From Candidatus Oxydemutator sp. (GTDB taxonomy: Bacteria; Pseudomonadota; Gammaproteobacteria; Poriferisulfidales; Oxydemutatoraceae), in contig OZ241883.1 of the NCBI GenBank assembly GCA_965203445.1, positions 960,001 through 1,024,000 on the forward strand: DNA of 64,000 bases. The letters are read 5' to 3'. The notes under the pieces were generated by a model. It was not told where the DNA came from. It saw only the letters and a program-made list of their open reading frames with translations, and ran no database searches. Made by a program: the position numbers and the translations under genes. Positions 1 to 64,000 of this stretch are shown in pieces (positions within the stretch are counted from its first letter, which is position 1; each line of letters opens with the position of its first letter).

Positions 1-882
1 GGGGTTTCGCGCAGCACCCTGTATGCGTGGCGCAAGCGCCACCGCGAAGGCGGTCTCAGTGGGTTGCACGACGTCAGCAAGGCGCCCAAGAACAGGCGGG
101 TGCGGCGGTGGCCGGTGGCGGTGGTCCAAGAGATCAGACGCTTGCGTGAGCGCCACCCGAATTTAGGCAAGGAGAAGGTTCACGTGCTGCTGGTTGCGTG
201 GTGCGCCAAGCGCGGGGTGAGATGTCCCGGGGAGCGCACGATAGGCCGCCTGATAGCGGATGCCCCGGACAAGATGCGCAAGGTGGCGGTTCGCCTGGAC
301 AGTCGCGGTCGGCGCAAGGAGTTCAAGCGCCGACCGCGCCAGCGCTTGGGCAAAGACTTCCATGCCGGGCATGCAGGCCATTGCGTGGCGGTTGATACGA
401 TAGTGCGCTTCGTGAGAAACAGTCGCCGCCATATCTTCACGGCGACGGATCACAGCAGTCGCTTTGCGTTGGCGTTGGCCAGTCGCCGCGCCAGCAGTCG
501 CGACGCGGCGTGTTTCATGCGCCTGGTGTGCGAAGTGTTTCCGGGGCGCATCGAGAAAGTGCTGACGGACAACGGCAGCGAGTATCAGGGAGAGTTCGAC
601 GAATACCTGAAGCGTGCGGGTATAGAACACTGTTACACTTACCCGCGTTGTCCGAAGATGAACGCATTATGCGAGCGCTTCAACAGAACCGTGCAGGAGG
701 AGTTCGTGGACTACCGGGAAGACAGATTATTTGATGATCTGTATGCTTTCAACGATGCGTTGTTCAGGTATCTGGAACGCTACAACGGCGAGCGCCCGCA
801 CCGGAGCCTGGGGAATATCACCCCGTGCCAAGCCATCCAAAAACAACTACCTCATTTGTCCAGAATGTGGTGGCCTCATACA
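1..882 (+). mobile_element. IS481-family insertion sequence, 5' part outside window; right end ...TGGCCTCATACA at 882
   Basis: Frame 1 open from base 1 (GVSRSTLYAWRKR HTH, then rve integrase core); terminal ACA typical of IS481 ends. Confidence 0.8.
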
Positions 883-1047
883 GCGAATTTATCGCGAACT
901 ATATATAATGCTCGACACCATTTTGAGTTATTGGTGTGTGGCCGGGGGCGCTTGTTGTTGCGGTGTCGCGGGCGGCGGGACTATGCCGTGCGGTTGTATC
1001 CATCCGGCCAGGTAGCCGGCTATCAGCAGCGCGAAAGCGGCGATTGA
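1..1047 (+). CDS. IS481-family DDE transposase (5'-truncated by window; ORF reads through the IS end to a stop at 1047)
   Basis: Motifs VAVDT, LTDNGSEY, NALCERFNRTVQEEF, YNGERPHRSL. Confidence 0.88.
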   Translation, partial: GVSRSTLYAWRKRHREGGLSGLHDVSKAPKNRRVRRWPVAVVQEIRRLRERHPNLGKEKVHVLLVAWCAKRGVRCPGERTIGRLIADAPDKMRKVAVRLDSRGRRKEFKRRPRQRLGKDFHAGHAGHCVAVDTIVRFVRNSRRHIFTATDHSSRFALALASRRASSRDAACFMRLVCEVFPGRIEKVLTDNGSEYQGEFDEYLKRAGIEHCYTYPRCPKMNALCERFNRTVQEEFVDYREDRLFDDLYAFNDALFRYLERYNGERPHRSLGNITPCQAIQKQLPHLSRMWWPHTANLSRTIYNARHHFELLVCGRGRLLLRCRGRRDYAVRLYPSGQVAGYQQRESGD

Positions 1048-1185
1048 CGCCGCGATCCGCAGCTTCAGTGCCTTCAGCGTGCGCCCGGTTCGGCCCCTGT
1101 CCCTGAGCAGCGAAACCAGGGCCGAGGCGAGGCTTGCAATCATCACCAGAAACAGCGACCCGACGATAATTTTGAACCAGAGCAT
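928..1185 (-). CDS. Twin-TM small protein (DUF2909-like) of cox clusters
   Basis: MLWFKIIVGSLFLVMIASLASAL...LKLRIAASIAAFALLIAGYLAGWIQPHG; divergent from SURF1 as in canonical cox loci. Confidence 0.8.
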   Translation of the reverse strand: MLWFKIIVGSLFLVMIASLASALVSLLRDRGRTGRTLKALKLRIAASIAAFALLIAGYLAGWIQPHGIVPPPATPQQQAPPATHQ

Positions 1186-1263
1186 CCCGACAAGCATAGC
1201 ACGACGCCGGCAACGACCCCGTGGGCATGGGCCGGACGGCCTGCGGTACGACGTTTCCCGCCG

Positions 1264-1998
1264 ATGAAATTCTGGCGTCTCGAGTTTTCCGTTCTGGGGT
1301 TGCTGCTGACCGTGCTGCTGGCGAGTCTGTTCAGCGGCCTCGGCCGATGGCAGCTGGAGCGTATGCACGAGAAGCGCGTGATGGACCGCGAGCTGGCCGA
1401 GCGCACGCGGCTGCCGGCGGCGGACCTGCCGCGCGATTTCAGTGGTTCCGGCGGCCTCGAGGCGTGGCGCTATCGCGCGGTGCGCATCGAGGGCACGCCG
1501 CTTGCGGCGCGTCAGTTTCTGCTCGACAACGAGGTGCGCAACGGTCTCGTCGGCTTCTCGGTGCTGACGCCGTTCGCGCTGGACGACGGTCGCGTGGTGT
1601 TGGTCGACCGCGGCTGGGTTCCGATAGGCGCGTCGCGCAGCGAGTTGCCGCGGGTGCCGCTCGGCGGGCACCGTCGCCGCGTCGAGGGCCGCGTCTATGT
1701 TCCGTTCGGCGAGCCCTTCACGTTGGGCGACGACGACGCCCAAGCCGATGCCTGGCCGCGCGTTATCGCCCACCTCGATTTCGGCGCGATTGCGGGGCAC
1801 CTGGGTGCCGAAGTGTTGCCGCTCGTGATTCGGATGGACGCGGCCGCGGAAGACGGCTACCTGAGGAATTGGCCCAAGATTCCGATCTCGGCGGACAAGC
1901 ACCTTGCGTACGCGGTGCAGTGGTTCGCGCTGGCGCTGGCGGTCGTCGTCATTTTCACGTTGCTGAACTTCAACCGCAAAGCCGCCCGATGGTGGTGA
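1264..1998 (+). CDS. SURF1 family cytochrome oxidase assembly protein
   Basis: LGRWQLER, VLVDRGWVP, HLAYAVQWFALA motifs. Confidence 0.93.
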   Translation: MKFWRLEFSVLGLLLTVLLASLFSGLGRWQLERMHEKRVMDRELAERTRLPAADLPRDFSGSGGLEAWRYRAVRIEGTPLAARQFLLDNEVRNGLVGFSVLTPFALDDGRVVLVDRGWVPIGASRSELPRVPLGGHRRRVEGRVYVPFGEPFTLGDDDAQADAWPRVIAHLDFGAIAGHLGAEVLPLVIRMDAAAEDGYLRNWPKIPISADKHLAYAVQWFALALAVVVIFTLLNFNRKAARWW

Positions 1999-2588
1999 TG
2001 CCGCGGTCGCGCCTGAAGCTGCTGGGCTTGATGGCCGCGTTCGCCGGGCCCTTGCTGCTGGCGGTCGTCGTGTATTTCTACCCCGGCCATCTCGCGCCGC
2101 CGCCGTCGAGCCACGGTGAACTGATCGAGCCGGTCGTGGTGCTGGACGATCTGCGCGCGCGCGACCTGATCGGCGCGCGCGGTGCCGAACCCGCGCCGTC
2201 GGACAACCTTCTGCGCGGACGCTGGACTTTGCTGTTTTGGGACGGCGCCGCCTGCGACCTGCACTGCGAGGCCGGTCTGTTCAAGATGCGTCAGGCGCGG
2301 CTGGCGTTGGGCCGATACGCGGCGCGCGTGCGCACCGCCTATCTGCTGCCGCCGGATGCACCGCCCGCGATCTCGCCGCCGGAATTGTCCCAGCGCCACC
2401 CGAAACTCGTCATCGCGCGCGTGGATTCGGCCACGCGCGCGGCGGCCGCGCTGGCGCGATTGCCGCGCGGGCGCGTGTACATCGTGGATCCGCTCGGCAA
2501 TCTGATGTTGGGCTACGCGCAAGACGCGACGCCCCACGGCATAGTGCGCGATCTGAAAAAACTGCTGCGCGCGTCGCGGATCGGTTGA
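1998..2588 (+). CDS. Membrane-anchored SCO/thioredoxin-like cox assembly protein
   Basis: TGATG overlap with SURF1; N-terminal TM, CxxxC, YIVDPLGNLM, DLKKLLRASRIG. Confidence 0.8.
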   Translation: MPRSRLKLLGLMAAFAGPLLLAVVVYFYPGHLAPPPSSHGELIEPVVVLDDLRARDLIGARGAEPAPSDNLLRGRWTLLFWDGAACDLHCEAGLFKMRQARLALGRYAARVRTAYLLPPDAPPAISPPELSQRHPKLVIARVDSATRAAAALARLPRGRVYIVDPLGNLMLGYAQDATPHGIVRDLKKLLRASRIG

Positions 2589-2633
2589 TCGGGACGCCGC
2601 TCCGCGACCCGCCGGCCGGGCCTGTATAGGGCC

Positions 2634-3653
2634 TTGACTTACTTTCAGAAACTGGCCAGTTGCACGGCGGTTGTGACGCTCGCGGTCATCGTGCTCGGCG
2701 CCTATGTCCGCCTGACCGACGCCGGTCTCGGCTGTCCCGACTGGCCGGGCTGCTACGGCCAGTTGCTAGGCGTCCCCGAACAAATCCCCGAATGGGCGCA
2801 GTCGACGTATTCCGCGCGGCCCCTCGACGCCGGCAAGGCGTGGCGCGAGGTCGCGCACCGCTATCTCGCGGGTTTTCTCGGCCTGTTGATCTTCGCGTTG
2901 GCGGCGTTCGCCGTGGCGCGCCGCCGCGAACCCGGACAACGCCTGTGGTTGCCGCTGGCGCTGGCGTTGGTCGTCGTCGCCCAGGCGCTGCTCGGCATGT
3001 GGACGGTGACGCTGCTGTTGCAACCGCTGGTGGTCGTCGCGCATCTGCTCGGCGGTTTCACGGTGCTGGCGTTGCTGTGGTGGTTGTGTCTCGACCACTG
3101 GTTCGTGCCGCGCGCGCGACCGGCGAGGCCGTCTGCCCTGACCGTTGCGGTGTTGCTCGGGTCGGTGTTGCTCGTCGTGCAGATCGCGCTCGGCGGCTGG
3201 ACCAGCGCGAACTATGCGGCGCTGGCGTGCGCCGATTTTCCGCTGTGCAACGGACAATGGTGGCCCGCGACGCGCGCCGACTTTGCCGAGGGCTTCCGGC
3301 TGCCGCTGGCGTCCGGCGTGGATTACGAACACGGCACGCTCGCAAGTCCGGCGCGGGTGGCGGTGCATTTCGGTCACCGGCTGGGGGCGCTGGCGGTCAC
3401 CGTCTATCTGACGTGTCTGTTGGTGGCGGTGTTTGTGGCTGCCCCGGCCCCTAGCCGCGGCCTCGTCCGCGGCACTGCCGTGGGTGTGGCACTGCTGCTC
3501 GGTGCGCAGGTGGCGCTGGGGGTGTCGAACGTCGTCTATCAGTTGCCGTTGGCGGTCGCGGTCGCGCACAACGCGACCGCGGCATTGCTGTTTCTCGCGC
3601 TGCTGACGTTGGTGCGCGTGCTACAATCGCCGGGTACTCCCGGGAAACCGTAG
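2634..3653 (+). CDS. ctaA: Heme A synthase (COX15/CtaA)
   Basis: GAYVRLTDAGLGCPDWPGCYG, EVAHR, HR and HN His ligands. Confidence 0.93.
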   Translation: MTYFQKLASCTAVVTLAVIVLGAYVRLTDAGLGCPDWPGCYGQLLGVPEQIPEWAQSTYSARPLDAGKAWREVAHRYLAGFLGLLIFALAAFAVARRREPGQRLWLPLALALVVVAQALLGMWTVTLLLQPLVVVAHLLGGFTVLALLWWLCLDHWFVPRARPARPSALTVAVLLGSVLLVVQIALGGWTSANYAALACADFPLCNGQWWPATRADFAEGFRLPLASGVDYEHGTLASPARVAVHFGHRLGALAVTVYLTCLLVAVFVAAPAPSRGLVRGTAVGVALLLGAQVALGVSNVVYQLPLAVAVAHNATAALLFLALLTLVRVLQSPGTPGKP

Positions 3654-3710
3654 GCGCGGTCTTTTGGCGATGGGGCAAGGGCGCGTTCCGACGGTTTGGG
3701 CAAAGCTCCA

Positions 3711-4634
3711 ATGACACCGTCTTCCTCCAAAATCGGCATCGCCGCGACGTCGCGCCGGGCGTTGCCCGACGTGATCAAAGACTATCTGGAAGTGTGCAAG
3801 CCGAAAGTGGTCGCGGTCATGCTGTTCACGGTGCTGGTCGGCATGTTGCTGGCGGCACCGCTGACGTTGTCGCCGGCGACGTTGCTGGCGACGCTGGCCG
3901 GTGTCGCGCTGGTCGCGGGTTCGGCCGCGGCGATCAACCAGGTCGCCGATCATCGGATTGACGCGGTGATGCGGCGCACGCGCGGGCGCCCGCTGCCCGC
4001 CGGCAACCTGTCGCCGCGCCGGGTCCTGGCGTTCGCGGCGATTATCGGCGTTGCCGGCACCGTGATTCTGGCTTTGTGGGTCAACTTGCTGACCGCGCTG
4101 CTGACGGTTTTGTCGCTGGTCGGATACGCCTTCGTCTATACCCGTTTTCTGAAGTATGCGACGCCGCAGAACATCGTCATCGGCGGCGCCGCCGGGGCGA
4201 CGCCGCCGCTGCTTGGCTGGACCGCGGTTACCGGGCAGGTGGACTTCCCGGCGTTGTTGCTGTTCCTGATTATCTTTGCATGGACGCCGCCGCACTTCTG
4301 GGCGCTTGCGCTCTATCGCAAGGACGACTACGCCGCCGCCGCGGTGCCGATGCTGCCGGTGACCCACGGCGAGGACTACACCCGGCTGCACGTTTTGTTG
4401 TACACGCTGCTGCTGGCGCTGATCACGATGCTGCCGTTCGCAACCGGCATGTCCGGCGCGATCTATTTGTTCGCGGCGCTGCTGCTGAACGCGGTTTTTC
4501 TCTACTATGCCGTGTCGCTGAAAATTACGCGCCGCCGCGACAAGGCAATCGAGACTTTCGTGTTTTCGATTATCTACCTGCTGTTGCTGTTCGCGGCGTT
4601 GCTGGTCGACCGTTATCTGTCGTTTGTCACCTGA
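3711..4634 (+). CDS. cyoE: Protoheme IX farnesyltransferase (heme O synthase)
   Basis: DAVMRRTRGRPLP, TPQNIVIGG, WTPPHFWALA. Confidence 0.95.
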   Translation: MTPSSSKIGIAATSRRALPDVIKDYLEVCKPKVVAVMLFTVLVGMLLAAPLTLSPATLLATLAGVALVAGSAAAINQVADHRIDAVMRRTRGRPLPAGNLSPRRVLAFAAIIGVAGTVILALWVNLLTALLTVLSLVGYAFVYTRFLKYATPQNIVIGGAAGATPPLLGWTAVTGQVDFPALLLFLIIFAWTPPHFWALALYRKDDYAAAAVPMLPVTHGEDYTRLHVLLYTLLLALITMLPFATGMSGAIYLFAALLLNAVFLYYAVSLKITRRRDKAIETFVFSIIYLLLLFAALLVDRYLSFVT

Positions 4635-4638
4635 TTCG

Positions 4639-4983
4639 ATGACGGTTTTACACTACGCTGCCCTGATTTTTTGCGTTCTCGGCATTGCCGGTGCCCAGGT
4701 GTTTCTAAAGTTGTGCGGTTTGCAGGTAAAAGAGAACGGGCTGCTATCGTTGCTGTTTTTTGGGCCCTTCTACATTTCCGCGACGATGTACGTGTTCCTG
4801 ACGTTCTTGTGGATATGGGCGCTACAGGACGTTCCGCTGTCGCGTGCGTATCCACTGATGGCGATTACGTTTATCGCGGTGCCCATCCTCTCCAAGGTTT
4901 TTTTCGGGGACTCGTTGTCTCTGGCATATTGGGCGGGGACCTCGCTGATCGTGGCCGGCATGCTTCTGGCAGTGCGGGCGTGA
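4639..4983 (+). CDS. Small EamA/ArnE-F-like 4-TM membrane protein (possible lipid-linked sugar flippase subunit)
   Basis: Four hydrophobic helices; VPLSRAYPLMA motif of the SMR/EamA ArnE/F group. Confidence 0.7.
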   Translation: MTVLHYAALIFCVLGIAGAQVFLKLCGLQVKENGLLSLLFFGPFYISATMYVFLTFLWIWALQDVPLSRAYPLMAITFIAVPILSKVFFGDSLSLAYWAGTSLIVAGMLLAVRA

Positions 4984-5002
4984 CCGGCGCGCGCCGGGCG
5001 CG

Positions 5003-5863
5003 TTATGGCGCAGCGACGGTCTCGCGCAGTTGGGCGATGGCCTGGCTTTCGATCTGGCGGATGCGCTCCGGCGATACCTTGTAGCGTTTCGCCAGTTGGC
5101 GCAGCGTTGTTTTGTCGTCCGACAGCCGCCGCGCCTTGAGGATTTCGAGACTGCGCGGGTCGAGCCGCTTCATCGCCTCGAACAATTTTTCGCGCTGGTA
5201 ATCGCTCCACTGTTCCTGCTCCAGCGCGTGCGCCGGGTCCGCGGCCGGTTCGCTTTGCAGGTAGTTGGCGGGGGCGACGCGGTTCTCGTCGTCGTCGCCG
5301 TGGGGGTCGAAACTGATCTCGCGCCCGCTCAGACGGCTTTCCATTTCGAGCACTTCCTCGGGTTTGACGCCCAGGTCTTTCGCCACTTGCTCGACCTCGT
5401 CGCGGTTCATCCAGCCGAGGCGCTTTTTCTCGCCGCGAAGATTGAAGAACAGCTTGCGCTGCGCCTTCGTCGTCGCGATCTTGACGATGCGCCAGTTGCG
5501 GATGATGAACTCGTGTATCTCGGCCCGTATCCAGTGCACCGCGAACGATACCAGGCGCACGCCGATGGCCGGATCGAATTTCTTGATCGCCTTGAGCAGG
5601 CCGATGTTGCCTTCCTGGATCAGGTCGGCCAGCGTCAGGCCGTAGCCCAGATAACCGCGCGCCACCTGCACGACGAAACGCAGGTTGTGCAGCGCCAGTT
5701 TGCGCGCCGCCTCGACGTCGTCGTCCTCGTGGTAGCACAGCGCCAGCCGCCGTTCCTCCTCGGCCGCCAGCACCGGCACGCTGTAGGCGGCCGCGATGTA
5801 GGCGTCGAGACTGCCTACCGGCGCCAATGCGGTGGGGTTTCTCTCTATCAGATTTTTAGCCAT
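5003..5863 (-). CDS. rpoH: RNA polymerase sigma-32 factor
   Basis: DLIQEGNIGL, RpoH box QRKLFFNLR, ERIRQIE. Confidence 0.97.
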   Translation of the reverse strand: MAKNLIERNPTALAPVGSLDAYIAAAYSVPVLAAEEERRLALCYHEDDDVEAARKLALHNLRFVVQVARGYLGYGLTLADLIQEGNIGLLKAIKKFDPAIGVRLVSFAVHWIRAEIHEFIIRNWRIVKIATTKAQRKLFFNLRGEKKRLGWMNRDEVEQVAKDLGVKPEEVLEMESRLSGREISFDPHGDDDENRVAPANYLQSEPAADPAHALEQEQWSDYQREKLFEAMKRLDPRSLEILKARRLSDDKTTLRQLAKRYKVSPERIRQIESQAIAQLRETVAAP

Positions 5864-6022
5864 CGGTATCGTTATGGTACCATAATCCGTTCAATAACGG
5901 CGCGGGAGCACGTGCGGTCTCGACCGTCGACACTTTCCGTAACAGTGTTTGCGAGTGTCCCGTGATGCGTACTGATAGCCTGATGACCATGTCGGTTCTC
6001 CCGTCGTAAGACGCCGCAAAAT

Positions 6023-7540
6023 ATGACGACTCCTGCAAAGACTGAAAAGGCAAAACTTTCCGCCAGGAGCGTTCTTTGCGTCGGCGCCGGTCCCGCCGGC
6101 CTGACCGCCGCTTACCTGCTAAGTAAAAAGAAAATCCCGGTGACGGTTACCGAAGCCGATCCGATGTATCTTGGCGGTATTTCCAAAACGGTTTCTTACA
6201 AAGGTTTCTGCTGTGACATCGGCGGCCACCGCTTTTACACAAAATCCGCGGAAGTGAGAGAGCTCTGGGACGAGTTTCTGGGAGAGGACTTTCTGCGTCG
6301 TCCGCGCAAATCGCGCATCCACTACCGGGGAAAATTGTTCGACTATCCGTTGCGGATCGGCAACATATTGCGCAATCTCAGCCTGATTCAGCTCACTTGG
6401 TGCATGCTTTCCTATTTGAAGGTATCGCTGTTCCCGATCAAAAATCCCCGAAATTTTGAGGAATTCGTCACCAACTACTTTGGCCGCCGCATATTCCAGA
6501 TCTTCTTCAAGACGTACACCGAGAAGGTATGGGGAATGAAGTGCTCGGAAATCTCGGCCGATTGGGCGGCCCAACGCATCAAGGGTCTGACGCTGGGATC
6601 GGCGATCAGGAGCATGCTGTCCTTCGGCGGCAAAAGCCGTCCGGTAATCAAGACCCTGATTGATTCTTTCCACTATCCGCGCAAAGGCCCCGGGATGATG
6701 TGGCAGAGCGTCGGTCGCAAAATCGAAGGCTGGGGCGGCAGCATCGAGATGGGTTGCCGCGCCGTGCGCCTGCGTCGTCTCGACGGCGGCGGCTGGGAGG
6801 TCGTCTCGCGCACGGGGCAGGAAGTCGAGACGCGCCACGAGGCGGACATCATCGTATCCTCCGTTTCCCTGCGTGAATTGGTCAGCTGCCTCGAACCGGC
6901 CCCGCCGCCCGAAGTCGTGGCCGCCGCCGATGGGTTGCGCTACCGCGACCACCTGACGGTCGGCCTGATCGTCAAGGATCGGAATGTATTCGACGACCAG
7001 TGGATCTACATCCACGACCCGGATGTAAAAGTCGGTCGCATTCAGAATTTCAAGTCATGGTCGCCCGAAATGGTTCCGACTCCGGACAAAAGCTGCTACG
7101 GCATGGAATACTTTTGTTTCGAGGGCGACGGTTTGTGGGCCGGCGAAGACGCTGATCTGGTGAAGCGCGCGACGAGGGAGCTCGTCCAGCTTGGGCTGGC
7201 GCGTTTGGACGACGTGACCGACGGTTTTGTCGTGCGCCAGGAGAAGGCGTATCCGATCTATGACGACGGCTACGTCGAAAAGGTCAAGACCATTCGTCGT
7301 TTTCTGGAGTCTGAATGTCCGCGTTTGTACCCCGTAGGTCGTAACGGTCTGCACAATTACAACAGCCAGGATCACTCGATGATGACCGCGATGCTCACCG
7401 TCGAAAACATCGTCTGCGGCGAAGTGCGTTATGACGTCTGGAAAGTCAACCAGGACGCCGAATACGCCGAAGAGTATCGTGAATCGGACGACGGCGGCCG
7501 GCTGATACCGCGAGGCGTGGGGGGTAAGGCAGCAGGCTAA
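6023..7540 (+). CDS. FAD-dependent oxidoreductase (UDP-galactopyranose mutase/amine oxidase-like group of surface-glycan loci)
   Basis: GAGPAG Rossmann motif, DIGGHRF, GRNGLHNYNSQDHSM. Confidence 0.8.
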   Translation: MTTPAKTEKAKLSARSVLCVGAGPAGLTAAYLLSKKKIPVTVTEADPMYLGGISKTVSYKGFCCDIGGHRFYTKSAEVRELWDEFLGEDFLRRPRKSRIHYRGKLFDYPLRIGNILRNLSLIQLTWCMLSYLKVSLFPIKNPRNFEEFVTNYFGRRIFQIFFKTYTEKVWGMKCSEISADWAAQRIKGLTLGSAIRSMLSFGGKSRPVIKTLIDSFHYPRKGPGMMWQSVGRKIEGWGGSIEMGCRAVRLRRLDGGGWEVVSRTGQEVETRHEADIIVSSVSLRELVSCLEPAPPPEVVAAADGLRYRDHLTVGLIVKDRNVFDDQWIYIHDPDVKVGRIQNFKSWSPEMVPTPDKSCYGMEYFCFEGDGLWAGEDADLVKRATRELVQLGLARLDDVTDGFVVRQEKAYPIYDDGYVEKVKTIRRFLESECPRLYPVGRNGLHNYNSQDHSMMTAMLTVENIVCGEVRYDVWKVNQDAEYAEEYRESDDGGRLIPRGVGGKAAG

Positions 7541-9225
7541 CTGCGAGACTGCCCTGCGTTCGCAGACGTCTCGTAAAGATACAGGTGATACTCGGAATCG
7601 GATATGATGGCGTCTCCCCGGAAGGACGCGAGCGCTCGAATCGTGCGCCCTGCGACGGGTTTTGTTGACAGAGGGCGATTTAATATCATCAGCACCCTGC
7701 CGCCGGCGCGAGTGGCAAGCGCTTGTGTTTGCGCCAGCAGGGTCGCATCGTCAATCTTGAGTCGCTCGGTGTCCCAGCGCACGAAAGAACCCTCCCGGTT
7801 CCCCTTGGCATAGTGGATTTTTCGTTTTCGTTGCAGGTGCCCGACCACGGTGCTGGCGATATAGTCTCGTTCGCCGATCATCGGAAGGGAGTCCAGGCCT
7901 TCGGCTTCGATGTATGCGGCCGTTTGTTTACCAAAAGAAAAGGGACGCTCGACGTCGTCGGCGACGGCTTTCAATCCGCTGAACGCGTGGACTGCCAGGA
8001 AGACCGTCAGCAGAGTCCCGATGACGGGGCTTGCGGCAGGCGGCGATGTATTCCCCTCTTCCCGTTCCTGGTTGCGAAACCGAAAAGTGAAATATCTTCC
8101 ACTCCAGACCAGCAGCAGGATGGCAATCAGGAGAAAGCCGTAATGGCGCACAAAGTGCAGGGACACCATGTAGGAAAAGGTCAACAACCCCGTTATGCAG
8201 CAAAGATATATAGCCAAGGCAGCGGGTTTTTTCCAATAGCAGGCGATGGGTGTGGCCAGCGCACCGGCGACTGCCATTGGCAGTATGATTTTCAACGGAG
8301 TGGCCAAGCCCGGCGAGAAATCTGGGCCCGCCAGGTCCAGCCCCATGGTCTCGGTAAAATAGGACCTTGCCAATTGAGTTTGTGCGGAGTCCAAGCCCAG
8401 TCCCGCGCTGAACGCGCCCAGCGCATTCATCGCAATCTCCCAGCCCCGCCAATGATCTAATGCCAGGAACCAACCGCCGCGCGGTGCGTCAGCCGCCGGG
8501 TTCATCTGCAACATGGAGAGCAGAATCCCGGCGGCGGCGAGGGCAAATCCGGCATAGTTCCTTCGCAGGTTCACGGTTCTGTCCTCCGCCAGGGTTTGGC
8601 GGTTGAGAAAATACTCCAGCGCCAAGCCCGCCATGACACTGATGGCGACGATGCAGGCGAGAACATGGGTATAACTCATCAGGAACAACGCCAACGCCAG
8701 CCGCAGCGGCTTCTGGTGGCGCTGCTTCAGCAGTACGCACGTCACGACGACGAGCAGCAGGGCGAGCGCATAATGGCGCGAAATCAGCCCGTATTCGTAC
8801 AGAGGGAAATAACCGAAGACGAGCAGTATCTTGTGCAACGGCTTGAACGGCGCGTACTTTGCAATGACAAAAACGGTGGTGGAGGCGATTGCCAGATGGA
8901 GAATCTGCATTGCGAACGGCGAGGAAGTCAGCCGCGTTATCGGCATCAGCAGCAGATGCCACAACGGCGGATGGCCCTCATATTTCATGTTGCGCAACAA
9001 ATCCAGCACTCCCGCGCTGTCGCGCGCGAGCAGCCAGGGCTGGATTTCGTCGCGCCACATCTCATGGTGCAACATGGCGTAGAACAGGACCAGGGCATAG
9101 ACTGCGGTCAGCGCCGGGGCGAACCAGGAGGCGTCGCCGATGGACGAGACGGGGTAACCAGGTCGATGCTTCTCTTGCAAAGAGCCTGCGGTGTCTGATA
9201 AGGGCTTATGGTTCTGATCGTCCAT
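7537..9225 (-). CDS. Polytopic membrane protein, probable GT-C fold glycosyltransferase
   Basis: HEMWRDE acidic first loop, YEGHPPLWH, about 12 hydrophobic segments, C-terminal periplasmic domain. Confidence 0.65.
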   Translation of the reverse strand: MDDQNHKPLSDTAGSLQEKHRPGYPVSSIGDASWFAPALTAVYALVLFYAMLHHEMWRDEIQPWLLARDSAGVLDLLRNMKYEGHPPLWHLLLMPITRLTSSPFAMQILHLAIASTTVFVIAKYAPFKPLHKILLVFGYFPLYEYGLISRHYALALLLVVVTCVLLKQRHQKPLRLALALFLMSYTHVLACIVAISVMAGLALEYFLNRQTLAEDRTVNLRRNYAGFALAAAGILLSMLQMNPAADAPRGGWFLALDHWRGWEIAMNALGAFSAGLGLDSAQTQLARSYFTETMGLDLAGPDFSPGLATPLKIILPMAVAGALATPIACYWKKPAALAIYLCCITGLLTFSYMVSLHFVRHYGFLLIAILLLVWSGRYFTFRFRNQEREEGNTSPPAASPVIGTLLTVFLAVHAFSGLKAVADDVERPFSFGKQTAAYIEAEGLDSLPMIGERDYIASTVVGHLQRKRKIHYAKGNREGSFVRWDTERLKIDDATLLAQTQALATRAGGRVLMILNRPLSTKPVAGRTIRALASFRGDAIISDSEYHLYLYETSANAGQSRS

Positions 9226-9294
9226 GGTTCCGCTATTGATTTGTTCCTCGGTAAATTTTTGTGTTTTGCCTTGACGGGCTTGCGTGAGTTCCGC

Positions 9295-10191
9295 TCATAG
9301 ACTCGAGTGTGCTTCGGGGCGATCTGCTCCGGCCCCCCTTCGGGTGCCTTCCATCCAGTCGAGATTGCGCCCGACAACCAATTCGGTCATTTTCGCGTGG
9401 TGGGTGTTTCTCATCGGAATCGGCTTTGCCGCCAACCCGTGCCGGGACGCCATATCTTTCACTTCGTCGGCGTTGTCGTACGTCATGATGAAATCGCCCT
9501 TCAATTTGCAGCAGTGGTCAAAAAGCAATTCGTGATCCAGATCGCAGTATTTGTACAGCCGCTTGCCGGCTTTTTTGCCGCCCGCGGTGTAGGGAGGGTC
9601 AATGAAAAAGACGGCGTCGGTCTTCCGGTATTTTTTCAGCACCTCGAAAGCGTCCGTGTTCCGGAATTGCAGGCGTTCGCGTATATGGCCAATATCGCGC
9701 AATCTTCGGGCCAGCGTGGTCGGATACCAGCGCGACGATATTCCCTTCCCCGCTTCTCCGTTTTTCAGGAGGCCGGAACCCGCCGCCAGTATCCCTCCGT
9801 GGAACGTCCTGTTTTTGATGATGGTTCTGAACGCGCGCTCTTTGTTTGTTTGCGTTTTTTTATGCAATTCCCTGAGTGCATTTTCCCTGGTCATGACAAA
9901 GTTCGCAATGCGTTTTGCAAGCCACTCGGAGTCCCCGCCGACAACGGATTTCCAGACGGCGGCGATGTCTTCGTCCAACTCGACCATCAGGGCGGCTTCG
10001 ACGAGATTCTCGAAAACGGCGGTCAGCGACACAATCCCGCCGCCGGCAAACGGTTCCACGAGCAGCCGGGGCTTGTCCGGTTGACTGCGGATCCACCGAC
10101 GCAATTCGGGCACGAACCAAGTCTTTCCGCCAGGGTACCGAAAGGGGCTGCGCTGCGGCACCGAGGCGACGTTCACGGTTTTCTGCGACAA
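9295..10191 (-). CDS. Dam-like (D12 class) N6-adenine DNA methyltransferase, orphan; start uncertain (TTG 10191)
   Basis: SPFRYPGGK, EPFAGGG, FFIDPPY. Confidence 0.88.
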   Translation of the reverse strand: MSQKTVNVASVPQRSPFRYPGGKTWFVPELRRWIRSQPDKPRLLVEPFAGGGIVSLTAVFENLVEAALMVELDEDIAAVWKSVVGGDSEWLAKRIANFVMTRENALRELHKKTQTNKERAFRTIIKNRTFHGGILAAGSGLLKNGEAGKGISSRWYPTTLARRLRDIGHIRERLQFRNTDAFEVLKKYRKTDAVFFIDPPYTAGGKKAGKRLYKYCDLDHELLFDHCCKLKGDFIMTYDNADEVKDMASRHGLAAKPIPMRNTHHAKMTELVVGRNLDWMEGTRRGAGADRPEAHSSL

Positions 10192-10214
10192 GGGGATTAG
10201 ACAGGGGATTAGAC
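10191..10214. repeat. 12-bp tandem duplication AGGGGATTAGAC x2
   Basis: 10191-10202 and 10203-10214 identical. Confidence 0.9.
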
Positions 10215-10248
10215 GCTGTGGAACGGCGGCTGAGGCAGTGGGATATTT

Positions 10249-10360
10249 GGGAATTATATAGAATGTTGTGCAAGGCACCGCATCCCATCCATTTGACGTT
10301 TCACAGGCCGAGTAACCTCACCACCTCCACGTCCAGCAGCCCTATTCCCGAAGGCCAGTA
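10249..10360 (-). ncRNA. Predicted omega-RNA scaffold overlapping the tnpB A 3' end
   Basis: Stem-loops conserved with copy B, a compensatory pair and a possible pseudoknot with the terminal ATTCCC; boundaries inferred. Confidence 0.6.
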
Positions 10361-11474
10361 TATTCAATGCGGCATTCACATCCGCATTGTCCCGATGACC
10401 GCAGGCGCTACACTCGAAGACCGCCTGGGTCTTTCTGTTTTCTTTATCTACGTTCCCACATTTACTGCATGTCTGACTTGTGTATGCGGGGTTCACGTAG
10501 TTCGTATCCGTCTTGTAATCCAGACACTGATGAAACTTTCCCCAACAAGACGCCAGGATCACGCGGTTCAGTCCGGTCTTTGCACGGACATTCGTTCCAG
10601 GGTTATCCTTCGTTCCCTTGGCGCTTCTTGTTAGCCCCTGGTTGTTCAATTTCTCCAGGTGCACAAGAGAGTAGTTATCGGCCACTTGCCTCGATGTGCC
10701 ATGGCACCAGTTCCGTCTGATATGACGCAACTTGGCCTGCGCTTTCTGGTGTAACGATTGCGCACGCCTCCACCGGTTCGACGCCTTGATCCCCTTCTTG
10801 CGGTTCGGCCCCTGACGCCTTGCCATCATCCTCTGAGAACGCCTGACGCGCCGCTCATGCCCTGCCATATCCGGCATACGAAATACCTTTCCATCAGAAC
10901 AGGTTACCTGACTGACGTTACGGTCTATTCCTACAGAGTACCCTACTTTCGATACTTCGGCCTGTTCCACTTCGTATGTGATATACGCGTACCACTTGCC
11001 GCATTCCCGCTTGACCGTGCCGGATTTGGGCACGCCGTCCGGATACGGATTGTGGCCAAGCAGCAGCACCTCGCCTATCCTGGCGATGTAGAGATAACGT
11101 CCGTTCAAGCGGAACGCTCCGGTGCATAACGGAAAACTATCAGGGCGGACATACTTGGCGTGAAACCTCGGCAGGCCTCCCTCTTTCTTGAGGAATTGCC
11201 TGTACGCGGTCTCTATCGGCTTCAACGCTTGGCGCACTATCGGCATGGAATACTCCTGCAACCACGTATCGTCATCCCTGCGCAATGCCGTGAACCGCTT
11301 GCCAAGAGAATAAAACCGGTAATCGCACTCGCCATCCTCGGCATACTCGTCACGCAACTTGCCCACAAAATGGTTCCACACGTAACGGCACGCACCAGCC
11401 GTGCCCGCCAACTTGCGGGCCTTGACTTGAGTTCCTGCATGAACTCTATATCGAATTGTTCGATACATTTTCAT
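10254..11474 (-). CDS. tnpB: RNA-guided endonuclease TnpB (copy A)
   Basis: GACRYVWN, RuvC-I GIDRN, RuvC-II HLEKL, YTSQTCSKCG...CSACG zinc finger, RuvC-III NADVNAALNI; stop codon inside TIR. Confidence 0.95.
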   Translation of the reverse strand: MKMYRTIRYRVHAGTQVKARKLAGTAGACRYVWNHFVGKLRDEYAEDGECDYRFYSLGKRFTALRRDDDTWLQEYSMPIVRQALKPIETAYRQFLKKEGGLPRFHAKYVRPDSFPLCTGAFRLNGRYLYIARIGEVLLLGHNPYPDGVPKSGTVKRECGKWYAYITYEVEQAEVSKVGYSVGIDRNVSQVTCSDGKVFRMPDMAGHERRVRRSQRMMARRQGPNRKKGIKASNRWRRAQSLHQKAQAKLRHIRRNWCHGTSRQVADNYSLVHLEKLNNQGLTRSAKGTKDNPGTNVRAKTGLNRVILASCWGKFHQCLDYKTDTNYVNPAYTSQTCSKCGNVDKENRKTQAVFECSACGHRDNADVNAALNILAFGNRAAGRGGGEVTRPVKRQMDGMRCLAQHSI

Positions 11475-11580
11475 TTTCCCGCACAACATTCTATATAATT
11501 CCCCATTATATCAGTTTGGGCGGGTTAGAAACATTGACCTGCCGAACGGCGAGTTTCAAGATGAACGGGAGAGTTGTCCC

Positions 11581-12270
11581 ATGCGTCTATCAGTAATCGT
11601 TTTGGCCTTCGCCTGCCTTGCGGGTTGTGGAGGGTCTTCGGAAAACGGCGTGCGGCACGCCAGGCCCGACTCGTTCGTGGTCGTCAACGAGACCATGCCC
11701 GCCGCCATATTCGACGTCAGGTATTATTCCGCCGACAACTTTCTCGGCACCAGGGTGCGCGGCTATGCGGCCCCTTTGTGCATCCTCGCCGAACCGGCCG
11801 CCGCGGCTTTGCGGCGGGTGCAGCAGGAGCTTGGCGCGCGCGGCTATACCGTCAAGATTTTCGATTGTTTCCGCCCGCAGCGGGCGGTGGATCACTTCGT
11901 CGCGTGGGCGCAAGATGCAAGCGATACCAAAATGAAATCAGAGTATTACCCGAACGAGGAAAAGTCCCGGCTGATAGAGAAAGGTTACATCGCCGACCGC
12001 TCGGGCCACAGCAGGGGCGGCACGGTGGATCTGACGCTGGCACGCAAGGCCGACTCGAAAGAACTGGACATGGGAACCCCTTTCGACTACTTCGACACGC
12101 TGTCCAACACGGCCGATCCGCGCATCACCGAAGACCAGAAGAACAACCGCCTGTTGCTGAAGACAACCATGGAGAAACACGGGTTCGTCAACTACGACAA
12201 AGAATGGTGGCACTACACGCTCAAGGACGAACCGTACCCGGATACGTACTTCGACTTTCCGGTCGAATGA
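11581..12270 (+). CDS. ddpX: D-Ala-D-Ala dipeptidase (VanX/DdpX, M15D), lipoprotein
   Basis: LAGC lipobox; DCFRP, SGHSRGGTVD, EWWHY. Confidence 0.88.
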   Translation: MRLSVIVLAFACLAGCGGSSENGVRHARPDSFVVVNETMPAAIFDVRYYSADNFLGTRVRGYAAPLCILAEPAAAALRRVQQELGARGYTVKIFDCFRPQRAVDHFVAWAQDASDTKMKSEYYPNEEKSRLIEKGYIADRSGHSRGGTVDLTLARKADSKELDMGTPFDYFDTLSNTADPRITEDQKNNRLLLKTTMEKHGFVNYDKEWWHYTLKDEPYPDTYFDFPVE

Positions 12271-12343
12271 TATTGAAGGTGGCTTGGCTGACGCGCCTAT
12301 GGCCACCTTACCCAGTTTGTTGTATGAGGCCAGAAACATTATT

Positions 12344-12382
12344 TTCTTGCATTTTGGGAGCCAAACTCCCGAAATGCAAGAA
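12344..12382. promoter_or_regulatory. 17-bp-arm palindrome ending on the A of the ATPase start codon
   Basis: TTCTTGCATTTTGGGAG-CCAAA-CTCCCGAAATGCAAGAA (16/17). Confidence 0.65.
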
Positions 12383-13563
12383 TGATACCGCGTCTGCTCG
12401 AAAATCAAATCCTTGACGCTCTTCGCGCGATGCCCGTGGTCGCCATCCTGGGGCCGCGCCAAGTCGGCAAAACTACGCTTGCGCTTGCGATCACCCACGA
12501 CAAAGTCGGCAAAGAAGTCCTCTATCTGGATTTGGAGCGAGATTCCGATCTGGCCAAGCTGAATGATGCCGAGGCCTATCTCAAACGGTTCGGCAACCGT
12601 CTGCTGATCATTGACGAGGTGCAGAGAAAGCCGGATTTGTTCAGGGTGTTGCGCAGCCTCATTGACGCCAGAAGGCGCGCCGGCGAGAAAGGGGGGCTTT
12701 TGTTGTTGGGTTCGGCTGCCCGCGGACTGCTCCAGCATTCCTCTGAGACACTGGCGGGTCGCATTCGTTATTTGGAGTTGAGCACTCTCTCTGCGCTGGA
12801 AATGTATCGGGCGAAGGTTCCGGGTTTTACGATGGAAAATCTGTGGCTCAGAGGCGGTTTCCCCGATGGTTGTCTGGTGGCAAACGACGATGAGAGTTGG
12901 AACTGGCGTTCTGACTTTATTGCCTCTTACGTGGAACGTGACATGGCGTTGCTGGGGCCGAAGGTCCCGGCCACGCGAATGAGGCGCTTTTGGAGCATGT
13001 TGGCTCATTGGCACGGGCAGCAGATCAATCTGTCGTCGTTGGGCAAAAGCCTTGAAGTGGATCACAAAACCATCCGATCCTACCTGGACACACTGACCGA
13101 TTTTTACATGGTCAGACAGTTGCCCCCATGGTCGGGTAACACGAGAAAACGGCTGGTCAAATCGGCCAAGGTCTATATCCGGGACAGCGGCATATTGCAC
13201 CGCCTTTTGAATATCCCGGACTATGAAACCCTGTTGGGGCATCCGGCATTGGGCGCGAGTTGGGAAGGCTTTGTGTTGGAAAACATCCTCGTCGGTTTGT
13301 CCGATAAATGGCAATCCAGCTACTACAGAACGGCGGATCGGCATGAGCTTGATCTGGTTCTGGAAGGGCCGAAACGGGAGACCTGGGCTATAGAGGTAAA
13401 ACGTTCGACGGCGCCCAAAGTAAGCAGCCTCTATCATTCTGCGTGCGCTGAGATCGGGGCAACGAGAAAGGTGGTGGTTTATCCAGGCGCGGACAGATTC
13501 CCGCTGGCTGATAACGCCGAGGCCGTCGGCCTCAACGCATTTTTGTCTGATCTGGCGCGGTAA
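12382..13563 (+). CDS. AAA_14 ATPase with HTH and DUF4143 / PD-(D/E)xK C-terminus
   Basis: GPRQVGKT, IIDEVQ, SETLAGRI, ELDLV...AIEVK. Confidence 0.9.
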   Translation: MIPRLLENQILDALRAMPVVAILGPRQVGKTTLALAITHDKVGKEVLYLDLERDSDLAKLNDAEAYLKRFGNRLLIIDEVQRKPDLFRVLRSLIDARRRAGEKGGLLLLGSAARGLLQHSSETLAGRIRYLELSTLSALEMYRAKVPGFTMENLWLRGGFPDGCLVANDDESWNWRSDFIASYVERDMALLGPKVPATRMRRFWSMLAHWHGQQINLSSLGKSLEVDHKTIRSYLDTLTDFYMVRQLPPWSGNTRKRLVKSAKVYIRDSGILHRLLNIPDYETLLGHPALGASWEGFVLENILVGLSDKWQSSYYRTADRHELDLVLEGPKRETWAIEVKRSTAPKVSSLYHSACAEIGATRKVVVYPGADRFPLADNAEAVGLNAFLSDLAR

Positions 13564-13569
13564 CGACCG

Positions 13570-15087
13570 TCAGGCCAGAAACAAATCGTAGCCCGGGTTG
13601 CCCGACTCGTCCTGATAGGCGTAGGGCGATTCGGCCAGCAGCGTCCTGAACCCCGCCAGTTCGCCGTCCGGCACCTGTATTCCCGCCAGCACGCGCCCGT
13701 AGGCGGCGCCGTGGTTGCGGTAGTGGAACAGGCTGATGTTCCAGCGTCGCCCGCCGATGTACTCCAGGAACTCGAGCAGCGCGCCCGGTCTTTCGGGAAA
13801 CTGAAAGCGGCACAGGCGTTCGTCGTTCAGACGCCCGGCGCGGCCGCCGATCATGTGACGCAGGTGCAGTTTCGCCATCTCGTTGTCCGACAGGTCGGCG
13901 ACCGGGTAGCCGTTGTCGTGCAACGCCGTCAGCACCGCGTCTTTGTCTTGCGCGTCGTCGAATTGCAGGCCGACGAAAATACGCGCCCGCGCCTCGTCGG
14001 CGTAGCGGTAGTTGAACTCGGTGATCGTGCGCCTGCCGATGGTGCGGCAGAAATCGAGGAAGCTGCCGGGACGTTCCGGTATCGTCACCGCGAGCAGCGA
14101 TTCGGCGCCCTCGCCGATCTCGTAGCGTTCGACGACGTGCTTCAGGCGGTCGAAGTTGATATTGGCGCCGGAGGCGATTGCGACCAGCCCGCACCCGCGC
14201 AGCCGCTCGGCACGCGCGTATTTCTTCAGGCCCGCGATGGACAGTGCGCCGGCGGGCTCGAGCAGCGCGCGCGTGTCGTCGAAGTGGTCCTTGACCGCGG
14301 CGCAGATCTCGTCGGTCGTAACCAGCACGACGTCGTCCACCGTACGCCGCGCGACGCGGAAAGTCTCGTCGCCGATGCGCCGCACCGCGGCGCCGTCGGC
14401 GAACAATCCGACTTTGTCGAGCGTCACCGGTTCGCCACGGCGCAGCGCCTCGGCCAGCGTCGGCGCGTCCTCGGGTTCGACGCCGATGACGCGCACCTCA
14501 GGGCGCGCGTGTTTCAGGTAGGACGCGACCCCGGCGATCAGGCCGCCGCCGCCGACCGGCACGAACACCGCGTGCAGGTCGTCGCCGCATTGCCGGTGAA
14601 TCTCCTTGCCGACCGAACCCTGCCCCGCGATCACGTCGGCGTCGTCGTACGGATGGACGAAGGTCAGCGCGCGTTCGGCGGCGAGTTGCAATGCGTGCTC
14701 GCAGGCCTGATCGTAGGTGTCGCCGTGTTGGACGATGTCCGCGCCCAACAAGCGCACGGCCTCGACCTTGATACGCGGCGTCGTGCGCGGCATCACGATC
14801 AGCGCGCGTATGCCGAGCTGGCGCGCCGCCAGCGCCACGCCCTGCGCGTGGTTGCCGGCGGAGGCGGCGATGACGCCGGCGTGCTGCTCGCGTTGCGACA
14901 GGTGCGCGATCTTGTTATAGGCGCCGCGCAGCTTGAACGAGAACACCGGCTGCAAGTCCTCGCGCTTCAGGCGCACGTCGCAGCCGAGGCGCGCGCTCAG
15001 CTTGGGCGCCGCCTCCAGCGGCGTTACCCGCGCGACGTCATAGACCTTGCAGGCGTCTATCGCCCGGATGTAGTCGTAGGGGGGCAT
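13570..15087 (-). CDS. ilvA: Threonine ammonia-lyase, biosynthetic
   Basis: KREDLQPVFSFKLRGA, SAGNHAQG, two ACT-like domains (PERPG, FHYRNHG). Confidence 0.96.
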   Translation of the reverse strand: MPPYDYIRAIDACKVYDVARVTPLEAAPKLSARLGCDVRLKREDLQPVFSFKLRGAYNKIAHLSQREQHAGVIAASAGNHAQGVALAARQLGIRALIVMPRTTPRIKVEAVRLLGADIVQHGDTYDQACEHALQLAAERALTFVHPYDDADVIAGQGSVGKEIHRQCGDDLHAVFVPVGGGGLIAGVASYLKHARPEVRVIGVEPEDAPTLAEALRRGEPVTLDKVGLFADGAAVRRIGDETFRVARRTVDDVVLVTTDEICAAVKDHFDDTRALLEPAGALSIAGLKKYARAERLRGCGLVAIASGANINFDRLKHVVERYEIGEGAESLLAVTIPERPGSFLDFCRTIGRRTITEFNYRYADEARARIFVGLQFDDAQDKDAVLTALHDNGYPVADLSDNEMAKLHLRHMIGGRAGRLNDERLCRFQFPERPGALLEFLEYIGGRRWNISLFHYRNHGAAYGRVLAGIQVPDGELAGFRTLLAESPYAYQDESGNPGYDLFLA

Positions 15088-15111
15088 CGGTTTTTCAGCG
15101 AGAGTCTGAGA

Positions 15112-15119
15112 AAACATAA
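15112..15119. repeat. 8-bp target-site duplication AAACATAA (second copy 16432-16439)
   Basis: Identical 8-mers directly abut both TIRs of element B. Confidence 0.92.
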
Positions 15120-15160
15120 GGGAATTATATATCTAAATCTACAGAATAGTGGTGAAGTAC

Positions 15161-15188
15161 TTGATTTTCTATAGGAATATGGTATGAT
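15161..15188 (+). promoter_or_regulatory. Putative sigma70 promoter of tnpB B (likely leaderless mRNA)
   Basis: TTGATT-N16-TATGAT with TGn extension, 8 nt before ATG 15197. Confidence 0.5.
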
Positions 15189-15196
15189 GTTTTGTG

Positions 15197-16426
15197 ATGA
15201 AAGTCCATAGAACAATCCGGTATAGGTTGCATCCCGGTACGCAGGCCAAAGCCCGCAAGTTGGCGGGATTGGCGGGGGCGTGCAGGTTCGTATGGAATCA
15301 TTTCGTAGGGAAGTTAAGGGACGAGTATCTGGCATATGGATGCTGTAAGCCTTGGTATTTTACATTGGGCAAGCAGTTCACTCTGTTACGTCGCCACTGT
15401 GAACCCTGGTTGCAGGAATACTCGGCCAACATAGTAAAGGCATCTTTGAAACAGTTGGAAACGACGTACAAGCAGTTTTATAAGAAAGAGGGCGGATTGC
15501 CGAGGTTCCATGCAAAATATATGCATCCCGATAGTTTTCCCTTGGTGACGGGGACGTTCCATCTGAAAGGCCGTTACTTGCACATCGCCAAGATAGGCGA
15601 GGTGCTGTTGCTTGGCCACTATCCCTATCCGGGCGGCGTGCCGAAGTCCGGCACGGTCAAGCGGGAATGCGGCAGGTGGTATGCGTATATCACGTATGAA
15701 GTGGAACAATCCGAAGCATTGAAACCTGTAAGAGAAGTCGGCATAGACCGCAACGTCGGTCAGGTAACATTATCCGACGGGACGATGTATCGTATGCCGG
15801 ATACGGCAAAACATGAACGTCGCGTCAGGCGTTATCAGAAGAAGATGGCTAGGCGACAGGGGCCGAACCGCAAGAAAGGGATCAAGGCGTCGAACCGGTG
15901 GAAGCGCGCACAGTTGCTTTATCAGAAGGCACAGGCCACGTTGCGACACGTCAGACAGAATTGGTGCCATGGCGTATCGAGGGAAGTGGCCGATAAATAC
16001 TCCCTTGTGCACCTGGAGCAGTTGAACAATCAAGGGATGACAAGAAGCGCCAAGGGAACAAAGGAGGAACCCGGAACCAACGTTCGCGCGAAGAGCGGCT
16101 TGAACCGCGTGATCCTGGCGTCATGCTGGGGCAAGTTTCACCAGTGCCTGGACTACAAGACGAATACGAATTACATAAACCCCGCATACACAAGTCAGAC
16201 ATGCAATAAATGCGGGCACATTGACAAGAACAACAGAAAGACTCAGGCGGTATTTATCTGTACCGCTTGCGGTCATCGGGATAACGCGGATGTTAATGCC
16301 GCGTTGAATATACTGGCCTTCGGGAATGGGGCTACTGGACGTGGAGGTGATGACGTTAGTCGGCCTGTGAAGCGTCAAATGGATACCAGAAATCAACAAG
16401 AAAGTCTTGTAGATTTAGGTATATAA
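15197..16426 (+). CDS. tnpB: RNA-guided endonuclease TnpB (copy B)
   Basis: GIDRN / HLEQL / NADVNAALNI RuvC D-E-D intact; CNKCG...CTACG zinc finger; stop codon inside TIR. Confidence 0.95.
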   Translation: MKVHRTIRYRLHPGTQAKARKLAGLAGACRFVWNHFVGKLRDEYLAYGCCKPWYFTLGKQFTLLRRHCEPWLQEYSANIVKASLKQLETTYKQFYKKEGGLPRFHAKYMHPDSFPLVTGTFHLKGRYLHIAKIGEVLLLGHYPYPGGVPKSGTVKRECGRWYAYITYEVEQSEALKPVREVGIDRNVGQVTLSDGTMYRMPDTAKHERRVRRYQKKMARRQGPNRKKGIKASNRWKRAQLLYQKAQATLRHVRQNWCHGVSREVADKYSLVHLEQLNNQGMTRSAKGTKEEPGTNVRAKSGLNRVILASCWGKFHQCLDYKTNTNYINPAYTSQTCNKCGHIDKNNRKTQAVFICTACGHRDNADVNAALNILAFGNGATGRGGDDVSRPVKRQMDTRNQQESLVDLGI

Positions 16427-16431
16427 TTCCC
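16313..16431 (+). ncRNA. Predicted omega-RNA scaffold overlapping the tnpB B 3' end
   Basis: GCCTT-CGGGAAT-GGGGC hairpin, GACG...CGTC stem, terminal hairpin 16383-16422, terminal ATTCCC; boundaries inferred. Confidence 0.6.
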
Positions 16432-16675
16432 AAACATAATACTGTAAAGGCCTTATATTTAAGTGCCGGGCTTTCCTCGGTTACTCTGGTATCCCCCGTC
16501 ATCCTCCGCGAAAGTGGGAACTTTAGTCTGGCCATTCTCGCCCCCGAACCTTCGCGGGCTATTTCCGATTGTTTTTAAGCCATTGATATAGAATTATTAT
16601 TTACGAATTTATTCAATAAGCAAAGTGAACTTCTCTTATATTGACTTTTCTTGGACTATCCACAGAATTGCTCCC

Positions 16676-18136
16676 GTGGAACTGATTCCCGCAGAGCAGT
16701 ACCGGGAGCGCATTTGCGCCGAAAATCCATGGTGGGATGAGGCGTCTCCTGGTACCGACAAAGCATTTCGGGATATGCGCCCGCGTGCCTATCTCGATTC
16801 CTTTGCCAAATTGGTGGAGGCAAGGGACGTGCGTCGCGCCGTCGTGCTGATGGGGCCGCGTCGCGTCGGCAAGACTGTTTTGCTGCAACACGTGATTCAG
16901 CGCTTGTTGGACGACGGTGTCCCGTCGCAAGCTATTGCCTACTTATCGTTGGACCAGCCCTTGTATGCCAACCGCTCCATTGAGGAACTCGTCGGCCATG
17001 CTCAAGGAGGTGGCACGCCGCCGAGCTCGCAACCGACTTTCCCGTCGTTGCGTGAAATCCAGTATCTGTTCCTGGATGAAATACAGTACCTGCGCGAATG
17101 GGAGCGTCATCTCAAGATATTCGTCGACGACCACCCGCGCATCAAATGCGTCGTTTCCGGGTCGGCGGCCGCGGCTCTGCGTTTGAAGAGCATCGAGTCC
17201 GGCACCGGACGCTTTACCGATTTTCTTCTGCCGCCACTGACGTTCTACGAGTTTATGGATTTACAGGGTATGGGCGACGTCGTCGTGCGCGAACGGCAGG
17301 GATGGTTTTGCGCGGACATTGACGCCCTCAACGAGCACTTCGTTCGCTACGTCAACATGGGCGGCTACCCTGAGGTGATTTTCTCCGAGAGTATTCGGAA
17401 AGACGTGAGACGCTACGTTCGCAGCGACATCATAGACAAGGTATTGCTGCGCGACTTGCCGAGCCTCTATGGCATCCGCGACATCCAGGATCTCAATTCG
17501 CTGTTTATGACCCTTGCCTGGCACACGGCGCAGGAAGTATCGTTGCAGGGGTTGTCGCAACATTCCGGTGTTTCCAGCCCGACGATCAAGAATTATCTGG
17601 AGTACCTGGAGGCCGCTTTCCTGATCAGGATAGTCCATCGTATTGATCGCAACGCCAAGCATTTCAAACGCGCCAATTACTTCAAGGTGCATTTGACCAC
17701 CCCGTCCATGCGCAGTGCTCTTTTCGGCCCGATAGAATCGAACGGCCGGGACATGGGCGCGCTGGTGGAAACGGCGATATTCTCGCAGTGGTTTCATGCG
17801 GACCTGGAGTTGCGTTACGCGCGTTGGCAGAGCGGCGAAGTTGACATCGTCTGTTTGGACGAGCGCTACAAGCCTCGCTGGTGCGTGGAAGTCAAATGGT
17901 CTGACTCCGTTGTTTCCCGGCCCCGCAAGACGACTCCTATCCGGTCTTTTCTCAAGACCCATCCCGGCGTCGAGGCCGCGTTCACGACGCGCTCGATGGA
18001 GGGAAAGTTGTCGCTTGCGCCGAACGTGACGGTGGATTGTCTGCCCGCGAGCGTTTATTGTTACTTGGCGGGTTTCCACGCCGTCGGCGACCGCTCGCGC
18101 GACCTGGTGTTGGGGGTGCGCGAAGGAACCCGCTGA
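16676..18136 (+). CDS. AAA_14 ATPase with HTH and nuclease-like C-terminus (DUF4143-related)
   Basis: ENPWW, GPRRVGKT, FLDEIQY, ESGTGRF, GEVDIV...CVEVKW. Confidence 0.88.
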   Translation: MELIPAEQYRERICAENPWWDEASPGTDKAFRDMRPRAYLDSFAKLVEARDVRRAVVLMGPRRVGKTVLLQHVIQRLLDDGVPSQAIAYLSLDQPLYANRSIEELVGHAQGGGTPPSSQPTFPSLREIQYLFLDEIQYLREWERHLKIFVDDHPRIKCVVSGSAAAALRLKSIESGTGRFTDFLLPPLTFYEFMDLQGMGDVVVRERQGWFCADIDALNEHFVRYVNMGGYPEVIFSESIRKDVRRYVRSDIIDKVLLRDLPSLYGIRDIQDLNSLFMTLAWHTAQEVSLQGLSQHSGVSSPTIKNYLEYLEAAFLIRIVHRIDRNAKHFKRANYFKVHLTTPSMRSALFGPIESNGRDMGALVETAIFSQWFHADLELRYARWQSGEVDIVCLDERYKPRWCVEVKWSDSVVSRPRKTTPIRSFLKTHPGVEAAFTTRSMEGKLSLAPNVTVDCLPASVYCYLAGFHAVGDRSRDLVLGVREGTR

Positions 18137-18805
18137 ATGACCTTGATGTCCGCAGCCGAACACAAGCAAGCCGCCGCGCGCGCCGCCGTCGAATACGTGT
18201 CGGCGGGGGACGTCGTCGGCGTCGGCACCGGTTCTACTGTCGCCTGTTTCATCGAGGCGCTGGGCGCGCTTCGGGGTCGCGTCGAGGGCGCCGTCGCCAG
18301 TTCCGAGGCGACGCGCGCACGGCTTGAAGCGCTCTCGATCCCGGTGCTCGACTTGAACGCGGTCGGCGGGATTCCGCTCTACGTGGACGGCGCCGACGAG
18401 GCCAATCCGCGCCTGGAGCTGATCAAGGGCGGCGGCGGCGCGCTGACGCGCGAGAAGATCATCGCCCAGGCCGCCGCGTCTTTCGTCTGCATAGTGGATG
18501 CGTCGAAGGAGGTCGAGGTGTTGGGTGCCTTCCCGTTGCCGCTCGAGGTGATCCCGATGGCGCGCGGCCTGGTGGCGCGCGAACTGGTCAGGCTCGGCGG
18601 CGTCCCCGAATGGCGCGACGGTTTCGTCACCGACAACGGCAACGCCATTCTCGACGTGCGCGGGCTGGACGCAACGCAACCCGCGGCGCTCGAGGCGCGC
18701 CTCAATCAGATCCCGGGCGTCGTCGCCGTCGGTCTGTTCGCGGCGCGCCCCGCCGACCGGCTGATCGTCGGCACCGATAGCGGCGTGCGCGTAAGGGAAA
18801 GGTAA
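18137..18805 (+). CDS. rpiA: Ribose-5-phosphate isomerase A
   Basis: [26 protein letters not shown]. Confidence 0.97.
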
Positions 18806-18814
18806 GGCCGCGGC

Positions 18815-19870
18815 TCAGGCGCCCCGTATAGGGCCCACGACGGCCAGCATGTCGTCGTGTATGCGCTTCCAGTGTCGGCCAAGATCAATGCCGCGCGCGC
18901 GTATCGGGAACCCCTCGAGGCACACGTCCACCTGGATCGGTTGGTGCACCACGGGGTAGAGCAGGATGCCCTCGTGTCTGGGGCCGGGTCTGGTCGCCTC
19001 GCGGTTGCGCAGATAGGCCAGCAGTTGATACAGGTGTCCCGAGCGCAGTTTTCTGGTCTCATGGTGACGGCTGAACGCCTCCTTGTAGTATTTGCAGTCG
19101 AGGATGATGCGCCGCTTCCGGTCCTTTGATTCCAGCAGCACGTCGCTTTTCATGTCGGGAATCATGCGGCGTTGCTCTTGCGTCGTGCCCTCGTCGTGCC
19201 ATTGGATTTTTTTGCCGTGCCCGACGCGAAACGTGCCCTGCTCGCGGCGATAAAACTCGGCGACGAAGTCCTCGAACAATTTCGACATCCGCGCTTCGTC
19301 TTTGCGGAAATCGAAAAATTGCACGCGCCCGGATTTTTCCTCGACGAATAATTGCTCGTGTATCAGCCGGCACACGAACATCAGGAAGCGGTAGAAACGG
19401 CGGTTGCGGTCGAGCTGCACCTGCCGGAACAGCCGCCGGTGCAGGCGCACGGGGCTTACGCCCTCGAGTTTCTGATACGCGATTTTGACGTCGGCCCGCA
19501 CGTCCTTGTCCACGTCCGGCAGTTGCAGCAGCGCGCCCAAGGTCGAGCGCAGGATGCGGTTGTGGAGCACATCGTGCGACAGCTGCTCGAATTCGCACAG
19601 CGTGCGGCTGCGCGCGCGCAACGCGCGTTTGGCGGTCTCGCTGATCAGCAACTTGCCGCGGATGCCGGGCAGTTCCTCGCGCACTTCGCGGTAGCCGCGA
19701 TCCAGGCCCTTGCGGATCAGGCGAAACGTCCCTTCGGCCAGCACCTTGCCGAGCAGGTGGTGGGTCTCGCTCAGCCCCTCAAGCTCGTGCAGGCGACGCT
19801 CGCCGGCTTCCTCGACGTGCTTCCATGCGTAGCACAACAGATAGTAGACGTTCGCAATCGGGATGGCCAC
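18815..19870 (-). CDS. mcrC: McrC-family restriction nuclease subunit
   Basis: IPIANVYYLLCYAW, LFEDFV, SDVLL...ILDCKYY, LYQLLAY. Confidence 0.92.
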   Translation of the reverse strand: MAIPIANVYYLLCYAWKHVEEAGERRLHELEGLSETHHLLGKVLAEGTFRLIRKGLDRGYREVREELPGIRGKLLISETAKRALRARSRTLCEFEQLSHDVLHNRILRSTLGALLQLPDVDKDVRADVKIAYQKLEGVSPVRLHRRLFRQVQLDRNRRFYRFLMFVCRLIHEQLFVEEKSGRVQFFDFRKDEARMSKLFEDFVAEFYRREQGTFRVGHGKKIQWHDEGTTQEQRRMIPDMKSDVLLESKDRKRRIILDCKYYKEAFSRHHETRKLRSGHLYQLLAYLRNREATRPGPRHEGILLYPVVHQPIQVDVCLEGFPIRARGIDLGRHWKRIHDDMLAVVGPIRGA

Positions 19871-19879
19871 CGGGCACGG

Positions 19880-21643
19880 TCATTGCCGCAGCAACGCCAG
19901 CAGGTCGTGAACCTTTTCGGGGTGGTCGAACCAGTACTCGCGCAGCAACGGTTCGATCTGGGTGGCGATGACGTTCTCAAGCCAGTCTTCGTACTCAGCC
20001 GGCTGCTCTTCCGCTTGCTCATCGGGCACAAAGAATTTTTTATCGGGCACGAAGAAACTGTGGCCGATCTCAAAGCCATGCCCGAGGTCTTTTTCGTCGC
20101 GGATGCGGCTATTGATCTCGGACATGCCGTTTGTAATCTTTTTCACAAGCGCCTTGTCCACTTCTTTGGCGCGCAGATATTCTTCGAACTTGTAGGTGCC
20201 GGAGTCGGTGTCGAACGCGGGACGCAATTCCGCGAACGCGAACCGCCGGCGCAGCGCGTAGTCCACCATTGCAAGAGAGCGGTCGGCGGTGTTCATCAGG
20301 CCGAGAATGTGCACGTTTTCCGGCACCGAGAAACGCTCGTCGGGGTTGCCGTAAAGCAACGGAATCGCATAGTCCCGGCCGCGTTTGTCGGCCTCGATCA
20401 GCATCAGCAACTCGCCGAATATGCGCGACAGATTGCCGCGGTTGATCTCGTCTATGATGAACGTGAACGGCACGTCCGGTTTTTGTTCGGCGCGTTTGCA
20501 GAACTCGAAGAACACGCCGTTTTTGCGGGTAAAGCCGCCTTGCTCGTTCGGCCGCCACCCCTGCACGAAGTCCTCGTAGGCGTACGACTGATGGAACTGC
20601 ACCATCTCGACCGGATCCGGGTCTTCGCGCCCGATCAGACACCACGCGATGCGCTTGGCGATGAAGGTTTTGCCGACGCCGGGCGGCCCTTGCAGAATCA
20701 GATTCTTGCGGTCTTTGATCGCTCGTAAAATACGCTCGAACTGCTCGTCACTGACAAAGATGTCGTCGAGGGCTGAATTGAGGTCGTAACGCTTCTTATC
20801 AGGTTTGGGATCGGGTTCAGGGTCGGGAGAGGGCTTGGGGAGCCACCAATCTTTATACGGTTGTTGGTAGAAGTCTATTTCCTTACCGGGATGCTCTCTC
20901 TCAAGCTGCTCCCGAACTTTGAGCACCGCCCGATCCACTTCGATCGTCGTGCATTTGCGGTAATCTACGTCCGCTTTGTGTCCCCATTTTTTGTGGAACT
21001 CCACGATGATATGGCGTTTGTGTTTTTTTGATACCGTCAGTTCAAACGAATCGGGAAACAGCAGGAACAGGAAAATATGTCTGAGCTGGCGCCTCTCGGA
21101 ACCTTTTCGGGCGTCGAGCCATGCGGCGAATTTCCATGGGTCGGACAGCAACTCTTCCCTCTGCTCGCGGGAGAGACGGGAGAACCAATCGCCCATGGTG
21201 TCGACGAAGAATGCAAATTCGAGCCATTTGTATGTGTTAAAGGCAGTGCCGGGATTTACCGTTCCTTTTGCCAGAAGATCGCCTAATGCCCAATTGCGGC
21301 CCGGGAGATCTTTCCCGGACCACTCCCAGGCTTGTTTGATGTGATCATGCTTGGTTTGCCGTCTGAGACTATCTCTGGATACAATCAGATACAGCACCCA
21401 TGTCATTTCCGCCCATAGGCATTTGGCCGCCGGAGAAGCAGGTTCCAGCTGACGCTCCAACTTGTCATGAAATTTTTCCGTGCCTGCGTCGGGGTTCTCA
21501 ACATAGTGCTCCCGCAGCTGTTCAAAATTCTCCGAAGTCCACAACTTTTCATCCGTGAACACCGACCCGCCTCCCAGCAGGCAGCGTTTTTTCCACTGTT
21601 CGGCGGCGGCAAGCACGGCCTCGGCGCGTTTCAATCGGCTCAT
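19880..21643 (-). CDS. mcrB: McrB-family AAA+ GTPase with an unrecognised N-terminal specificity domain
   Basis: GPPGVGKT, QFHQSYAYEDFVQG, IIDEINRGN, MNTADRS, DYALRRRF. Confidence 0.93.
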   Translation of the reverse strand: MSRLKRAEAVLAAAEQWKKRCLLGGGSVFTDEKLWTSENFEQLREHYVENPDAGTEKFHDKLERQLEPASPAAKCLWAEMTWVLYLIVSRDSLRRQTKHDHIKQAWEWSGKDLPGRNWALGDLLAKGTVNPGTAFNTYKWLEFAFFVDTMGDWFSRLSREQREELLSDPWKFAAWLDARKGSERRQLRHIFLFLLFPDSFELTVSKKHKRHIIVEFHKKWGHKADVDYRKCTTIEVDRAVLKVREQLEREHPGKEIDFYQQPYKDWWLPKPSPDPEPDPKPDKKRYDLNSALDDIFVSDEQFERILRAIKDRKNLILQGPPGVGKTFIAKRIAWCLIGREDPDPVEMVQFHQSYAYEDFVQGWRPNEQGGFTRKNGVFFEFCKRAEQKPDVPFTFIIDEINRGNLSRIFGELLMLIEADKRGRDYAIPLLYGNPDERFSVPENVHILGLMNTADRSLAMVDYALRRRFAFAELRPAFDTDSGTYKFEEYLRAKEVDKALVKKITNGMSEINSRIRDEKDLGHGFEIGHSFFVPDKKFFVPDEQAEEQPAEYEDWLENVIATQIEPLLREYWFDHPEKVHDLLALLRQ

Positions 21644-21747
21644 CGGAGATTCTTGTGTCTGGTGTCGGAGGTGTGGGAGCGATTTTCGATTATAAGCCGC
21701 CCTTCCGCTGGTTGTCCATGAGAAAAACAAAAGCGCCGCCGCCATCC

Positions 21748-21782
21748 GTTGCAATTCTGCGTTTCAAATGCATAATTACAAC
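21748..21782. promoter_or_regulatory. Imperfect palindrome spanning putative -35/-10 of the ATPase gene
   Basis: GTTGCAATTCTGCGTTT-C-AAATGCATAATTACAAC (14/17), ends 2 nt before ATG; contains TTGCAA and CATAAT. Confidence 0.55.
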
Positions 21783-21784
21783 AA

Positions 21785-23008
21785 ATGAAAGGCTATATCA
21801 AACGTTCGCTCGAACCGGTCCTGCGCAAGGCCGCCGCCGAGTTTCCCGCCGTGGTTCTGACCGGCCCGCGTCAGTCCGGCAAGACGACGCTGCTTCGACG
21901 CCTGTTCGACAAGCGTTGCCGGTATGTATCCCTGGAACCGCCGGACGTCCGTGCGGCCGCGTCGCAGGACCCGCGCGGCTTTCTCGCAATGCACGCGCCA
22001 CCGGTGATCTTCGACGAGATACAGCACGTCCCCGACCTGCTCCCATACATCAAGGAGAAAATTGACGCGCACCGCCACCGCCGCGGCCAGTACCTGCTGA
22101 CCGGCTCGCAAAACCTGGCGCTCGCCGAGCAAGTGACCGAATCGCTGGCGGGGCGCACTGCGCTGCTTCGCCTGCTGCCGCTGTCCAGGCGCGAGGCCGA
22201 GGGGCGGGCGCAGCTGTCTTTGCCGTGGGAACGCAAGCGCCGGGCGGCGCGAACGGCGACGCCGCATGCGTTCGCCAGGTTATGGAAAGGCTTTCTGCGC
22301 GGCGGCTATCCCGAACTGACGGCGCAGCCCAGGCGCGACGCATCCCTCTGGCACGCCGGCTACATCCAGACGTACCTGGAACGCGACGTGCGCACGCTTA
22401 GGCAGGTCGGCGACCTGACCCAATACCAGAGCTTTCTCCGGCTGCTCGCGGCCAGAAGCGCCCAGCTCCTGAACCTGACCGAAGTCGCAAGAGACCTCGG
22501 CGTTGCCGTCAACACCGTCAAGGCATGGCTTTCGGTGCTGGAGGCCACCTGCCAGGTGATCGTGCTGCGTCCGTACTTCGCCAACGTCGGCAGGCGTCTC
22601 GTCAAGACGCCGAAGGTATATTTCGCCGACACCGGCACGCTGTGCCATCTTGCCGGCCTCAAGAATATCGAGCACGCCGCCGCCGGCCCGATGGGGGGAG
22701 CGATTATCGAGACCGCGGTGCTTTCCGAGATCGTCAAGACGCTCGCGCACCGAGGGTCGGGGGAGCAGGTCTATTTCTGGAGGACCGCGGCCGGGGCGGA
22801 AGTGGATTTCGTCGTCGAAAGCGGCGGCGGACTCGTTCCCGTAGAGGTGAAACTTTCCGCCACGCCGTCTTTGCGTATGGCGGCGTCCATCGCCGCATTC
22901 CAAAAAAGTTTGGGCGCCGCCGCTCTGCCCGGATACGTCGTGCACCCGGGCGACATGCGCCTGCCCCTCGGAAACGACGCAACGGCCCTTCCGTTCAGCG
23001 ACCTGTAG
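21785..23008 (+). CDS. AAA_14 ATPase with HTH and DUF4143 C-terminus
   Basis: GPRQSGKT, FDEIQ, TESLAGR, EVDFV...PVEVK. Confidence 0.9.
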   Translation: MKGYIKRSLEPVLRKAAAEFPAVVLTGPRQSGKTTLLRRLFDKRCRYVSLEPPDVRAAASQDPRGFLAMHAPPVIFDEIQHVPDLLPYIKEKIDAHRHRRGQYLLTGSQNLALAEQVTESLAGRTALLRLLPLSRREAEGRAQLSLPWERKRRAARTATPHAFARLWKGFLRGGYPELTAQPRRDASLWHAGYIQTYLERDVRTLRQVGDLTQYQSFLRLLAARSAQLLNLTEVARDLGVAVNTVKAWLSVLEATCQVIVLRPYFANVGRRLVKTPKVYFADTGTLCHLAGLKNIEHAAAGPMGGAIIETAVLSEIVKTLAHRGSGEQVYFWRTAAGAEVDFVVESGGGLVPVEVKLSATPSLRMAASIAAFQKSLGAAALPGYVVHPGDMRLPLGNDATALPFSDL

Positions 23009-23035
23009 CAAGGCTTGCCGTCGCGCTTCCCAACG

Positions 23036-23128
23036 CGCCCTATCCGGCCTCTTTCAACGCCCGCATAAAATCGTCGCGCCAACCCGCAAAGTCCGCGACA
23101 TAGTTATAACCGCGTTATAACCGCACAC
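23036..23128. repeat. Direct repeat of the 3' end of the rubredoxin-MBL gene (other copy 25925-26006)
   Basis: About 82 bp with 3 substitutions, plus an internal 11-bp duplication GTTATAACCGC. Confidence 0.93.
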
Positions 23129-23131
23129 AAA

Positions 23132-23177
23132 TTGACATGAAATGCCGTGCGCGGTATTGTTCAGACGTCTGGACGTC
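23132..23177 (+). promoter_or_regulatory. Sigma70 promoter of the MTase with tandem GACGTC sites at the start site
   Basis: TTGACA(23132)-N17-TATTGT(23155); GACGTC at 23164 and 23172. Confidence 0.7.
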
Positions 23178-23191
23178 TATGTTGCCGCCCC

Positions 23192-24373
23192 ATGAACTGG
23201 AAAACCGACCGCAATCCCCCCGGCCAAGTGCGCGACGCCATCTTACAAGTGCTCGCGCTGTCGTCAATGCCGTTGCCAATCAGAGAAATCGAGGATCGGA
23301 TACAAAAAATAGCCGGGCCGACGCCTTCTTCTTCGATAAGGTCTTACTTGAGATTGAACACGCCGGGTCTTTTCGTCAGGGAAGGGCGCGGTATCTACAG
23401 CCTGCGGGCACGAGGCGCCGAAGATGCCCAACGGAAGCTCGCGTACCCAAGACAATGGAAAGAGCATTTTCGTTACGGCAAATCCACGCTGGTACACGCC
23501 GACTCCTTCGACTGGATACAGCGCCGGGAAGCGAACAGCATTCATGCGGTGGTAACCGATCCTCCATACGGCCTGCACGAATATACGCCTGAGCAACAAC
23601 GAAAATTGCGCAATGGCAAGGGCGGCGTCTGGCGCATTCCGCCCTCCTTCGACGGTGGCAGGCGCTCTCCTCTGCCGCGGTTCACGACACTCACGCAAGA
23701 GCAACTGGAACGGCTGAGGTCGTTCTTTCTGGCCTGGGGAAAGTTGTTGCTTCCGAAGCTCGTCCCCGGCGCCCACGTCGTCGTCGCCTCCAATCCCCTG
23801 CTTTCCCATATCGTTTCCGTCGCTCTTGCCGATGCCGGTCTCGAAAGAAGAGGCGAGATCGTGCGCCTGACCATGACCATGCGCGGCGGAGATCGTCCCA
23901 AGGCGGCGCAAGAAGAATTCAGCGATGTCAGTGCAATGCCGCGCTCGATGTGGGAACCGTGGGTTGTATATCGGAAACCTCTCGAGGGCCGCGTACAAGA
24001 CAATCTGCGCAAATGGAAAACGGGAGGCTTTCGCCGACCTGAGTCGAACAAGCCTTTCGGAGACGTCGTTGCATCAGGCCCCACGAGAAAGAGCGAAAAG
24101 GCCTTCGCGCCCCATCCGAGCCTGAAACCCCAGTCGTTCATGAGGCAGATCGTCCACGCTGCATTGCCGTTGGGGAAGGGCGTGATTCTCGATCCATTCG
24201 CCGGTTCCGGCGCCACCCTGGCCGCGGCCGAAGCGGTCGGCTATGCCAGCATCGGCATAGAGAAAGATCCCGACTTTTTCTCGCTGGCCCGCGAAGCGCT
24301 GCCGAAACTCGCCGCACTCAAAACGAACGGTGTCGCTAAAGTATGTATATCCAGCTATCCCGAAGCTTTTTGA
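23192..24373 (+). CDS. Beta-class N4/N6 DNA methyltransferase with N-terminal HTH-like domain
   Basis: VVTDPPY before HPSLKP and LDPFAGSG; N-terminal about 70 aa helical/winged-helix-like. Confidence 0.9.
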   Translation: MNWKTDRNPPGQVRDAILQVLALSSMPLPIREIEDRIQKIAGPTPSSSIRSYLRLNTPGLFVREGRGIYSLRARGAEDAQRKLAYPRQWKEHFRYGKSTLVHADSFDWIQRREANSIHAVVTDPPYGLHEYTPEQQRKLRNGKGGVWRIPPSFDGGRRSPLPRFTTLTQEQLERLRSFFLAWGKLLLPKLVPGAHVVVASNPLLSHIVSVALADAGLERRGEIVRLTMTMRGGDRPKAAQEEFSDVSAMPRSMWEPWVVYRKPLEGRVQDNLRKWKTGGFRRPESNKPFGDVVASGPTRKSEKAFAPHPSLKPQSFMRQIVHAALPLGKGVILDPFAGSGATLAAAEAVGYASIGIEKDPDFFSLAREALPKLAALKTNGVAKVCISSYPEAF

Positions 24374-24707
24374 TGCCGTCCTTGTGCAACGTCGCAGTGC
24401 GCGTTCCCAATTCCCCCCTGGGATTTTTGCGGAAATCATCCGTCGTGACTTTTGCCAGATAAACCTCAGTGAAAGACATCGGTTCCCTGTCCGTGGCCGG
24501 TTCGGAGGCGCTGTCCACCTTATAAACGAAAACACACATCCATTGTTCTCTGGCGCCATCGCTACAACCACGTCAGGCCGCATAGCTCTTTGGGCTATGT
24601 TGCACCAGCGGCATTCCTGAAGAATACCGCCGCCTGATACAATGGAATTTCTCTCAATGACTGTGGCCCTAATTCAGGGGGAAGGTCAAACCGAGAGCGA
24701 CGAAGCG

Positions 24708-25061
24708 ATGAAGGAGAAAACAATGACCCAACCAAAAGAGACAGCAATGATGAAACTGACTTATGTGTTGTCGCTGGCGCTGCTGATGATTGTGTTTCTC
24801 ATCAATCTGGCCGCGTCGCTCACGGGGCTTGTTTATTTCCCCGTGTGGGTTATCAGCGCTGCTGTTTTCTCACCGGTGGCACACTCACAAGCAAAGAAGC
24901 GTGGACGACACCATCTGATATGGACAATGTGGACGGCGCTGGGAGCGCCCATTTTCACCAATATCCTGTTGCTGGTACTGGGCAACACCGACGAGCAAAA
25001 CGAAGCGAACTGGAAGCGCCAGGCCGACGCCATCGCAAAGGCCGCAAAGCAAAACCCCTGA
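24708..25061 (+). CDS. Small hypothetical membrane protein
   Basis: Three hydrophobic segments; AAGGAG before alternative ATG 24723; no recognisable family. Confidence 0.55.
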   Translation: MKEKTMTQPKETAMMKLTYVLSLALLMIVFLINLAASLTGLVYFPVWVISAAVFSPVAHSQAKKRGRHHLIWTMWTALGAPIFTNILLLVLGNTDEQNEANWKRQADAIAKAAKQNP

Positions 25062-25145
25062 ATTCCCCCCTACCCCTACCCTATCCGACCCTCTGATCGT
25101 GCGCCCTGGGCGATTTGAGGGCGTCTTTTCTCGACGACGGGCCAG

Positions 25146-25175
25146 AAAAAAGCCCCCAAGCCGAAACTTGGGGGC
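25146..25175 (-). terminator. Rho-independent terminator
   Basis: GCCCCCAAG-CCGAAA-CTTGGGGGC stem followed by a T-run on the minus strand. Confidence 0.7.
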
Positions 25176-25251
25176 CTGGCGCCGGGTCGAAAGCCAGCGC
25201 CATTTATGGCTTCAGGAACCGTGTTTCAATACTGCTGAACCGATTTGACGA

Positions 25252-25383
25252 TTAGTAATAATCGGTGCCCAGCCTTCCCTGCTCAACAATCACGTAATCG
25301 GCGTTCATCTCGACAAGATTGGCTGATACAGCACAACCGGCGATCATCGAGACAGCCAACAAAATTAGCAGAATGTTCCACAT
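25252..25383 (-). CDS. 43-aa putative lipoprotein (possibly truncated)
   Basis: MWNILLILLAVSMIAGC lipobox; G-rich RBS; below the ORF-track cutoff. Confidence 0.45.
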   Translation of the reverse strand: MWNILLILLAVSMIAGCAVSANLVEMNADYVIVEQGRLGTDYY

Positions 25384-25928
25384 ACAGTCCCCCCCGGCTC
25401 CAGGACATCTGTTGACGCAGATGCCCTTGGCGACTGTTCATTGGTGTTGGTTTGGGACAACGAACAGCGCAGATAAGCGTAGCACGCCTTCTGATGCTTT
25501 GTCATTACTCCCTTCCCCTTTGAAAGCCGATGTGCGGTCAAGGCGACCCGCGCGTGTGAAACATCACGCGTGATGGGGCGCAAACCAAAGTCGTCGCCAT
25601 GTGCGACGGGGCAATGCTTGGGTTCGGTGTTGGAGCATTGCAGGAGAGCCGATCAGGAACCGAAATCAGGGAGAGCGCCACTGCTCCTGAAACAATGGGT
25701 GCAATGTCGAAGTGAGGGCGTAGATGACAGAGGATTGATTGATATCATCCATGCGTTGCAATCCTCTGGCGATGAGGTGGGAATTTACGTCGTAGAAAAA
25801 GTCATACACGTCCTGCATGGCCATTTGGAAATCCTGCCAACGCAGATCGTACGGCAACCCAGGTTTGGCGTTGAACTTGGAAATATCAACGGTGTTGCGT
25901 CGTATGGCCATAGCAACGGGTGCTCGCC

Positions 25929-26636
25929 CTATCCGGCCTCTTTCAACGCCCGCACAAAATCGTCGCGCCAATCCGCAAAGTCCGCGACGTAGTTATAACC
26001 GCACACCGTCGCAAGCTCCCGCCCCTCGATAATCTCCAAAATCCGGGCGCCACCCTTGCGGGTGGCGTCGCCGTCCCCGTAGGGATTGAGCCGCATCGCG
26101 GCGCCGGGCGGAAACGCGTAGTCGCAGACGAACAGCACGTCGTCGTGGACGTAGATCGTAAAACCCGGCGTATGCCCGCCGATGTGCCACGCCGCAAGCG
26201 AACCGCGCCGGAAGTCGCCGTCGAATGCAACGTCGACGGGATGGGCGCGCGCCAGCGGATGCGCCGCGTCGAGCGCGTGCATATGCACTCGCGCGCCCCA
26301 CAGCGCTCGATACTGGTTCGACGCCCCCATAAAATGCGTGTGGGTGAACAAGATCGCGTCCACCGGATCGAGGTCGCGGTTGAAGGCCGACGGGCAGTCT
26401 ATCCAGACCGGCCCCTGATCGGTCTCGACGCGATAGGCCGCGTGTTCCAGCCCGAGGCGCGGTACCGACAGCAACTGCGTGACCCCGTCGGCGGCCGGCG
26501 TGGGCGTCACCCGATACATTTTCTCCGCCTGCGCCGCGCTCACGAACTGCTCGTGCCGCGCCCCGCAGAACGGGCACACGTCCGGGCGCTCGCCGATCAT
26601 GTTGTAGCCGCAGGCCTTGCAAACCCACTGTTCCAT
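25929..26636 (-). CDS. Rubredoxin-like domain fused to metallo-beta-lactamase fold
   Basis: WVCKACGY...CPFCG; FTHTH, GGHTPG, FVCD; GAGGAG RBS. Confidence 0.85.
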   Translation of the reverse strand: MEQWVCKACGYNMIGERPDVCPFCGARHEQFVSAAQAEKMYRVTPTPAADGVTQLLSVPRLGLEHAAYRVETDQGPVWIDCPSAFNRDLDPVDAILFTHTHFMGASNQYRALWGARVHMHALDAAHPLARAHPVDVAFDGDFRRGSLAAWHIGGHTPGFTIYVHDDVLFVCDYAFPPGAAMRLNPYGDGDATRKGGARILEIIEGRELATVCGYNYVADFADWRDDFVRALKEAG

Positions 26637-26794
26637 GTTGAATTCCCTCCTCGCCATCTGTTCGTGCCGCATTTGTACCGCGTTCGTGCCGTTCGTCAGA
26701 CCAAATAGTGCCGTTCGTCCGGTCTTTGCCGACATTGTAGCGTCTCGCATTTTATACCAGCGCTTTTCCCATACTATAATCTAAGGAGTTCCCT

Positions 26795-27040
26795 ATGACC
26801 GACATGGTAGATAATGTCCACAATCTGGAGAAGACTGGCATGACGCGCAAGCAGGCCGAGGCGGTGGCGAAGGTCATCCGCAGTGAGATAGCCGCAGCGC
26901 TGGAACCCGTCGTACAAAACATGGCGACGAAGGCCGAGATAGCCGAGCTCAGAAGCGAGATAGCGGCGAGCGACAAACATACGACGCTCGCCGTCGCCTT
27001 CGGCTGCGCCGCGATAGTCGCGGCGATCATCTTTGGTTGA
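26795..27040 (+). CDS. Small coiled-coil protein with C-terminal TM (DUF1640/CCDC90-like)
   Basis: LEKTGMTRKQAEA, MATKAEIAELRSEI, hydrophobic tail; TATAAT and AAGGAG upstream. Confidence 0.7.
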   Translation: MTDMVDNVHNLEKTGMTRKQAEAVAKVIRSEIAAALEPVVQNMATKAEIAELRSEIAASDKHTTLAVAFGCAAIVAAIIFG

Positions 27041-27154
27041 CAAAGAGTGGGCGAAGCGCGAACCACAGTCCGCCTCGACCTGCCCCACGAAAGGCACCCG
27101 CCCGCCGTCGTGCGACGTTGCGCAACTCCTTGTGCAGGCGCTTTGACGAACGCC
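26999..27154. repeat. Direct repeat with 28581-28756 (DUF1640-like gene 3' end plus decayed MTase 5' end)
   Basis: First 42 bp 40/42 identical, then patchy identity (CCCCACGAAAGGCA, GCAGGCGCTTTGACGA). Confidence 0.88.
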
Positions 27155-27168
27155 GAGGTTCCCACTTG

Positions 27169-28539
27169 ATGCAGACCACCCTGGAATATGAGGCTGTTTC
27201 CCGCCCGGGCAAAATCAGCAGCGAAGGCATCTTCCGCGACCCTGCTTTCATGGCCAATCGCGCAACACCGGTCCATCGGTGGGTGCCGTGGATCGCCGGC
27301 TACTCGCAGCACTTTGTCCAGGATGCGCTTGGCCGACATGGCGGCGACTACGGCACGGTGCTGGATCCATTCGCCGGCGTCGGCACCACCTTAGTCGAGG
27401 CAGACCGCGCCGGCCACGAAGCCATCGGCTTTGAAATCAACCCCTACGCGGCCTTCGCATCCCGAACCAAGCTGAAAGCTCACCGGATCGAGCCGCCGGC
27501 GCTTAGTGACGCCATCCGCCGGTTCCAGGAATTTCTGGATGATGCTGAAATCAAGGGCGCCGCGCCGCGCGCGAGGCCGCCAGTGGGCTTCCGCACTCGG
27601 TCGCCTTTCTACAGCCCGAAGGTGTTGCGCAAGGTTCTGCTCACTCAGGATTTCATTGCCGGTCAGCGAACGCAAATGGTGGCCGACGTCTTCCGTTTGG
27701 CTTTCGCCGCCACGATGGTGGAGTACTCGAACTACTCCTACGAACCCAGTCTCGGACGCAAGTCGACAGTTGGCCGACCGGAGGTCGAAGATTTTCCCGT
27801 CATGGAGACCATCGCGGCCAAAACGGCCCTGATGATGGAAGACGCCGACTGGTACCGCAAGGTGCGCAACCGCCGCCGCAGGAAGGACGGCCGCGTCTTG
27901 GCCAGGTCGTTCTTTGAAGGGTACCGTGAACTGGAACGTGAGAGCGTCGATCTCGTAGTCACCTCCCCCCCTTACCTGAACAACTACCATTACAACCGGA
28001 ATACGAGGCCACACCTCTACTGGCTCGGCTTCTGCGATTCCCCGCGCGACATGAAACGCCTTGAGGAGTTGAATTTCGGCACCTATTGGCAAAACGCCAG
28101 AGACCAGGAGCGGGTCGAACCCGCCCCGGAAATTCAAGACCGGGAAATCCTCGACACGATCGAGGAAGTGCGCTCCAGGAATCCCGAAAGAGGCATCTAC
28201 GGCGGTTCGGGCTGGGCCAACTACGCCACGCTCTATTTCAATGATTGCGTGAGGTTTGTCGCCGGCATGAAGTGGTGCCTTAGGCCCGGGGCCACGGCGT
28301 TGGCGGTCGTCGGCAACAGCATTCTGCAAGGGGTGCAAGTGCCCACGGATTGTTTCCTGGCCAAAATTGCCGAATCCCAGGGGTTGCAGGTCGTCGGCAT
28401 TCACGTCCCCCGCGACACCCGAGTAGGAAACAGCATAATCGGTTCAACCGTGCGCGCCGGCAAGGCCGAAAACGGCGCCCGCCTGTACGAATCGGTGGTC
28501 GAGTTGCGCCGACCGACCCGTATGGAACCTGTGCATTGA
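27169..28539 (+). CDS. Alpha-class N4-cytosine-type DNA methyltransferase
   Basis: VHRWVPWIAGYS, LDPFAGVGTT, VVTSPPY, VVGNS. Confidence 0.88.
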   Translation: MQTTLEYEAVSRPGKISSEGIFRDPAFMANRATPVHRWVPWIAGYSQHFVQDALGRHGGDYGTVLDPFAGVGTTLVEADRAGHEAIGFEINPYAAFASRTKLKAHRIEPPALSDAIRRFQEFLDDAEIKGAAPRARPPVGFRTRSPFYSPKVLRKVLLTQDFIAGQRTQMVADVFRLAFAATMVEYSNYSYEPSLGRKSTVGRPEVEDFPVMETIAAKTALMMEDADWYRKVRNRRRRKDGRVLARSFFEGYRELERESVDLVVTSPPYLNNYHYNRNTRPHLYWLGFCDSPRDMKRLEELNFGTYWQNARDQERVEPAPEIQDREILDTIEEVRSRNPERGIYGGSGWANYATLYFNDCVRFVAGMKWCLRPGATALAVVGNSILQGVQVPTDCFLAKIAESQGLQVVGIHVPRDTRVGNSIIGSTVRAGKAENGARLYESVVELRRPTRMEPVH

Positions 28540-28644
28540 GGGTTTCGGAGACCACGATCCGGGCAGCGGCCGGTATCAGGTTCGGTTGCGCCGCGATAGT
28601 CGCGGCGATTATCTTTGGTTGATGAAGATGGGCGGTTGACAAGA

Positions 28645-30119
28645 ATGGGCGCAACGCAAGCCGCGCTCCGCTTAGGTTCACCCCACGAAAGGCATCCGCC
28701 CGCCGACGCCGGTCGCCAGGCGCGCGATGCCTTGCGCAGGCGCTTTGACGACCGCCTGGTCGTGCGCGGCGATCTGAACCGCCGCCTGGTTTCGTACCAG
28801 GCCAACAAAGACCGGCCCGGCCTGCGCTGGTTCAAGTACAAGGAAGGATTTTCGGCGCAGCTGGTGCACGACGCCTTGGACGCCGGCACCGGCCCGGTGC
28901 TCGACCCCTTCGCGGGAATTGGGACGACCGTTCTCATCGCGGGCGGCGCCCGGCGCCGCGCCACCGGCATCGAGATCATGCCGATCGGCGCGCGCGTTGC
29001 GCGGGCGATTTCCCACGTGGCCGAGTGTGCGGACTTGGGCGCGGTCGAGAAAACGGCCGCCCGCCTGCTGCGCGCCTTGTCCGGCGGGGAAGCGGACGCC
29101 GCTTTCCGCTTCCCCCACGTCCGCATCACCGCCCGGGCTTTCCCGCCGAAGACGGAGGACGCCATCGCCAAGGCCAGGGCTTTCCTGAGCCGAATCGAAG
29201 ACGAGGCATCCGGATGATCCTCGACGTCGCCTGCATGAGCATCCTGGAAGAGGTCAGCTACACGCGCAAGGACGGACAATACCTTCGGTGGGATTCCCGC
29301 TGTGGTCGCACGCTGCGCGGCGGCATGAACAAGGGCTTCATTCCCGGCTATGCCGAGGCGCTCAAACGGCGTATCGGCGAGATCATGCAGGATGCGCCCG
29401 CATTGGCCCGGTGCTACCGCGGCTGCGCCCCGCGCATCATCGAGGGTTCCGTCCTGCGGGAATTGCCGCGGCTTGCCGATCATTCCGTCGGTCTGACCAT
29501 AACGTCCCCGCCGTACGCAAACCGCTACGACTATACGCGCACCTATGCCCTCGAATTGGCGTGGCTCGGTTACGACCGCGCCGCCTTCGGCGAGTTGCGC
29601 CAAGCGCTCATCAGCGCGACCGTCGAGAATCACTCCAAGGAGCCACTGCTCGAACGCGAATACGCGCGTCCCGAGGTGCTCGCCCAGGCGCGCACCGCGC
29701 TCGCCCGGCAAGCGGCCTTGGCCGAGGTGCTGGACGCCCTGCGCGCCCGCCGCGCCAAACTCGGCAACCCGCACGTAATCCGCCTGGTCGCCAATTACTT
29801 TTCTGAGATGGCGATAGTCATCGCCGAATTGGCGCGCATCACGCGCCCCGGCGGCCGCGTGATCATGGTCAACGACAACGTCCAGTACCACGGCCAGGAA
29901 GTGCCCGTGGATTTGATCCTGTCGTCCGTCGCCGAGGCCTGCGGATTCGTCTGCGAGGAAATCGGCGTCCTGCCGCGCGGCAAAGGCAACGCCAGCCAGC
30001 AGATGGGCCGCTTCGGCCGCCGCGAACTGCGCAAATGCGTATATCGCTGGCGCCTCGCCGAGGGCTCGGGACGACTGATTCCGCGCGTACTTGGGACGCC
30101 TATCAAGAGATGCGCATAG
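28645..30119 (+). pseudogene. Alpha-class N4-cytosine-type DNA methyltransferase, frameshifted near 29205
   Basis: RWFKYKEGFS and LDPFAGIGTT in 28645-29217; SYTRKDGQYLRWD and ITSPPY in the next frame; one added base in GAGGCATCCGG joins them. Confidence 0.82.
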
Positions 30120-30145
30120 AGGCCGGCGGTCGGCGGTTTGTTGAA

Positions 30146-30222
30146 TGGTGGGTCGTACAGGGATCGAACCTGTGACCATCGGATTAAAAGTCCGGTGCTC
30201 TACCTAGCTGAGCTAACGACCC
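30146..30222 (-). tRNA. tRNA-Lys (UUU)
   Basis: GGGTCGTTAGCTCAG...CTTTTAA...GGTTCGATCC...CGACCCACCA cloverleaf with CCA. Confidence 0.97.
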
Positions 30223-30359
30223 GTCGCGCAAACGCGAATTGTACGCACTACGCCGACAAAATCAAAAACAATCCGGCTGATCAGGGCGGCGGTTTTGCGG
30301 GTTTGGTGTTGGCATAAATTATAATCTGCCGTTATCGGGCGCCGGTGCGCCGATCAGTG

Positions 30360-32141
30360 ATGCAGGATCAGATCAAACAATGGCTTACCCATAGCCTGGA
30401 GGCGTTGCGCGCGTCGGGCGTCGTCGTTGCGTCGGCGGAACCCGAAGTCGTGCGCGCCAAAAATCCGGCGCACGGCGATTACGCGAGCAACGTCGCGTTG
30501 GCGCTCGCGGCGGACGGCGGCATGGCGCCGCGCGAGTTGGCGCGGCGGATTGTCGAGGCGCTGCCGTCGGCGCCGATGCTTGCGAAAGCCGAGGTCGCGG
30601 GCCCCGGCTTCATCAACTTTTATCTGAAAGAGGGCGCGGTGGTCGCGGTCGTCGCCGACGTTCTGGCGCAAGGCGCGGCTTACGGGCGCGAACCCGCCGG
30701 CGGGCGCGGGCGCGCGCTGGTCGAGTTTGTGTCGGCCAATCCGACCGGCCCGCTGCACGTCGGCCACGGGCGCGGCGCGGCCTACGGCGCGACGCTTGCG
30801 AATCTGCTCGAGGCCGCCGGCTACGAGGTCGAGCGCGAATACTACGTCAACGACCAGGGGCGGCAGGCCGACGTTCTCGCGTTGTCGGTGTGGCTGCGCT
30901 ATCTCGAATTGTGCGACGGCGCGGGCGATGAAAGCGACGCGAACGGCGCGGACGAGTCCGGCGCCGAATACTACCCGGCCAACGCCTATCAGGGCGACTA
31001 CATCTGGGATCTCGCCGCGGCCGTGCATCGGGCCGCGGGCGAGCGCCTGCGGCGCGACCGCGCCGCGGCCTGCGGTGCCGCGCTTGCGAATCTGCCGGAC
31101 GACGCCGAGGCGCGCCTCGACGCGCTGATCGAAAACGCCAAGGCGCTGCTTGGCGACGATTACCAGACCGTGCTGCGCACCGCGATAGACGTGATGCTCG
31201 AGAGCATCGGCGACGAGTTGCGGCGCTTCGGCGTCACCTACGACCGCTGGTTCTCGGAGCGCGCGCTCGCCGACGCCGGCGGGATCGAGGGCGCCGTCGC
31301 CCGTCTCGACGAGGCCGGCCATCTCTACGACGACGCCGGCGCGCGCTGGTTTTGTTCGTCGTCGTTCGGCGACGACAAGGATCGCGTCGTCGTGCGCGCC
31401 AACGGCCAGACGACCTATTTCGCCGCCGACGTCGCCTACCACCTGAACAAGTTCGAGCGCGGCTACGATCTGATCGTCAACGTCTGGGGCGCCGACCACC
31501 ACGGCTACGTCGCGCGCATCGAGGCCGCGCTGAAGGCGTTGTCGCTCGACGCCGCCAGGCTGCGCACCGTGCTCGTGCAGTTCGTGAACCTGTATCGCGG
31601 CAAGCAGAAGACCGGTATGTCCACGCGCGGCGGCCGCTTCGTGCCGCTTGCGACGCTGCGCCGGGAGATCGGCGCCGACGCCGCGCGCCTGTTCTACGTG
31701 ATGCGCAAATACAACCGCCACGTGGACATAGACGTCGACCTCGCGCGTTCGCGCTCGAGCGACAATCCGGTGTATTACATCCAGTACGCGCACGCGCGCG
31801 TTTGCAGCCTGTTCGAGCAGGCGCGCGCGCGCGGCCTCGACGTCTCGCCGCAGTCGTTTTCGCCCGAGGCGCTGGCCCACGCCGACGAGAGCGAATTGCT
31901 GAAATTCCTGGCGCGCTATCCCGGCGTCGTGCGCGCGGCGGCCGCCGAGATGGAGCCGTACGCGCTGATGAATTACCTGAAACAACTGGCCGCGCACTTC
32001 CACGTCTATTACAACCGCCGCCAGTTTCTGGTGGACGACGAGGCGGTGCGCCGCGCGCGCCTGGCGTTGGCCGCGGCCGTGCGCCAGCTGCTGCACAACG
32101 GCCTGACGCTGTTGGGCGTATCGGCGCCGGAGAAAATGTGA
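30360..32141 (+). CDS. argS: Arginine--tRNA ligase
   Basis: SANPTGPLHVGHGR, WGADHHGY, MSTRGG, YYIQYAHAR. Confidence 0.97.
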   Translation: MQDQIKQWLTHSLEALRASGVVVASAEPEVVRAKNPAHGDYASNVALALAADGGMAPRELARRIVEALPSAPMLAKAEVAGPGFINFYLKEGAVVAVVADVLAQGAAYGREPAGGRGRALVEFVSANPTGPLHVGHGRGAAYGATLANLLEAAGYEVEREYYVNDQGRQADVLALSVWLRYLELCDGAGDESDANGADESGAEYYPANAYQGDYIWDLAAAVHRAAGERLRRDRAAACGAALANLPDDAEARLDALIENAKALLGDDYQTVLRTAIDVMLESIGDELRRFGVTYDRWFSERALADAGGIEGAVARLDEAGHLYDDAGARWFCSSSFGDDKDRVVVRANGQTTYFAADVAYHLNKFERGYDLIVNVWGADHHGYVARIEAALKALSLDAARLRTVLVQFVNLYRGKQKTGMSTRGGRFVPLATLRREIGADAARLFYVMRKYNRHVDIDVDLARSRSSDNPVYYIQYAHARVCSLFEQARARGLDVSPQSFSPEALAHADESELLKFLARYPGVVRAAAAEMEPYALMNYLKQLAAHFHVYYNRRQFLVDDEAVRRARLALAAAVRQLLHNGLTLLGVSAPEKM

Positions 32142-32698
32142 CCTCGCCGCGGGACTACAAGGCATCGCGCCCGCGCATGGGCGCGGGCGCTCTCCGCGCG
32201 AACGTCGCGGGCGGTCGCCTGCGTTTCGCCGCGGGCGCGGTTTTCGGGCTGTCGTTGGGATTGTGCGCCGCCGTCGCCGTCCACCTGTACCATCGCGCGC
32301 AGGCGCCCGCCGACGCGACGGCAACCGCCGACGCCGCCCGCGAAGCGCCGGCGGCCGCCGCCGAGGGCGACGAAATCCACTACGATTTTTTTGACCTGCT
32401 ACCCGGCTTCAAGCTGGAGATTCCGCCGCCCGACGGGGACGCGGACGACATACCCGCGGCGCGCGCCGGCAGCAGGTTCATCCTGCAGGCCGGCGCCTTC
32501 AAGGAGCGCGAACAGGCGCAGCGGCAGCGGCAGCAACTGGTCGGCATGGGCTACCGCGCCGGCGTGCACAAGTTTCGCGCCGCCGGCGCGGACTGGCATC
32601 GCGTCTGGATCGGGCCCTACCCGGAATTGGCGCGCGCCAACGAGGCGCGCCTTGCGCTGAAGGAAAAAGGCATCGAAACCCTGCTGACCGGACATTGA
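32138..32698 (+). CDS. SPOR-domain cell division protein (FtsN-like)
   Basis: TM segment, YDFFDLLP, LQAGAF, WHRVWIGPY; usual position after argS. Confidence 0.85.
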   Translation: MTSPRDYKASRPRMGAGALRANVAGGRLRFAAGAVFGLSLGLCAAVAVHLYHRAQAPADATATADAAREAPAAAAEGDEIHYDFFDLLPGFKLEIPPPDGDADDIPAARAGSRFILQAGAFKEREQAQRQRQQLVGMGYRAGVHKFRAAGADWHRVWIGPYPELARANEARLALKEKGIETLLTGH

Positions 32699-33669
32699 CG
32701 GACACCGGTCCGGGCAAGACCGCGACGAGCCACGTGCACGTGACCGACACAAAGAGGGCCGACGGCAGGTACTACACGCGCGGCAATCCTTTCGGCAATA
32801 CGCCGTTTCAGGAGTGGGCGCGTCGGGCCGGATTGCCGCGCGGGCGCGTTCTTGAACCGTTTGCGGGCGCCAACGGCCTGATAAAGATGCTTGCTGGCAT
32901 GGGGATCTGCGAACGTTCTTCGGCGTTCGATATTTCCCCGGCGGATGCCGACGTCGAGCGACGCGACACGCTGCGGGACTTCCCGCGGGGCTACGACATA
33001 TGCGTTACCAATCCGCCCTGGCTGGCAAAAAACAGCGCCACTGTACGGGGGTTGGCGTTTCCGCAGTGCCAATACGATGATCTGTACAAATACGCGCTCG
33101 GGAAGTGTCTGGACAACTGCTCCTACGTCGCCGCCCTGATCCCCGAATCATTCATCACCGCCAATCTGTTCCAGGACCGATTGCAGTCCTTCGTCTCGCT
33201 GACCGCCAGGATGTTTTGTGAAACGGGGCATCCAGCGGGACTTGCGTTGTTCGTTCCCGATCCGGTTGACGACGTCGAGGTATGGTCCGGCACCGAGCGG
33301 GTCGGCCCATTATCACTGTTGAGAAAGCGCAAGCCACAACCGGAGAAGGACGGTATCAATGTCAAGTTTAACGCCGTCGCCGGCAACGTCGGGCTGATCG
33401 CCCTCGACAATACCCGGGAAGCATCCATACGGTTTTGCGACGTCGCGGAGTTGGCAGGCTACCGAGTCAAACCCACCGGGCGCCATATAACCAAACTGAT
33501 GGTTGACGGCCCGATAAGAATTGCCGAATGGAACGGGATCATCAAAGAGTTTCGGGACAAGACCTGCGACGTGCTGATGACCTGTTACAAGGGGATCAGA
33601 AAAGACGGCAAGTATCGGCGCCGCTGCGATTGGTCGCTTGCGCGTGGCGTTATCCATGATGTCGGCTGA
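32695..33669 (+). CDS. Orphan N6-adenine DNA methyltransferase
   Basis: GRYYT, LEPFAGAN, CVTNPPW, DDLYK. Confidence 0.8.
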   Translation: MTDTGPGKTATSHVHVTDTKRADGRYYTRGNPFGNTPFQEWARRAGLPRGRVLEPFAGANGLIKMLAGMGICERSSAFDISPADADVERRDTLRDFPRGYDICVTNPPWLAKNSATVRGLAFPQCQYDDLYKYALGKCLDNCSYVAALIPESFITANLFQDRLQSFVSLTARMFCETGHPAGLALFVPDPVDDVEVWSGTERVGPLSLLRKRKPQPEKDGINVKFNAVAGNVGLIALDNTREASIRFCDVAELAGYRVKPTGRHITKLMVDGPIRIAEWNGIIKEFRDKTCDVLMTCYKGIRKDGKYRRRCDWSLARGVIHDVG

Positions 33670-33709
33670 ACACGTGCCGAAACTCTGTTCACCGAAGTGC
33701 CTTGCTAAA

Positions 33710-33846
33710 CGCACAAAAACAGTGCACAATTTACTCTGATTGCACTGATATAGTGCAGATTGCGTCTGTAGCGCCAGTATTGCCGTCTGATTCGGGCCGG
33801 AAGACACTCTGGCACAATGCAAAAAGAGGATTGGCATGATACTCGC
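33710..33846 (+). promoter_or_regulatory. glnA promoter: two NtrC boxes and a sigma54 -24/-12 element
   Basis: CGCACAAAAACAGTGCA (33710), TGCACTGATATAGTGCA (33741); TGGCATGATACTCGC GG-N10-GC (33832-33846). Confidence 0.85.
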
Positions 33847-33904
33847 TTAATAATCGTAGAGGAGTATCCCTCCGCAAAAGATCCAATCCCTATCAGGAGT
33901 TGCA

Positions 33905-35314
33905 ATGTCTTCACAAAATGTATTGAAAATGATCGAGGACAACGACGTCAAGTTCGTTGATCTTCGTTTCACCGACACGCGCGGCAAGGAGCAGCACGTG
34001 ACGGTACCCGCGGCCGTCATAGACGAGCGGTTCTTCGTGGACGGCAAGATGTTCGACGGTTCCTCCATTGCCGGCTGGAAGCACATCGAGGAGTCGGACA
34101 TGGTGCTGATACCGGACACCGGCACCGCGGTCATGGATCCGTTCTTCAACGACCCGACGCTGCTTTTGCGGTGCAGCGTCAAGGAACCGAAGACGATGGA
34201 GCCGTACGACAGGGACCCGCGTTCGATCGCGGAACTCGCGGAGCGCTACCTGGCGGACAGCGGTATCGCCGACGTCGCCTACTTCGGCCCCGAACCGGAG
34301 TTTTTCGTGTTCGACGACGTGCGCTGGCACGACAGTTACGGTTCGACCTCGTACATGGTGGATTCCGACGAGGCCGCGTGGAATTCCGGCAAGCCCTATG
34401 AGGAGGGCAACATCGGCCACCGCCCGCCGATCAAGGGCGGTTATTTTCCGGTGCCGCCGGTGGACTCGCTGCAAGACGTGCGCTCGGCGATCTGCACCGT
34501 GCTGGGCGAGATGGGCGTGGTCACCGAGGTGCACCACCACGAGGTCGGCACCGCCGGGCAATGCGAGATCGGCACCAAGTACGACTCGCTGACGCGGCGC
34601 GCCGACATGAACCAGATCCTCAAGTACGTGGTGCTGAACGTCTCGCACAACTACGGCAAGACCGCGACCTTCATGCCCAAGCCCATCGTCGGCGACAACG
34701 GCAGCGGCATGCACGTGCACCAGTCGCTGTTCAAGGACGGCAAGAATCTGTTCGTCGGCGACGGCTACGCCGGATTGTCGGAGACCGCGCTGTTCTACGT
34801 CGGCGGCATCCTCAAGCACGCGCGCACGCTCAACGCCTTCACCAACGCCGCCACCAACAGCTACAAGCGCCTGGTGCCGGGCTTCGAGGCGCCGGCGCTG
34901 CTGGTCTATTCCGAGCGCAACCGCTCGGCGGCGGTGCGCGTACCGCTGGTGCCGCACGCCCAAAGCCGTCGCGTCGAGGTGCGCTTTCCGGACTCCGCCG
35001 GCAACCCGTATCTGACGTTCGCGTCCATGCTGATGGCCGGCCTAGACGGCATCATCAACCGTATCCACCCGGGCGAGGCGCACGGCGAGGACATGTACGC
35101 GCTGACGCCCGAGGAGGAGGCGAAAATTCCGACGGTGTGCGCGACGCTGCACGACGCGCTGCACGAACTCGACGGCGACCGCGAATTTCTGAAGGCCGGC
35201 GGCGTCTTCAGCGACGACGCGATTGACGGCTACATCGAGTTGAAGCGCGACGAAGTGGCGCGCATACGCACCGCGACGCACCCCGCCGAATACGACATGT
35301 ACTACAGCTGCTGA
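33905..35314 (+). CDS. glnA: Glutamine synthetase type I
   Basis: FDGSS, HHHEV, FMPKP...[20 protein letters not shown]. Confidence 0.98.
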
Positions 35315-35336
35315 ACGCGCCGCGCCGAGGAAACGG

Positions 35337-36404
35337 ATGCCTGAGGCGGCCGCTCGCGACGTCGACGAGGCGCACCTGCTACAGCAGCTGTCGTCGCCGG
35401 TGCTGCTGTTCGACCGCGGCCTGAGGCTCAGGTTTCTGAACCCCGCGGCCGAGGATCTGCTCGGCAGCAGCGTGCAGCGCTGCCTCGGGCGCTCGTTGGA
35501 CGAGCTGTTCAACGGCGCCTCCTCGGAGTTGGCGCGTTGCGCGAAGGCGGCGCTCGACAGCGGCGCCACTTATACCGAGCGCGCGTTCGAGATGCCGGTC
35601 GCCCCCGGTTGCGAGACGACCGTGGATTGCACGATCACGCCGCTCACCGACGATCGAGGCGTCGTCGTCGAGCTGGTGTCCCTAGACCGCCAGCTGCAGA
35701 TCCGCCGAGGCGAGGACTGGTTCAACCGCCAAGCGGCGCTGCGCACGCTGTGGCGCGAGATCGCCCACGAGGTCAAGAACCCGCTGGCCGGCATCCGCGG
35801 CGCCGCGCAACTGCTCGAGCGCGAACTTCCCGACGACGACCTGCGCGAATACACCCGCGTCATCATCGGCGAGGTGGATCGTCTGCGCGACCTGGTGGAC
35901 GGGCTGCTGGGGCCGAACCGCCCGCCGAAACTGGGGCGTATCAATCTGCACGAGGCGCTCGAACGGGTACACCTGCTGATCCAGGCCGAGGCGCCGGCGA
36001 CGGTGCGGATCGAGCGCGACTACGACCCGAGCATTCCGCCGTTGCAGGCCGACAAGAACCTGCTGGTGCAGGCATTTATGAACCTCGCCAGAAACGCGTT
36101 GCAGGCCGTCGGCGACGAGGGCCGCGTCACGCTCAAGAGCCGCGTCGAGAGGCAGTTTGTGATTCACGCAAAGCGCCACCGCCTGGTGGCGCGCGCCGCG
36201 GTCGCGGACGACGGCCCCGGCATCCCCGACGACGTCGCCGACCGCATCTTCTACCCGTTGATCTCGAGCCGTGAAAACGGCAGCGGTCTCGGCCTGCCGA
36301 TCGCGCAATCCGCGGTGAGCCAGCACGGCGGCCTGATCGAGTGGCGCTCGCGCCCGGGATGTACCGAGTTCAGCGTGATCCTGCCGATTCCGGAGGCCGC
36401 GTGA
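35337..36404 (+). CDS. glnL: Nitrogen regulation histidine kinase NtrB
   Basis: PAS domain, AHEVKNPLAGIRGAAQLL, RDYDPSIP, GSGLGL. Confidence 0.95.
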   Translation: MPEAAARDVDEAHLLQQLSSPVLLFDRGLRLRFLNPAAEDLLGSSVQRCLGRSLDELFNGASSELARCAKAALDSGATYTERAFEMPVAPGCETTVDCTITPLTDDRGVVVELVSLDRQLQIRRGEDWFNRQAALRTLWREIAHEVKNPLAGIRGAAQLLERELPDDDLREYTRVIIGEVDRLRDLVDGLLGPNRPPKLGRINLHEALERVHLLIQAEAPATVRIERDYDPSIPPLQADKNLLVQAFMNLARNALQAVGDEGRVTLKSRVERQFVIHAKRHRLVARAAVADDGPGIPDDVADRIFYPLISSRENGSGLGLPIAQSAVSQHGGLIEWRSRPGCTEFSVILPIPEAA

Positions 36405-37810
36405 GCACCTCGGTCTGGATAGTAGATGACGACCAGTCGCTGCGCTGGGTGCTGGAGCAGGCGTTTCGCAAGGCCGGTATGAATCCGACCGGCTTCGATT
36501 CGGCCAAGCGCGCGCTCGAGGTGCTCGACAAGGAAGGTGCGAACGCCGCGCCCGACGCGGTGCTTGCCGATATTCGCATGCCGGAGATGGACGGCTTCGA
36601 GTTTTTGCGCGAGGTGCGCGGGCGCCTCCCGGAGCTGCCGGTCGTGATCATGACCGCGCACTCGGACTTGGAGAACGCGATTGATTCGTACAAGGGCGGG
36701 GCGTTCGAGTATCTGCCGAAGCCGCTCGACCTCGACCAAGCCGTCGAGATCGCGCGCCGCGCCGCGGCGCGGCGACGCGCCGGTGGCGACGCCGTCGGCG
36801 ACGGCGCGCGTGCGCCGCACTCCGAAATCATCGGCGCGACGCCGGCGATGCAGGAAGTCTTCAAGATCGTCGGGCGCGCCGCGCGCACCGACGTCACGGT
36901 GATGATTACCGGCGAGTCGGGTACCGGCAAGGAGCTGATAGCGCGCGCGCTGCACCAGCACAGCGCGCGTTCCGACAAACCGTTCGTCGCGATCAACAGC
37001 TCGGCGATCCCGCACGATCTGCTCGAATCGGAACTGTTCGGCTACGAGAAAGGCGCGTTCACCGGTGCCCAGGCGCGCCACCCAGGGCGCTTCGAGCAGG
37101 CCGACGGCGGCATCTTGTTCCTGGACGAGATCGGCGACATGCCGGTCACGCTGCAAAGCAAGCTGCTGCGCGTGCTCGAGGACGGCAGTTTCTACCGCAT
37201 CGGCGGGCGCACCGCGGTCAAGGTGGACGTACGCATCGTCTGCGCCACGCACCGCGACCTCGAGCAATGGGTCGCCGACGGCCTGTTCCGCGAGGACTTG
37301 TGGCATCGTCTGAACGTGATCCGCGTCGAGATGCCGCCGTTGCGCGCGCGCCGCGACGACGTGCCGGGCCTGGTCGCACACTTCATGACCGACGCCGCGC
37401 GCCAGCTCGGTGCGGAAGACAAAACGGTGGCGCCGCCGGTGATGGATTATTTGAAGAGTCTGCCGTGGCGCGGCAACGTGCGCCAAGTGCGCAACGTCTG
37501 CACGTGGCTGACCGTGATGACGGTCGGCAAGGAGGTGCACATGCAGGATCTGCCGAAGGAACTGGTCGCCGACGCCGCGCCGCGTCGCCAGGGCGAGAAA
37601 TGGACGCAGGAATTGTTCGAGGCGGCGCGGCAGCGCTTGTCGCGGACCGGCACCGCCGACCTGCTGGACGAACTGCGCCCGATGTTCGAGGCCACCTTGA
37701 TCCGCGCCGCCCTCGAAAAGACCGGCGGCAAAAAAAACGAGGCCGCGGCGCTGCTCGGCTGGGGCCGCAACACCATCACCAAAAAAATACGCGAATTAGC
37801 CCTGGACTGA
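36401..37810 (+). CDS. glnG: Nitrogen regulation response regulator NtrC
   Basis: Receiver domain, [25 protein letters not shown]. Confidence 0.96.
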
Positions 37811-37963
37811 CCGTCGGTGTTCGCCCATTCGCCGACGGGCGGTTGTTGCGCGACGCGCACCCCGCGCCGTGGTCGCTCAACGCCGTTGCGCCGGCGAATC
37901 AGTGAACTTTTACGGGAATGACGAACCTCAGGGGGCGGGGAGTCGGGGGCGCCGGGGCGCGTG

Positions 37964-38911
37964 TCACTCGTGCAGGCGCAGGGAACCGATCAGGTCGGTG
38001 ACGCGGGCGATGCCGTGCTCGTCCAGGTAGGACGCGATCTCGCGGTTGACGTTCCGGCACAGCAGCGGGTCGTAAAACAGCCCGGTGCCTATGCCGACCG
38101 CACTGGCACCCGCAATCAAAAACTCGATTGCGTCGCGTCCGCAGGTGACGCCGCCCTGGCCGATAATCGGCGTCGCGTGCGCCTTGCACACCTGATACAC
38201 CTCCCACACCTTGAGCAGCGCGATCGGCTTGATCGCGGCCCCCGACAGGCCGCCCCGGTTGCCGCCTAACACCGGCGTGCGGGTGTGCACGTCTATCGCC
38301 AGGCCGGCGACCGTGTTGATCACGGCGAACGCGTCGCTGCCGGCCTCGAGGCAGCGGCGCGCGTTTTCGGCGACGTCGGTCTGGTTCGGCGACAGCTTGG
38401 TGATCAGCGGCTTGCGCGTCGCCCGGCGGCAAGCCTCGACGACCCGCGCCGACGCCTCCGGGTAATTGCCGAACTCGACGCCGCCCTTGCGCACGTTCGG
38501 GCACGAGACGTTGATCTCGATCGCGTCTATCGGCGTGTCGTCGAGACGCCGCGCGATCTCGCCGTACTCCTCGACGGTCGAACCGCAGACGTTGGCGACG
38601 AAGCGCGTCTCGCCGAAGTCGAGCGCCGGCAGAACGTCGTTGATCAGGGCCTCGACCCCCGGGTTTTGCAGGCCGATGGAGTTGAGCAGGCCGTCCGGCG
38701 TCTCCGCCAAGCGGTGCGGTTGGTTGCCGAGCCTGGGTGCGAGCGTCGTTCCCTTCAGGCACACGGCGCCGACGTCGCGGTGCGAGAAACCCGCGACGCG
38801 GGTGTATTCGTCGCCGAACCCGACGCAGCCCGACAGCAGAACCAGCGGACTGCCGAAGTGCAGACCGCAAAAATCAACGGCCAGTTTGGAATAATCGTCG
38901 CCGCGCGCCAT
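37964..38911 (-). CDS. pyrD: Dihydroorotate dehydrogenase, class 1B-type catalytic subunit
   Basis: LNSIGLQNPG, EINVSCPN, KLSPN, GGLSG. Confidence 0.9.
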   Translation of the reverse strand: MARGDDYSKLAVDFCGLHFGSPLVLLSGCVGFGDEYTRVAGFSHRDVGAVCLKGTTLAPRLGNQPHRLAETPDGLLNSIGLQNPGVEALINDVLPALDFGETRFVANVCGSTVEEYGEIARRLDDTPIDAIEINVSCPNVRKGGVEFGNYPEASARVVEACRRATRKPLITKLSPNQTDVAENARRCLEAGSDAFAVINTVAGLAIDVHTRTPVLGGNRGGLSGAAIKPIALLKVWEVYQVCKAHATPIIGQGGVTCGRDAIEFLIAGASAVGIGTGLFYDPLLCRNVNREIASYLDEHGIARVTDLIGSLRLHE

Positions 38912-38974
38912 CGCCGCGCGCCATGATACCATTGCCGGAGTATTTTCTCCCTCGTCCGAACCAGAATAATTGCC

Positions 38975-40276
38975 ATGAGAAATTTCGACAGAATTGTTTT
39001 TATATTGGCGTTCGTCGCGGCCACCGCGGGCATAATCGCGTTCAGGAGTTTTCTGCCCGCGTACACGTGGGCGCCCGCGGCGTGGGCGGCGCTGGTGCTG
39101 ACGTTGTTGTTCCTGTACACGCTTGCCGATGAAGGAGGCGGCGAGCGCGACGGCGACAACCTGTATTATCTCGGCCTGCTGTTCACGCTGGTGAGTCTCG
39201 GCCATTCGCTGTACATCTACGATTCCGCCGCCGGCGGGTCGGCCCGCGCCATCGTCTCCGGTTTCGGCGTGGCGCTGTCGTCGACCGTGCTGGGCATACT
39301 CTACCGAGCCATCGTGCAATCGTTCCAGACCGATCTGGCGGAGAGCGAAACCCAGGCGCGGCGCGAACTCGGCAACGCGATGGGGCACTTCAGAACCGAG
39401 TTGTACCAGTGGGCCAAGGACGTCGGTTCGTTCCTGCTGGTGACGCGCCAGATGTTCACCGAGATCAACGACATGTTGCAGGAAAACAGTCGCCAGACCT
39501 GCGAGCGCGTGACCGAGGTGGCGGACGGGCTCAAGCAGACGAGCGAACGCCTGCAAGGGTCGTTTGAAAAGCAGCAGCTGCAATTCGCCGAGGACATGGG
39601 TCGCGCGCACGAGGCCATGGAGAAGGTCGCCGCGCAGTTGGGGGCGCTGGTGGACGGTCGCGGCGGCATCGCGGAAAAACTCGACGGCGCCCTCGGGCAG
39701 ATGGAAGACAGAATCAACGACATCGGCGAGACCGTGAAACGCAACCTGGATAAGCAGTTTCAGGGCACGACCGGGGGGCTGGACGCGTTTTTGAAAAAGC
39801 TGAACGTGTTCGCCGACCGGCTGAAGGTGCTCGAAAGCAGCCCCGACGTCATCGCCGGGGAGTTCCGGCAGCTGGCGCAGACGCTGGAGAAATCGCTGTC
39901 GCCGGTGCGCGCCGTGGTCGACGCCGAAACGAAGATGGTCGCCGAGATAGACGAGTTTCTGGAGACGATCCGCAATACCGACGTCACCAGGCTGGCGCAA
40001 TCGGTGGACTTGGCCGCGGCCAAGACCGCCGAGCTGAGCGAGCGGCTCGCGTCCATAGGCGACGAGATGGAGGCGGCGACGCACCGCCTGGTGGAAACGA
40101 TGAAGAACAGCGAGACCGAGGTACAGGGGCACGTCAAGACGTCGGAGAACTTCCGGCGGAGCATGCAGAGCCACCTCGAGGCGTCGCGCGTCATGGTGCG
40201 CGAGGTGCACGAGTCGCTGCTCACCGCGGCGCGGGCGATTCGCAAGGAAATAGATGGCGTCGAATACAAACAATAA
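38975..40276 (+). CDS. MotA/TolQ/ExbB-like membrane domain with long helical tail (ZorA-like architecture)
   Basis: Four TM segments incl. YYLGLLFTLVSL and GFGVALSSTVLG, then about 310 aa helical/coiled-coil. Confidence 0.6.
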   Translation: MRNFDRIVFILAFVAATAGIIAFRSFLPAYTWAPAAWAALVLTLLFLYTLADEGGGERDGDNLYYLGLLFTLVSLGHSLYIYDSAAGGSARAIVSGFGVALSSTVLGILYRAIVQSFQTDLAESETQARRELGNAMGHFRTELYQWAKDVGSFLLVTRQMFTEINDMLQENSRQTCERVTEVADGLKQTSERLQGSFEKQQLQFAEDMGRAHEAMEKVAAQLGALVDGRGGIAEKLDGALGQMEDRINDIGETVKRNLDKQFQGTTGGLDAFLKKLNVFADRLKVLESSPDVIAGEFRQLAQTLEKSLSPVRAVVDAETKMVAEIDEFLETIRNTDVTRLAQSVDLAAAKTAELSERLASIGDEMEAATHRLVETMKNSETEVQGHVKTSENFRRSMQSHLEASRVMVREVHESLLTAARAIRKEIDGVEYKQ

Positions 40277-40964
40277 AGCGGACGCCGCCTTGCTGAACGG
40301 GCGCTCGTACCGCCGCGGCCTGACGCTGGGGCTGGGGCTGTCGGAATTGCTGGTGGTGGTGCTGTTCCTGCTGCTGCTGTTGGGCGTGCCGTACGCGACG
40401 ACGCGCCCGGCCGCGGAGCAGCCCGCCGACGTGCGCGAGTCGGCCGCGCTGTTGATCGAAAGCCGCAAGGAACTCGCGCGCGTGCAGGCCGAGAACGCCG
40501 CGCTTCGGCAGAGACTGTCGCAGGGCAAGGAGGGGCTGCTCAGGCAGCTCAGGCAGCAGACGCTTGCGATCGCCCACCTGGCCAGGGAAAAAGGCCTCGA
40601 GGCGTCGTGCTGGTACGACTTCGACGAGGCCGGCAAACAGAACCAGGTGTATCTGTTTGACGTCAACATCTATGACGTCGGCATGGAAATCGAGGACCTC
40701 GAGGCACCCCCGCAATACGCCGAGGAGAAGGCGCTGCTGCCGCTCGACCTTCCCTACGGTGAACGCATCAGCGACGACGACTTCCTGCGCGCGACCAAGC
40801 CGCTCCACGAATACGCCAGGACGCGCAAACTGAGGCCGTACCCGTGCGTGTTCTACGTGCGCATACGCGACCGCACTTCGGCGGCGGCGCCGGAGCGCTA
40901 CAAACGGGCCGACGAGCGCGTCGTCGGCCGGCATTTCTACCGCTATCGCTCGCGCACCCGGTAG
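40254..40964 (+). CDS. Single-TM partner protein (MotB/ZorB-like topology) with unrecognised C-terminal domain
   Basis: Overlaps upstream gene; LSELLVVVLFLLLLL TM with acidic residue, short coiled coil, globular C-terminus. Confidence 0.55.
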   Translation: MASNTNNKADAALLNGRSYRRGLTLGLGLSELLVVVLFLLLLLGVPYATTRPAAEQPADVRESAALLIESRKELARVQAENAALRQRLSQGKEGLLRQLRQQTLAIAHLAREKGLEASCWYDFDEAGKQNQVYLFDVNIYDVGMEIEDLEAPPQYAEEKALLPLDLPYGERISDDDFLRATKPLHEYARTRKLRPYPCVFYVRIRDRTSAAAPERYKRADERVVGRHFYRYRSRTR

Positions 40965-41183
40965 CGGAACCTCGGCGTGAAACGGGTGAACGGGAAAATC
41001 GCGCGCGCCGACTCGTGTGCGCTCGAGATCGCCGACCTGCGCCGTGAGCACAGACTGTTGCGCAAGACGGTCAAGTCGTGGCGGCAGCGGCGGCGCAAGC
41101 TGCTGCTGAAGGAACGGATTTACGGCGCCGTGCACGGCGTGCACGAGGCGCGCGACGACTGAGCGGCGTCGCGTCGGCGGTGC

Positions 41184-42188
41184 TCATCCGCCGCTCTCGG
41201 CGCGCGCCGGTCTTCGCAGTAGTTCGACGACGGCGTCGTGCACCGTCGTCTCGCCCTGCAACACGCGCTGAACCTGCGTGCAGATCGGCATTTCGACGCC
41301 GTGGCGCGCCGCCAGTCGCAGCGCGATGCCGGTCGTCGGCACGCCCTCGACGACGCCGCCGCATTTGCCGAGCGCGTCGCGCGCCGCGAGTCCCCGCGCC
41401 AGCAGCAAGCCGAGGCGGCGGTTGCGCGACAGGTCGCTGCCGCACGACAGCACGACGTCGCCGAGACCGGCCAGGCCGGTAACGGTCTCCGCGCGCGCGC
41501 CCATCGCCGTCGCCAGTTCCAGAATCTCGTTGAGGCCGCGCGTGACCAGCGCGGCCTTTGCATTTTCGCCCATGCCCAGACCGTCGCACACGCCGACCGC
41601 GATCGCGATGACGTTCTTCAGCGCCCCGCCGATCTCGGCGCCGACCACGTCGTCGGTGGTGTAGGCGCGCAACTTGCCGCCGTGCAGCATCGCCGCGAAA
41701 GCGCGCGCCGCGCCGGCGTCGCGCGAGGCTATGGTGACGGCGGTGGGTTTGCCGGCGGCGACTTCGGCCGCAAACGACGGTCCCGCCAGCACGCACAACG
41801 GCAGCTTGCCGCCGAGCGTCTGCTCGATGACCTCGTGTACCAGGCAGGCGCTCTCGACCTCGATGCCCTTGATCGCGCACACCAGCCCCGTGTGCCTCTT
41901 GCCGACCGCGTCCTTGAGCCGTCCCGCGGTTTTGCGCAGCGCCGCGGTCGGCAGCGCCAGCAGCAGCAGCTCACCCGCGGCCACCGCCTCGTCGAAGTCG
42001 GCGCGCACCGAGACGGCGTCGGCAAGCCGCGCTCCGGGCAGATAGACGTCGTTGCGGCGCGTGTCCGCGAGGCGCGCGAGTAGCGCGCGGTCGCGCCCCC
42101 ACAGGTGCACCGCGTGCCCGTTGTCTGCGAGTTGCGACGCGAGCGCCGTGCCCCAGGCGCCCGCGCCGATCACGGTGATTTGCGTCAT
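41184..42188 (-). CDS. gpsA: Glycerol-3-phosphate dehydrogenase (NAD(P)+)
   Basis: GAGAWGTALA, GPSFA, GGALKNVIAI, SRNRRLG. Confidence 0.96.
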   Translation of the reverse strand: MTQITVIGAGAWGTALASQLADNGHAVHLWGRDRALLARLADTRRNDVYLPGARLADAVSVRADFDEAVAAGELLLLALPTAALRKTAGRLKDAVGKRHTGLVCAIKGIEVESACLVHEVIEQTLGGKLPLCVLAGPSFAAEVAAGKPTAVTIASRDAGAARAFAAMLHGGKLRAYTTDDVVGAEIGGALKNVIAIAVGVCDGLGMGENAKAALVTRGLNEILELATAMGARAETVTGLAGLGDVVLSCGSDLSRNRRLGLLLARGLAARDALGKCGGVVEGVPTTGIALRLAARHGVEMPICTQVQRVLQGETTVHDAVVELLRRPARAESGG

Positions 42189-42252
42189 GGCTGCTTGCGG
42201 CGGCACCTCGGGCGATGGAAGCGCGGTGGCGGGGTTCGCGCCGGCGCCGGGC

Positions 42253-42729
42253 TCAGTGCGGTTTGCCGATGTCCTGTGGTTCTATCTGCAACGCCTGCTG
42301 TTTCTGGCGATAGACCGCGTCGAAGTTGATCGGCCCCAGCAGCAGCTGCGGAAAACCGCCTTTCGACACCAAGCTGGCTATCGTCTCGCGCACGAACGGA
42401 AACAGTATGTTCGGGCAGTAGGCTTGCAGCACCGCCGTCATTCTCTGCTCGCTGAAGCCGCTCAGCGTGAAGGTGCCGCCCTGCTCGATCTCGACCACGA
42501 AGATGCGCTTGTCCTCCTGCATCGCGGTGATCGTGACGTGCAGCACGACCTCGTACAGGGTGTCGCGGATTTTCTGGCTCGAGCTTTGCAGGTTGATGTC
42601 TATGTGCGGGTGCCATTCCCGTTCGAGCGAATCGGGCGCGTGCAGCGACTCGAACGAGGCGTCTTTCAGATAAACCCGCTTGATTTCAAGGTGGCCCTGC
42701 CGTTGTTCGTTCGACTGCTTCTTTTCCAT
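42253..42729 (-). CDS. secB: Protein-export chaperone SecB
   Basis: YLKDASFE, CPNILFPFVRE, GGFPQL. Confidence 0.96.
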   Translation of the reverse strand: MEKKQSNEQRQGHLEIKRVYLKDASFESLHAPDSLEREWHPHIDINLQSSSQKIRDTLYEVVLHVTITAMQEDKRIFVVEIEQGGTFTLSGFSEQRMTAVLQAYCPNILFPFVRETIASLVSKGGFPQLLLGPINFDAVYRQKQQALQIEPQDIGKPH

Positions 42730-42754
42730 CGCGTGTTCCGCCGTGAAGGTGCCG

Positions 42755-43036
42755 CTACGGGGAGGCCGGGGGGACGGCGCCGCCCAGCAGCTCGTCGAGT
42801 CTGCCTTCCTGATCGAGTTCGACCATCTCCTGGTAGCCGCCGACGTGGTAATCGCCGATGAAGATCTGCGGCACCGACGTGCGCTTCGCGCGCTGCACCA
42901 TCTCCTCGCGCCGCGCGTCGTCGGCATCCACGCGGAACTCCCGGTATTCGGCCTGCTTGCGGGCGAGCAGTTTCTTCGCCCAGTTGCAGAACGGGCAGTT
43001 CGCCGAGGTATAGAGGTGGATCGGCGGGCTGCTCAT
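42755..43036 (-). CDS. grxC: Glutaredoxin 3
   Basis: CPFC, SVPQIFI, HVGG. Confidence 0.93.
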   Translation of the reverse strand: MSSPPIHLYTSANCPFCNWAKKLLARKQAEYREFRVDADDARREEMVQRAKRTSVPQIFIGDYHVGGYQEMVELDQEGRLDELLGGAVPPASP

Positions 43037-43458
43037 TTCGCCAGCGGCAGGTTGGCCTGTTGCCACGCGGCGACGCCGCCTTTCAGGAAGTAAATTCGCG
43101 CAAAGCCGCGCTTGCTCAGCAGTTGGCACGTCTTCTGCGCTTTCAGCCCGTTCGCGCAAAACGCGATGATCGGCTTGTCCTTGATCTTGCCGAGTTCATC
43201 CACCCGCTGCGGCAGCACGCTCGCCGACAGGTGCCGCGCGTTGCGTATCCGCCCCGCCGCCAGCTCCGAGGACTCGCGCACGTCGAGCAGCACGGCGTCG
43301 TCGCGGTTGATCAACTGCACCGCTTCCGCCGGCGTGACGTCGCGGTATCTTTTCAGCAGCCGCTTCATCTCGGTGACGACGATCATCACGACCAGCGCCG
43401 CCAGCACGCCGATCAGGAAGAGGTTGTCCTGTACGAAAATAGTGTAGTCTTTTTGCAC
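43033..43458 (-). CDS. Membrane-anchored rhodanese-like protein (YibN-like)
   Basis: LLDVRE, LKGGVAAW; synteny with grxC-secB-gpsA. Confidence 0.9.
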   Translation of the reverse strand: MQKDYTIFVQDNLFLIGVLAALVVMIVVTEMKRLLKRYRDVTPAEAVQLINRDDAVLLDVRESSELAAGRIRNARHLSASVLPQRVDELGKIKDKPIIAFCANGLKAQKTCQLLSKRGFARIYFLKGGVAAWQQANLPLAK

Positions 43459-43560
43459 GGAAGTTCACCCGACGGGCTATTATAATAGGAAATTGCGCGA
43501 CCGATCAGCGCGCCGTGATCCGGCGTCCGCCGTTGCGTGACTGCCATCCGCTCTTGGCAA

Positions 43561-44301
43561 ATGAATACCGCCGCCCGACCCGCAATCCTCGTTCTTCAGC
43601 ACGTAGCAGTCGAAGATCTCGGTTATTTGCAGGACTTGCTGTTGCGCGACGGCTTTGTCCTGACCACCGTGCGCCTCGACTTGGGCGAGAAGATCCCGCC
43701 CGACTTGCGCGCGTTCGACGCGATGTTCTCGATGGGCGGACCGATGGACACCTGGATGGGGCGCGCGTTCCCGTGGTTGGCGGACGAGAGGCGCGCCATC
43801 GGCGAGTTCGTCACCGGCCTGCACAAACCTTTCATCGGGTTTTGCCTGGGATGCCAGTTGTTGGGGGAGGCGTTGGGGGGAGACGTGGTGCGGTGTTCGT
43901 CGCCGGAGGTGGGTATTTTCGACGTCCGCCTGGCCGCCGCGGCCGCGAACGACGGGATCTTTTCGGGGTTTCCCGCGACCTTCAGGGCGCTGCACTGGCA
44001 TTCGTGGGAGGTCGCCAATTTGGAGGCGAACGCCGACGTGACCCTGCTGGGCTCGTCCGACGCGGTCAAATACCAGCTGTTCAAATACCGCGAACACGCG
44101 TACGGTATCCAGTTTCACCTGGAGATAAAGGAGCACACGGTGGCCGCGTGGGGCGGCGTCCCCGAATACCGCGAGGCGTTGCACCGCAGCCTCGGCGAAA
44201 ACGGACTGGACGTGTTCGACGCCGCCGCCAGGGACAGCCTGAAAGACATCAACCGTTGCGCGGACGTTCTGTACCAGGGATTCAAGGGGATGCTGAAGTG
44301 A
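43561..44301 (+). CDS. Type 1 glutamine amidotransferase
   Basis: MGGPM, GFCLGCQLL, GIQFHLE. Confidence 0.88.
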   Translation: MNTAARPAILVLQHVAVEDLGYLQDLLLRDGFVLTTVRLDLGEKIPPDLRAFDAMFSMGGPMDTWMGRAFPWLADERRAIGEFVTGLHKPFIGFCLGCQLLGEALGGDVVRCSSPEVGIFDVRLAAAAANDGIFSGFPATFRALHWHSWEVANLEANADVTLLGSSDAVKYQLFKYREHAYGIQFHLEIKEHTVAAWGGVPEYREALHRSLGENGLDVFDAAARDSLKDINRCADVLYQGFKGMLK

Positions 44302-44405
44302 GCGCTATGCAACCGTTCCGCTCGCGTGGACGGCCGCGGCCGGCGCAAGAAACGCCGGCGCGGCGCCGTGCTGCATTCGATTTCCCCCTGCTATAAAATA
44401 CGACG

Positions 44406-44945
44406 ATGGCCAAACGGAAAATTCTGACCTACCCCGACCCGAGGTTGCGCAAAAAAGCGGTGCCGGTCGAGTCCTTTGGCGCCGAAACGGCGCAAATAGC
44501 GGACGACCTGCTGGAAACCATGTACGACGAGCAGGGAATCGGCCTGGCGGCGACGCAAGTGGATATTCAGAAAGCGATTCTGGTAACCGACGTGTCGCGC
44601 GACCGCGACCACCCGCAATGCCTCGTCAACCCGCGCATCGTCGAGGCGCACGGCGTCGAGGAAATGGAGGAAGGCTGCCTGTCGGTGCCCGGCATCTACG
44701 CCAACGTCAGGCGCGCCGAGCGCATCCGCGTGCGCGCGCTTGATCGCGACGGCGGGCTGCTCGATATCGAGGCCGACGGCCTGCTCGCGGTCTGCATACA
44801 GCACGAGATGGATCATCTGCGCGGCAAGCTGTTCGTGGATTATCTGTCGCCGGAAAACCGCCGCCGCGCGCTCGAGAAGATCAAGGAAATAAAGCGCACC
44901 GGCAGACTGCCGAAGCGCGAAAAAGTGCCTTACGATCTGGTCTGA
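44406..44945 (+). CDS. def: Peptide deformylase
   Basis: [20 protein letters not shown]. Confidence 0.97.
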
Positions 44946-44962
44946 CCGATCCGCGCACGGTC

Positions 44963-45910
44963 TTGTCCCATTCCTCCCGCCGGATCGTATTCGCCGGAAC
45001 GCCGGATTTTGCGCTGCCGGTGCTGGAGGAGATCGCGGCGCGGCACCGCGCCGGCGATCATCGCCTGGTCGCGGTCTATACGCGCCCCGACCGCCCCTCG
45101 GGACGCGGGCGCAGGTTGCGCGCGAGTCCGGTCAAGCACTATGCGGAACGTTACGGCTTGGCGCTCGAACAGCCCGAAGTCTTCGACGCCGCCGCCGAGC
45201 GTCGTCTCGCCGCCTACGCTCCCGACCTGCTGGTAACGATGGCCTACGGTCTGCTGCTGCCGGCCTCGACGCTTGCGATCCCGGCGCTCGGCTGTGTCAA
45301 CGTCCACACCTCGCTGCTGCCGCGCTGGCGCGGCGCGGCGCCGGTCGCGCGCGCAATCGAGAGCGGCGACGCGCAAAGCGGCGTCAGCCTGATGCGGATG
45401 ACTAGGGAGCTCGACGCCGGCCCGATCATCAGTCGCCGTGTTTGCCCCGTCGCCGGCGAAGACACGACCGCGACGCTGTCGCGCAAGCTCGGCGAACTGG
45501 GCGCGCGCGAGGTCGCCGGGTTTCTCCAGCAGCTGGTCGGGGGCCGCGTTGCGGCGCAGCCGCAGGCAAGCGACGGCGCGTGCTACGCGGCCAGGCTCAG
45601 CAAGCGGGAGGCGTGGATCGAGTGGCGCGATCCGGCCGCGGCCGTCGCTCGCAAGGTGCGCGCGCTGAACCCGTGGCCGGTGGCCCAAGGAAGCCTGGGA
45701 GGAAAAGTTCTGCGGATATGGAACGCGGTCGAGTGCGCCGACGTCGGCGCGCCCGGGGAAGTGTTGGCGGCGGGCGCCGGCGGCGTCGTCGTGGCCTGCG
45801 GCGACGGCGCCCTGCGCCTGCTGTCGGTGCAGTTGCCGGGCGGCAGGGTCATGAGCGGCGCGGCGTTCGCCAACGGCCACCGCGTCGCCGGCCGGCGCTT
45901 TGCGGCGTGA
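44963..45910 (+). CDS. fmt: Methionyl-tRNA formyltransferase
   Basis: FAGTPDFA, NVHTSLLPRWRGAAP, LDAG. Confidence 0.96.
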   Translation: MSHSSRRIVFAGTPDFALPVLEEIAARHRAGDHRLVAVYTRPDRPSGRGRRLRASPVKHYAERYGLALEQPEVFDAAAERRLAAYAPDLLVTMAYGLLLPASTLAIPALGCVNVHTSLLPRWRGAAPVARAIESGDAQSGVSLMRMTRELDAGPIISRRVCPVAGEDTTATLSRKLGELGAREVAGFLQQLVGGRVAAQPQASDGACYAARLSKREAWIEWRDPAAAVARKVRALNPWPVAQGSLGGKVLRIWNAVECADVGAPGEVLAAGAGGVVVACGDGALRLLSVQLPGGRVMSGAAFANGHRVAGRRFAA

Positions 45911-45963
45911 GCGTCGGGAATGACGCGGGGGCGCCGGAATTGTTGTTATAATCTTGACCCGTC

Positions 45964-46539
45964 ATGTCCGCCGCCCCCTTGTCGTTGCTGATATTGTCGC
46001 TGCTTGCGGCGCCCGCGTGCGCGCAGGAACGGGCCGCCGGTTCCGACGACGACCAAGCCATCGTCATAGGCGGCATCCACGCCGCCGAACGCGACGGCCG
46101 GATTCATATAAACGCGCAGGCGAGCTTCACGTTTCCGCCGGCGGTGGCAACCGCGCTCAACAAGGAAGAGGAGCTGGTGTTCGTCACCGAGATCCAGGTG
46201 TTGCGCGAGCGCGAGTTTCTGCCCGCCGACGGCGTCATTGACCTCAGCATAAACCGGCGTCTTGCGTTCCACGCGCTGACGCGCAAATACATCGTCGACG
46301 ATCTGACCTTCTCGAGGCATGCGGTTTTCGACTCGCTCGACGAGGCGCTCGAGGAGCTTGGCCGCTACCGCGACCTTGCGGTCGTGGACAAGATGCTGGC
46401 GGTCGGTTCCGGCGCCACCCATATGCGGATGCGGCTCAGGCTGTCGCGCCGCCACCTGCCCCCGTTGTTGCGCGCCCGCAGCCTGGTGTCCCCGGACTGG
46501 TGGCGGATGTCGTCGGATTGGTACCGGTGGCCGCTGTAG
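45964..46539 (+). CDS. DUF4390-like periplasmic protein
   Basis: Signal peptide, LAFHALTRKY, LPPLLR, W-rich end; position after fmt. Confidence 0.75.
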   Translation: MSAAPLSLLILSLLAAPACAQERAAGSDDDQAIVIGGIHAAERDGRIHINAQASFTFPPAVATALNKEEELVFVTEIQVLREREFLPADGVIDLSINRRLAFHALTRKYIVDDLTFSRHAVFDSLDEALEELGRYRDLAVVDKMLAVGSGATHMRMRLRLSRRHLPPLLRARSLVSPDWWRMSSDWYRWPL

Positions 46540-46599
46540 CTTCCGCGCCCGCTTAGAGAAGGCGGGCGCGGACGACGCCCCGGATACCGCAGCCCCCCG

Positions 46600-47982
46600 A
46601 TGAAAGTCATCATCCTCGGCGCGAGCCACTTCGGCGCTTCGCTGGCGTTGAGCCTGATCGAGGAGGACAACGAGGTCACGCTGATAGACGAGGACGCGGC
46701 GCGCCTGCACGACATTCGCCATCGTTTCGATCTGCGCACGCTGATCGGGCGCGGTTCGCACCCGGACGTGTTGCAGCGCGCCGACGCCGACGACGCCGAC
46801 ATGCTGATCGCGCTGGCCGAGGACGACGAGGTCAACATCATCGCCTGCCGCGTCGCGCACACGATCTTCAACGTCCCGACCAAGATCGCGCTGGTCAGGA
46901 CGCCGGCCTACCTGAAGGAGCGCGACAAACTGTTCGGCGAGGAGGCCATTCCGATTGACGTGCTGGTCAGCCCGGAGCAGGTCGTCTCGCGCAACATCAG
47001 CCTGTTGATCGAGCATCCGGGCGCGTTGCAGGTGGCCGAGTTCGGCGGTGGGCGCCTGCTTTTGGTGTGCGCCGTCGCGCGCCGGGGCGGGCGCCTGATC
47101 GGGCGCGCCCTGCATGAACTGCCGCAAATATTGTCGGGACTGCCGCTGCGCGTAGCCGCGCTGTACCGCGGCGACAAGGCGATTTTCCCGGAGGGCGAGA
47201 CGCGCCTCGAGGCCGGCGACGAGGTGTTTTTCATCGCGCCGCGCGAGCGCATGGACGCGGTGACCGAGGCGCTCGGCTGGCAGGAGAAGCCGTACCGCAG
47301 AATCGTCGTCGCCGGCGGCGGGCACATCGGCGGCCACTTGGCGGAGCTGCTGCAAGGCGGCCACCACGTCAAGCTGATCGAGCCGGACGCCAACCGCGCG
47401 CGCGCGCTGGCCGAACGCTTCGACAAGGTCGTCGTGCTGAACGGCGACGCCACCAACGAGACCCTGCTGCTCGAGGAGAACGTCGCCCATACCGACATGT
47501 TTTGCGCGGTAACCGGCGACGACGAGGACAACATCCTGTCGGCGATGCTGGCCAAGCAGCTCGGCGCGCGCAAAGTGCTGGCGCTGGTCAACCGTACCAG
47601 CTACGTCGAGATGCTGCGCGGCAACCGCGTCAGCATAGACGTCGCGCTGTTCGCGCAACAGGCGTCGCTCGGCCAGCTGCTGCGCTACCTGCGCAAGGGC
47701 GACACCGTGGCCGTGCATTCGCTGCGCCGCGGCCAGGCCGAGGCGCTCGAAATCGTCGCCCACGGCGACGCGCGCACGTCGCGCGTCGTCGGGCGCAACC
47801 TGGGGCGCCTGCGCCTGCCGCCGGAGACCGCCGTAGGCGCCGTCGTGCGCGGCGACGAGGTGCTGATGGCGACGCGCGAGCTGGTGATCGAGTCCGGCGA
47901 CCACGTCGTCATCTTCGTGGATGAGAAAAAGCGCATTCCCGACATCGAGAAACTGTTCCAGGTCGGCGCGACGTTCCTATGA
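46600..47982 (+). CDS. trkA: Trk potassium uptake regulatory subunit
   Basis: Two RCK N/C repeats; SLRRGQAEALE. Confidence 0.94.
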   Translation: MKVIILGASHFGASLALSLIEEDNEVTLIDEDAARLHDIRHRFDLRTLIGRGSHPDVLQRADADDADMLIALAEDDEVNIIACRVAHTIFNVPTKIALVRTPAYLKERDKLFGEEAIPIDVLVSPEQVVSRNISLLIEHPGALQVAEFGGGRLLLVCAVARRGGRLIGRALHELPQILSGLPLRVAALYRGDKAIFPEGETRLEAGDEVFFIAPRERMDAVTEALGWQEKPYRRIVVAGGGHIGGHLAELLQGGHHVKLIEPDANRARALAERFDKVVVLNGDATNETLLLEENVAHTDMFCAVTGDDEDNILSAMLAKQLGARKVLALVNRTSYVEMLRGNRVSIDVALFAQQASLGQLLRYLRKGDTVAVHSLRRGQAEALEIVAHGDARTSRVVGRNLGRLRLPPETAVGAVVRGDEVLMATRELVIESGDHVVIFVDEKKRIPDIEKLFQVGATFL

Positions 47983-48048
47983 CCGGCGCAAGGCCCCTTG
48001 CCCCCGCTCCCGCGGCCGCGGGGACGAAGACCTGACGGGCGGCCGCCG

Positions 48049-49503
48049 ATGACGTCTCTGCTCCCGGTGCAGCGCGTGCTGGGCATCCTGCTGATGTTGT
48101 TCAGCCTGACGATGTTGGTGCCGGCGGCCGTGGATCTGTGGTACCGGGAAGGCAGCGCGCGCTCCTTCGTCGTCTCGTTCGCGTTGTTGCTGGGCGTCGG
48201 CCTGCTGGCGTGGTCGCCGGCGCGCCACTGCCGCGCCGGCCTCAACCTGAAAGAGGCTTTTTTGATCGTCGTGCTGGCGTGGAGCGTCATCGGCGTCGCC
48301 GGCGCCCTGCCGCTGTATCTGCTGCCCGAACCGCGTCTGGCGCCGTCCGACGCGGTCTTCGAGGCGATCTCGGGGCTTACGACCACCGGCGCCACGGTGT
48401 TGCAGGGGCTGGACTCGCTGCCGCGCGCGGTGTTGTTCTACCGCCAGTTTCTGCAATGGCTGGGAGGGCTGGGCATCATCGTCATCGCCATCGCCATCGC
48501 GCCGGTGCTCGGTATCGGCGGCATGCAGTTGTACCGCACCAACCTGCTGTCCGACGCCGGCGACACCAGGCTGATGCCGCGCATCGGCGACACCGCGCGC
48601 GGCCTGATGAGCGTGTACCTGCTGCTGACGGTGCTGTGCGCGGGCGCCTACCTGCTCGCCGGGATGCCCGCGTTCGACGCGGTCGGGCATGCGTTCTCGA
48701 CCATTGCGATCGGCGGTTTTTCGACGCACGACGCCAACTTTGGCCACTACGCCGAGCGTCCGGCGGTGCTGGCCACGGCCATCGTCTTCATGCTGATCGC
48801 CGGCATGAATTTCGGTCTGCACTTCATCGCCTGGCGGCGGCGCACGGTCGCCTGCTACCTCAGGGACACCGAGTGGCGCGTGTTCCTGTCGGTGATCGTC
48901 GCCATCGCGCTGGTGACGGTCGCCTATCTGGCGGTGGTCGGGAATTACGGCGTCGGCGACTCGCTCCTGCTGGGCGCGTTCCACGCGATCTCGATCACGA
49001 CGACCACCGGCTTCACCGCCGCGCCGCACCACGCGTGGCCCGGATTCATACCGATGCTGCTGTTGTTCGCCAGTTTCATCGGCGGCTGCGCCGGCTCGAC
49101 CGGCGGCGGCATCAAGGTCATCCGCTTCTGGCTGCTGCTGAAGCAGGGGCTGGCGGAAATGGTGCAACTGGTGCACCCGGACGCGAAGGTGCCTGTCAAG
49201 GTCAACAACAAGGCGCTCGACGGCAGGGTCGTGCGCGCGGTGTGGGGGTTTTTCTCGGCCTACGTGGGTTCGTTGATCGTCGTTGCGCTGTTGCTGATGG
49301 GCGCCGGGCTCGACCAGGAGACCGCCTTTTCCGCCGCCGCCGCCTCGATCAACAACCTGGGCCCGGGTCTCGGCGACGTCGCGCAGAATTACGCCGGCGT
49401 CAACACGTTCTGCAAGTGGGTGCTGTGTTTCTCGATGCTGCTTGGCCGGCTAGAGGTGTTTGCGCTGTTGATCCTGTTCACGCCGACGTTCTGGCGAAAG
49501 TAG
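48049..49503 (+). CDS. trkH: Trk potassium uptake membrane subunit
   Basis: SGLTTTGAT, QWLGGLG, GGCAGSTGGGIK, MLLGRLE. Confidence 0.95.
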   Translation: MTSLLPVQRVLGILLMLFSLTMLVPAAVDLWYREGSARSFVVSFALLLGVGLLAWSPARHCRAGLNLKEAFLIVVLAWSVIGVAGALPLYLLPEPRLAPSDAVFEAISGLTTTGATVLQGLDSLPRAVLFYRQFLQWLGGLGIIVIAIAIAPVLGIGGMQLYRTNLLSDAGDTRLMPRIGDTARGLMSVYLLLTVLCAGAYLLAGMPAFDAVGHAFSTIAIGGFSTHDANFGHYAERPAVLATAIVFMLIAGMNFGLHFIAWRRRTVACYLRDTEWRVFLSVIVAIALVTVAYLAVVGNYGVGDSLLLGAFHAISITTTTGFTAAPHHAWPGFIPMLLLFASFIGGCAGSTGGGIKVIRFWLLLKQGLAEMVQLVHPDAKVPVKVNNKALDGRVVRAVWGFFSAYVGSLIVVALLLMGAGLDQETAFSAAAASINNLGPGLGDVAQNYAGVNTFCKWVLCFSMLLGRLEVFALLILFTPTFWRK

Positions 49504-49619
49504 CCCCCTGTGGTATCCTTACGGTATGTGCCTGGTTTCGTGGACGGCCATGCAACGGACGCCATGGCGGGCGGCATAAGTATCATAAAAACCGTTATTC
49601 AGAGGAGTCGAAACAAACA

Positions 49620-50324
49620 GTGAACAAGAATTTCAAACTGAAAAAATCCAGCAGTCTGGTCTCTGCGGCGCTGGCGGGCGGTCTGGCCGTCACCGGGAGC
49701 GTCGGCGCCGAAGAGGGAAGCCTGTTCGTAGCCGACGAATTGCCCGTGGGCTATATGTACGCCGACGCCCATGGAGCCGAAGGCAAGTGCGGCGAAGGCA
49801 AGTGCGGCGAGGGCAAGTGCGGCGAGGGTATGCGTAAGGCCAAAGGTATGGAAGGCAGATGCGGCGAGGACAAGCACAAGGCAGGCATGCACAAGGCCAA
49901 GGACGCGGAAGGCAAGTGTGGCGAGGGCAAGTGCGGCGAGGGCAAGTGCGGCGAAAGCATGCACAAGGCCAAGGGCATGGAAGGCAGATGCGGCGAGGAC
50001 GAGCACAAGGCGGGCATGCACAAGGCCAAGGACGCGGAAGGCAAGTGTGGCGAAGGCAAATGCGGCGAGGGCAAGTGCGGCGAAAGCATGCACAAGACCG
50101 AGGGCATGAGCGGCAAAGCCAAGGGTATGGAAGGCAAATGCGGTGAGGGCAAGTGCGGCGAAGGCAAATGTGGCGAAGGCAAGTGCGGCGAGGGCAAGTG
50201 CGGTGAGGGCAAATGTGGCGAAGGCAAGTGCGGCGAGGGCAAGTGCGGTGAGGGCAAATGTGGCGAAGGCAAGTGCGGCGAGGGCAAATGTGGCGAAGGC
50301 AAGTGCGGCGAGGACAAGAAATAG
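49620..50324 (+). CDS. Secreted EGKCG-repeat protein (HvfA/oxazolin-like RiPP metallophore precursor)
   Basis: Signal peptide, then 21 EGKCG + 2 EGRCG with His/Met/Lys-rich linkers; GAGGAG RBS. Confidence 0.88.
   Translation: MNKNFKLKKSSSLVSAALAGGLAVTGSVGAEEGSLFVADELPVGYMYADAHGAEGKCGEGKCGEGKCGEGMRKAKGMEGRCGEDKHKAGMHKAKDAEGKCGEGKCGEGKCGESMHKAKGMEGRCGEDEHKAGMHKAKDAEGKCGEGKCGEGKCGESMHKTEGMSGKAKGMEGKCGEGKCGEGKCGEGKCGEGKCGEGKCGEGKCGEGKCGEGKCGEGKCGEGKCGEGKCGEDKK
50130..50309 (+). repeat. 12 x 15-bp coding tandem repeat (EGKCG)
   Basis: GARGGCAARTGYGGY units differing only at third codon positions. Confidence 0.95.
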
Positions 50325-50353
50325 AAAGCCGCTAATAATTTCCCTCGACCATC

Positions 50354-50388
50354 GAACTGCCTCCCCTGTGCGGGAGGCAGTTCTTTTT
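50354..50388 (+). terminator. Rho-independent terminator
   Basis: GAACTGCCTCCC...GGGAGGCAGTTC followed by TTTTT. Confidence 0.88.
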
Positions 50389-50435
50389 CGGGGTTCTTTC
50401 GGGGGCCAGTTCTTAGGCCCGACTAGGCCCGACGC

Positions 50436-51038
50436 TTATCGGTAAATCAGCTCCACCCGCCGGTTCAAGGCGCTTCCCTGTTTGCCGTCTTCGCGGGCCG
50501 CCGGCTGTTCTTCGCCGAGGCCGACGGTCTCGATTTGCGACGGGGATGCCCCCATCTGGATCAACACCTGCGCGACGGCCTGTGCCCGGCGCATAGACAG
50601 GCGTTTGTTGTAGTCGTCCGGCGCGACCGAATCCGTGTGGCCTTCCAGGCGCACGCTCAGATCGGGGTTGGCCTGCAAGTACTGCGCGTGCAGTTGCAGG
50701 ACGTTCAGGCCGTTCGCGCCCACGGTCTCGCTCTTATAGTCGAAGTAGATCGCGTCCTGACGCGGTGTACCGGCGCGCGTGGCCTCATCGTCCGCCAGCG
50801 GTTCGTCGCCGTATTCGTCGCCCTCTACATCATCATCCACGAACTCGTCCTCTCCAAAGTCCTCCTCGAATTCCTCTTCTTCGAGTTCTTCCTCGAGCTC
50901 CTCCTCTTCCAGCGCATCCGCGTCCGCAACCACTTCTTCTTCGTCGTCGGACAGCCAGTCCCACGTTTTGGACATGGCGGAGCAGCCCGCGAGGGCGAAA
51001 GCCGTCAGCGTGATGATCAAAAGTCTTTTTGTGTCCAT
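50436..51038 (-). CDS. OmpA/Pal-like peptidoglycan-binding lipoprotein with acidic linker
   Basis: LAGC lipobox, IYFDY, LEGHTD, NKRLSMRRA, NRRVE. Confidence 0.9.
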   Translation of the reverse strand: MDTKRLLIITLTAFALAGCSAMSKTWDWLSDDEEEVVADADALEEEELEEELEEEEFEEDFGEDEFVDDDVEGDEYGDEPLADDEATRAGTPRQDAIYFDYKSETVGANGLNVLQLHAQYLQANPDLSVRLEGHTDSVAPDDYNKRLSMRRAQAVAQVLIQMGASPSQIETVGLGEEQPAAREDGKQGSALNRRVELIYR

Positions 51039-51213
51039 TGGGTTTCCTTTTTCTGTTCGAGGCGCGTTCGCGCGCCGTCTTGTGGAACCGAGGGTCCGTC
51101 GCTATAATGCGAATTATAGCGCGCTTCGCTGAAACTGGGAAACAGACACGCGGAGTGCGCCGGTTCCGGTCTGGGGCGCCACCGCGCGGCCGACGGTTCC
51201 GTGCATATATCCG

Positions 51214-53064
51214 TTGGGGGCTGCATTGTTCAAGGCGCTTAACAGAATCTTCATCTTGCTGGGCAAACGCGGCACGTTGCAGACGGGTGCCGTGTCGCTG
51301 GTGCTTTTGTCCGGCACGTTTTTGCAATTCCTGCCCATTCTGGTGGTGCTGCCCATCATACGCATCATCACCAGGCCGGGCGAGCCGCTTTCTCCGCGCC
51401 TGCTGGAGATCATTCCCGAGGGTTGGCAGGGGTTTATCAACAACCTGCTGACGCAGACGGATTATCAGACGCTGGTTGTCGGCATGGTTTTGTTCGCGGT
51501 GGTCGTGCAGCTGGTGGAGGGGTTTTTCTCTATCTGGTTGAACAATTTCCAGCACTCGTTTTTGTTCAGAAAAAAACTCGGTTTGTCGAAGGAGATGTTC
51601 CGAAGATATCTGGCCACCCCGCGCATCAGCCACCGCGACCCGGTCAACGACATCGAGGACGGCAGCGGCAGCCTCGGTATGATACTGGCAAATATCATGA
51701 GCATATTTCAAAACGGTATTTTATTTATGGCCTCGTTTGCCACGATTGTGTTCCTGTACCCTCTTCCCGGGCTGGCCGGGTTCGTGTTTTTGATAATTAC
51801 CGCGCTGTTTGTGTTGTTGATGTTCAAGCCGATGTTGCAGAACTTTGGCGAGCAAAAAATCAGGAGACTCGAGAAAAGGCGCTATGGCTTGGGTGATGAA
51901 ATGATGGCCATCAAGGAAATCAAGGTGCTCGGTCGTGAGAAGCGTTTTTTCGACAGTTTTGTCGAAAACGCGACGATACGCGAGAGGAATACCCGCATAA
52001 GGGCGGTGATAGACCACTCCTCGGGCGCGATATTTGCGAGCCTGCGTTTTTTGAGTCTGCTCATCGGTTTTTTTGTCGCGTTGTTGCAGGGTTTGTCGAG
52101 CACCGCGCTGGTGTCTTTTCTGTTCGCCTATACCATCGTGATTATGAGGGCGGGCGGATATCTCAGTGCCGTCATCGGCGCCGTAATCGGCATAAAAACC
52201 ACCAGCAGCCGTTTCAATTTGTGCTACGAGACCCTGGAGAAGCTCAAGGTCTCGGAAGTAGAACAAGCCGGTGCGCCGCTGAATTTCCGCGAAAGCATCG
52301 AATTGAAGGAGGCGTCATACCGCTATCCCGCCGCCCGCGGGAGCGCTTTGGAGCAGGTCAGTCTGCGCATCCGCAAGGGAGAATGTATCGGCATCATCGG
52401 TAGAAACGGTTCCGGAAAAACGACGCTGATAGACGTCATAACGGGTTTGGCGCGGCCCAGCGACGGCATGGTGCTGATCGACGGCGTCGAGTTGGCGCCG
52501 GAGAACGTGCGCGACTGGCAAAGACGCATTGGTTACGTGGTGCAGAACCCGCACGTTATAGACAATACGGTGTTCGCCAATATAGCGCTCGGCTTGAATC
52601 CGGAGGAAGTGGACGACAAACGTATGCAGGAAGTCGTCGAAATCACGAAACTCGACGAGGTCGTCCGCGAACTGCCGAACGGTCTGCAAACCGTCGTCGG
52701 GCAGAAAGGTTCGAGGCTTTCGGGAGGCCAGGCGCAACGCTTGGGCATCGCCCGCGCCCTCTACCGCGAGACGGAGATCATCATCCTCGACGAGGCGACA
52801 AAATCCATAGATCCGCAAAACGAGGCCGACATCATAGACAACGTCGCGCACCGGAGGGACGCGAGGACCATCATCATGGTGACGCACAAACCGCAGACCT
52901 TGCGGCGCTGCGACAGGGTGTACGTGCTTGAGGGCGGCCGCATTGCCAGACAGGGAAGCTACCGGGAAGTGGTGGGGGACGACCCCGCGCTGAGACGCGC
53001 CATGCAGGACGATGGTGCGGCGCCCGCGCCCCCGCCCGGTGCCGCTGCCTTGCAGGGCGTCTGA
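51214..53064 (+). CDS. ABC exporter, fused TMD-NBD (PglK/MsbA-like); start uncertain
   Basis: GRNGSGKT, LSGGQAQR, ILDEAT, VTH. Confidence 0.88.
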   Translation: MGAALFKALNRIFILLGKRGTLQTGAVSLVLLSGTFLQFLPILVVLPIIRIITRPGEPLSPRLLEIIPEGWQGFINNLLTQTDYQTLVVGMVLFAVVVQLVEGFFSIWLNNFQHSFLFRKKLGLSKEMFRRYLATPRISHRDPVNDIEDGSGSLGMILANIMSIFQNGILFMASFATIVFLYPLPGLAGFVFLIITALFVLLMFKPMLQNFGEQKIRRLEKRRYGLGDEMMAIKEIKVLGREKRFFDSFVENATIRERNTRIRAVIDHSSGAIFASLRFLSLLIGFFVALLQGLSSTALVSFLFAYTIVIMRAGGYLSAVIGAVIGIKTTSSRFNLCYETLEKLKVSEVEQAGAPLNFRESIELKEASYRYPAARGSALEQVSLRIRKGECIGIIGRNGSGKTTLIDVITGLARPSDGMVLIDGVELAPENVRDWQRRIGYVVQNPHVIDNTVFANIALGLNPEEVDDKRMQEVVEITKLDEVVRELPNGLQTVVGQKGSRLSGGQAQRLGIARALYRETEIIILDEATKSIDPQNEADIIDNVAHRRDARTIIMVTHKPQTLRRCDRVYVLEGGRIARQGSYREVVGDDPALRRAMQDDGAAPAPPPGAAALQGV

Positions 53065-53102
53065 TTGACTCTCCCCCCGGATCCCGGCAGGCACAAAAAC
53101 GA

Positions 53103-53549
53103 CTACTTGTCTTTACCGCGTCTGCGCCGCCGCCGGCCTTCGTAGCGCCCGATTCCGCGCACGACTTCGCCGAAAGGCAGCCTCTCGAGATTGCCGAAAC
53201 GAGTCGCGGCGGTGCTGACGAGATCGTGCACGTCGCAGCATTGCCGCTGCTCGAGAACCTCGCGTATTCCCGTCAGGCCGCCGTTTTGCACCTTGATCTC
53301 GTGGCCGTGCGGCAGCAGGCCGGCGTCGGTGCGTCCGAGCGCGAAACGCGCCTTGTCCCTGAGCAGCCGCAGCGCCTCACCGCATTGCCGGTGGTGCGCG
53401 GGCGAGCGGCAGGCGACGCCTTCGCGGTCGGCAAGGTTGAAGCGGTGCGACTGGGCGCAGCGGAACACGCGCGAGTTGAGCGCTTTTTCAAAGTGGCAGC
53501 GTCGCCGGTTGACGACGGCGTAGATGCGCCGGAATTCTTTCTCATCCAT
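53103..53549 (-). CDS. Cys-containing hypothetical protein
   Basis: Coding-like ORF co-oriented with the operon; CHFEKA, LPHGHEIKVQNGG. Confidence 0.65.
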   Translation of the reverse strand: MDEKEFRRIYAVVNRRRCHFEKALNSRVFRCAQSHRFNLADREGVACRSPAHHRQCGEALRLLRDKARFALGRTDAGLLPHGHEIKVQNGGLTGIREVLEQRQCCDVHDLVSTAATRFGNLERLPFGEVVRGIGRYEGRRRRRRGKDK

Positions 53550-53588
53550 CGCCCGGTGCCACTTGCGCGCCGGCGGCCCCGGCGCGGC

Positions 53589-53834
53589 TTATTTCTCCCA
53601 TTCCCGCAGAATCGGCGCTTCGCGTTTTGCGGACAGCAGGTCCGCGGCCTCGGTCTCGTCGGCCGCGAACACCATCCTGACGACGCAATCGTCGTCGTCG
53701 CTCTCGTCCGCCGCCAGTTGCGCGCGCAGTCGGCGCGCCTGTAATTTGGCCTCCTGGAAAGCGTCGAAGCGGGTGATGTACTCGAGCGCCGACAAGCCGG
53801 CGCGCTGATGGATTTTGTACAGAAAATACGGCAC
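53589..53834 (-). CDS. Small hypothetical protein
   Basis: GTG start 2 nt after the ugd stop; MPYFLYKI...APILREWEK. Confidence 0.6.
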   Translation of the reverse strand: MPYFLYKIHQRAGLSALEYITRFDAFQEAKLQARRLRAQLAADESDDDDCVVRMVFAADETEAADLLSAKREAPILREWEK

Positions 53835-53836
53835 GT

Positions 53837-55186
53837 TCAGGTCTCCCGAGGCGTCTTTGGCGTCGGCGCGGGCGGCGCGCCCACCGAATAATAGCGAAAT
53901 CCGATCGCGCGCATGCGCGCGCCGTCGCACAGGTTTCTAAAATCATACACGAGGTCGCCGTCCATCGCGTTCTTGACGCGCCGCCAGTCGAGGGCGCGGA
54001 ACTCGTCCCAGTCGGTGACCAACACCAGCGCGTCGGCGCCCGTGGCCGCGTCCAACGCGTCGTCGCAGTAGCGCGCGCCGGGTGCGACGCGCCGCGCCGC
54101 CGCGCCGCCGGCGGGGTCGTAGGCCGCCACCGAGGCGCCGCCTTGTTGCAGGCCGGCGATCAGGTCGAGGCTGGGCGACGAACGCACGTCGTCGGTGCCG
54201 GGCTTGAAGGTCAGCCCCAACACCGCGACGCTCCTGCCGGACAAGCCACCGAGCGCGTGCGCGACCCTGCCGGCCAGTCCCTTTCTCCTGGCTTCGTTTG
54301 CCCGCACCGCGCTCTCGAGTATCGAGAGCGCGACGCCGTGATCGCGCCCGGCGGCCAACAAGCCGCGCGTGTCCTTCGGAAAGCACGAGCCGCCGTAACC
54401 GGGGCCGGCCCGCAGAAAATCCGCGCCGATGCGCGGATCGAGGCCGATGCCCTGGGCCACGCCGCCTACGTCGAGGCCGAGCGCCTCACACAGATCGGCG
54501 ATCTCGTTGATGAAGCCGAGCTTGGTCGCAAGAAAGGCGTTGGCGCCGTATTTGATCAATTCGGCGCCGGCGGTGCCGGTGTACACGAACGCGACGCCCT
54601 GCTTGTGCAGCGGTTCATACAAAGCGTCCATGACGCGGCGGCCGGCGTCGCCGTCGGCGCCTATGACGACGCGGTGAGGGCGCATGAAATCTCCGACCGC
54701 GGTGCCCTCCCTCAGAAACTCGGGGTTGGCCACCATGTCGAAACGTGCGCCGGCGTCGCCGTTGTGCGCCGCCGCGCGCGCGACGATCTCGCGCAGCGCC
54801 TCGCAGGTCCCGACCGGCACCGTGGACTTCACCGCGACCACCGTGTGATCGCCGAACGCGGGCACCGCGGCCGCGGCCGCGGCCGTCACCATCGCCGCAT
54901 CGGGATAGCCGTCGCTGCCGGGCGGCGTGTCCACCGCGAGCAGGATCACCTGCGCGGCTTTTGCGCGCTCGTTGTGGCAACTGCCGCAAAAGGACAGGCG
55001 TCCGGCACCGACGTTGGCGGCGACCAGCTCGGCGAGACGTGGTTCGTGCACGGGCACGTCGCCGGCGGCGAGGCGGCGCACCTTGTCGGCGTCCTTGTCG
55101 ACGCAGACGACGGTGTTGCCCCACTCGGCGAGGCACGCGCCCGAGACCAGCCCGACGTAACCGGCCCCGACGACGACGACCTTCAT
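53837..55186 (-). CDS. ugd: UDP-glucose 6-dehydrogenase
   Basis: GAGYVG, KSTVPVG, NPEFLREG, GYGGSCFPKD. Confidence 0.94.
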   Translation of the reverse strand: MKVVVVGAGYVGLVSGACLAEWGNTVVCVDKDADKVRRLAAGDVPVHEPRLAELVAANVGAGRLSFCGSCHNERAKAAQVILLAVDTPPGSDGYPDAAMVTAAAAAAVPAFGDHTVVAVKSTVPVGTCEALREIVARAAAHNGDAGARFDMVANPEFLREGTAVGDFMRPHRVVIGADGDAGRRVMDALYEPLHKQGVAFVYTGTAGAELIKYGANAFLATKLGFINEIADLCEALGLDVGGVAQGIGLDPRIGADFLRAGPGYGGSCFPKDTRGLLAAGRDHGVALSILESAVRANEARRKGLAGRVAHALGGLSGRSVAVLGLTFKPGTDDVRSSPSLDLIAGLQQGGASVAAYDPAGGAAARRVAPGARYCDDALDAATGADALVLVTDWDEFRALDWRRVKNAMDGDLVYDFRNLCDGARMRAIGFRYYSVGAPPAPTPKTPRET

Positions 55187-55187
55187 G

Positions 55188-56138
55188 TCAGGTACGTTGC
55201 GCGCCGTGGTACAGATTGACGACGTGGCGCGCTTCGGCGAAGAACAACCAGCGCTCGATAAAGATGCCGGCGACGGACGACAGCAGCGCGAACAAGGCGA
55301 CGGGCCAGTGCGCCGCCCGCGCCAGGGCGATGGTGATCAGCAGCGCCGGCAGCGCGAAGCCGAACACGAACACCAGCCGGCGCAGTAGCGCGCTTTGTTC
55401 CCGCGCCAGGCGGTAGCCGAACTCCTCGGTCAGGAAGGTTCCGGCGCCGTGGCCCACGTCGAGCAGGCGCACGGTCGCGCGCGTGAAGCCGGTCGCGGTG
55501 TTGATCGTGGGGCCTTGCGCCGCGCGCTGCGCGGGCGAGGTCCACGCATAGTAGATGAGTTTCATCAGCGCCGCGAGCGCCAGCAGGCCGAGCGCGATCT
55601 CGAACTCGTAGGCCGAAACGCCGGCGCCGGCAAGGTCCTCAATCGTCAGCAGCAACAGGTGGCCGGGCACCAGCGACAACAGGATGTAGTTGGCCGGCGT
55701 CAGCGGCGTGTGCCACTGGCGGATGGTCTTGAGGCAGGCGTAGATCATGCCGGTCGAGAAGATCGTCGCCAGCGCGGCGCCGCCGGTCAGCAGCGACGCC
55801 AGCACCCACAGCGGGTTCGCAAGGTCGTTGCCCTGCGTCCACCACAGCGCCGCGTACGCCAGCGCCAGCGGATAGAAGGTGACCGCGAGCACGCCCTCGC
55901 GCGCGAGCCACGAAGTCTTGAAACGGCTGAACGCGCGCCACGCGTTCCTCGGATTGGCAAGATGGAAGGTCGAGGAGACGAGGCCCACCGTGATCAATAC
56001 GAGACCGGTTATGCAGGCGGCCGCGGCCGTGTCCGCGGACGGTCTTCCGAACAGGCCGGCGACCGACAACACGATGAACAGACCGAAGCCGGTGCCGGAG
56101 ACGACCGTGAAAAAAATGATGGACAGGGCCGGCTGCAT
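55188..56138 (-). CDS. soeC: DmsC-family membrane anchor of sulfite dehydrogenase
   Basis: HLANPRNAWRA, SWLARE, ERWLFFAEARH. Confidence 0.85.
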   Translation of the reverse strand: MQPALSIIFFTVVSGTGFGLFIVLSVAGLFGRPSADTAAAACITGLVLITVGLVSSTFHLANPRNAWRAFSRFKTSWLAREGVLAVTFYPLALAYAALWWTQGNDLANPLWVLASLLTGGAALATIFSTGMIYACLKTIRQWHTPLTPANYILLSLVPGHLLLLTIEDLAGAGVSAYEFEIALGLLALAALMKLIYYAWTSPAQRAAQGPTINTATGFTRATVRLLDVGHGAGTFLTEEFGYRLAREQSALLRRLVFVFGFALPALLITIALARAAHWPVALFALLSSVAGIFIERWLFFAEARHVVNLYHGAQRT

Positions 56139-56169
56139 GGCTGCGCGTAGCGAGGGCGGGTCGGTCGGC

Positions 56170-56889
56170 CTATCGTGTCACGGCGCGGTTGACCCAGTTT
56201 TTGACTCTGGCCGCCAGGCTCTGGCCGTCGTCCGCAAGTTCGGGCTTGGGCGGCGCATCGTGCGCCGGCGCCTTTGCGGTCTCGCGCGGACGCAGGTAGA
56301 TGTTGGTCGGGTTGTAGCCGAGTTCCGGCATCAACTGCTCGCCGCCGCGCTCGCGCACCAGCGTCGCGACTTCGGATTGCGGATCGTCGAGGTCGCCGAA
56401 GAAGCGGGCGTGGGTCGGGCACGTCATCACGCAGGCCGGCTGGCGCTCTTGCTCCGGCAGTTCGTCGTCGTAGATGCGGTCCACGCACAGCGTGCATTTT
56501 TTCATCACGCCGTCCTCGCGGTCGAGTTCGCGCGCGCCGTACGGGCACGCCCACGCGCAGTAGTTGCAGCCCATGCACTTGTCCTGGTCGACGAGCACGA
56601 TGCCGTCCTCGGGGCGCTTGTACGACGCGCCGGTCGGACACACGGTGACGCAGTCGGCGTCCTCGCAGTGCATGCACGACATCGGGAAATGCACGGTCTT
56701 GTTGACCGGATAGTCGCCCACCTCGTAGTGACGGATGCGGTTGAACCAGACGCCGGACGGGTCTTTGCCGAACGGCCGGTAATCGGACAACGGCCCGGTG
56801 GTGCCGGACGTGTTCCACTGTTTGCACGCGACCGCGCAGGCGTTGCAGCCGACGCAAACGTCGAGGTCTATGACCAGCCCCAGTTTCAT
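56170..56889 (-). CDS. soeB: 4Fe-4S subunit of sulfite dehydrogenase
   Basis: Four Cys clusters (CVGCNAC, CMHC, CMGCNYC, CTLC). Confidence 0.87.
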   Translation of the reverse strand: MKLGLVIDLDVCVGCNACAVACKQWNTSGTTGPLSDYRPFGKDPSGVWFNRIRHYEVGDYPVNKTVHFPMSCMHCEDADCVTVCPTGASYKRPEDGIVLVDQDKCMGCNYCAWACPYGARELDREDGVMKKCTLCVDRIYDDELPEQERQPACVMTCPTHARFFGDLDDPQSEVATLVRERGGEQLMPELGYNPTNIYLRPRETAKAPAHDAPPKPELADDGQSLAARVKNWVNRAVTR

Positions 56890-59846
56890 GCGCCTCTCCT
56901 CAGGACGTCGCGGAACGCGCGCCTGAGATTGACCGCGCGGTGCGTCTGGTAGCGCAGCGGCGGCGCGTCTTGGGCCGCGGCGGCGGCGCCGGCGGCGCGC
57001 CCGAACAGCGGCCACGTACGGTTTTCATCGTCGCCGGCCGGGGTGATTTTGACGCGCAGATCGTACCACGCCGCCTGGCCGGTGATCGGATCCGAATTGG
57101 TGACGGCGGGCGCGTCGCCGTCGGTGGACGGATCGCGCGGCAGCAGCTCGCCGATCAGGTGGTTCATCAGAAAGCCCTGGTTCGATTCGTTGGCGTCGGC
57201 GGACAGCCCCCAGGTGCCGCGCTCCTTGCCGATCGCGTTCCACGTCCACACGGTGTCTTCCTGCACGCCCTCCATCCATTGCACGCGCACGCGCACCTTG
57301 CCGTTGTGCGACTCCATCCATACCCACGAACCGTCGGCGATGCCCATGCGCTCGGCCTGGGCGCGGTTCATGTAGAGGCGGTTCTGGGTGTGTATCTGGC
57401 GCAGCCACGCGTTTTGCGAATCCCACGAGTGGTACATCGCCATCGGGCGTTGCGTGATCGCGTAAAACGGGTACTCGTCGCCGCTGGTCAGCGATTGTTC
57501 GAGCGGCCGGTAATAGAACGGCAGCGGCTCGAAGAACGCGCGGATGCGCGCGCGCTGGTATTCGTGCGGCGGCTGCGGGCCGTCGTACAGGCCTTGCGCC
57601 GCGAGCCGGAATTTTTGCAGCGGTTCGGAATACAGTTCGAGCACAATCGGATCGTCGCAGGCGTTGAAGCCGGCTTCCTTGGCGAACGCAAGGTAGTCCT
57701 TGTTGGCGAAGCGGTAAAAGCGCATATGGGGCGGCAATTCGTGGCGGAAGAAACAGCCGTTCTCGATGTATCGCTCCCATTGCCTCGGGTTCGGCGCGCC
57801 GCGCAGCGGGGTGTCGCCGTCCGCGCCACGCCAGCCGGCGAGGAAGCCGATACCCGGCGCCTTCTCGAAGCGCACGACGAAATCCTTGTAGTCCTTGTAC
57901 TTGGGGCTGCCGTCGTCGTTGACAAACGCCGGAAAGCGCAGGCGCGCGGCCAACTCGACCATGACCTCCTGCCACGGGCGCGCGTTGCGGTCGGGCGCCA
58001 TCACCGGCGCGCGGATCGAGTCGCACACGGCGTCGGGTTCGGAAATCGGGCGGTCGAGCAGCGAGATCGTATCGTAGCGTTCGAGATAGGTCGTATCCGG
58101 CAGCACCAGGTCGGCGAAGCGCACCATCTCGGAATCGAAGGCGTCAATCACGACCAGGAACGGGATCTTGTATTCGCCGCCCGCGTCCTTCGCCTTCAGC
58201 ATCTCGCGCACCTTGGCGGTGTTCATCGTCGAGTTCCAACTCATATTGGCCATGAACATCATCAGCGTGTCCACGGGATAGGGGTCGCCGTTGACCGCGT
58301 TGGTGATGACCATGTGCATCAGTCCGTGGTTGGCGAGCGGCGCGTCCCACGAGTAGGCCTTGTCTATGCGCAGCGGATTGCCGCGCGCGTCCACCGCCAA
58401 GTCCTCGGGCGCGGTCGGGAAGCCGAGCGGCGGCGCCGCCAGCGGCTTGCCCGCGGCGGTTGCGGTCGCCGGCTTCAGCGGCGGCGGGATATGGCGCGGG
58501 AACGGCGCTTTCGCGCGGTGGCCGCCGGGGCAGTCAATCGCGCCCAACAGTATCTGCAACAGATGGATCGCGCGGCAGGTCTGAAAACCGTTCGAGTGCG
58601 CCGATATGCCGCGCATCGCGTGCATCGAGACCGGACGCCCGACAAAACGGTCGTGTTTGCGCCCGGCGGAATCGGTCCACTCGCACGCCACCTCTATCGT
58701 CTCCTTGAACGCGACGTGCGCGATTTCGAGCGCCAGACGCTCGATGACGTCGGCGCCGATGCCGCATACTTTGGCCGCGTTTGCGGGCGCGTAGCACGGA
58801 TCGAGGTATTTCTCGGCGAGCAGCGTGAACACGGTTTTGGCGGTCTCGCCGTCGGGCGTGCGATATTCGCCGAACAGCGCCGGTCGCGTGCCGGTCGCGG
58901 TGCCGTCTGCGAGCGCGCCGCTCGCAAGGTCGTGAATCTGCGGACGACCCTCGGGGTCGCGGCAGATCAGCCCGTCGCCTTTCTCGCCGGGCTTTTGCAG
59001 CACCAGATAGGGCGCGTTGGTGTAGCGCACGAGGAATTCCCAATCGAACAGCTCGCGCGCGAGCAGCACGTGGATCATCGAGAGCGCCAGCATCGCGTCG
59101 GTGCCGGGCTTGATCGGCAGCCACTCGTCGGCGATGGCCTGGTAGCCGGTGCGCACCGGGTTGATCGCGACGAACTTGCCGCCGCGCCGCTTCAGCTTTT
59201 CCAGCCCGATCTTGATCGGATTGGACGAGTGATCCTCGGCCACGCCCCACAGCAGAAAGTATCTGGTGCGCTCCCAGTCCGGGTCGCCGAACTCCCAGAA
59301 CGAATGGCCGAGTGTGTACAGCCCCGCCGCCGCCATGTTGACCGAGCAGAAGCCGCCGTGCGCGGCCCAGTTGACGGTGCCGAACTGCTGCGCCCACAGC
59401 CCGGTGAGCGCCTGCATCTGGTCGCGCCCGGTAAAGTAGGCGAGCTTGGTCGGGTCGGTGGCGCGGATTTTCTCCAGGCGCGCGACGAGGAGGTCGAGCG
59501 CGCGCTCCCACGAAATCTCCTCGAACTCGCCGGCGCCGCGCTCGGCGCCGGGCTTGCGCAACAGCGGGCTTTTCAGTTTCGCCGGCGACATCTGCTTCAT
59601 GATGCCGGCGTTGCCCTTCGCGCACAGCACGCCGCGGTTGATCGGATGGTCGGGATTGCCCTGGATGAAGCGGATTTTGTCGTCCTCGAGCGTGACCTTG
59701 ATACCGCAGCGGCACGCGCACATGTAGCAGGTGGTGTATTTGACTTCCTGCGCCGCGTGATCCTCGAAGCGCGGCAGAGCGGCGCCTTCGTTGGCGCTGT
59801 CCGGCGTCGTTTCGGGCCTCGCTTCGGGTTTGGCCGGCAGCGGCAT
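56886..59846 (-). CDS. soeA: Molybdopterin catalytic subunit of cytoplasmic sulfite dehydrogenase
   Basis: TTCYMCACRCG, no Tat signal, AAHGGFCSVN, MRGISAHSNGF, YHSWDSQN. Confidence 0.87.
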   Translation of the reverse strand: MPLPAKPEARPETTPDSANEGAALPRFEDHAAQEVKYTTCYMCACRCGIKVTLEDDKIRFIQGNPDHPINRGVLCAKGNAGIMKQMSPAKLKSPLLRKPGAERGAGEFEEISWERALDLLVARLEKIRATDPTKLAYFTGRDQMQALTGLWAQQFGTVNWAAHGGFCSVNMAAAGLYTLGHSFWEFGDPDWERTRYFLLWGVAEDHSSNPIKIGLEKLKRRGGKFVAINPVRTGYQAIADEWLPIKPGTDAMLALSMIHVLLARELFDWEFLVRYTNAPYLVLQKPGEKGDGLICRDPEGRPQIHDLASGALADGTATGTRPALFGEYRTPDGETAKTVFTLLAEKYLDPCYAPANAAKVCGIGADVIERLALEIAHVAFKETIEVACEWTDSAGRKHDRFVGRPVSMHAMRGISAHSNGFQTCRAIHLLQILLGAIDCPGGHRAKAPFPRHIPPPLKPATATAAGKPLAAPPLGFPTAPEDLAVDARGNPLRIDKAYSWDAPLANHGLMHMVITNAVNGDPYPVDTLMMFMANMSWNSTMNTAKVREMLKAKDAGGEYKIPFLVVIDAFDSEMVRFADLVLPDTTYLERYDTISLLDRPISEPDAVCDSIRAPVMAPDRNARPWQEVMVELAARLRFPAFVNDDGSPKYKDYKDFVVRFEKAPGIGFLAGWRGADGDTPLRGAPNPRQWERYIENGCFFRHELPPHMRFYRFANKDYLAFAKEAGFNACDDPIVLELYSEPLQKFRLAAQGLYDGPQPPHEYQRARIRAFFEPLPFYYRPLEQSLTSGDEYPFYAITQRPMAMYHSWDSQNAWLRQIHTQNRLYMNRAQAERMGIADGSWVWMESHNGKVRVRVQWMEGVQEDTVWTWNAIGKERGTWGLSADANESNQGFLMNHLIGELLPRDPSTDGDAPAVTNSDPITGQAAWYDLRVKITPAGDDENRTWPLFGRAAGAAAAAQDAPPLRYQTHRAVNLRRAFRDVLRRGA

Positions 59847-59912
59847 CTGTTTCGGTCGCGTGTTTCTGGTCGTCGGAGGGATGAAAGGTGCAGTGTACAA
59901 CAAAAGCCCGGT

Positions 59913-59932
59913 GGCTTCTATGTATAGAAGCC
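59913..59932. promoter_or_regulatory. Palindrome between the recQ stop and the soeA promoter
   Basis: GGCTTCTAT-GT-ATAGAAGCC. Confidence 0.55.
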
Positions 59933-59942
59933 TCCAAAAGCA

Positions 59943-61808
<1,866 letters not shown>

Positions 61809-62009
61809 GGCGCTATGGTCGGGTATCGGTTGCCGGGATGACGGGGCGATGGGCTGAAATTCAGTGTACAACAGAAGCGCCGCGTCTACTATATTTATGC
61901 CTTCACTGTTATTCTGATTATAATTGGTCGGTGCGTCGCCGCCGGGCAACCCGTCCTCGATGTACCTGCTGTAAAAAACAAAATCATAACCAGAATATGG
62001 ATTTTGATA

Positions 62010-63212
62010 GTGCTTATTTCTGAACTTCGAGAGATACTGGCCCAGCCTGAGAACTCCAGGGTGGAGTTCAAGTCTGCCGTCAATGCCGAGAATCTTGCGA
62101 AATCAATCGTTGGTTTTGCCAATACGCACGGCGGCAAACTGTTCATCGGCGTCAACGATGACCGTACCATTTGCGGCATTGACAGGGATGACATGCAAAC
62201 CTGGGTGATGGATACGGTAATCAGGCGTTACATCCATCCTTCCATTATTCCCGCCTACGAAGAGGTCAATATTGACGGCAGGCGGGTTGTGGCCATAGAA
62301 GTGCCGCAGGGCGCCTATAAGCCCTACGTCGTGAGAAGAAGCGACAGGGAAGATATATACATCCGATTCGGCGACACGACGCAACTGGCATCGCGCGAAC
62401 AAATTGCGCGTCTGTTCGAGAGCGGCGGGCTTATTTCCGTGGAGAAATTGCCGGTATCGCATAATTGCCGTGAGGATGAACTGGATATGCGTCTTATAAA
62501 AGACTATTTCTCGAACATTCTTGGAGAGGAGGACGTCGGCGATCTGGAGGTTCTTCTCTACAGCAGGGACCTCATGGTACGCCCCGACGAACGCGCCCCG
62601 CTTGTCTGCACGTACGCCGGCCAGCTTCTTTTTGGCAAAAAGCCTCGCAGATGGCTGCCGCAGGCGGGTATCCGCCTGGTGATATTCGGGGGCGAGGATA
62701 AGGATTCTTTTCCAGTGTTGGATGGCGTGCTGGACCAGGCTTTTGTCGGTTTCAGGGGAAGAAGCGATCGCAAGGAGCTCCAACAACCGTCATTGCCCGG
62801 CAGGTTATTGCACTATATGAAACTGCACGCCTATAAAGAACAGGTAACGGATATGCAAAGGGAGAGACACTGGGATTACCCCGTTGACGTTATCCGCGAA
62901 CTGGTGGTCAATGCATATGCGCATAGAGACTGGACCAAGAACGCCGACGTCGAGATCGGCGTGTATGCAAACCGCATGGAAGTAATCAGCCCGGGCGCCC
63001 TCCCGAACGGCTGCACCGTCGAAAAGGTAAAGGCGGGATTGCGCGTTCCGAGAAACTCCAACATGGTAAATATATTGCGCGACTACGGTTTCATGGAGCA
63101 TTTGGGGACGGGCATACGCCGCAAGGTGATTCCGTTGATGAAGGAACACAATGGCACCGAACCTGAGTTCGAAGCGACCGAGGATTATTTCAAGGTAACC
63201 CTGTGGCAGTGA
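62010..63212 (+). CDS. Schlafen/AlbA_2 domain protein with RecG-C/HATPase_c_4-like domain
   Basis: [46 protein letters not shown]. Confidence 0.85.
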
Positions 63213-63215
63213 CCC

Positions 63216-63936
63216 GAGAATCTTCCGTCGAAGTCTTTGCGATCCTGGCTTGCGAGATTAGAAGACGTGGTTCTTGTATCCTTAGTGCGCTTAGTCTTGC
63301 TTTATTGTGCGGCGCGCGTCCGCGTCCTTATGCCGCCGCTTCGCCTCGCTCTATCCCGCCGGTGTCTCGCCCGCCTTTATCGTCGCGTTCTCGTTGTGGC
63401 TGTCGCGTTGCCTGGGCGCCGACACCAAGGCCACATCTACCATCCGCCCACGACGCGCCGCAAGGCCTGCCGCGTCTATCTGCGACAGCAACTCATCGAA
63501 CAGTTTCTTCATCAGGTCGCGCTTCTTCAAACGCTCCCGGAACACCCGTATCGTCTTTGCGTCCGGCACCCGTCCCTCCGGCGGCAAACCCAAAAAACGA
63601 CAAAAACTGCGGCGGTCGCGGATCTGAAACTCCGTTTGCTCATCCGACAGATTGTAGAGATGCTGCAATACCAGCACTTTGAACATCAAGACCGCATCGA
63701 AGGGCGGACGCCCGCCCTTGCCCACCACCCGCTTCTTGTATACCCCGGTCAGCAGCGGACGAAATTTTTCCCAGGCAATGGAGCGTTCCAATTTGGGCAG
63801 CGGATCGCCCAGTCTTTCAAGCACCCTGAGACGGTCTTCATGGTTGAAAAGCCGGGTTGCATCAGAGCGACCTCCGAGTCAAAGCAATGGCGGGAACTTC
63901 AATGATAACTGATAAAGGGGTCTTTTATAGATTCTC
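63216..63936 (-). pseudogene. Decayed, 3'-truncated IS5-family element
   Basis: Left end GAGAATCTATAAAAGA at 63936; ATG 63862 with a frameshift after MQPGF; GGRPPFD, NLSDEQTE, VPDAKT, MVD motifs; several in-frame stops. Confidence 0.88.
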
Positions 63937-64000
63937 TTATACACGTCCGCAGTGCTTGTGCGCACCGGCGCTACTTGGCCAGTACGATGTGACGATTCAC

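Follow-up and report, generated by a model that had tools for sequence, protein, structure and literature searches.

A solitary tnpB gene between IS1595-type ends in Candidatus Oxydemutator sp.

The cassette upstream of ilvA and its nuclease gene

The window analysed here, a stretch of 64,000 nucleotides from the genome of Candidatus Oxydemutator sp., contains an element of 1312 bp (positions 15120-16431) whose sole gene is an intact tnpB (Table 1). The element is enclosed by terminal inverted repeats (TIRs), with GGGAATTATATATCTAAATCTACA at the left end and GGGAATTATATACCTAAATCTACA as the reverse complement of the right end, which agree at 23 of 24 positions and differ at position 13 (T on the left, C on the right). 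Directly outside the repeats lies a perfect 8-bp target-site duplication (TSD), AAACATAA. The outer 12 bp of the TIR, GGGAATTATATA, are found four times in the window when one mismatch is allowed, compared with 0.04 expected occurrences, and none of 100 shuffles reached four. The insertion is located in the upstream region of ilvA, with 24 bp between the start codon of this gene, which was set by alignment with same-genus genomes, and the left copy of the duplication. The promoter-like site in front of tnpB is a weak lead, as one such site was found where 1.7 were expected in shuffles, which is not above chance.

An earlier reading of the letters alone (the sequence-only reading) had described the near-identical ends, the perfect duplication and the intact tnpB, and had stated that no matching transposase is present in the window; all of this holds. 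It had also reported a second tnpB cassette in the window with a perfect TIR and the same outer 12 bp, which is equally borne out, and had passed over the fact that the 8-bp flanks of this second cassette do not match.

Table 1. Features of the tnpB cassette and its surroundings (window coordinates)
Feature	Position	Strand	Remarks
ilvA	13570..15087	-	TIGR01124, 758.9 bits against a cut-off of 411.3
AGA, candidate TAM-like position	15109..15111	+	just 5' of the duplicated 8-mer; positions -11 to -9 from the left end
TSD, left copy AAACATAA	15112..15119	.	sequence; same-genus genomes have one homologous 8-mer
Left TIR	15120..15143	+	23/24 identical to right end
Promoter-like site	15161..15188	+	TTGATT, 16-nt spacer, TATGAT, with TG; upstream of tnpB
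tnpB	15197..16426	+	open from GTG 15194, likely start ATG 15197; stop TAA inside right TIR
Structured RNA, omegaRNA-scaffold type (predicted)	16285..16431	+	overlaps 3' end of tnpB; ends at last base of element
Internal GGGAAT	16332..16337	+	predicted pairing with terminal ATTCCC (16426-16431); helix 3, 97.2% paired
Right TIR	16408..16431	-	doubles as 3' arm of the final hairpin in the predicted RNA
TSD, right copy AAACATAA	16432..16439	.	sequence
Predicted guide segment	16432..16451	+	duplicated 8-mer and the adjoining 12 nt or so of flank; from usual TnpB geometry and TAM-like position
Second tnpB cassette	10249..11503	-	tnpB 10254-11489; perfect 23-bp TIR; 8-bp flanks 4/8

The only long open reading frame of the element (15194-16426, plus strand, 410 aa) encodes what is, judged by its sequence, a TnpB-family RNA-guided nuclease. 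It matches the Pfam models HTH_OrfB_IS605, OrfB_IS605 and Cas12f1-like_TNB and the NCBIfam model guided_TnpB (NF040570; 214.6 bits against a cut-off of 100), and its residues 9-375 match the solved TnpB chains 8h1j and 8bf8 (E = 5e-19). The RuvC residues D185, E275 and D366 are invariant among 11 paralogues, as are the zinc-finger cysteines C337, C340 and C359, while C356 is nearly so. In an alignment with solved TnpB-like chains, these catalytic residues and both CxxC pairs fall on conserved motifs. The D-E-D triad and zinc finger are intact, as the sequence-only reading had stated.

A shared set of ends, one transposase and empty sites

The genome is closed (one contig of 2.38 Mb, 100% complete, GC 64%), and the TNB domain of TnpB has 14 hits in it, all of them tnpB genes between GGGAATTATATA-type ends. 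Thirteen of these lie between computed paired ends and the fourteenth (1431141-1432433) was assigned by reading end matches. Inverted pairs of the 12-mer, for which the sequence-only reading proposed to search, therefore bound every tnpB. The length of the duplication is consistently 8 bp: among the 12 full-length paired cassettes the two flanks agree at 8/8 positions in eight, at 7/8 in two, at 6/8 in one and at 4/8 in one. A full-length tnpB frame is kept in 13 of the 14 copies, which fall into two TnpB clades with 55-65% identity between them. The outer 12 bp are common to all cassette subfamilies, and the inner TIR sequences differ among the 14 cassettes. Two cargo-less miniatures of 163 and 180 bp with ends of the same type are also present.

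The empty alleles that had been proposed as a check exist in same-genus genomes for this element and for two other cassettes, each with a single 8-mer. At the position of the element near ilvA the relatives have one homologous 8-mer, AAGCATGA, which directly abuts the right flank; the joint AGAAAGCATGATACTGTAAA in one of them (G003) agrees with the prediction at 18/20 positions, without a gap, and that in another (G001) at 15/17. Both of these genomes also have a single TTTTTTTG between homologous flanks at the site of the cassette at 25458 and a single CTATTCTG at that of the cassette at 1720176. Two further cassettes are uninformative, as the flanking 200-250 bp of the one at 174463 are absent from the same-genus genomes and the intergenic DNA around the one at 2133905 is too diverged in them. 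Recent copies are found within the genome itself: two cassettes at different loci are identical at 1370/1371 positions, and the element near ilvA agrees with a second genome copy at 1276/1312.

Among the contigs of four DNA runs compared with the window, one X4 contig joins position 15100 to 16563; this junction would fit an empty site in a relative and is not base-exact.

The search for an IS1595-family transposase with the same ends, also suggested by the sequence-only reading, found one in the same genome. DDE_Tnp_IS1595 has one hit above cut-off, which is the only intact IS1595-family transposase of the genome (314 aa; NF033547 at 205.9 bits, cut-off 75; PF12762 and PF12760 also match). 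It lies about 1 Mb from the tnpB element, in an element of 2616 bp (genome positions 1978350-1980965) that also carries a DNA methylase-HNH passenger and has a TIR identical at 26/30 positions and an 8/8 TSD, ATCAGAAA. Compared by eye, the ends of this element are identical to the right end of the tnpB element at 24/25 positions and to its left end at 22/25. A second, truncated IS1595-type fragment is found at 512990-513433. Since the tnpB element has no DDE_Tnp_IS1595 transposase of its own and this feature resides in the partner, it is filed as an IS1595 derivative and not as an autonomous member of the family. None of the seven transposase elements whose open reading frames were compared carries both genes, so that the link between transposase and tnpB rests on the shared ends and the length of the TSD. 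As a lead for classification, GGGAATTAT fits by eye the pattern ggnnatTAT, which we take to be the ISfinder end consensus of the ISNwi1 group.

The association extends beyond this genome. Of 53 genomes of the order, 28 contain the transposase. At 11 of 30 transposase loci examined in related genomes the element is complete, with ends of this type and an 8-bp TSD free of mismatches, and the outer 9-12 bp are common to these 11 autonomous elements. Among TnpB relatives in other metagenome-assembled genomes (MAGs), 35 of 58 near-full-length loci have both ends within three mismatches of the 12-mer (TSD 8/8 in 14 of these, 7/8 in 6, 6/8 or fewer in 15), and at the other 23 one or both ends were not found within this limit. 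A metagenome scan added four loci, of which three (42-43% protein identity) have the same type of end and one has a perfect TSD. The sequence-only reading had proposed to test whether this TnpB clade is consistently bounded by TIRs; they accompany it in other taxa down to 42-43% protein identity. An open frame of 886 aa in one genome (G048) was considered as a TnpB fusion and rejected, as beyond its TnpB domains it has just an unassigned read-through that continues up to the end of the contig.

These findings are best explained by a non-autonomous element of the IS1595 lineage that carries tnpB and a guide-RNA scaffold as cargo and is moved in trans by the resident transposase, to which we assign a probability of roughly 80%. 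The element would have kept just the two inverted ends recognised by the IS1595 transposase, the single DDE transposase of this family in the genome would move it in trans, and insertion would duplicate 8 bp of an AT-rich target. The sequence-only reading had proposed that TnpB was captured by an IS1595-like transposon and mobilised in trans. The IS1595-like shell and the trans reading are supported; the recency implied by the word capture is overstated, because two clades only 55-65% identical and ends common in several gammaproteobacterial orders mean that the association of TnpB with these ends is old.

A different mobiliser, for instance an enzyme from incoming DNA, would fit a genome in which one transposase copy faces 14 cassettes with differing inner TIRs and in which the truncated IS1595-type fragment is also present. 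We consider it very unlikely in view of the near-identity of the resident element's end to the right end of the tnpB element, the outer 12 bp common to all subfamilies and the nearly identical pair of cassettes, which is a sign of movement within this lineage.

An ordinary IS200/IS605 (IS1341-type) or IS607 element, mobilised by TnpA of the Y1 or serine type and with merely incidental repeats and duplication, would be the usual setting for tnpB, which is the customary accessory gene of those families. The protein does score with IS200_TnpB (152.9 bits) and IS607_TnpB (97.1 bits), although both values are far below the cut-offs of 425 and 350. Like members of the IS1341 group, the element has a single tnpB with a predicted guide-RNA scaffold at its 3' end that reaches the right boundary. 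By contrast, IS200/IS605 elements have neither TIRs nor a duplication (PMC3119063; also stated in a 2026 review, PMC13565253) and require a Y1 TnpA, and IS607 elements, with their serine-recombinase TnpA, likewise lack both. Pfam profile searches of the complete genome gave no hit for Y1_Tnp (HUH) and none for the Resolvase domain of serine recombinases, which disposes of the IS605-type tnpA that the sequence-only reading had named as an alternative source of the boundaries. The perfect TSD of eight of the 12 cassettes, the single 8-mer at empty sites and the same ends flanking IS1595 transposases here and in 11 elements of related genomes also speak against it. This explanation is refuted for the present genome, unless both Pfam models overlooked a divergent enzyme of the HUH or serine type, and its remaining probability is negligible.

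A predicted RNA at the right end and a purine beside the duplication

The right end of the cassette coincides with the end of a predicted RNA structure. In an alignment of 48 elements, its 30 base pairs are paired in 95.4% of cases and 16 of them show compensatory changes, a value reached by none of 500 shuffles; in slid controls pairing drops to 33-49%. Folded as a single sequence, the segment 16215-16431 has an energy of -71.5 kcal/mol (z = -3.39). Covariation in helices 1, 2 and 4-7 extends up to 150 nt into tnpB, and positions 11-13 of the TIR covary with an upstream AUAC/AUAG (columns 315-317 with 353-355). Helix 3 shows little covariation as its two sides are nearly invariant. No Rfam family matches at E up to 1 over the window range 9800-16900. 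Covariation supports a predicted structure that extends as far as the final base on the right side of the element.

Such a structure could also belong to an element in which tnpB is inert, hitch-hiking cargo that uses no guide RNA, with the 3' structure serving transposase binding or DNA hairpins. The hairpin at the right end could indeed form in DNA as well as in RNA, and unrelated passengers, the methylase-HNH gene among them, are also found in IS1595-type elements of this lineage. Yet inert cargo would explain neither 13 full-length frames out of 14 nor invariant catalytic and zinc-finger residues among paralogues only 55-65% identical, transposase binding to the ends does not account for helices that covary up to 150 nt inside the gene, and the bias in flanking sequence described below is tied to the orientation of tnpB. 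Inert cargo is thus improbable. In the favoured model, the cargo would consist of tnpB and a structured guide-RNA scaffold, which shares sequence with the 3' part of the gene and terminates precisely where the element does on the right; this RNA would be made and loaded into TnpB, with the duplicated 8-mer and its flank as the guide.

The flanks of the cassettes are asymmetric. Of 49 independent cassette insertions, 46 have a purine at position -9, just outside the left copy of the duplication on the side where tnpB starts (G 27, A 19, T 3, C 0), compared with 21 of 49 at the mirrored position on the right (Fisher p = 4.8e-8). The preferred motif depends on the subfamily, being G for cassettes with C-type ends (G at -9 in 24/32) and TA for those with G-type ends (A in 13/14), although these are related subfamilies and independence is overstated. 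The control is small, a hand tally of 12 transposase-bearing elements: with both ends pooled the bases were A 8, C 8, G 6 and T 2, and when oriented by the transposase gene 9 of 12 had a purine on one side, which is no clear difference from the cassettes.

The purine at -9 looks like a TAM, a short motif that the nuclease requires next to its target. It could then be envisaged that the 8-mer supplies the first eight nucleotides of the guide, that the purine motif of the left flank (G or TA), just 5' of the 8-mer, is the TAM, and that TAMs are enriched because insertions beside them survive, rather than through target choice by the transposase. The nuclease would recognise only the emptied site, made up of left flank, one 8-mer and right flank; the occupied site would escape cutting, since the TAM position is taken there by the element's terminal C. 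This is a tentative proposal, to which we give somewhat less than an even chance. A candidate TAM of one to three bases is also poorer in information than published TnpB TAMs.

The purine may instead reflect target choice by the transposase or local context, such as a boundary between GC-rich and AT-rich DNA. The targets are AT-rich 8-mers in a genome of 64% GC, the flank motif is very short, and the gene-oriented hand tally of transposase elements (9/12) points the same way. On the other hand, a two-fold symmetric transpososome should mirror its preference, which the cassettes do not (21/49 against 46/49), the preferred base shifts with the subfamily, and C, the base at the occupied right junction, is never found (0/49). 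Target choice or context is thus a serious contender, which we likewise place a little below even odds. If the TAM proposal is true, RNA-guided homing would have been adapted to a bacterial transposon that makes TSDs.

Relation to known elements

Members of the ISNwi1 group have a DDE_Tnp_IS1595 transposase with an N-terminal zinc ribbon, ends of the type GG..AT TAT and 8-bp duplications; Siguier et al. in 2009, and ISfinder, reportedly describe variants of this IS1595-family group with passenger genes. The autonomous elements found here share these features (zinc ribbon, ends, duplications and passengers), in contrast to the tnpB element, which lacks a transposase. In this respect it resembles mobile insertion cassettes and MITEs, which are devoid of a transposase, keep the ends of the parent insertion sequence and make the same duplication. 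Unlike in MITEs, the cargo is a mobile-element nuclease with a predicted RNA of its own, and the cassettes outnumber their parent 14 to 1.

Fanzor genes were reportedly found by Bao and Jurka in 2013 in eukaryotic transposons with TIRs and TSDs. Those elements and the present cassette are alike in being non-autonomous, of the cut-and-paste type, and in having a gene for a TnpB-type nuclease and no other. According to Yoon et al. 2023 (PMC10711439), the scaffold of the Fanzor RNA includes the inverted repeat and the transcript continues past the duplication, as is also predicted here, and the short, fixed TSD is reported to be absorbed into the scaffold. By contrast, the host here is a bacterium and the 8-bp TSD is variable, so that its place would have to be within the guide.

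A literature search for TnpB together with IS1595, ISNwi1 or ISXO2 found no report. Nor are we aware of any account in which tnpB is a passenger of IS1595 elements. TnpB in DDE transposons as such is established: the main text of Altae-Tran et al. 2023 in PNAS (PMC10691335) describes the TnpB branches DDE-1 to DDE-6, with inverted terminal repeats, and solo TnpBs with ends almost the same as in elements that carry a transposase, a likeness interpreted there as mobilisation in trans. The present cassette has in common with these a TnpB inside an inverted-repeat transposon and a tnpB 3' end near the transposon end; it differs in that transposase and tnpB were never found in one element among those examined here. 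That main text mentions IS630 and nowhere IS1595, and the 2026 review lists, in the passages concerned, ISL2, IS630 and IS1031 as TnpB-associated DDE families (PMC13565253). The cassette is thus a very complete example of an arrangement reported since 2023, and not a new kind (PMC10691335). What appears to be added is the covariation-supported RNA structure that runs to the last base and the subfamily-specific purine that looks like a TAM.

Cas12 descends from TnpB, which also serves as a genome-editing tool in its own right. To our knowledge, the biology of TnpB has been elucidated only for IS605 and IS607 elements, whose excision leaves no scar. The 2026 review (PMC13565253) regards it as a matter in need of explanation that TnpB is rare in prokaryotic DDE transposons. 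With one transposase element, 14 cassettes in two clades, miniatures and empty alleles in sister genomes, the genome provides a natural and apparently active system. It gives a clear prediction of guide and TAM and bears on what use an RNA-guided nuclease may be to a transposon that makes TSDs.

The tnpB cassette and its copies in the genome

The element lies between two copies of AAACATAA, and its first 24 bases, GGGAATTATATATCTAAATCTACA, are identical at 23 of 24 positions to the reverse complement of its last 24, which confirms in the window itself the 1312-bp tnpB element with inverted ends and a perfect 8-bp target-site duplication (TSD) described by the sequence-only reading. The outer 12 bp of the terminal inverted repeat (TIR) occur four times in the window, against 0.04 expected and with four or more in 0 of 100 shuffles, and these four copies form the ends of two elements, this one and a second. 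For the second element, the perfect 23-bp TIR with the shared 12-mer held, but the 8-bp flanks match at only 4 of 8 positions.

The sole long ORF of the element encodes a TnpB that matches the Pfam families HTH_OrfB_IS605, OrfB_IS605 and Cas12f1-like_TNB, scores 214.6 bits against NCBIfam guided_TnpB (cut-off 100) and is matched over residues 9-375 by the solved TnpB chains 8h1j and 8bf8 (E = 5e-19). Across 11 paralogues there is little or no variation at D185, E275, D366 and the two CxxC pairs. The 3' end of the gene overlaps the right inverted repeat, and it stops at the TAA of ...TATATAATTCCC.

The cassette adjoins ilvA, whose start codon is 24 bp away (window 15087-15120) and whose native upstream region has been moved off by 1.3 kb; the cassette at genome position 2133905 likewise adjoins a start codon. 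Read outward, the end of the element has TATAAT 4 nt from its terminus, and a scan of the minus strand for promoter-like sites found none. Against the second cassette ends an ORF that weakly resembles Dam-family methylases (44.8 bits, below cut-off), the longest open frame of which reaches 30 bp into the cassette's end.

The genome is a single contig of 2,378,814 bp (63.6% G+C, rated 100% complete) with 25 copies of the exact outer 12-mer and none of the reversed control pattern. When cargo and TSD were tabulated for inverted pairs of the 12-mer, ends of this type were found to bound all 14 tnpB genes, and the 14 genome-wide matches to the TnpB TNB domain are all these TIR-bounded elements. 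The flanks of the 12 full-length cassettes match at 8/8 positions in eight, 7/8 in two, 6/8 in one and 4/8 in one. The TnpBs form two clades, 55-65% identical to one another. Many solo ends of this type lie elsewhere in the genome, and the two miniatures lack a matching duplication in their flanks (5/8 and 2/8).

Coordinates of the features, in the window (w) or the genome (g)
Feature	n	Size	Coordinates	Basis or remark
Element under study	1	1312 bp	w 15120-16431	window sequence
Its flanking 8-mers	2	8 bp	w 15112-15119, 16432-16439	window sequence
Its tnpB ORF (+)	1		w 15194-16426	likely start ATG 15197
Second element	1		w 10249-11503	
ORF beside second element (-)	1		w 9295-10278	
Full-length tnpB cassettes	12	1252-1377 bp		pairing of inverted 12-mer copies
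Truncated cassette	1	786 bp		pairing of inverted 12-mer copies
Cargo-less miniatures	2	163 and 180 bp	g 113341-113503, 757576-757755	pairing of inverted 12-mer copies
Transposase-bearing element (locus L081)	1	2616 bp	g 1978350-1980965	pairing of inverted 12-mer copies
14th tnpB	1		g 1431141-1432433	between ends of same type; TSD 6/8 by reading of end list
Diverged transposase fragment	1	167 aa	g 512990-513433	IS1595 type

An IS1595-type transposase and empty sites

IS200/IS605 and IS607 elements are described, in passages of two sources, as having neither inverted repeats nor duplications (PMC13565253; PMC3119063). Domain searches of the complete genome found no Y1 (HUH) transposase and no serine recombinase, the same searches being positive in 6 and 12 of 14 control genomes, respectively. 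DDE_Tnp_IS1595 has exactly one match above cut-off, inside the 2616-bp element, and a fragment of a second, diverged transposase of this type is also present. The intact transposase (314 aa) scores 205.9 bits against NF033547 (cut-off 75), matches PF12762 over its whole length and carries the IS1595 zinc ribbon PF12760. Its element has ends, GGGAATTATATACTTAAATCTACAA, which differ from the right end of the tnpB element at 1 of 25 positions (counted by eye), and is flanked on both sides by ATCAGAAA; the anticipated IS1595 transposase with ends of the same type thus resides in the same genome.

Among 53 genomes of the order, 28 carry the transposase (E <= 1e-20), and 11 of 30 transposase loci examined are complete elements with GGGAA[TC]TAT... 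ends and an 8-bp duplication without mismatch. These elements include both simple ISs of 1271-1410 bp and longer forms of 2.5-2.9 kb; for the ISNwi1 group an end consensus and passenger-bearing forms have reportedly been described. In seven of the complete transposase elements, compared by ORFs of at least 120 aa, the extra gene matches the methylase of the 2616-bp element in three and no ORF matches TnpB. The other gene of the 2616-bp element codes for a fusion of an N6/N4 DNA methylase with an HNH domain (436 aa), with homologues 42-62% identical in three related elements (L040, L043, L048); such an orphan methylase-HNH protein, carried by an IS, may merit attention of its own. In one relative's genome (G015, locus L044, positions 1036-1240), an autonomous element is closely preceded by four tandem copies of an end-like motif at 68-bp spacing.

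One pair of cassettes at separate loci is identical at 1370 of 1371 positions, and the element under study agrees with its closest copy at 1276 of 1312. The empty-site comparison was usable for three cassettes, two further ones giving no usable comparison, and in all three the homologous places are empty in two genomes of the same genus (G001 and G003), where the expected single 8-mer was recovered. For the cassette at genome position 25458 they read ...GG TTTTTTTG ATA[A/C]CAT..., with homologous flanks, and for that at 1720176 ...TGTG CTATTCTG CGCGCCATGTT..., the identical 8-mer occurring once. The joint predicted for the element under study, AGAAAACATAA-TACTGTAAA, matches AGAAAGCATGATACTGTAAA of G003 at 18/20 positions, ungapped, and G001 at 15/17; its location is some 20 bp upstream of where ilvA starts. 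A contig of the DNA run X4 joins window positions 15100 and 16563, which is compatible with an empty site, though not base-exact.

Distribution of the TnpB clade

Of the 53 genomes of the order, 19 contain the clade (E <= 1e-60), which is also present in MAGs with the labels Arenicellales, Candidatus Porisulfidus, Candidatus Oxydemutatoraceae, Thiotrichales, Chromatiales, other Gammaproteobacteria and one Opitutales. It is TIR-bounded in other taxa too: both ends lie within 3 mismatches of the 12-mer at 35 of 58 near-full-length MAG loci (flanks 8/8 in 14, 7/8 in 6, less in 15). At the other 23, one or both are not found within this limit; most of these keep the right end but have no recognisable left one. 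Among 48 further loci of the order, some of which duplicate the MAG loci, 39 have a pair of ends (TSD 8/8 in 16, 7/8 in 5). Three metagenome loci whose TnpBs are only 42-43% identical have ends of this type too, one with a perfect duplication.

In many Arenicellales copies (such as L092-L094, L097 and L154), the right end, on the tnpB 3' side, is well kept, but a left end could not be recognised within 400 bp; retention of the right end for the RNA after loss of mobility would fit this pattern. Genomes of genus g7 (e.g. L180) show two further tiers of more distant TnpBs, scoring about 210-350 bits and with ORFs of about 430-470 aa, which are abundant in family f2, and the one distant-tier locus inspected has an end-like GGGACTTATACA directly after the gene.

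The proposal of the sequence-only reading, that TnpB sits in an IS1595-like shell and is moved in trans, is supported as a mechanism, but not as a recent capture in this genome: judged by its ends, the TnpB-TIR association is old and broad, because ends of the same type recur across the order, the MAGs and the metagenome loci.

A predicted RNA scaffold and an oriented flanking base

The last 240 nt of 48 cassettes were aligned and folded with RNAalifold, two hairpins being added by eye. The model has 30 pairs in 8 helices, with 95.4% of cells paired and compensatory changes in 16 pairs (146 cells), and the observed value was reached in 0 of 500 shuffles; slid controls were 33-49% paired, a comparison biased towards the tested structure because it was partly derived from the same sequences. 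For the 217-nt tail of the element itself, the fold has an energy of -71.5 kcal/mol (z = -3.39) and contains the same helices. Two helices involve the inverted repeat: repeat positions 11-13 covary with an upstream AUAC/AUAG, and the terminal AUUCCC is predicted to pair with an internal GGGAAU (window 16332-16337), both nearly invariant. The 3' structure would look like a putative TnpB guide-RNA scaffold ending at the element boundary, in which the inverted repeat is predicted to belong to the scaffold, as described for Fanzor elements in a portion of Yoon et al. (PMC10711439).

A second feature is an oriented base bias in 49 unique insertions with flanks matching at 7/8 or better (10 from this genome, 39 from others). 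With tnpB setting the orientation, the position immediately 5' of the duplication on the tnpB-start side holds G in 27, A in 19 and T in 3 insertions and C in none, against a purine in 21/49 at the mirrored position (Fisher p = 4.8e-8). If the transpososome is symmetric, its preference should be mirrored, which is not the case in the 49 insertions. Cassette subfamilies differ in the base they prefer: those with C at repeat position 13 have G in 24/32, and those with G there have A in 13/14, mostly as TA (p = 2.8e-6, an optimistic value because the subfamilies are related). In the empty site the biased base directly precedes the 8-mer and right flank, that is, the sequence that follows the right end when occupied. 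For a guide copied from the flank, this is exactly the position at which a TnpB TAM, the short motif that the nuclease needs beside its target, would lie; when the site is occupied, the junction has the element's terminal C here, the only base absent from the 49 insertions. Hand tallies of 12 transposase-bearing elements gave A 8, C 8, G 6 and T 2 with both ends pooled, and a purine on one side in 9/12 when oriented by the transposase gene, a weak control. Reading the purine as a TAM is tentative, at slightly less than even odds.

Elements of this kind have been known since 2023. Passages of Altae-Tran et al. 2023 (PMC10691335) describe TnpB branches associated with DDE transposases, tnpB 3' ends at most 250 bp from the transposon end, and solo TnpBs with ends nearly identical to those of transposase-bearing elements, which the authors interpret as mobilised in trans; the main text names IS630 and never IS1595. 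A 2026 review lists ISL2, IS630 and IS1031 (PMC13565253). Full-text literature searches for IS1595, ISNwi1 and ISXO2, those for IS1595 judged by title or abstract, found no description of a link between TnpB and IS1595, and this host family may be a new member of the kind. The main value of the locus is as an unusually complete natural system, in which the autonomous element occurs together with many intact cassettes, copies that are almost identical, miniatures and empty alleles, and it offers two testable additions: a predicted scaffold that uses the inverted repeat and an oriented, TAM-like base.

Follow-up and report, generated by a model that had tools for sequence, protein, structure and literature searches.

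An IS1595-type tnpB element whose right inverted repeat appears to double as the 3' part of a predicted guide-RNA scaffold

How could the last few bases of a transposon be read twice, once as DNA by a transposase and once as RNA by a nuclease? Cas12 descends from TnpB, whose biology is understood, to our knowledge, only for IS200/IS605 and IS607, families with scarless excision and a fixed TAM beside the left end. The question is raised by two elements, A and B, in a 64,000-nucleotide stretch of Candidatus Oxydemutator DNA (the window; contig OZ241883.1). Both hold an intact tnpB in 1.25-1.31 kb bounded by 23-bp terminal inverted repeats (TIRs), and both tnpB stop codons fall inside the 23-nt TIR (16424-16426 in B, 10256-10254 in A), 5 nt before the element ends, as a preliminary description of this DNA had seen.

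The explanation that we think best, and to which we would give a probability of about three in four, is that these are IS1595 tnpB elements with the right TIR built into an omega-RNA scaffold and the flank serving as guide. Step by step, A and B belong to a set of 13 intact copies of one non-autonomous element of the IS1595 family, with tnpB as its only gene; an IS1595 DDE transposase, acting in trans, would bind the ~23-bp TIRs and insert the element into AT-rich DNA, duplicating 8 bp of target. The tnpB transcript would read through the right end into the flank, and the last 104-151 element-encoded nt would fold as an ISDra2-like omega-RNA scaffold in which the loop of stem 1 presents GGGAAU, the inner TIR is the 3' arm of the last stem, and the TIR tip AUUCCC forms with the loop a pseudoknot directly 5' of the guide. 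That guide would consist of the duplicated 8-mer and 8-12 nt of flank beyond it. With this guide, TnpB would cleave the site where it stands empty; an occupied site would escape, we propose, because the guide match there is preceded by the CCC tip. Within this chain, the anatomy of the elements, the transposase elsewhere in the genome, the target duplications, an empty site, the covariation in the RNA and the purifying selection on TnpB are observed; transcription and processing, the exact 3' end of the RNA, the TAM, cleavage and homing are the parts that we infer.

What kind of element is this? Judged from their termini and from the rest of the genome, A and B are IS1595-type non-autonomous elements carrying TnpB, and not IS200/IS605, because they have TIRs and duplications, because there is no Y1 TnpA, and because the one IS1595-family transposase shares the TIR tip. 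An IS200/IS605 element has subterminal hairpins, no TIRs and no target duplication, and uses a Y1 TnpA in cis or in trans; membership in that family (including the tnpB-only IS1341 group) is ruled out by the 23-bp TIRs, the 8-bp duplications and the missing Y1, for which PF01797 had no match in this 100%-complete genome. B's TnpB reaches 152.9 bits against the NCBIfam model IS200_TnpB, under its cut-off of 425. Eight bp is the typical length of an IS1595-family duplication, and the tnpB elements have both the TIRs and the 8-bp target-site duplication of that family; the DDE_Tnp_IS1595 transposase is not encoded by the tnpB elements themselves. The sole PF12762 match in the genome (1.3e-43; NF033547, 205.9 bits) lies outside the window in a 2616-bp element; this element shares the TIR tip, has an 8-bp duplication of its own and also carries a methylase-HNH gene. 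IS1595 transposases occur in 5/5 other genomes with such tnpB elements, and there GGGAATTATATA ends adjoin IS1595 transposases at 8/12 loci. Shared termini and co-occurrence in 6/6 genomes suggest that the tnpB elements would be mobilized in trans by IS1595 transposase. Known IS1595 insertion sequences with passenger genes offer the likeness—a DDE_Tnp_IS1595 plus zinc-ribbon transposase, TIRs starting GGGAATTAT, 8-bp duplications and the passenger genes—and also the contrast, which is that the tnpB copies here are without a transposase and that their right end would double as RNA scaffold. The ends presumably resemble those that ISfinder lists under the ISNwi1 group. The IS1595-family DDE nature of the TIRs, the 8-bp duplications and the probable mobilization in trans had escaped the preliminary description.

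The copies themselves are numerous. The genome holds 13 intact tnpB ORFs of 406-434 aa, every one flanked by TIRs, and the outer 12 bp of B's left TIR occur 25 times (reversed control: 0). On either side of element B stands the 8-bp direct repeat AAACATAA. A target duplication matches at 7 or 8 of 8 positions in 10/13 own copies, and a match of at least 7/8 was found at 19 further loci outside the 13; in copy A, e1431k and e2269k no clean duplication is present. The empty site of B, with a single 8-mer, occurs in two genomes of the same genus, where it was read by eye, and in these genomes adjacency on B's right flank ends beyond about 30 nt. The flanks of A (9850-10248 and 11504-11950) have no match in the same two genomes. 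We also considered A and B as the head-to-head ends of a composite transposon around 11504-15119, and we rejected this arrangement: the outer flanks have no duplication, and B has its own.

B's TnpB scores 214.6 bits against NCBIfam guided_TnpB (cut-off 100), aligns with ISDra2 TnpB 8h1j over residues 9-375 (E 5e-19), and has the RuvC nuclease and zinc-finger domain of an OMEGA TnpB. D185, E275 and D363, which we take by analogy to be the RuvC triad, are invariant in 11 aligned copies. In the body of the gene, median dN/dS is 0.125 with pS 0.664, and because of this strong purifying selection and the invariant RuvC residues, TnpB fits the prediction of an active nuclease. Over the tail that overlaps the scaffold, pS is 0.355 and pN 0.260, and there, therefore, the constraint is on nucleotides and not on protein.

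What, then, is being conserved in the tail? The preliminary description had pointed to several small features, and its observations hold up. B has a hairpin of GCCTT (16316-16320), loop C-GGGAAT (16321-16327) and GGGGC (16328-16332), and the element closes with the six bases ATTCCC (16426-16431); on the minus strand, A has the same complementary loop and tip. A compensatory pair separates the copies, GAC-GTTA-GTC at 16352-16361 in B and GAG-GTTA-CTC at 10319-10310 in A, and the terminal hairpin of B has at the same position in A a counterpart of unrelated sequence that folds too. Altogether the RNA module (Table 1) comprises stem 1, a long-range helix, an inner stem-loop and a terminal hairpin that leaves the tip AUUCCC unpaired. 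In other words, the last ~25 bases of the element appear to be transposase inverted repeat and 3' part of a guide-RNA scaffold at once. As in OMEGA systems, a structured RNA over the tnpB 3' end is predicted to reach the right element boundary, in 74 scaffolds, and an upstream segment is predicted to form a pseudoknot with the bases directly before the guide. Rfam, which includes some IS605-orfB motifs, gave over 9800-17000 with E up to 10 three weak matches (E 3-4.4), outside the elements and far below gathering scores, and no match to those motifs.

Table 1. Positions in the window of elements A and B and of the parts of their predicted RNAs
Feature	Position	Strand	Description
Predicted guide of A	10229..10248	-	Flank of the right end
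Element A	10249..11503	-	1255 bp, same family as B; TIR 23/23, no target duplication
Predicted omega-RNA scaffold of A	10249..10355	-	107 nt; loop GGGAAU 10349-10344, tip AUUCCC 10254-10249
tnpB of A	10254..11489	-	411 aa, intact
Target-site duplication of B, left copy	15112..15119		8 bp, AAACATAA
Element B	15120..16431	+	1312-bp element with TIRs and tnpB, classed as non-autonomous IS1595-type; TIR 22/23 identical
Left TIR of B	15120..15142	+	GGGAATTATATATCTAAATCTAC
tnpB of B	15194..16426	+	410 aa, intact; Pfam Cas12f1-like_TNB, OrfB_IS605, HTH_OrfB_IS605
Predicted omega-RNA scaffold of B	16316..16431	+	116 nt; MFE -35.5 kcal/mol, z -2.16; helices with covariation support
Stem 1, B	16316..16332	+	GCCUU/GGGGC, 7-nt loop CGGGAAU; 94% of cells paired, double changes in 2/5 pairs
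Pseudoknot 5' strand, B	16322..16327	+	GGGAAU; doubles as Gly-Asn codons of tnpB
Long-range helix, B	16338..16376	+	GACG(U)/(G)CGUC; encloses inner stem-loop with GAC-GUUA-GUC 16352-16361
Terminal hairpin, B	16383..16422	+	Stem 4 equivalent; 3' arm is inner part of right TIR
Right TIR of B	16409..16431	+	Hairpin 3' arm, tnpB stop codon (16424-16426) and predicted pseudoknot 3' strand AUUCCC (16426-16431)
Predicted guide of B	16432..16451	+	First 8 nt are right copy of target duplication; placed by pseudoknot geometry

Whether such a drawing means anything is best judged from relatives, and covariation across homologous ends was the check that the preliminary description had proposed beforehand for its omega-RNA, in which the TIR tip is the 3' strand of the pseudoknot and the inner TIR the 3' arm of the last stem. 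The reading gained support, both from the relatives and from the match to ISDra2. The comparison covers 74 homologous scaffolds (73 distinct rows). Among 76 loci, 11 are fragments or truncated and gave no scaffold; a spurious anchor (L110) and a sequence identical to e1131k (e25k) were left out, and six rows (L072, L073, L074, L093, L100 and a re-placed L114) are manual additions. A metagenome scan gave four loci, of which three form a distant TIR clade and were included, L186 (27% identity) standing outside the comparison.

Against shuffle controls, which overstate significance because the sequences are related, covariation is found. The pseudoknot is paired in 97.7% of 437 cells (91.5% in shuffles, 0/500 reaching the observed value) and in at most 81% with the partner slid, a control over which the structure is favored, having been derived from one of the aligned sequences. 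Three of the six pairs show double changes; the pair types are AU:50, UG:13, CG:4 and UA:1 at one position and UA:69, UG:2 and CG:1 at another. Loop and tip have changed together to GGGAAC/GTTCCC, GGGACT/AGTCCC and GGGATT/AATCCC, with G.U intermediates, and a clade at 42-43% protein identity pairs GGGAC with GTCCC; independent compensatory events are few, about four. When pairing is checked in register, one pseudoknot mismatch occurs in each of six real scaffolds (L057 U.U, L082 C.C, L103 U.U, L088 and L118 A.C, L120 A.G), the tip of L072 has decayed, and two Opitutales rows pair only with a 1-nt register shift.

The helices behave similarly. The whole structure is paired at 91.2% (82.2% in shuffles, 0/500), and double changes are found in stem 1, the long-range helix and the inner stem alike: stem 1 becomes GCGG/CCGC in L093 and L100, the long-range helix has GC:45 with CG:13 and AU:70 with GC:3, and the inner stem, 94% paired, has them in 3/5 pairs. 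Most broken cells of the long-range helix arise because MAFFT misaligns the middle of the Arenicellales scaffolds, and from the MAFFT alignment RNAalifold retrieved just two helices, stem 1 and the inner stem. The terminal hairpins were tested one sequence at a time, since they are unrelated in sequence and do not align; one is predicted in 74/74 scaffolds (mean z -2.44; 48/74 below -2).

The likeness to a solved omega-RNA is close. The cryo-EM study of ISDra2 (PMC10097598) describes a 116-nt scaffold with four stems, a pseudoknot of -5..-3 with -103..-105, and then the guide. B's scaffold is also 116 nt, with the loop at -110..-105 and the tip at -6..-1, and the two TnpBs are homologous over their full length; common to both are a scaffold with stems and pseudoknot lying over the tnpB 3' end and ending at the element boundary, and a pseudoknot that joins a site ~105 nt upstream to the bases before the guide. 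The preliminary description was right that TnpB omega-RNAs overlap the gene's 3' end and have the pseudoknot before the guide. Here, unlike ISDra2, there is no Y1 TnpA, TIRs and an 8-bp duplication take the place of subterminal hairpins without duplication, the pseudoknot 3' strand and last stem would be sequence that the transposase recognizes in the TIR, and no fixed TAM stands beside the left end. That the guide would be flanking DNA starting with the duplicated 8-mer is well supported by inference, resting as it does on the loop/tip covariation and on this geometry. Element B ends at 16431, which is why we place its predicted guide at the next base, and the first 8 nt would be the duplicated target because an IS1595-type element makes 8-bp duplications.

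One might accept the scaffold and still deny it a homing guide in the flank: the RNA could end in the TIR, or TnpB could hit some other target or regulate, the pairing serving only to stabilize the RNA. The variable 8-bp duplication, and hence the want of an IS605-like fixed TAM beside the left end, would suit such an arrangement, as would the point, made in the review PMC13565253, that DDE excision itself leaves a break, so that it is harder to see than with IS605 or IS607 what the element would gain from a homing nuclease. We nevertheless consider it unlikely. In ISDra2 the pseudoknot 3' strand lies at -6..-2, directly before the guide, and here the strand that pairs is formed by the element's final six bases; the invariant RuvC residues and strong purifying selection fit an active nuclease; and an orientation-specific bias in the left flank fits a TAM. 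Upstream of the duplication, G stands at -1 in 19/29 sites, C is absent at -1 and -2 (0/58), and the right flank does not mirror this pattern; at the five Arenicellales sites, -1 is T instead of G. These flanks give hints of a TAM.

Could the features belong to DNA alone, as subterminal transposase-binding repeats or as leftover right-end hairpins of the IS200/IS605 type? The loop hexamer equals the first six TIR bases, a third copy of the inner TIR lies within the right end, reiterated transposase sites are common, and in one clade a hairpin sits inside a palindromic TIR at both ends. Even so, we find this very unlikely. Both ends are known for 37 elements, and in 15 of them the end hexamers differ: there the right end is the loop's better partner in 10, the left end in 1 (4 ties). 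In e896k, one of this genome's copies, loop GGGAAC goes with right tip GTTCCC, the left end still being GGGAAT. The G.U pairs, which are frequent, work on the sense strand only. Left ends are without the hairpin (mean z +0.07, 1/28 below -2; right ends -2.57, 18/28), helices upstream of the TIR covary too, and the genome is without a Y1 transposase.

That the GGGAAT/ATTCCC match is coincidence, the loop being kept for its Gly-Asn codons and the tip for the transposase, is barely tenable: both hexamers are under other constraints and invariant in most elements (50/73 distinct rows have the commonest pair even at the most variable position), but it is exactly at tips reading AGT or AAT that the loop codon becomes Thr (ACT) or Ile (ATT), a synonymous AAC appears in the loop where the tip is GTT, and 0/500 shuffles match the observed pairing or covariation score.

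The predicted omega-RNA of an IS1595 tnpB element has neighbors in the literature. It is already known that TnpB is linked to DDE transposons. Altae-Tran et al. (2023, PMC10691335) describe DDE-associated TnpBs with symmetrical inverted terminal repeats and a tnpB 3' end <=250 bp from an end, as well as solo tnpB between ends like those of transposase-bearing elements, for which they propose mobilization in trans; the symmetrical repeats, the tnpB near an end and the solo tnpB are shared with our elements. The DDE families named in the accessible text are IS630 (PMC10691335) and ISL2, IS630 and IS1031 (PMC13565253). Here the family is IS1595, and for those others we found in these portions no description of the RNA structure or of covariation between pseudoknot and TIR. 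Our literature search found no published IS1595-TnpB link, although the supplement of PMC10691335 may list IS1595-linked branches, and no report of a three-fold use of a TIR. In Fanzor reRNAs, from eukaryotic transposons with TIRs and TSDs, Yoon et al. (2023, PMC10711439) describe a short fixed TSD as part of the scaffold, and the pseudoknot is reported absent in Fanzor1. Here, in contrast, the pseudoknot would be kept, and the 8-bp TSD, which cannot be scaffold because it is variable, would open the predicted guide as its first 8 nt.

We allow ourselves one further speculation, which is possible and which we hold tentatively. The right TIR of an IS1595 element may have become the 3' third of an omega-RNA, with TnpB reading the two bases 5' of the duplication, such that a left-flank purine, never C, would signify an empty site and CCC an occupied one; each new insertion would arm a guide, and the result would be an RNA-guided drive. 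A TIR held by three constraints (transposase, stop codon and RNA) would explain why the left inner TIR, the right inner TIR and the upstream arm vary together.

What the elements offer is a predicted omega-RNA of the canonical, pseudoknotted kind in a DDE element with variable 8-bp duplications, a bacterial counterpart to the Fanzors of eukaryotic TIR elements, and a set of compact nucleases of 406-434 aa with scaffolds of 104-151 nt that are candidates for characterization. With many diverged copies and natural compensatory mutations at hand, three questions become directly testable: how does one short sequence serve transposase and RNA scaffold at once, what acts as TAM when there is no fixed target, and does RNA-guided homing help a cut-and-paste transposon? 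If the speculation above is true, each new insertion would arm a guide from its own duplicated target and flank, and a DDE transposon would have gained an RNA-guided drive, through which chromosome copies that are still empty would be converted. Symbiont populations that are polyploid or that recombine are where this would be of use.

What kind of elements are A and B, the two tnpB-carrying insertions in the window? We rejected an IS200/IS605 identity for them, given their terminal inverted repeats (TIRs), the duplication around B and the genome's lack of Y1 TnpA, none being found in an assembly that is 100% complete. The outer 12 bp of the TIR, GGGAATTATATA, occurs 25 times in the 2.38-Mb genome versus 0 times for the reversed control, and tblastn recovers 13 full-length tnpB copies, all 13 with intact ORFs (406-434 aa) between such TIRs and 10 flanked by an 8-bp duplication whose two copies agree at 7 or 8 positions. 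The sole IS1595-family transposase of the genome (314 aa; PF12762 at 1.3e-43, Zn_ribbon_IS1595, NF033547 at 205.9 bits) sits in a 2616-bp element that shares the TIR tip of the tnpB elements and whose passenger is a 436-aa fusion of an N6/N4 DNA methylase with an HNH nuclease. Two genomes of the same genus have no element at the B site, which there reads AAGCATGATACTGTAAAATCC, with the 8-mer once only. From the TIRs, the duplications, the tip shared with the transposase element, the lack of Y1 and the empty site, it follows that neither A nor B is autonomous: both are IS1595-type elements that carry tnpB as cargo and are presumably mobilised in trans. Their ends may resemble the ISNwi1 group of ISfinder.

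Coordinates of the elements, genes and related sequences (window positions; C1, own-genome contig G000 C1, outside the window)
Feature	Position	Strand	Description
Element A	10249-11503	-	TIRs 23/23 identical; without duplication
Element B	15120-16431	+	23-nt TIRs, 22/23 identical; direct repeat AAACATAA on both sides
tnpB of A	10254-11489	-	Pfam Cas12f1-like_TNB, OrfB_IS605, HTH_OrfB_IS605
tnpB of B	15194-16426	+	Pfam Cas12f1-like_TNB, OrfB_IS605, HTH_OrfB_IS605
Tip of B	16426-16431	+	last six bases, ATTCCC
Proposed guide of B	16432-16451	+	flank
Between A and B	11504-15119		ordinary genes, ~3.6 kb
ORF adjoining A	9295-10278	-	327 aa
Right TIR of A	10249-10278		contains GTG start of that ORF
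IS1595 element	C1 1978350-1980965		TIR GGGAATTATATACTTAAATCTAC; 8-bp duplication ATCAGAAA
Internally deleted elements	C1 247602-248387; ~2222918-2223400		most of tnpB lost
MITE-like derivatives	C1 113341-113503; 757576-757755		163 bp; 180 bp
tnpB copy e1431k	C1 1431141-1432433		composite left end
Opitutales contig (L154)	L154 ~1183-1225		right-end-like sequence

A and B are arranged head to head, left end towards left end, which resembles a composite transposon (10249-16431), but the outer flanks form no duplication and B has its own. As for the ORF adjoining A, either the insertion gave or replaced its 5' end or its true start lies further in. Elsewhere in the genome, the two MITE-like derivatives keep these TIRs and are without the part of the scaffold that holds the loop and stem 1, and the left end of e1431k joins a GGGAATTATAC... 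TIR, 24 nt on, to a second, different TIR-like sequence (GGAGATTATATAGACAACTTGACAA), with an offset duplication, which suggests a nested or recombined end. The two internally deleted elements retain a complete scaffold (loop GGGAAT, CGTCAAA motif, hairpin, ATTCCC tip), making 15 complete scaffolds with the 13 beside intact tnpB, and could therefore provide extra guides in trans.

Both genes are TnpB: NCBIfam guided_TnpB scores 214.6 bits against B (cut-off 100), and the solved ISDra2 TnpB aligns with B residues 9-375 (E 5e-19). D185, E275 and D363 are unchanged across 11 aligned copies. Over 55 pairs the gene body has a median dN/dS of 0.125 (pS 0.664, pN 0.194); the tail, which runs from LAFGNG as far as the stop codon, has pS 0.355 and pN 0.260, so that there synonymous sites are held and amino acids are not.

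The finding spans the final 119 nt of a tnpB gene together with 20 nt of flank. All own copies follow one order: GGCCYYC-GGGAAY-RGGGC, GGACGYGGAG, a stem-loop that varies, GGCCTGTGAARCGTCAAATGGATAC, a hairpin that also varies and, last, (T)ATATAATTCCC. In B these 119 nt fold at -35.5 kcal/mol (RNAfold; z -2.16), the predicted structure comprising stem 1, whose 7-nt loop (CGGGAAU) is left free, a long-range helix (GACGU/GCGUC) around an inner stem-loop, a terminal hairpin of 40 nt and an unpaired tail, AUAAUUCCC. The preliminary description had reported in both copies a hairpin whose loop GGGAAT is complementary to ATTCCC, a compensatory GAC..GTC versus GAG..CTC change, a terminal hairpin and a tnpB stop codon in the TIR; all four are present where it placed them, and only the element end needs restating, B ending at 16431 with its tip just before and the proposed guide beyond.

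Covariation across homologous ends was looked for and found. When pairs of the structure, pseudoknot included, are counted on an alignment of 74 scaffolds, of which 12 are distinct own copies and the other 62 belong to other genomes, 91.2% of all cells are paired versus 82.2% in shuffles (0/500) and 33-54% with a slid partner. Stem 1 is 94% paired, with GCGG/CCGC instead of GCCU/GGGC in two loci; the long-range helix has GC:45 with CG:13 and AU:70 with GC:3, most of its broken cells coming from Arenicellales rows that MAFFT misaligned there; and the inner stem, also 94% paired, has double changes in three of five pairs and a closing pair that is CG:20, GC:20, the change between A and B (GAC/GUC versus GAG/CUC) being one instance.

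The proposed pseudoknot with the terminal ATTCCC gains comparative support of its own. Its six pairs alone (loop columns 10-15, tip columns 159-164) are formed in 97.7% of 437 cells, with shuffles at 91.5% (0/500) and slid partners at 81.3% or less, and the covariation score is 0.178 versus 0.077 (0/500 shuffles); position 5 is AU:50, UG:13, CG:4, UA:1, other:5 and position 6 UA:69, UG:2, CG:1, other:1. Nature has supplied the variants: GGGAAC with GTTCCC in own copy e896k, GGGATT with AGTCCC (U.G) in Arenicellales, GGGACT with AGTCCC in four Arenicellales loci, GGGATT with AATCCC in locus L098, GGGAC with GTCCC in a distant metagenome clade, GGAAC with GTTTC in Opitutales (one base inward of the end, as in ISDra2), and the wobble forms GGGAAT/ATTTCC and GGGGAT/ATTCCC. 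One mismatch occurs at loci L057, L082, L088, L103, L118 and L120 (the last two degraded tnpB copies), and L072 has a decayed tip. Since the loop codons, Gly-Asn, vary by turning Asn to Thr or Ile or synonymously, the loop's changes are dictated by its RNA partner, not by the protein. End hexamers are unequal in 15 of the 37 elements with both ends known, and there the loop fits the right end better in 10, the left in 1 and both equally in 4; it follows the right end, not the consensus recognised by the transposase. On the Opitutales contig, a further right-end-like sequence ends GTAGTTCCC and two full copies end GTAGTTTCG, so the tips of the full copies look slightly decayed relative to their own left end, GGGAAC.

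The inner TIR is wholly different between subfamilies (about seven versions in the own genome), and all 74 scaffolds fold a hairpin at the same position, with the inner TIR as 3' arm and AUAC/GUAU at the base; the shared position amid unrelated sequence, first noticed in A and B, thus holds throughout. Its mean z is -2.44 (below -2 in 48 of 74). Across 28 elements the right ends average -2.57 (18 below -2), and the left ends of the same 28 are without a comparable hairpin (sense +0.07, 1 below -2; antisense +0.09, 4 below -2). Because of G.U pairs, as in A, the pairing is strand-specific.

Searching genome contigs yielded 76 loci (best-segment identity 46-79%, near-full-length copies about 52-62%), mostly labelled as MAGs of uncultured Gammaproteobacteria (Arenicellales, 'Porisulfidus', Thiotrichales, Chromatiales), with one Opitutales genome. 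Most carry GGGAATTAT... TIRs, and among 57 loci examined the duplication matches 8/8 in 13 and 7/8 in 4. An Arenicellales clade has GGGACTTATATAC TIRs and a left end 300-580 nt 5' of tnpB; additional 5' sequence lies between left TIR and tnpB at L077, L081, L086, L087, L089, L094-L098 and L129. Three further TIR elements, at 42-43% identity, come from metagenome contigs (tip ACGTCCC or AAGTCCC). IS1595 transposases occur in 5/5 tested genomes with such tnpB elements, and GGGAATTATATA ends adjoin them at 8/12 loci, two of which overlap at one place.

Nakagawa et al. (2023, PMC10097598) describe the ISDra2 omega-RNA as a 116-nt scaffold of four stems and a pseudoknot, which pairs -5..-3 with -103..-105 (non-canonical pairs on its flanks), in the order stem 4, pseudoknot 3' strand, base -1 and, directly after, the guide. 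The B scaffold is likewise 116 nt, with loop at -110..-105, hairpin at -49..-10 and tip at -6..-1, and it is because of this matching geometry that we place the guide in flanking DNA. A link of some TnpBs to DDE transposases is reported by Altae-Tran et al. (2023, PMC10691335), who name IS630, describe inverted terminal repeats and tnpB ending 250 bp or less from a transposon end, and consider solo tnpB likely mobilised in trans; a 2026 review (PMC13565253) lists ISL2, IS630 and IS1031 and regards the donor as already broken by DDE excision. Yoon et al. (2023, PMC10711439) predict Fanzor reRNA scaffolds that include TIR and TSD and, with an IS607 TnpB, demonstrate rescue of the pseudoknot. We found no TnpB-IS1595 link in the article texts searched.

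Could the flanks hold a TAM, the motif TnpB would need beside its target? Over 29 insertions with clean duplication (own genome and loci within L057-L129), the bases 5' of the 8-bp duplication are A, A/G, G (A at -3 in 15/29; G at -1 in 19/29, p 1.6e-5; C at -1 and -2 in 0/58, p 5.5e-7), and +1 on the 3' side is mostly A (A 16, C 5). The asymmetry between G(-1) and C(+1) (Fisher p 4e-4) offers a lead, for such orientation-specific bias would be expected if a TAM were read on the 5' side of the guide match, not of a symmetric transposase preference. At the five Arenicellales sites the base at -1 is T, so the TnpB of that clade could have another TAM. In the occupied site these three positions are the CCC tip of the TIR. 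The variable duplication cannot fix the TAM, and cutting of the empty site would hinge on it.

The omega-RNA reading of the right end is supported structurally, by comparison of sequences; expression, a TAM, cleavage and homing we infer. The right TIR would then be transposase site, tnpB stop codon, and last stem and pseudoknot strand of an omega-RNA whose guide would be the duplicated 8-mer and the flank beyond, and the description that suits the whole best is that of an IS1595-type DDE element whose TIR houses a canonical TnpB/omega-RNA module and evolves together with it.
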